Source of the DNA: Candidatus Methylomirabilota bacterium
Lineage (GTDB): Bacteria; Methylomirabilota; Methylomirabilia; Rokubacteriales; CSP1-6
Assembly: GCA_046726415.1 (NCBI GenBank)
Contig: JBKPAK010000106.1
Location: forward strand, 1-19,477
Direction: 5' to 3'
DNA length: 19,477 bases
Shown here one piece after another: positions 1 to 19,477 of this stretch (positions are counted from its first letter, which is position 1; each line of letters starts with the position of its first letter). The notes beneath the pieces are model-generated. The model made no database searches. It had not been told where the DNA came from and worked only from the letters and a program-made list of their open reading frames with translations. The translations under genes and the position numbers were made by a program.

Positions 1-118
1 GATAACCGACGTTTGGCAGCACGGCATTGAGGCCAGCAATGAGATCCCGCTCGCGTTTGACGAGCGCTTGTCGTGCAGCGCGCAGCGCCTGGAGAGACTT
101 GACGATGTCGGCGGCCAC
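1..118 (-). CDS. Small helical hypothetical protein, 5' part only (runs off the window start)
   Basis: Not in the ORF track. GTG at 118 with GGGAG RBS just upstream. Reads VAADIVKSLQALRAARQALVKRERDLIAGLNAVLPNVGY with no stop, and a near-consensus promoter lies upstream. Confidence 0.6.
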   Translation of the reverse strand, partial: MAADIVKSLQALRAARQALVKRERDLIAGLNAVLPNVGY

Positions 119-157
119 TCGTGTGTCTCCCTTCGGCGGGAAGGGTCGAGCGCCCAC

Positions 158-186
158 AGTCTACTTTGGATGGCGGAGACTGGCAA
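158..186 (-). promoter_or_regulatory. Sigma70-type promoter TTGCCA-N17-TAGACT for the gene at 1-118
   Basis: Minus strand reads TTGCCA gtctccgccatccaaag TAGACT (-35 at 186-181, -10 at 163-158, 17-nt spacer). Confidence 0.65.
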
Positions 187-287
187 ACGGACGCCGAGCA
201 TACACGGCGCCCGCATCGGTATGGGCCGGCCCGAGACCACCACTGAGACGACTATTTACCCCTTCCCTGCCCGTACGGCTAAATCGT

Positions 288-791
288 CTACGCGACTATG
301 CACGGCAACGGGAGCGACATCACTGACCCTTCGGCGTCACGCCTTCGCGCGGGCGCGAGATCCACGTATCGCGCGTCTTCCGCGGCCCGTCGAGCCCAGG
401 GACGTTCCGGGCGTCGGTCGGACGCGGATCGCCACCTAGGTGAGCGCGGAGCGGACACGCCGATCGCGCCCACGCAGTCACCCTGGTACATGATCGGCAC
501 GCCGCCCTGGATCGGCAGGTTCTCCGGGAACTTGAGAAAAACCGGGCGATCCTTCACGAGGTCCTCCCACATCTTCGTCGGACGCCGGGTGACCACGGCC
601 GTGCGCGCTTTGCTGGCCGCGACTTCGGCGGTCATGGGCCCGGCGCCGTCCAGACGCTCGAGGTGCATGAGGTAGCCGGCGTCGTCCACGACGGCGATGG
701 TGACGCTCCACTTGTTCTTCGCGGCTTCATCCCGGCACGCGGCCATCATCTTGTGCACGTCGGCAGCGGTGAGGGCAGGCTTGCTGCGCAT
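288..791 (-). pseudogene. glcG: GlcG/HbpS-family heme-binding protein; native C-terminal helix missing and replaced by an unrelated tail after ~453
   Basis: GGAGGAG RBS; motifs VTIAVVDDAG, LERLDGA, KARTA and GGVPI...VGAIGVS. Family-like sequence stops at GVS (453) and is followed by about 54 aa of low-complexity sequence. Confidence 0.75.
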
Positions 792-850
792 GGGTTCTCC
801 TCCGTGTTCTCGTGAGATCGGATGCGCCGGCGCATCGGTCCGGACGATCG

Positions 851-883
851 GTCATGCTATCGCGACTCGCCGGGACCGCGCGC
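851..883. repeat. 33-bp direct repeat, copy 1 (glcG upstream segment with TAGCAT -10-like hexamer on the minus strand)
   Basis: gtcatgctatcgcgactcgccgggaccgcgcgc; 32/33 identical to 4135-4167. Confidence 0.9.
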
Positions 884-894
884 GAGGGCCTTCC

Positions 895-1653
895 TCAGCC
901 CCGGGCGCCGGCCGCCGCGCGGTCCATCAGATCCTTGGCGCCGGCCTGGATCCAGGGAAAGAAGCTGGTCATCACCGCGCGCACGCCGATCCGCGTGTAC
1001 CGCTCGACGGTACCCGTGTTGACGAGCGTTCCCGCCACGCGGCCGGACCGGACGATCTTGCTCAACGCCGTGTCGATGGTCTGTTGGACCTCCGGGTGGC
1101 CCATGTTGCCGATCTGACCCATCGAGGTCGCGAGATCACTCGGGGCAACGAAGAAGATGTCGATGTGGTCGACCTTGAGGATCTCATCCAGGTTGCGGAC
1201 CGCCACGATATCCTCGATGAGCACGATCAGCAGGCTCTGGTCGTTGGCGCTCTGGAAGTAGTCGCCCACGCCGAAGCCCTGGCGGCTGGTAAACATGCCG
1301 CGCTTGCCGAGTGGCGCGAACTTTCCGGCCTCAACCAGCGCCTCGGCCTCGGCCCGGGTATTGACGTGCGGCACCACGATGCCCTGCGCACCACGGTCGA
1401 GGGTGCGGTAGATCGTGGCGTAGTCGTTGCCCATCACCCTGACGATCGAGGTCATCCCCCAGAGGTCGCACGCCCGGGTCAGGTTGCCGAGATCCGCGTA
1501 GTCGACACCTCCATGCTCGCCCTCCAGCCAGATGCCATCGGCGCCAAGCGGGCCGAGCTGATCGATCAGATCCGGGTCGTTGGTGCCGGCCAGAATGGTC
1601 GCCACCTCGCCAGCGGCGAGTTTCTGCTTCACGCGGTTTGGTCGAATGTTCAT
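895..1653 (-). CDS. HpcH/HpaI aldolase/citrate lyase family protein
   Basis: ATG at 1653 with GAGGAG RBS; NRVKQKLAAG, IWLEGEHG, LDRGAQGIVVPHV, PLGKRG, VLIED and FFVAPSDL motifs. Confidence 0.9.
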   Translation of the reverse strand: MNIRPNRVKQKLAAGEVATILAGTNDPDLIDQLGPLGADGIWLEGEHGGVDYADLGNLTRACDLWGMTSIVRVMGNDYATIYRTLDRGAQGIVVPHVNTRAEAEALVEAGKFAPLGKRGMFTSRQGFGVGDYFQSANDQSLLIVLIEDIVAVRNLDEILKVDHIDIFFVAPSDLATSMGQIGNMGHPEVQQTIDTALSKIVRSGRVAGTLVNTGTVERYTRIGVRAVMTSFFPWIQAGAKDLMDRAAAGARG

Positions 1654-1702
1654 GCGGTTCTCCTCGCTGGTCCGGGGCATTCCACCCGCCCGGAGCGGGC
1701 CG

Positions 1703-1711
1703 AGTCTAGCA
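1703..1711 (-). promoter_or_regulatory. Extended -10 element (TGcTAGACT) upstream of the aldolase
   Basis: Minus strand TGCTAGACT about 50 nt upstream of the ATG. A TTGACA at 1745-1750 on the plus strand may serve the divergent operon. Confidence 0.4.
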
Positions 1712-1814
1712 TGCGCGCCCCAGAGCCCTCGGAGCGGAGGGGCCTTGACAGGGTCGCCGGCGGACAGGATCGTGGTTTGCAGCTGCTGGCCACCCTGGAG
1801 AAGGGAGATGACCC

Positions 1815-2006
1815 ATGGATTTCCTCGCGACCACCGAGGCGGCGATCGCCGCCTGGCACGGCATCACCGCTCCGAACGATGCGGCCCGCCGTCTGGCCGC
1901 AGACCTCGCCTCCACCGTCGCCGCCTTCGAGGCGGTGCGCGGAACGCTGCGCTTCGAGGACGAGCCGTCAAGCTTCGAGGCGGTACTCCAAGAGGTCAAG
2001 GAATGA
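1815..2006 (+). CDS. 63-aa protein translationally coupled to the amidase (possible AtzG/GatC-like partner)
   Basis: GGGAG RBS; helical Ala-rich sequence ending LRFEDEPSSFEAVL; ATGA overlap with the amidase start. Confidence 0.75.
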   Translation: MDFLATTEAAIAAWHGITAPNDAARRLAADLASTVAAFEAVRGTLRFEDEPSSFEAVLQEVKE

Positions 2007-3424
2007 TCGCCCTCGCTGATCTCAGCCTGGTGGAAGCCGCGGACGCGGTCGAGCGGCGAGAGGTCAGCTCCGCCGCATTGCTGGAGGCCTGTCTCGCCCG
2101 TCTCGACGCGGTGAACAAGACTCTCAACGCGACCATCTGGGTCGATCGCGATCGAGCGCGCCTGGCCGCCGCGGCGGCTGACGCGGCGCTCGCCGCGGGC
2201 AGACCCGCCGGCCGTCTGCACGGAATCCCGCTTGCCCACAAAGACATGTACTATCAGGCGGGCTTGCCGTGCACGTGCGGCTCGGCCATTCGGCGCGACT
2301 TCGTGCCGGATATCACCTGTACCGCAGTGCAACGCCTGTCGGATGCGGGCGCCTACAGCTTCGCCGGGCTGAACATGGCGGAATTCGCCCAGAACCCTAC
2401 CGGCCACAACCGCGCCTTCGGGGACTGCCACAACCCCTGGAAGCCGCCCTACATCACCGGCGGTTCCTCCTCGGGCTCGGGGGCCGCCGTCGCATCGGGC
2501 GTGACCTACGCCTCACTCGGCTCGGACACCGGCGGCTCGATCCGCCTGCCCGCGTCGGCCTGCGGCGTGACCGGCATCAAACCCACGCAGACCCGCGTGT
2601 CGCGGTATGGCGTCATGCCGCTCTCCTTCTCCGCCGACAATGTCGGTCCGCTCGCCCGCAGCGCGCGGGACTGTGCCCGTATCCTCGCGGTGATCGCGGG
2701 TGCCGACCCGAAGGATCCCACCAGCGCGCGCGAGCCCGTGCCCGACTACGAGGTAGCGCTGACCGGCGATCTGCGCGGCGTACGCATCGGGGTACCGACC
2801 AATGCGTTCACCGACATCGCCGAGCCGCCGGTGATCGCCGCACTGGAATTGGCTCTGAAGGTGCTGGAAGGTCGCGGCGCCACGATCGTGCGCCTGGAGC
2901 TGCCGCTGATGAAGGCGATCTCCGCCTATGTCGCGGTCATCTCGCGCGCAGAAGGGGCAGCCATCCACGGCCAGTGGATGCGCGAGCGCGCCGCCGACTA
3001 CGCCGTGCACCTCTCCGCTCGGCTCTATGGCGCCTACGCCATCCCGGCCGCCTACTACGTGGAGGCCCTGGCGTGCCGCGGCCCCATTCTCAAGACCTTC
3101 GCCTCCGAGGTGTTCGGCAAGGTCGACCTGTTGGCGACGCCCACCATTCCCACGCGCCTTCCCACGCTCGCCGAGACTGACATCGACCACGGCCCGCCGG
3201 GTACCGAGCAGAAATTCATGGCGGTCTCCGTGAACACCAGACCGTTCAACTATCTCGGCCTGCCCGCGGCGAGCGCGCCCTGCGGCTTCGATCCCAACGG
3301 CCTGCCCATCGGTCTGCAGATCGCAGGGCGCCCCTTTGCCGAGGCCCGGGTTCTCAAGGCGGTCGACGCCTACCAGCGCGATACCGACTGGCACCGTCGC
3401 CGACCGCCCATGGTACCAGCGTGA
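2003..3424 (+). CDS. Amidase-signature family enzyme
   Basis: True start ATG at 2003 (ATGA overlap). Lys-Ser-Ser triad motifs AHKDMY, GGSSSGS and GSDTGGSIRLPA; C-terminal GLPIGLQIAG. Confidence 0.93.
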   Translation: MIALADLSLVEAADAVERREVSSAALLEACLARLDAVNKTLNATIWVDRDRARLAAAAADAALAAGRPAGRLHGIPLAHKDMYYQAGLPCTCGSAIRRDFVPDITCTAVQRLSDAGAYSFAGLNMAEFAQNPTGHNRAFGDCHNPWKPPYITGGSSSGSGAAVASGVTYASLGSDTGGSIRLPASACGVTGIKPTQTRVSRYGVMPLSFSADNVGPLARSARDCARILAVIAGADPKDPTSAREPVPDYEVALTGDLRGVRIGVPTNAFTDIAEPPVIAALELALKVLEGRGATIVRLELPLMKAISAYVAVISRAEGAAIHGQWMRERAADYAVHLSARLYGAYAIPAAYYVEALACRGPILKTFASEVFGKVDLLATPTIPTRLPTLAETDIDHGPPGTEQKFMAVSVNTRPFNYLGLPAASAPCGFDPNGLPIGLQIAGRPFAEARVLKAVDAYQRDTDWHRRRPPMVPA

Positions 3425-3568
3425 GCGTGCCGAGGTCGCTTTCATCGGCACCGGGCGGCACCAGTGAAGCGGCCCGGTCGGGTACACATTGGGCTGAAGA
3501 GCGGCGCGATGACGAGCGCCGGAATGAACGAGAGGGCGGTGGAGGCGTTCCGGCTCGGGGCGGGGCAA

Positions 3569-3631
3569 GGACATGCGTCCGAGGCGGCGGAGAAGGTCGA
3601 GGATCTGATCGAGCACATCATAAAATTCCAT
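3569..3631 (-). pseudogene. N-terminal remnant of a large adenylate/guanylate cyclase-AAA protein
   Basis: MEFYDVLDQILDLLRRLGRMS resembles, from recall, the MDFYEVLDQVxxLLRxRGRVSY N-terminus of cyclase/AAA proteins; similarity ends after about 21 codons. Confidence 0.45.
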
Positions 3632-3685
3632 GCGCTGGACCTCTGCCCTTATCAGTCCTTCATTGCGACGCCGAGAGCGAATCGG

Positions 3686-4023
3686 TCAGATCGGCCATCC
3701 GTGCTCGGCGATATCGACCCGGTTGCCCTCCGGGTCGCGTATCCAGCTCTCCGCCACGGCTCCGAAGGTGTTCGACTCCGCGGTCGTGTCGGCGGCGTCC
3801 ACGATGGCCTGGACGTTTTCCACTTCGAAGCCGAAGTGATTGATGCCCACGGGATATCCGTCCGGTGGATCAGGGCGATGCCCACGAAGCCATCGGACAG
3901 GTAGATCGTGCCGTTGGGCCCACGGTACTTTTCCTCCACGCCGAAGATCTTCTTGTAGTACTCGGCGACCTGATCGCGGTCCTGGACGTTCAGGGCAATG
4001 TGCCGGATCCTCGGCTTCGTCAT
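3686..4023 (-). pseudogene. VOC/glyoxalase family protein with a 1-nt frameshift at ~3846-3848
   Basis: GGGAGGT RBS and ATG at 4023. One frame gives IRHIALNV...YYKKIFG...LSDG...TDIPW, another gives GINHFGFEV...IRDPEGNRVDI. One extra G in the GGG run joins them. Confidence 0.85.
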
Positions 4024-4036
4024 GGCCACCTCCCTC

Positions 4037-4125
4037 GCCGAGCGCGGCGACGCCGGCGTTGGCGATCTGCTCGTTCGGATGAGACTGAACTCCCATCGTC
4101 CACGACGGCGATGGTGGTGTTCCAC
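4037..4125 (-). pseudogene. glcG: Internally deleted second glcG remnant (N-terminal WxxTIAVVDD fused to C-terminal GVQSHPNEQIANAGVAALG)
   Basis: 4096-4116 is identical over 21 bp to 682-702 inside glcG; 4093-4037 encodes the typical GlcG terminal helix. Confidence 0.75.
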
Positions 4126-4134
4126 GGGGGCGCA

Positions 4135-4167
4135 GTCATGCTATCGCGACTCGCCGGGGCCGCGCGC
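4135..4167. repeat. 33-bp direct repeat, copy 2
   Basis: gtcatgctatcgcgactcgccggggccgcgcgc; 32/33 identical to 851-883. Confidence 0.9.
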
Positions 4168-4202
4168 CCGGTCCATCCGCCGCGTGCCGGCTCTATGGCC
4201 CG

Positions 4203-4955
4203 TCACTCCATGAGCGCGCCGCCGTCGACGTTGAAGCTCTCACCATAGACGAAGCTGGCGGCGTCAGAGAGCAGGAACAGGACGGCGCTGGCAATCTCCT
4301 CCGGGCGGCCGAAGCGGCCCAGCGGGACCCGGCTGGCGACCATCGCGCGTTGCTCGGCGGTCAGCGGCGCGTGCATCGGCGTGTCGCAGGGACCGGGGTT
4401 GATGCAGTTGATGCGAATCCCGCGGCTGACCACGGCTCGCGCGAAGCCCTTGGTCATCGTGACGACCGCGCCCTTGGAGGCGGCGTACGGGATGTTGGCG
4501 ATCCGCCCGCCACCGAGCTTGTAACTGTCCGAGCCAATCGTCACGATCCGTCCCTGGCCGCGCGGGAGCATCCGGCGCAGAGCGGCCTGGACGGTGAAGA
4601 AGGTGCCCTTCGCGTTGACCGCGAAGACCCGATCCCACTCTTCGGAGGTCACCTCGAGCAGCGGCAAAGTGGTGATGATGCCGGCGCAGGTGACCAGGCC
4701 GTCAATCTGGCCGAACTCGCGTTCGGCCAGCTCCAAGACCGCGTCGATCTCCGGCAGCCTGGTCACGTCGGCGCGCAGGTGGCGGACCTCGCCTTTCAGT
4801 TCGCCCGCCGTGGTGGCCAGCCGATCGCCGTCGAAGTCCGCCAGCACCAGCCGCGCGCCCTCCCGGCTGGCTGCCTGCGCGACGGCCCGCCCCATGCCGG
4901 AGGCGGCCCCGGTGATGACGATGACGTGGTCGCGAAGGTTCAGGAAGTCGGACAC
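4203..4955 (-). CDS. SDR family NAD(P)-dependent oxidoreductase
   Basis: GTG at 4955 with GAGGTG RBS; TGAASGMG, YAASK, NPGPCDT and NVDGG motifs. Confidence 0.92.
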   Translation of the reverse strand: MSDFLNLRDHVIVITGAASGMGRAVAQAASREGARLVLADFDGDRLATTAGELKGEVRHLRADVTRLPEIDAVLELAEREFGQIDGLVTCAGIITTLPLLEVTSEEWDRVFAVNAKGTFFTVQAALRRMLPRGQGRIVTIGSDSYKLGGGRIANIPYAASKGAVVTMTKGFARAVVSRGIRINCINPGPCDTPMHAPLTAEQRAMVASRVPLGRFGRPEEIASAVLFLLSDAASFVYGESFNVDGGALME

Positions 4956-5137
4956 TGGGGTCACCTCACCTCTCGATGGTATCGGAAAGGTTTCACCTGT
5001 GCTTCGTTCCCGAGTTTGACCAGACGCCCCCGGTGTGTTCTGCCGGCGCCATGGGAGAGGGCTGCTCGGGGGGCCCGCTCCCAGCCTGCGACCCGCATGG
5101 TAGGCTCCCGCGCCCCCCACGCCCGGGGGGCGTGCGC

Positions 5138-5174
5138 TTGAATCGGAGGCACTAGATGCAATAGCATCTAGTGC
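5138..5174 (+). promoter_or_regulatory. vapBC promoter (TTGAAT-N18-TAGCAT) overlapped by a perfect 11-bp inverted repeat operator
   Basis: GCACTAGATGC-aata-GCATCTAGTGC at 5149-5174, ending at the base before the ATG; -35 at 5138-5143, -10 at 5162-5167. Confidence 0.75.
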
Positions 5175-5414
5175 ATGCGCACCACTCTCGACATCGACGA
5201 CGACGTGTTGCGGGCCGCCCGGGAGCTCGCCCGACGCGAGAAGAAGACCGCCGGCCGCGTGATCTCCGAGCTTGCCCGCAAGGCCCTGGCCACATCCCCG
5301 GTGGGCCTCACCAAGGAAGCGAAGGCGCTGCACGGCTTTCGCCCGTTTCCAAGGCGCGGGGGGATCGTGACCAACGACTTGATCGACCGATTGCGAGAAG
5401 AAGACGCGTATTGA
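5175..5414 (+). CDS. vapB: Type II antitoxin, VapB/CopG ribbon-helix-helix type
   Basis: MRTTLDIDDDVLRAARELAR...GRVISELARKAL; TGATG overlap with the PIN toxin. Confidence 0.88.
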   Translation: MRTTLDIDDDVLRAARELARREKKTAGRVISELARKALATSPVGLTKEAKALHGFRPFPRRGGIVTNDLIDRLREEDAY

Positions 5415-5842
5415 TGCGGGCGCTGCTGGACATCAACGTCCTGATCGCGCTGCTCGACCCGGATCATTCGCTGCACCAGCGGGCATGGGAATGGTTCAGC
5501 CGACATGCTCCGAGCGGCTGGACGTCGTGCCCCATCACCCAGAACGGGTGCGTGCGCATCATGTCGCACCCGGGCTACCCGAACGCGTTGCCAGTTCGCC
5601 CCGTCCTCGAGCGACTGCGCGAGGCGACGCGGAGCCCCTATCACGAATTTTGGACAGACGACGTCAGCCTGCTGGAGCCACGAATCGCCGATCCGAGTCG
5701 CATCCACGGACCACGGCAGCTGACCGACCTCTACCTGCTCGCGCTTGCCGTCAGCCGAGGCGGACGGTTCGTCACCTTCGACGGCTCGGTGCCCGTGAGC
5801 GCCATCAAGGGGGCCGAGAGGAGACACATCGTGGCGCTGTAG
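5414..5842 (+). CDS. vapC: Type II toxin VapC, PIN-domain ribonuclease
   Basis: ATG at 5414; LLDINVLIALLD, CPITQNG, QLTDLYLLALA and FVTFD PIN motifs. Confidence 0.92.
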   Translation: MRALLDINVLIALLDPDHSLHQRAWEWFSRHAPSGWTSCPITQNGCVRIMSHPGYPNALPVRPVLERLREATRSPYHEFWTDDVSLLEPRIADPSRIHGPRQLTDLYLLALAVSRGGRFVTFDGSVPVSAIKGAERRHIVAL

Positions 5843-5876
5843 TCTGGCCGTGACGGCCTGAGAAGAGAGGCTCTCG

Positions 5877-6629
5877 ATGCGGTGCGGTGGGACGGTGGTG
5901 CTGGTCACGGGTGGGCAGCAAGGGATCGGGCGGGCCATGGCCCTCGCGCTCGCGCGCGAAGGAGCCGACGTCGTGCTGAACTACCTCGATGATCCGAACG
6001 CCGCGGCGAGCGTCGCCAAGCAGATCCGCGAGGCCGGGCGCCGGTGCCTTCCCGTGCAGGGCGACGTCTCCCGCGCCAGCGACGTGGCCGCGCTCGTCGA
6101 TGCGGCGGAGCGCGAGGTGGGCCCGGTCGACACCCTGATCAACAACGCTGGCATTTTTCCCCGCTCACCGTTCCTCGACGTCGCCGAGGCCGAATGGGAC
6201 CGCGTACACGGCGTGAACCTCAAGGGCAGCTTCCTCACCGCGCAGGCCGTGGCGCGCCGGCTCGTCGCCCGGGGCGCGCCAGGCTCGATCGTCAATCTCG
6301 CCTCATCTGCGGCCTACCGGAGCAGCCCGCGAGGCACGCATTACGTCGCTAGCAAGGCGGGCGTGGTCGGGCTCACGCGGGCGATGGCGCTGGAGCTGGC
6401 GCCGCACGGGATCCGCGTCAACGCCATTGCGCCCGGCCTCACCGACACGGCCCAGCCTCGCGACGGCCACAGCGAGGCCGAGGTGCAGGCCATGGCGCGC
6501 CAGGTGCCCCTGGGTCGCATGGGCCAGCCCGACGACGTAGCGGCCGTGGCCGTCTTCCTGGCGTCGGCGGACGCGCGTCACATCACCGGGCAGGTGATCC
6601 ATGTCAACGGCGGGGCGTATCTAGGGTAG
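5877..6629 (+). CDS. SDR family oxidoreductase (FabG/glucose dehydrogenase-like)
   Basis: TGGQQGIG, NNAG, YVASK, NAIAPG and VNGG motifs. Confidence 0.92.
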   Translation: MRCGGTVVLVTGGQQGIGRAMALALAREGADVVLNYLDDPNAAASVAKQIREAGRRCLPVQGDVSRASDVAALVDAAEREVGPVDTLINNAGIFPRSPFLDVAEAEWDRVHGVNLKGSFLTAQAVARRLVARGAPGSIVNLASSAAYRSSPRGTHYVASKAGVVGLTRAMALELAPHGIRVNAIAPGLTDTAQPRDGHSEAEVQAMARQVPLGRMGQPDDVAAVAVFLASADARHITGQVIHVNGGAYLG

Positions 6630-6659
6630 GTGGGGGCCCGATAGGGCGCCTTTATGTTG

Positions 6660-6689
6660 GAAGGTCTCGCGACAGCGCGCGAAGAACTC
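6660..6689. repeat. 30-bp intergenic copy of the deacetylase coding segment 8194-8223
   Basis: gaaggtctcgcgacagcgcgcgaagaactc versus gaaagtctcgcgacagcgcgcgaagaactc; 29/30 identical, same orientation. Confidence 0.88.
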
Positions 6690-6785
6690 GGGTTCGCGCG
6701 GCGGCCGGGCCTTGCGTGGCCGTTGTCAGACGCCTGAGAATTGGATCAAGTTAAAATTCTTGGAGGTCCGCAGGAGGTGAGCATC

Positions 6786-6815
6786 ATGCGCTTCGAGCGA
6801 ATCACGGTCGAGGCC
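6786..6815 (+). pseudogene. 5' remnant of a DUF433-type antitoxin
   Basis: AGGAGGTG RBS, then MRFERITVE, like the DUF433 N-terminus; TAAAAT at 6752-6757 upstream. It collides head-on with the LLM remnant. Confidence 0.5.
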
Positions 6816-7165
6816 AACTGCTCGGCCAGCAGGAGCGGGTGGTAGAACGGGACGAGCAGGACCACGCCGACGGGCATGGTCCCAGTCACGCTCATCGGCC
6901 GCGCGACGGTGGGCAATGGGGAAAACGTGGCCGCGTAGGCAGGGCTAGCGGCATGGCCGTCGCCGGTCAGGCGCGCGTCCAGCCCCGCGGGGCGGGCCGC
7001 GGCCGCCACCTCCATCAGGTTGCGGGCCTGCTCGACCAGCGATTACGCGCCCATCGGCCGCTCGATGAACGCCCCTTTCGGTATGAACTCGAGCAGGTTA
7101 CGGAAGCGCTCGCGCGCGGCCGGGAACGTGGGAAACACGAAGCGAACGGACGTGCCGAGCTTCAC
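6812..7165 (-). pseudogene. LLM-class flavin-dependent oxidoreductase, 5' fragment with an internal stop
   Basis: GTG at 7165 (GTGA overlap with the upstream gene); in-frame TAA at 7045-7043; AGLD..GDGH and LLVPFYHPLLLAEQLA motifs; truncated at ~6812. Confidence 0.75.
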
Positions 7166-7767
7166 GGGCGCGCTGGTGAGACCGGGCGAGCGCGCCGGTA
7201 CCAGTCGATGATCTCGGCGCCGGTGGCCGCCCACACCCCCTGCCGGCCCACGATGCAGCGCAGCGCGGCGTCCAGGGAGCCGATGCGGAACGGCTGCCCG
7301 ATCAGCCACGGGTGAAGATGTAGCACCAGCAGTCGGCCGGTCGTCGCCCCCTCGCGATAGAGCGTCTCGAAGGTGTCCCCGATCATCCGGCCGTACTGGT
7401 CGAGATCGATCCGCCGGTCCCAGAGGGCATTGACGTCGTCCAGCGGCAACGTGACGGGCAAGGCGTGCAGTTCCCCCCGGGGGACCTTCAACGGATAGGG
7501 CTGCTCGTCGTTGACCAAGTCGCAGACGTAGCGGATCCCGGCCTCCGCCAGGAGCCCCGGCGTCCGCGTGGATTCGCCCGACTCGGGCCCGAGCCAGCCG
7601 GCGGGGGCCTTCCCGGTGGCGCGGGTCAGCCGCTGCACGGAGGTCTGAATGTAGTCCTGCTCCTCCTCTTCCGACATCCGGCTGGTGATCATCCGGCTGA
7701 CCGAGATGCCATGGGCGATGATCTCGGCGCCCCGGCCCAGACAGTGGCGCACCAGGAACGGATAGTG
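7162..7767 (-). pseudogene. Polysaccharide deacetylase (PuuE-like) paralogue lacking its N-terminal third
   Basis: EIIAHG, PAGWLGP, YVCDLVNDEQPY and LHLHPWLIGQPFR motifs. Begins in frame immediately after the TAG of the upstream paralogue, with no RBS. Confidence 0.8.
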
Positions 7768-8622
7768 CTAGTACTCGGCGATCTCGTCGGTGGTGGCCTG
7801 CCACACCCCATCGTGGGCCATGATGTAGTCGAGGACCTCGGCCAGGTACTTCACCCGGTGGGGCCGGCCCATCACGTACGGATGGAAGGCGATGCACATG
7901 AGCCGCCCGTTCTCGGCGCCCTCCCGGTAGAGCTGATCGAACTGGGCCTTGCAGATCTTGGCGTAGTAATCCCCCTCGTAGTGATGGCGCATGAGCGGGG
8001 CGTCGTTCAGCTCCGAGGTGTAGGGGATGCAGATCAGCCGGCCCGACCGCACCTTGATGGGCAGCGGGTGGTCGTCGATCTTCCAGTCGGTCTGGTAGAC
8101 GAAGCCCACCTCGGCCAGGATGTCGGGCGTGCGCTCCGTGTTCGAGCCGGCGGGGCCCGACTGGCCCCGGAGCTCGCGACCGGTGAGACGCCTGAAAGTC
8201 TCGCGACAGCGCGCGAAGAACTCCCGCTCCTGCTCCTCGGAGAAGCTCGTGACGTAGCGGGTGTTGTAGAAGCCGTGGTTCACAAACGTCCACGCACGCG
8301 CGAGCATGGCCTCGGCGATCTCCGGGAAATGCTGCAGCACGCCGACGTTCAGGGTGGTCAAGCAGCGGATCTGGTGCCGGTCCAGCACCTCAAGCAGCCG
8401 CCAGAACCCCACCCGGTTGCCGTACTCGTGGTTTGAGTACTGCTGCACGTCGGGAAGTGGAGTGCGGGGCCACGGATTGCGCACGCCGTCCAGCGGGGGG
8501 AGATACTCGTAGTGCTCGATGTTGGGGGCGACCCAGAAGGCCACCCGGGCGTTTCCCGGCCACCGGATGACCGGCCGGTCGATCATGGGAAGGTAGTCGA
8601 CCCGATTCGGCGGTAAGGGCAT
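7768..8622 (-). CDS. Polysaccharide deacetylase family protein (PuuE-like)
   Basis: ATG at 8622; WPGNARVAFWVAPNIEHYE, EYGNRVGFWR, NHGFY, DDHP, PYTSELND and FHPYVMGRPHR. Ends at EIAEY-TAG, possibly a few residues short. Confidence 0.88.
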   Translation of the reverse strand: MPLPPNRVDYLPMIDRPVIRWPGNARVAFWVAPNIEHYEYLPPLDGVRNPWPRTPLPDVQQYSNHEYGNRVGFWRLLEVLDRHQIRCLTTLNVGVLQHFPEIAEAMLARAWTFVNHGFYNTRYVTSFSEEQEREFFARCRETFRRLTGRELRGQSGPAGSNTERTPDILAEVGFVYQTDWKIDDHPLPIKVRSGRLICIPYTSELNDAPLMRHHYEGDYYAKICKAQFDQLYREGAENGRLMCIAFHPYVMGRPHRVKYLAEVLDYIMAHDGVWQATTDEIAEY

Positions 8623-8713
8623 GGGCGGTGGTGGGCAACGGTAGCGCCACGGCCCGGGGTGGTCAAGGATCTCCGGGAGGCGCCGGGGCCGACGCCATGC
8701 GGATCCTGCCCCC

Positions 8714-8850
8714 ATGTTCTACGCCGAGATCGTCGAGTCGCTCGGCAGCGACGACGGCCGCGGAGTCGTCTGGCCCTCGACGCCCTGCGCGCCAAGGGTC
8801 AGCTCGGCCGCGACGGCCGTTGCCACCTGGTCGCCGCGCCGCCCGGCTCG
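8714..8850 (+). pseudogene. Possible frameshifted small winged-helix-like protein
   Basis: MFYAEIVESLGSDDGRGVV continues after a 1-nt shift at ~8770 as LALDALRAKGQLGRDGRCHL. Pattern recognition only. Confidence 0.3.
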
Positions 8851-8890
8851 CCTAGGCCGGGCCGAAGCCTTCGGCGGAGGCCACGCGCCC

Positions 8891-9394
8891 CTACGCTGCG
8901 CGCTCCGTGTGGAAAAGGCGCCCCAGGCCCGCGATGGGCTCGATGATCTCGAGCCGGCGTGGGGCCGCCCAGAGCACGGCCTGATTGCTGTTCACCACGG
9001 GCTTCTCGAGGCGCCGCTCGACGTCCTCGATGGCGTCGATCATGGTCGTCGCCGTGCAGCTCAGGAAGTAGCCGTCGGCCTCGGCCCGGCGATTCTCGAC
9101 CGTCAGGTCGGCCCATTGCCAGGGGGTGATCCGCAGAAACTCGTCGCCGTCGCCCATGAGGCCGAGCCCTAGGTCGGGCACGACCTCGTAGCCCGCCTCG
9201 CCGAGGAAGGCGATCTCGCGCTCGTTGGTGGCCTTCACCTACGGGCTGATGAGCACGAGCTTCCGGAGCCGGAGCCGGGCGAGCGCTTCCTTGACGGCCA
9301 GGCCCGTGGTGAGGGCGCGACAGCCGCTGGCCTTCTCGATGAGCTCCAGGATGCGCGCCTCGCCGGCCTGGCCCTCCGCCATGGAGTTGCCCAT
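8891..9394 (-). pseudogene. Maleate cis-trans isomerase / arylmalonate decarboxylase-like (Asp/Glu racemase superfamily), 5'-truncated with an in-frame TAG
   Basis: NSMAEG...AVKEALARL...LVLISP-TAG(9241-9239)-VKATNERE...FLSCTA...KPVVNSNQA...GLGRLF. The first catalytic Cys region is absent. Confidence 0.82.
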
Positions 9395-9484
9395 CACTCT
9401 TCAATAGCCACCGCCCGCGCTACGAGAACAGAGACCGGAGGCGCTCCTGCGCGGCTGGCGCCACTCCCGTAGAATCACCGGGAG

Positions 9485-12400
9485 ATGCCGACCTGTGCCG
9501 GTTGCGGCTCCGAGGCCTCGTCCACATTCGCGTTCTGCCCGCGATGTGGGCGCCGGCTGCCCAGCCCTTGCGGCGCGTGTGGCTTCACGTGCGAGCCCGA
9601 CTTCGCGTTCTGTCCCCGCTGCGGGGCCGCGCGAGACCCGGGCAACGCGCCGCCCCCCGTGGCGCCGGCGGCCCCGGTCGAGCCCAGGAAAGCACCGGCC
9701 TCAGCGCGACCAGACGGCGCCGGTCGAGAGGCCGACCGCCGCCAGGTGACGGTGCTGTTCGCGGATCTCTCCGGGTTCACGGCGCTCGCCGAGCGGCTCG
9801 ATCCCGAAGACGTGCGCGCGTTCCAGGGCGCGTTGTTCGAAACGCTGGCCGGGGCAATCACGCGCTATGACGGCTTCGTCGAGAAGTTCGTGGGCGATGC
9901 CGTGCTGGCGGTCTTCGGCGCGCCGGTCGCGCACGAGGACGATCCGGCCCGCGCCTGCGACGCGGCGCTAGACATGCTCGAACGCAGCGGGACGCTGAGC
10001 GACGAGTGGGCGGGGCGCCTCGGCCAGCCCGTCACCCTCCACGTGGGAATCCACACCGGTCCCGTGGTAGCCGGGGATCTCGGCGGGGCCGCGGGCGCCG
10101 CGTACGCCGTGACGGGCGACACCGTGAATACGACGGCGCGCCTCCTCGCGGCCGCCGCCCCCGGGATCATTCTCGTGTCGGAGGCCACTCAGGCCTTCGC
10201 CCACCACCGTTTCGCGTTCGAGCCAGCGGGCGGGCTAGCGCTTCGCGGTAAGGCGGAGTCGATCGTCGCTCATCGCCTTCTCGGCGCCTTGGCCCAGCCT
10301 CGATCGGCCCGAGGGCTCACGGCGCTCGGCTTGACCGCGCCGCTCGTGGGACGGACCAGCGAGCTCGATCAGCTCCTGGCCGCGTTCGATCGGATGCAGC
10401 GCGGGCGGGCTCAGGTCGTGAGCGTCGTCGGCGAGGCGGGCACGGGCAAGTCACGGCTCATCGCCGAGCTGCTGGCGCGGCTCGACGCCGACGGACGCCT
10501 CGCCGGCACAGCCGTGCGCCGGGCCGCGTGCTCTTCCCTGGGCGAGCCGACCCACGGCCTCTTCGGCGCGCTCTTCCGGGAGGCGTACAAGGTCGATCCC
10601 GCCGACTCGCTCGACGTCGCCCGGCAGAAGCTGGCCGCCGGTCTCCGCGCGCTGGGCGCGCGGGACGAGGAGGCGGAGGCCATCGCGCCCGTCTTGAGCT
10701 ACGTACTCGGGATGGAGAAGGGCACGCGCTCCGACATCGAGCCCGAACAGCTCCAGCGCCAGATCGCGCTGGCCGCGCGCGCCCTGGTCGAGCGGCGCCT
10801 CGAGAACGAGCCCTTGATGATCCTCGTCGAGGATCTGCACTGGGCGGACGCCGCGTCGGTGGATCTGTTGCGCCACGTGGCCGATCATCTAGCTGACCGG
10901 CCGCTGATGCTTCTGCTCACGCACCGGCCCGAGACGAGGCCGCCGCTCGTGGCCCGGGCGGCGCAATCGGTCATCCAGCTCGCCCCGCTCTCCTCGGGAG
11001 AGACGCGCGAGCTGGTCTCCGGGCTGTTCGGCGCGTCGCTCGGCGAAGGCCTGGAGCATCTTCAAGAGTTCGTCGCCACCCGGGCCGGCGGCAACCCGTT
11101 CTTCGTCGAGGAGATCCTTCGAAGCCTCGTGGGCAAGGGCGTCCTCGTGCGACAGGCCGATCGGTGGGCCTGCACCACGGCGTACGAGGCGGTCGAGGTC
11201 CCGCCAACGCTCCACGGGCTGCTCCTCTCGCGCGTCGATCGGCTGCCGGCCGACGCGCGGCGGCTGCTCCAGGAGGCCGCCGTGGTCGGGGCGGTCTTCG
11301 ACGGGGCGCTCCTGCGCGCCATCGCGGCGGGCTCGGCGGCCACCGAGGCCGCGCTCGAGCGGCTGGTCGAGGCCGATCTCATCCAGGCGGTCGGGCACTG
11401 GCGCGAAGGAGGCCAGTATCGCTTCACCCACGCCCTCGTGCACGAGGTGGTCTATCAGAATCTGCTGCTGGCAAGCCGGACCGAGCTCCACGAGCGGGTC
11501 GGGCGGGCGCTCGAGCGCTCCGCCGGTCCGCGGCCCGAGCGGCTCTCCGATCTGGAAGCCCTCGGCCACCACTGGAGCCTCAGCGCGGACCGGCCCAAAG
11601 GCGCCCGCTACCTGCTGGCGGCCGGCGATTGGGCGCGCGCGGTCTACGCGAACGAGGACGCAATTCGCCACTACGAGCGCACCCTGGGGGTCCTTCGCGA
11701 GTGCCACGCCGGCGACGCCGAGCAACGCGCCGTGCGCGAGCGGCTCGCCGATCTGCGGGGGCTCACCGGCCGGCGCGCAGAGGCCCTCGCCCACTACGAG
11801 GCCTTACGCCAGGAGCTCGAGGCGGTCGGCGACCGGGGGGGCGCCGCGCGCGTGCTCCGGAAGATCGGCGGGCTCCACTGGGAGGCCGGCGACCGCGAGC
11901 GAGCGGCAGCCTGCTTCGCGGCGGGCCTCGAACTGATCGGCGAGGACGGCGACCCGATCGAACGCGGTCACCTCTTTCAGGAGATGGGGCGCCTCGCGTT
12001 TCGCGCCGGTGACAATGCGGGCGCCATCGCCTGGGCCGAGCGGGCGCTGGCGGAAGCGGGGCCCGAGGAGGAGGCCGCCGCCGAGCCCGAGCGGGTTCGC
12101 GAGGCCGCCGCGATGCGCGCGCACGCCTACAACACGCTGGGCGTCGCACTCGCCCGAACGGGGCGCCCGGCCGAGGCGGTCGGCCAGATCGAGCGCAGCA
12201 TCGCGCTGGCCGAGGCGCGCGAGCTACCGCAGGCGGCCTGTCGAGGCTACACGAACCTCGGCGTGCTCTATAGCTCGCACGATCCGCAGCGGAGCATCGA
12301 GACGTGCCTGCGCGGGCTCGAGACCGCGAAGAAGGTGGGCGACCTCGGCTTCCAGTCGCGCCTGTACGCGAATCTCGCCGTGGCCTATTGCGCGCTCACG

Positions 12401-12748
12401 GACCGGTGCGAGGCGGAGGGCGTCGAGGCTGCGCAGGCGGCCATCGACCTCGATCGGCGGCTGGGGCTGCTCGATCACCTGGCGGTCCCGCTGATCATCC
12501 TCGGCCAGATTCACCAGTGCCACGGCGAGCATGCCAAAGCGTTCGCCATGTACGAGGAGGCCCTGCGCCTGGCCGAGCAGGTCGGCGAGGCCCAGCTTCT
12601 CTTCCCATGCTACGACGGCCTGGCCACGCTCTATCTCGACGCCGGCAATCAACCCCAGGCCGAGACCTACCTCGCCAAGGCGCAGGAAGTGTGCGAGCGG
12701 GCCGGAGTCGAGCCCGACGCGCTGATGGTGCTACCCTTCCTCTGCTAG
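9485..12748 (+). CDS. Double zinc ribbon + class III adenylate/guanylate cyclase + AAA (STAND-like) ATPase + TPR protein
   Basis: Four CxxC pairs; VLFADLSGFT, EKFVGDAV, GIHTG and GDTVNTTARL; Walker A GEAGTGKS; Walker B VEDLHWAD; GGNPFFVEE; TPR-like helical repeats. TAGAAT at 9470-9475 upstream. Confidence 0.93.
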   Translation: MPTCAGCGSEASSTFAFCPRCGRRLPSPCGACGFTCEPDFAFCPRCGAARDPGNAPPPVAPAAPVEPRKAPASARPDGAGREADRRQVTVLFADLSGFTALAERLDPEDVRAFQGALFETLAGAITRYDGFVEKFVGDAVLAVFGAPVAHEDDPARACDAALDMLERSGTLSDEWAGRLGQPVTLHVGIHTGPVVAGDLGGAAGAAYAVTGDTVNTTARLLAAAAPGIILVSEATQAFAHHRFAFEPAGGLALRGKAESIVAHRLLGALAQPRSARGLTALGLTAPLVGRTSELDQLLAAFDRMQRGRAQVVSVVGEAGTGKSRLIAELLARLDADGRLAGTAVRRAACSSLGEPTHGLFGALFREAYKVDPADSLDVARQKLAAGLRALGARDEEAEAIAPVLSYVLGMEKGTRSDIEPEQLQRQIALAARALVERRLENEPLMILVEDLHWADAASVDLLRHVADHLADRPLMLLLTHRPETRPPLVARAAQSVIQLAPLSSGETRELVSGLFGASLGEGLEHLQEFVATRAGGNPFFVEEILRSLVGKGVLVRQADRWACTTAYEAVEVPPTLHGLLLSRVDRLPADARRLLQEAAVVGAVFDGALLRAIAAGSAATEAALERLVEADLIQAVGHWREGGQYRFTHALVHEVVYQNLLLASRTELHERVGRALERSAGPRPERLSDLEALGHHWSLSADRPKGARYLLAAGDWARAVYANEDAIRHYERTLGVLRECHAGDAEQRAVRERLADLRGLTGRRAEALAHYEALRQELEAVGDRGGAARVLRKIGGLHWEAGDRERAAACFAAGLELIGEDGDPIERGHLFQEMGRLAFRAGDNAGAIAWAERALAEAGPEEEAAAEPERVREAAAMRAHAYNTLGVALARTGRPAEAVGQIERSIALAEARELPQAACRGYTNLGVLYSSHDPQRSIETCLRGLETAKKVGDLGFQSRLYANLAVAYCALTDRCEAEGVEAAQAAIDLDRRLGLLDHLAVPLIILGQIHQCHGEHAKAFAMYEEALRLAEQVGEAQLLFPCYDGLATLYLDAGNQPQAETYLAKAQEVCERAGVEPDALMVLPFLC

Positions 12749-12757
12749 GAGCCTGAC

Positions 12758-13414
12758 ATGACGAACGCTGACCCGCGCCCCCCGGTGTCACCCGGCGAAC
12801 CGGCGCCCGAGTTCACCTTGCCGGCCGTGGACGGGAAAAACCAGGTGTCGCTGTCGGACTATCGGGGGCAGAGCCCGGTCTTTCTCGCTCTCCTCCTCGG
12901 GCTATGGTGCCCCTTCTGCCGACGGCAGATCGCGCACATGGGAGCCACCGAGGCGAAGCTCAAGGGGATCGGGGTGGAGTCGCTCGGGATCGTGGCCACT
13001 GCGCCGGAGAACGCCCAGCTCTACTTCAAGTTCCGCCCGACCCGCCTGCGGCTGGCCGCCGACCCCGAGCTCACCACGCACCGCGCGTATCGGCTGCCGA
13101 GGCCCGCCGCGACCCCGGAGCTCATGAACTCGCTCGAGACCACGCGAATCAATCCCAACGGCGAGTTTCCCGAGCCGCTGCCGATCGTGCAGGCCGTCGC
13201 CGCCGTCGCCAAGGCCGACGGGTACGCCCAGAACGACACCGACAGCGCCGACATGCAGCGCCAGTTCCCCCAGCTCAAGGGGCAGTTCCTGATCGACCGC
13301 GACGGCATCGTGCGCTGGGCCAACATCGAGTGCGCGACCGAGGGGCTGGCCGGTCTCGGCAAGTTCCCGTCCGACGAGGAGATCGTGGCCGCAGCGCAAA
13401 CCCTGCGACGCTGA
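12758..13414 (+). CDS. AhpC/TSA (redoxin) family protein with CxxC
   Basis: PGEPAPEFTLP, VSLSDYRG, WCPFC and FLIDRDGIVRW; starts 9 nt after the cyclase stop with an AGGAG RBS. Confidence 0.88.
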   Translation: MTNADPRPPVSPGEPAPEFTLPAVDGKNQVSLSDYRGQSPVFLALLLGLWCPFCRRQIAHMGATEAKLKGIGVESLGIVATAPENAQLYFKFRPTRLRLAADPELTTHRAYRLPRPAATPELMNSLETTRINPNGEFPEPLPIVQAVAAVAKADGYAQNDTDSADMQRQFPQLKGQFLIDRDGIVRWANIECATEGLAGLGKFPSDEEIVAAAQTLRR

Positions 13415-13456
13415 TCGCGCGAGAGTACAAAGGGTGAACCCGCAGGGGCGAGGCGG

Positions 13457-13897
13457 GTGAAGAAGCGGACGAGCGATCCCTGGATCCCGGCTGACCGGTA
13501 CGGCCGCATGCTGCCGGCTTTCATGGCCAACCTCCTTGTCCGCGACGTCGCGCGGGCGATCCCGTTCTACCGCGATGTGCTTTGCGGGGCGGTCCACTAT
13601 TCTGATCCCGATTTCGCCGCCATCAAGGTCGGGGGGGTGGAGCTGATGCTTCACGCCGATCACACCTACGACAAGCACCCGTGGCATCCGCGCCTCGTCG
13701 CCGACGAGCGGCGAGGGCTCGGCGCCGAGCTGCGACTCTTCGGCATGGACCCCGATGCCGTCGAGGCGCGCGCGCGGCGCGCGGGCGCGACCGTCGTCCA
13801 GCCCTCGGCCACAAGGGGCCATGGCTGGCGCGAGGTCATGGTCGAAGATGTGGACGGCTACCTCTGGGCGGTCGGCATCCCCGCGGAGAAGCCATGA
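13457..13897 (+). CDS. VOC/glyoxalase family protein
   Basis: NLLVRDVARAIPFYRDVL, DPDAVEARARRAGA and HGWRE..VEDVDGYLW. Confidence 0.85.
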   Translation: MKKRTSDPWIPADRYGRMLPAFMANLLVRDVARAIPFYRDVLCGAVHYSDPDFAAIKVGGVELMLHADHTYDKHPWHPRLVADERRGLGAELRLFGMDPDAVEARARRAGATVVQPSATRGHGWREVMVEDVDGYLWAVGIPAEKP

Positions 13898-13949
13898 GCG
13901 GCCGCCCCCTGACGCTCATCCTAAGAACACCGCGTTCCCGGAACCGTAC

Positions 13950-14218
13950 CTACCTGCCGCCGGACATCTGGTTGTACAACCACGCCCACGCGTAGCCGAA
14001 CACCCACACGAAAACAAAGGACCGCCACCAGGGTCCCGACGAAAACCACTCACCGGGAGTTGCTGCGGCAAGAGAGATGCAACACCGGCCCCGAGGTACT
14101 GCGCGTTGAAGAGAAATCGGAAAGTGTCACGCGAGACGATCGCCAAGAGGCACAGAACGATGTAGGAAACTCCGGTCAGGATCGTGAGCGAGTTCGCAAA
14201 GGCAGGTTCCTTTAACAT
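13950..14218 (-). pseudogene. Small membrane protein (DUF5676-like) with two 1-nt insertions in T runs
   Basis: GGAGG RBS. MLKEPAFANSLTILTGVSYIVLCLL...LFNAQYLGA, then GFVGTLVAVL and VFVWVFGYAWAWLYNQ in successive frames; TAG at 13952-13950. Confidence 0.6.
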
Positions 14219-14296
14219 TGGCCTCCCCCTCCCCCAATTCCCGCACGAATCGTCCCGAAGCTTTTGCCACTTCTAGTCTCTCCTTGGCCGCTGGCC

Positions 14297-14530
14297 CTAA
14301 TAGAGCCCGGGGATCAGCCGAGACCTGCGGCGGCAGTAGGCATCGTGCTCGTCACCGAACTGCGTCCGCAGCAGCGTCTCTTCCGCGCGCATGCGCGCGA
14401 GGAGCAGCGGGAGCACCAAGAATGCGACCGTCAGGGCAATTAGGTGGGCGCGGGAAGAAAGCGGCACACCCGCCCCAACCGAGGACGGCAAGTTGGAAAA
14501 AGCCGGTATGACCGCCGCCCAGAGAGCCAC
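14297..14530 (-). pseudogene. Isoprenylcysteine carboxyl methyltransferase-family membrane protein, internally deleted and frameshifted
   Basis: N-terminal-type LAVLGWGGCAAFF...LIALTV joined directly to the C-terminal LARMRAEETLLRTQFGDEHDAYCRRRSRLIPGLY; the central region is absent. Confidence 0.7.
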
Positions 14531-14538
14531 GTGGCGTC

Positions 14539-15231
14539 TTGAGCTTTCCCTTTCTCTTCAAGGACCGGGCGCACGCCAACCGCACGCTGGCGGATCCCGC
14601 CATCGCCCAAAAGATGGCCTCGCTGCTGGCGCCCAAGGGCATCGTCGGGTGCGGCCTGCTAGCCAGCGCCGACGTCCGCTACATGACGCGACCTCCGCTC
14701 CGCAGGCTTGCGGACTTCGAGGGCAAGAAGCTGCGGATCAACGGCACCGACGCGGAGCGGGAGCGCTTCCGGAGACTCGGGGCGACATCCATTGCCATGA
14801 ATCTCCCCGACATGCTCACTGCGCTGCAGAACCGGACGATCGACGGGTCGGGAAGCGGCATGTCGATCTGGATCAACTTCAACCTCGAGACCATTTCCAA
14901 GGACCTGCTGCAGACAGAGGACACGCTGATCGTGTCCTATTGCGCGCTGAGCAAGCGATGGCTCGACACACTGCCGGGGGACCTGCGGGAGATGGTCATC
15001 ACCGAGAGCCGGGCCATCTACCCGCGGGGCGTCAAGATCTCCGACGAGTTCATGGCCAGCCTGACCAAGAAGTGGGAAGACCGGGGCGGAAAGATCAACC
15101 GCCTGTCCGACGGCGAGATGAAAGTGGTACGGGACAAGTTCGCCACCGTCGGCACGACCATCACGGAGGGCAAGCCCGAGTTGCGGGCGGCCTACAACGA
15201 GTTGCGGGCAGCCAGCGAAAGAACCCCGTAG
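14539..15231 (+). pseudogene. dctP: TRAP transporter substrate-binding protein (DctP family), 5'-truncated
   Basis: PFLFKD..HA, LADFEGKKLRI, LGA..IAM...LQNRTIDG and KRWLDTLPGDLR. No signal peptide, no RBS and no dctQM nearby. Confidence 0.8.
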
Positions 15232-15248
15232 CCGGGTCGAGCCCGGCT
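15230..15248. terminator. GC-rich hairpin between convergent stops
   Basis: AGCCGGG-tcgag-CCCGGCT, 7-bp stem; no U tract. Confidence 0.3.
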
Positions 15249-15361
15249 CACGACGCACCGGGCCGGCGCGCGGCCCCCGGGCGAAGCGCCTCGAACGCCA
15301 CCGCCGCATTGAGCAACAGTGCGTCCTCCAGGCGCCGGCGGCCGACGATCTGCCGGCCAGC
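15248..15361 (-). pseudogene. C-terminal remnant of an amidase
   Basis: AGRQIVGRRRLEDALLLNAAVAFEALRPGAARRPGAS* matches the amidase tail pattern; compare GLQIAGRPFAEARVLKAV in the amidase at 2003-3424. Confidence 0.65.
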
Positions 15362-15379
15362 GTGCCGGCTGCTGGAGTG

Positions 15380-15853
15380 CTACGAGACCTGGACGGCTCC
15401 TAGATCGTAGGGCGCCATCCCCGCGCGCCCCTGCCGCATGAATTCCAGGGCCGCGCCCGGGGGCATCGCGTCGTAATAGACTTCCAGGCGGTTTCCTTCG
15501 GGATCATGGAGGTAGAGGCTTCGGCTTACCCCGTGGTCGGCGGTCAGTTCGACTTGAACCCCCCTCGCCTTCAGCTGGTGGTATAGCTGCGCCAATTCGC
15601 TCTCGCCACCATCGATCACCAGGGCCGTGTGGCTGAACCCGGCATTCCCCACGGGCGCATCCTGAGGCACCTTGATCAAGGCGATGTCGTGGTGGTTGGT
15701 GCCGAATGAGAGGAATGCCATTTCCAACCCATGCGCGGGATCGGAGTAGTAATTGACGAGCTCCATCCCCAAGGTGTCGGCGTAGAATTTCGCCGACGTC
15801 TCGGGATTGTGGACGGCAAGGACGACGTGGCCTACCTTGCTGATCTTCGGCAT
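15380..15853 (-). CDS. VOC family protein (extradiol dioxygenase/glyoxalase-like)
   Basis: GGAGG RBS; VGHVVL, FYADTLG, HHDIAL, HTAL and DHGVSRSLYLHDPEGNRLE with metal ligands present. Confidence 0.9.
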   Translation of the reverse strand: MPKISKVGHVVLAVHNPETSAKFYADTLGMELVNYYSDPAHGLEMAFLSFGTNHHDIALIKVPQDAPVGNAGFSHTALVIDGGESELAQLYHQLKARGVQVELTADHGVSRSLYLHDPEGNRLEVYYDAMPPGAALEFMRQGRAGMAPYDLGAVQVS

Positions 15854-16118
15854 GGCGATTCCTCCGACTGCGCGTTGGGGTCATCGCTAGGCCAGGCCGG
15901 GACCCGGCCCACAACGTCCAGGGCTGACTACCGGCCCGCCGATTTGCCACCAGGCCCACCGGGTATCACCGCGATGATTGTCTGTCAAGGCACAGCCCGA
16001 CGAGTCTTGCTCGCGCGCCCACCTGGGGAGCCGGCTGGCCCGGAGCCCTTCGCCGAGCGCAGCCGCCCCCGCCGGTTACCCGGCTCCCGTCACGATCGCC
16101 GGCACCTCGCGGCTTTGA

Positions 16119-16314
16119 TTCATCATTGACCATCTGGGCATCATGCAGCCCCGCACGCCGCCGGCCCCGCCGCAGCCCTTGGGCCGACCTGCCGAAGGTG
16201 CTGGACCTCGCCAAGCGCTCGAACGTGGTGATCAAGGTCAGCGGCGCCTGCACGCTGTCCCGGGAACCGTATCCGTTCCCGGACATCTGGGACCCGCTCG
16301 CCCGCGTGTTCGAC
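16119..16314 (+). pseudogene. Internal fragment of an amidohydrolase_2 family (lactonase-like) gene, frameshifted
   Basis: FIIDHLGIMQP...PPQP, a 1-nt shift at ~16178, then WADLPKVLDLAKRSNVVIKVSG...PYPFPDIWDPLARVFD. Confidence 0.72.
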
Positions 16315-16605
16315 ACTTCGATCTCGGCTGGATGGAAAGGATGAAGCGTAGCCACGCGGGGCCTCCTGGAGACCTTCGGCATCGACGCGTCCGGCGCCAG
16401 ACGACCGGAGGAAACACTAGTCGCGCCGCTGAGGAACTCGCCGCCGCGTCCCGGCGTCGAAGATCGGTGCTGCCGGACGCTTCGATCATCGTCGAAGTGC
16501 TCATCGACGCGTCAGACCGTTTCGCATGTAAGAATCGCGGCTATGATTCTCCGGTCCTCATGATGGAAATCAGAACACAGGGTGTGCCGTCTGCAGGAGG
16601 TGGCC

Positions 16606-17160
16606 ATGCTGGAGGGGAAAACGCGCATCCCGCCCGTCGACGTCGAGACGCTTCCGGACGACCTGCGCGAAACGCTCGAGGAACAGCGCGAGCTCCGGGG
16701 CGCGCCGCTCTATCCCTACCTTTTCTACGCGCGCAACCCGGCGTACTTCCGCGCCGCGAAGGCGATGTGGGCCGCGCTCCAACAAGAGACTAAGCGCGTG
16801 CCCGTGACACTCCGGGCGCTGCTCAATCGGCGCGTGGCCTCGTGGAACGGCTGCGAGTTCTGACAGGACGTCAATGCTGCCGTGGGCAGCAGGAACGGCA
16901 TCTCGACGGAGAAGATCGAGGCGCTCACCGACTATGCGAAGAGCCCGCTCTTCAGTGACGCGGAGAAGGTCGCGCTCGAATACGCCGACGCGATCACGGA
17001 CACGAGCCGCGACGTCGACGACGAGCTGTTCGCGCGCATGCAACGGCACTACGACGACGACACCATCGCGGAGCTGACGATGATCATCGCGTGGGAGAAC
17101 GCGTCCTCGCGCTTCAACCGGGCGTTCCGCATCCCATCGCAAGGGTTCTGGAAGCCATGA
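16606..17160 (+). CDS. Carboxymuconolactone decarboxylase/AhpD-like protein, predicted selenoprotein (184 aa, C83-x-x-U86)
   Basis: AGGAGGT RBS and ATG at 16606. RRVASWNGCEF-TGA-QDVNAAVG continues in frame into LFSDAEKVALEYADAIT...ELTMIIAWENASSRFNRAF. The UGA occupies the second Cys position of the CMD NGCxxC motif. Confidence 0.85.
16875..16891 (+). promoter_or_regulatory. Candidate bacterial SECIS hairpin
   Basis: TGCTGCC-GTG-GGCAGCA, a perfect 7-bp stem with a G-first apical loop, separated from the UGA at 16861-16863 by 11 nt. Confidence 0.7.
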
Positions 17161-17200
17161 CCGATCAGCAGCACGGGCTCGCCGGCGACCTCACCCGCTG

Positions 17201-17974
17201 ATGGCCCGCTTCGGAGGATTTCGACCCGCGGCGTTCCGCTTCCTGCGCGATCTGGAGCGGAACAACGCGAAAGCCTGGTTCGAGGCCAACCGCAACGTCT
17301 ACGAGCGAGAGGTGCGGGAGCCGATGCGCCTGCTCGTCGAGACTCTCGACGCCACGCTGGGCTCCATCGCGCCCGAGATCGTGGGTGACCCGAAGCGCTC
17401 GATGTTCCGGATCCACCGCGACGTCCGCTTCTCCAAGAACAAGTCGCCGTACAAGACCAACGCCGGCGCCTGGCTCTATCATCGCGATGCCGGGCGCAAG
17501 GTGGGCACCGTGGGCGAGGGCGGGGGAGCGGGATTCTACTTTCACATCGACCCCACCACCTGTTTCATGGCCGGCGGCATGTGGATGCCTGCCCGGCCCG
17601 CGCTCCTGCGCATCCGCGAGGCCATCGCCGCCCAGCCCACCGCTCTGGCGCGGCTCACGAGCGCACCGGGATTCCGGCGGCGCTTCGGCGGCCTGAGCGA
17701 GGAAGCGAAGCTTCGCCGGGTTCCCCGAGAATTCCCGACCGACCATCCCGCGGCCGAGTGGCTGAAGCTCCAGTCGTTCACGGCTCGAGCCTCGATCGAG
17801 CCGAGCGTGGTCACGAGCCCGCGCTTGGTCGATCGCCTGTGCCGGGACTTCGAGCTTCTGGTGCCCCTGGTGCGCTGGCTCAATCGCGCGCTCGGCTACC
17901 AGCCGGCGAAGGCAGGGAGGTCGGACATGACGCGACGTACGACACCGCGGCGGACGAAATCGCGCGAACGCTAG
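17201..17974 (+). CDS. DUF2461 family protein (TIGR02453-like)
   Basis: FLRDLERNNAKAWFEANR, FRIHRDVRFSKNKSPYKT, GFYFHI, GGMW and LKLQSF. The last ~20 aa may be a read-through extension. Confidence 0.9.
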   Translation: MARFGGFRPAAFRFLRDLERNNAKAWFEANRNVYEREVREPMRLLVETLDATLGSIAPEIVGDPKRSMFRIHRDVRFSKNKSPYKTNAGAWLYHRDAGRKVGTVGEGGGAGFYFHIDPTTCFMAGGMWMPARPALLRIREAIAAQPTALARLTSAPGFRRRFGGLSEEAKLRRVPREFPTDHPAAEWLKLQSFTARASIEPSVVTSPRLVDRLCRDFELLVPLVRWLNRALGYQPAKAGRSDMTRRTTPRRTKSRER

Positions 17975-18400
17975 GCATCGACGTCCCCGACTACCCGAAG
18001 AGCCGCGCTTCAGCGCGGCCGAGCGCGTGGCGCGCGCATCTGGGAATCCGCGCCTCCTTCGGTCTCCTCGGCCCCCTCGTGGGCTAGGCTGCGCGATGCC
18101 CTGGACCGCGGAGACGCCCCTCGCACACGCGGCCCTCCCGTCCCGACCGCTTGGACAACCCGATTCGGTTCCTTCGGACTGGGTCCGCGGCCCGCCCGGC
18201 CGCTTGACATCTCGGCTACGCCAGCGGAGCATCGCTGCTCAGGCGGGACGCGGGGGGAACGAGGTGAAGGTTGGCGCCAGGCACGCGCGCGAGTGCCCTA
18301 GAACTCCTATCCTCTCGACGTGCGGCCCATCACGCCGGGCGTAGCCCGACAGCTCAACCTTCGCGGAGCGGAGGGCGGGCCAAGGGCTGATCACAACCCG

Positions 18401-18421
18401 GAGGGGGGCACCGCCCCCCTC
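18401..18421. repeat. Perfect 9-bp inverted repeat (REP-like hairpin)
   Basis: GAGGGGGGC-acc-GCCCCCCTC, immediately upstream of TAAGAT (18425-18430) and the CoA-transferase RBS. Confidence 0.55.
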
Positions 18422-18449
18422 TCGTAAGATCTGACGGGAGGAGTGGGCA

Positions 18450-19477
18450 ATGGCTGAGATCGGCGTTGAGCTTGACTGTCTCGAAGGCGTCAAGGTGGTG
18501 GATTTCACCCAGTTCGAGGCGGGGCCGTCCTGCACCGAGTCCCTGGCTTGGCTCGGCGCCGAGGTGGTCAAGATCGAGAACCCGACGACCGGCGATCCGG
18601 GCCGCCGCCTGCGCCCCGGCCAGCCCGACAACGACCCCTGGTATTTCCACCAGTTCAACGCCAACAAGAAGTCGCTGACCTTGAACCTCAAATCGCCGCG
18701 CGGGCTGGAGATCGTGCGCTCCCTGCTGAAAAAGGCCGATGTCACGGTCGAAAACATGGCGCCTGGCACGATCGAGCGCCTCGGCCTCGGCTATGACGCG
18801 GTCAAGGAGATCAACCCCGGCATCATCTATTGCCAGGTCAAGGGCTTCGGCACCGGGAGCCCGTACGAGAAAAGCCTCGCCTTCGACATGATCGCGCAGG
18901 CCGCGGGAGGCCCGATCAGCGTCACTGGCGAGGGCGACCGGGCGCCGGTCAAACCAGGCCCGAGCTTTGGCGACACGGGCACCGGCATGCTGATGGCGGT
19001 CAGCATCCTGGGCGCCCTCTACCAGCGGACCAAGACCGGCCAGGGGCGGCGCCTGCAGGTGGCGATGCAGGACGCGATGATCCATTACATGCGCGTGCCG
19101 TTCTCCCGCACCCAGCAGAGCGGCCAGGCTCAGCTACGCAACGGCAGCAGCCGGTCCAACCCCGCCCTCGCCCCGTCGGCCCTCTACCCGTGCAAGGGGG
19201 GCGGGCCGAACGACTACGCCTATATCTTCACCAGCCGCGCCAATCCCGATCATTGGCGGCGCCTCTTGAAGGCTATCGAACGCGAGGACCTGATCGGCGA
19301 CGCGCGCTACGACACCGGACCGGCGCGCGGCCAGCACGCGGCCGAGGTCGATGAGCTGATCGCCGCGTGGACTCGCGAGCATTCCAAGGAAGAGGTGATG
19401 AAGGTCATCGGCGACGCCGGGGTGCCGGCCGGGGCGGTGTTCGACACGCTGGAACTGATGAACGACCCCTCGCTCGC
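18450..19477 (+). CDS. Class III CoA-transferase (CaiB/BaiF, formyl-CoA transferase-like), 3' end beyond the window
   Basis: Not in the ORF track because it has no stop in the window. GGAGGAG RBS and ATG at 18450; LEGVKVVDFTQFEAGP, LGAEVVKIE, NANKKSLTLNLK, ENMAPG, FDMIAQA and catalytic-Asp motif SFGDTGTG. Confidence 0.93.
   Translation, partial: MAEIGVELDCLEGVKVVDFTQFEAGPSCTESLAWLGAEVVKIENPTTGDPGRRLRPGQPDNDPWYFHQFNANKKSLTLNLKSPRGLEIVRSLLKKADVTVENMAPGTIERLGLGYDAVKEINPGIIYCQVKGFGTGSPYEKSLAFDMIAQAAGGPISVTGEGDRAPVKPGPSFGDTGTGMLMAVSILGALYQRTKTGQGRRLQVAMQDAMIHYMRVPFSRTQQSGQAQLRNGSSRSNPALAPSALYPCKGGGPNDYAYIFTSRANPDHWRRLLKAIEREDLIGDARYDTGPARGQHAAEVDELIAAWTREHSKEEVMKVIGDAGVPAGAVFDTLELMNDPSL

Follow-up and report, generated by a model that had tools for sequence, protein, structure and literature searches.

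Is a reading frame that is broken by a single TGA a damaged gene, or a selenoprotein gene that has been split by annotation? This is the question raised by a locus in a Rokubacteria/Methylomirabilota metagenome-assembled genome (7.6 Mb in 352 contigs, with an estimated completeness of 98%). The window, i.e. the whole stretch of DNA analyzed, comprises 19,477 nucleotides, and the gene lies on the contig that we term C106. Two open reading frames within it, 16582-16863 and 16882-17160, were described in the initial annotation as sharing one frame and being split by a single TGA in the context N-G-C-E-F-(stop)-Q-D-V-N, and re-reading of the sequence bears this out. When translation starts at the ATG at 16606 the product has 184 residues, and the TGA at codon 86 is the sole internal stop, so that the frame is intact as had been claimed. 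The strong ribosome binding site of the same account is also present, an AGGAGG sequence at 16595-16600 located 5 nt before the ATG. The in-frame TGA takes the second cysteine position of a C-x-x-C motif, generating C83-E-F-U86.

We conclude that 16606-17160 is very probably one intact, functional gene of a thiol/selenol oxidoreductase of AhpD-like type, in which UGA86 is predicted to encode selenocysteine (Sec). The features of the locus are as follows.

16606..17160, forward strand: complete coding sequence, including the terminal TGA, of a 184-residue YciW-related predicted selenoprotein of CMD/AhpD fold (translation with TGA read as U; PF02627; NF053654; structural model; Foldseek)
16595..16600, forward strand: Shine-Dalgarno-like AGGAGG, 5 nt 5′ of the ATG (read from the sequence)
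16852..16854, forward strand: codon for Cys83, first residue of the C-x-x-U redox motif (aligned with Cys48 of PA0269)
16861..16863, forward strand: in-frame TGA, predicted Sec codon U86 (TGA in 30/30 orthologs and 72/78 relatives; aligned with Cys51 of PA0269)
16873..16875, forward strand: codon for Asn90, which at +4 from Sec takes the place of the proton-relay His of AhpD (opposite His55 of PA0269)
16875..16891, forward strand: SECIS-like hairpin, with a 7-bp stem here, a 6-bp core (16876-16881/16885-16890) and the loop GUG (16882-16884) (folding; comparison of orthologs)
17158..17160, forward strand: true stop codon TGA (TGA 27, TAA 2, TAG 1 in orthologs; the sequence beyond diverges)

The surroundings of the gene are variable. 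No conserved operon partner was found in 29 ortholog loci, covering about 1.5 kb on either side of each. A DUF2461 gene (17201-17974) lies directly 3′ in the window and follows the gene in four of the 29; a CoA-transferase is present in one, and the VOC protein, the DctP fragment and the fragment at 16126 are present in none. An AhpC/TSA open reading frame (12758-13414) is located on the same strand, 3.2 kb upstream. The neighboring DctP open reading frame lacks the first ~74 positions of its profile, and the stretch 15860-16600 has no Pfam match; both would be compatible with the neighboring pseudogenes mentioned in the initial annotation. Part of the window is contained in 20 public sequencing runs, six of which are recorded as RNA.

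Conservation of UGA86 within an open frame

Genomes of the same family were searched for relatives, and these were found at E ≤ 1e-20 in 127 of 159. Among the matches listed, all those extending across residue 86 have a single TGA, and the only two stop-free matches among those listed are contig-end fragments that start after residue 86. Identity with the window protein divides the matches into three groups, at 86-97% (the orthologs), 57-61% and 37-46%, and the genome of the window has one gene of each group, on contigs C106, C161 and C57 respectively. In the ortholog group TGA occupies codon 86 at all 30 loci (the window plus 29 others), and the frame is otherwise open. The start site is also common to all 30, where 29 proteins begin MLEG, MLQG or MLDG and one (L045) begins VLEG from a GTG codon. 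The terminal stop codon of the same 30 genes drifts (TGA in 27, TAA in two and TAG in one) but codon 86 never does. Since the orthologs use TGA, TAA and TAG at the position of 17158-17160, the three stop codons are interchangeable there.

A scan of public species genomes matched 547 stretches. A relative is encoded in 515 of them, and our comparison uses the best 80 of these 515. L141 and L143, where the motif was not found, were left out. Among the best 80, 78 loci were parsed; codon 86 is TGA in 72 and TGT or TGC in six. The relatives in public genomes are from Candidatus Rokubacteria/Rokuibacteriota or Methylomirabilota, and the six loci with a Cys codon (L126, L129, L131, L140, L144 and L146) are assigned to Bradyrhizobium, Rhizobium, Alphaproteobacteria or Rhodoblastus. 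The same-family and public sets overlap in their genomes. They were therefore pooled and reduced to distinct 57-nt segments, giving 100 in total, 94 with TGA and six with a Cys codon. A further locus, the contig-end fragment L088 with a misread motif, was dropped. We also examined 120 database proteins, 21 of which have no parsable motif, being fragments or frameshifted calls. The remaining 99 have C (90 proteins) or W (9 proteins) at the Sec site. C83 is invariant in the protein alignment of relatives. Two properties expected of a selenoprotein gene are found here, i.e. an in-frame UGA inside an intact, conserved frame, and Cys at the UGA position in homologs (6/78 loci and 90/99 database proteins). 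The alternation of Cys and UGA that the initial annotation had asked for is located exactly at codon 86. It had also asked if the TGA might be unique among relatives, which it is not.

Has a nonsense mutation turned the gene into a pseudogene, or is the TGA an error of sequencing or assembly? Gene callers do give two open reading frames, and the gene adjoins both stretches without recognizable genes and a DctP frame without its N-terminal part. However, the same TGA is found in 30/30 orthologs from independent assemblies with no further stop or frameshift, and in 72 of the 78 parsed relatives from public genomes. Codon 86 is never TAA or TAG, though the real stop takes all three forms, and homologs have Cys at exactly this site. 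The nucleotide identities of 86-97% speak against a clonal contaminant as the source of the orthologs. The probability that we are dealing with a pseudogene or an error is negligible; the integrity of the gene and the conservation of its UGA are established.

The downstream hairpin and the selenocysteine machinery

A 7-bp hairpin with a GUG loop had been noted 11 nt past the TGA. It is present in the window as UGCUGCC-GUG-GGCAGCA (16875-16891), but only the inner 6 bp, starting from 16876, are conserved in orthologs. Calculated folding of the 21-nt hairpin gives -11.3 kcal/mol (z = -2.89), equaled by two of 200 shuffled sequences. For the 40 nt from the UGA the values are -14.8 kcal/mol and z = -1.98 (9/200 shuffles as good), and for a 71-nt context z = -2.07 (5/200). 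The hairpin of the C57 paralog has z = -0.72, and 48 of 200 shuffles fold as well. The folding energy by itself is only mildly unusual for GC-rich DNA, and the case for the hairpin therefore rests on comparison with relatives.

In all 30 orthologs the core GCUGCC-GUN-GGCAGC is invariant, and this includes the third positions of the GCT, GCC, GGC and AGC codons. The third base of the loop, a wobble position, varies (G in 25, C in four and T in one), and the seventh pair, T16875-A16891, is not conserved (T 25 and C 5 on one side, A 18 and C 12 on the other). The two closer identity groups provide 74 distinct segments, in which the four synonymous sites of the stem are invariant in 74, 70, 71 and 74 rows. 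Three changes at the GGC stem site lead to G-U pairs. Synonymous sites outside the stem are freely mixed, e.g. the GGN codon at column 45 has C in 42, T in 11, G in 15 and A in six.

The 94 TGA-containing segments were then compared pair by pair. MAFFT had put hairpins with 3-nt and 4-nt loops together without a gap, shifting one arm, and the pairs were counted by script. Pairs 1, 2 and 5 are constant, and since they never vary they are uninformative either way on structure. Pair 3 is U-A in 74 segments and A-U in 20, while pair 4 is G-C in 71, U-A in 20 and G-U in three. Pair 6 is mismatched in 18 of the 94, the effect of which is a wider loop. The loops are GUG (59), GUC (14), GUU (1), CGUG (11), CGGG (8) and AGGG (1), so that G is found among the first two loop bases in all 94. 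A G near the start of the apical loop is described as a trait of bacterial SECIS elements (PMC1088965).

The group with 40% identity has N-A-S-R-G-M in place of N-A-A-V-G-S, and its hairpin is GCAUCC-CG(G/U)G-GGAUGC in 20/20 loci at the same offset. Compared to the orthologs two pairs have changed on both sides, from U-A to A-U and from G-C to U-A. As the 20 changed rows are those of the N-A-S-R-G-M paralog group, the hairpin is kept across a change of amino acid sequence. A stem-loop conserved as a structure, just after the UGA and with an early loop G, is a third property expected of a selenoprotein gene. The covariation that the initial annotation had proposed as a check is thus seen as structure-preserving changes at two pairs between paralog groups. 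It is thin, corresponding to a single evolutionary split between these groups rather than to many independent events.

Three of the Cys-form relatives (L126, L131 and L140) have all six stem pairs without a TGA, and a loop of AAG. Part of the stem is thus dictated by the peptide. In the remaining Cys forms five pairs are retained in L129, 3/6 in L144 and 2/6 in L146. Given this decay in L144 and L146, the stems in Cys genes look like fossil SECIS elements that are being lost.

Decoding of UGA as Sec requires a dedicated machinery, for which the genome had yet to be searched when the gene was first annotated. All four components looked for are present with scores above the curated cut-offs. The tRNA-Sec scores 71 bits (cut-off 47) and is called tRNA-SeC with anticodon tca by ARAGORN; selB scores 374 bits (cut-off 242) and selA 592 bits (cut-off 268), both with no internal stops; and these three genes are together on contig C313. 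The selD gene scores 336 bits (cut-off 125). An in-frame TGA is present in this gene too, in the motif S-C-A-G-(stop)-A-S-K, and after a spacer of 13 nt there is a similar hairpin, in which an 8-bp stem is closed by the loop GAUC. The results on machinery, TGA conservation, Cys alternation and the hairpin all support the initial reading of the locus as a selenoprotein gene.

We infer that Sec is inserted, and the process would be as follows. During translation UGA86 would be decoded by Sec-tRNA(Sec), brought by SelB. The latter would be recruited by the mRNA hairpin 11-12 nt downstream, with its GC-rich 6-bp stem and G-U at the start of the loop. The second UGA at 17158 has no such hairpin, and would lead to termination.

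Alternatively, a changed genetic code or near-cognate suppression might place one of the standard amino acids (Trp, Gly or Cys) at UGA86, with no Sec involved. W is indeed found at this codon in 9/99 motif-bearing database proteins (P0002, P0003 and the distant set P0107-P0121), yet this is the output expected of gene calling under code 4 or 25. These W-calls overrun the true stop into unrelated C-terminal tails and are therefore code-4 artifacts. The gene itself ends with TGA as a normal stop, which some orthologs replace with TAA or TAG, and a code in which TGA is sense is further opposed by the lack of internal stops in selA and selB. Moreover the site aligns with a redox Cys rather than Trp or Gly, the hairpin is conserved and the Sec system is complete. 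Reassignment or suppression is thus highly improbable, and insertion of Sec at UGA86 remains the preferred reading.

Fold, redox motif and the position of Asn90

The protein matches PF02627 (CMD) with 40.2 bits (cut-off 23), and has the all-helical AhpD-core fold of this superfamily. The best NCBIfam match is NF053654, where residues 6-183 align with positions 2-178 of the 179 in the profile with E = 1.8e-71. The score of 239.6 bits is nonetheless below the equivalog cut-off of 310. The protein also fails to reach the cut-offs of TIGR01926 (peroxidase-related enzyme; 44.7 bits against 81.8, residues 7-175) and TIGR00778 (ahpD core domain; 13.9 bits against 27.8). NF053654 is built on the 60%-identity group. 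P0110 from this ~60%-identical set scores 322.4, the C161 paralog 290.6 and the C57 paralog 157.8. Because the window protein falls short of 310 bits while P0110 passes, we place it in a clade that is sister to this curated family of selenoproteins and is not captured by NF053654.

An AlphaFold model calculated from a 32-row alignment has nine helices, with pLDDT = 92.4 and pTM = 0.88. The best superposition found by Foldseek is with 2prr, an 'AhpD core, uncharacterized peroxidase-related protein' (TM = 0.87). Further matches are D. radiodurans AhpD (0.85), the debrominase Bmp8 (6ohi; 0.82), 2pfx, 3c1l and PA0269 (0.71 over 141 columns). Searches of the PDB by sequence and by profile lead to the same structures, with a profile E of 2e-18 for Bmp8. 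In the HMMER alignment to PA0269, C83, F85, U86 and N90 are opposite Cys48, Tyr50, Cys51 and His55, and Ala71 is opposite Glu36. Since U86 faces Cys51, Sec is the second Cys of the redox motif. The fold and the register of the motif are established.

PA0269 has five proton-relay residues, the equivalents of which in M. tuberculosis AhpD are Glu118, Cys130, His132, Cys133 and His137, as described in PMC3141380. AhpD proper has C-x-x-C, a His at +4 and an upstream Glu in the relay. The window protein has Ala71, Phe85 and Asn90 at the relay positions. With no ionizable residue at any of these three, an AhpD-type mechanism cannot simply be assumed.

From the fold and motif we infer a redox role. 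In the C-x-x-C motif of AhpD, Sec86 would stand in for the second Cys, forming a selenenylsulfide couple with Cys83. As the most likely activity we predict that the enzyme reduces a peroxiredoxin-type partner, hydroperoxides or disulfides.

The gene might encode Sec and yet have a function different from that of an AhpD-type peroxiredoxin reductase, such as Bmp8-like reductive dehalogenation, or the handling of sulfur or selenium metabolites that has reportedly been proposed for E. coli YciW. Bmp8 is among the nearest solved structures (TM 0.82, profile E 2e-18). Relay positions that are Glu, Tyr/His and His in AhpD (roles in PMC3141380) lack ionizable side chains. There is no adjacent peroxiredoxin gene, the nearest AhpC/TSA frame lying 3.2 kb upstream, and the neighbors tested (DUF2461, VOC and CoA-transferase) are not conserved in ortholog loci. 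Against this, the best structural match, 2prr, is a 'peroxidase-related' AhpD-core protein, and the C-x-x-C/U register is AhpD-like. Sec has a low pKa, and this could make the relay unnecessary with the reaction unchanged. We regard a different substrate as rather unlikely, and prefer the AhpD-like thiol/selenol oxidoreductase.

The presence of Asn in place of the AhpD His had been taken as a hint of different chemistry. The substitution is real, as N90 is opposite His55, and it tracks Sec within the clade. In a set of 189 distinct proteins (106 Sec and 83 Cys), position -1 is Phe and position +4 is a residue other than His in 103 of the 106 Sec forms. His is found at +4 in 80 of the 83 Cys forms, and is combined with Tyr at -1 in 77. 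The exceptions among the 189 are three Cys/Phe/His, two Sec/Phe/His, two Cys/Tyr/Pro, one Sec/Tyr/Asn and one Cys/Phe/Asn. A FastTree tree was calculated with the three trait columns removed; it is unrooted and requires only three changes between Sec and Cys. The Cys lineages are a clade of 80 members (support 95), the pair P0085/P0087, and P0158. All lie among Sec forms and all have His. A sign test of Asn/His against Sec/Cys gives a median p of 0.5, and significance is out of its reach because there are so few independent Sec/Cys pairs. For Tyr/Phe against Sec/Cys no difference was found in independent pairs on the tree.

The same genome contains 22 CMD-domain matches, six of which have an in-frame TGA at C-x-x-U. 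In a comparison of these six open reading frames each has a downstream hairpin, 13-17 nt past the TGA. Among the other Sec-CMD paralogs, C193:25905 and C226:10157 have C-x-Y-U-x-x-x-H, so that Tyr precedes the Sec at -1 and His follows at +4. In the third, C15:61374, the His is at +3. A general rule that Sec removes the need for His was considered, and is rejected on the basis of these three. Loss of the His is therefore permitted by Sec, but not required by it. The hint of different chemistry was thus an overstatement, given just three switches and the existence of Sec paralogs with His.

In the YciW-related clade Sec may be the older state. The Cys forms would then be secondary conversions that have regained His at +4, with Tyr at -1 also in the largest Cys lineage. 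The nesting of the Cys lineages among Sec forms argues for this direction, as do the Bradyrhizobium-type Cys genes with a decaying SECIS stem. Against it are the small number of switches (three), the unrooted tree and the two Sec-CMD paralogs of the same genome with His at +4. We therefore propose this order of events tentatively, as possible but on balance doubtful. If it is correct, the natural Sec/Asn and Cys/His pairs would demonstrate that the relay can be dispensed with when Sec is present, and would provide a ready-made system in which to measure the benefit of Sec in an AhpD-type enzyme.

Relation to known selenoproteins and AhpD proteins

The initial annotation had hinted at novelty, and here it went too far. 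AhpD-like and CMD selenoproteins with CxxU were described in 2005 and 2008. For the Sargasso Sea the 2005 study gives 27 sequences of a CxxU 'AhpD-like protein' (COG2128) and four of a 'CMD domain-containing protein' (PF02627) (PMC1088965). The 2008 study gives 299 sequences of 'AhpD-like 1' and 70 of 'AhpD-like 2' (PMC2398784). A 2026 review names both AhpD-like and CMD selenoproteins, with the former under TIGR01926; it credits the phylum Methylomirabilota with the largest predicted bacterial selenoproteome, and mentions a Methylomirabilota genome with 63 predicted selenoprotein genes (PMC13188914). The AhpD-like family is also the browsing example in a database paper (PMC13326102). In the portions of the literature on AhpD-like selenoproteins that were consulted, which did not come from a dedicated search, experimental characterization was not seen. 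The type of selenoprotein is already known, and the gene in the window is a further member of it.

The prediction that annotation pipelines would misread such genes has proved correct. Of the 120 database proteins listed for the 40%-identity group, 112 are C-terminal halves of 99-105 amino acids. These start M-D-(I/L)-N-A-S, and one is an NCBI record with the name 'carboxymuconolactone decarboxylase family protein'. In the group to which the window protein itself belongs, Sec forms are present in the database only as W-calls through the true stop (P0002 and P0003). The gene and its relatives are thus represented in public databases by half-length fragments, named 'CMD family' or 'hypothetical', which require correction, and because of this the selenoproteome of Rokubacteria/Methylomirabilota is undercounted. 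The clade also offers Sec/Asn and Cys/His versions that are ~80-90% identical, well suited to a biochemical comparison of Sec with Cys. The scientific value of the locus is modest.

The window protein shares with the AhpD-like CxxU selenoproteins, so far as these are described in PMC1088965, PMC2398784 and PMC13188914, the CMD/AhpD fold, a C-x-x-U motif in which Sec is the second redox residue, Cys homologs and a small hairpin with a loop G shortly after the UGA. It differs in falling below the TIGR01926 cut-off, and in that its source is Rokubacteria of soil and groundwater and not marine metagenomes, the comparison being one with published descriptions. It conforms equally to the CMD domain-containing selenoprotein or 'AhpD-like 2' of the same sources, with a PF02627 match above the cut-off and CxxU, but as described there that family is defined only by domain and motif. 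The best NCBIfam match is NF053654, 'GroundWater_YciW: YciW-related (seleno)protein'. The match is full-length with the motif NGCEF-U-QD-x-N-AAVGS, and the hairpin sequence is the same as that in the ~60%-identical paralog group, but at 239.6 bits the window protein is below the 310-bit cut-off that defines members.

PA0269 (2o4d, 2ijc and 7xw1) and M. tuberculosis AhpD are Cys-based proteins with a Glu/Cys/Tyr-or-His/Cys/His relay, as given in PMC3141380. The window protein and PA0269 have the helix-turn-helix redox motif in the same register (TM = 0.71 over 141 columns). Unlike PA0269, the window protein has Sec for the second Cys, and Ala71, Phe85 and Asn90 for ionizable residues of the relay. 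It is also ~40 residues longer at the N-terminus, a feature in which it differs from PA0269 and resembles 2prr.

CMD-family candidates and Sec machinery

The genome from which the window derives (G000) contains five further ORFs that have a CMD domain and an in-frame TGA at C-x-x-U, with a hairpin lying 13-17 nt past the TGA. The C57 and C161 genes are the paralogues of the window protein with ~40% and ~60% identity respectively.

C15:61374-61580, - strand, CMD-domain ORF with TGA
C57:14338-14841, + strand, CMD-domain ORF with TGA
C161:75-608, + strand, CMD-domain ORF with TGA
C193:25905-26141, + strand, CMD-domain ORF with TGA
C226:10157-10291, - strand, CMD-domain ORF with TGA

With the window gene included, G000 therefore has six CMD-family selenoprotein candidates in total. 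Genes of the Sec machinery are found at two loci.

C223:11994-12938, + strand, selD
C313:28622-32915, - strand, selB, selA and tRNA-Sec in a single cluster

The selD gene has a TGA within S-C-A-G-*-A-S-K and an 8-bp hairpin with a GAUC loop, and is a candidate selenoprotein in its own right.

Neighborhood of the window gene

Three ORFs on the same strand lie upstream of the window gene.

9485-12748, + strand, 1087-residue ORF with a double zinc ribbon, an adenylate/guanylate cyclase domain, an AAA ATPase domain and TPR repeats
12758-13414, + strand, AhpC/TSA (peroxiredoxin) ORF
14539-15231, + strand, DctP-family ORF

The AhpC/TSA ORF, 3.2 kb upstream, is a possible redox partner of the window selenoprotein. 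The DctP-family ORF matches its profile only at positions 75-278 of 286, and so seems to lack its N-terminal part. No ORF with a Pfam match was found at 15860-16600, the 0.7-kb stretch that precedes the selenoprotein gene. The initial annotation had referred to neighboring pseudogenes; these may correspond to the DctP ORF and this stretch.

Relatives of the window protein and its C57 paralogue

TGA-bearing orthologs with 85-93% identity to the window protein occur in public genomes (loci L093, L104, L108, L115, L123, L124 and L128) whose MAG titles are Betaproteobacteria, Pseudomonadales, Nitrosotalea (an archaeon), Thermoleophilaceae, Verrucomicrobiia and Actinomycetes. The likeliest explanation seems to be that these are mis-binned Rokubacteria contigs, the alternative being that the genes were acquired by transfer.

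Other residues are found at the Sec position. Three full-length database relatives of the C57 paralogue (P0122, P0123 and P0124; 180 aa, sole source label 'src') have G, S or L there, as for example in C-P-F-G-I-D. Cys-form genes in Bradyrhizobium-type genomes (L126, L131 and L140) have no TGA and retain the full 6-bp stem at locus positions 1765-1779, with a loop of AAG in place of GUG. This stem looks like a fossil SECIS.
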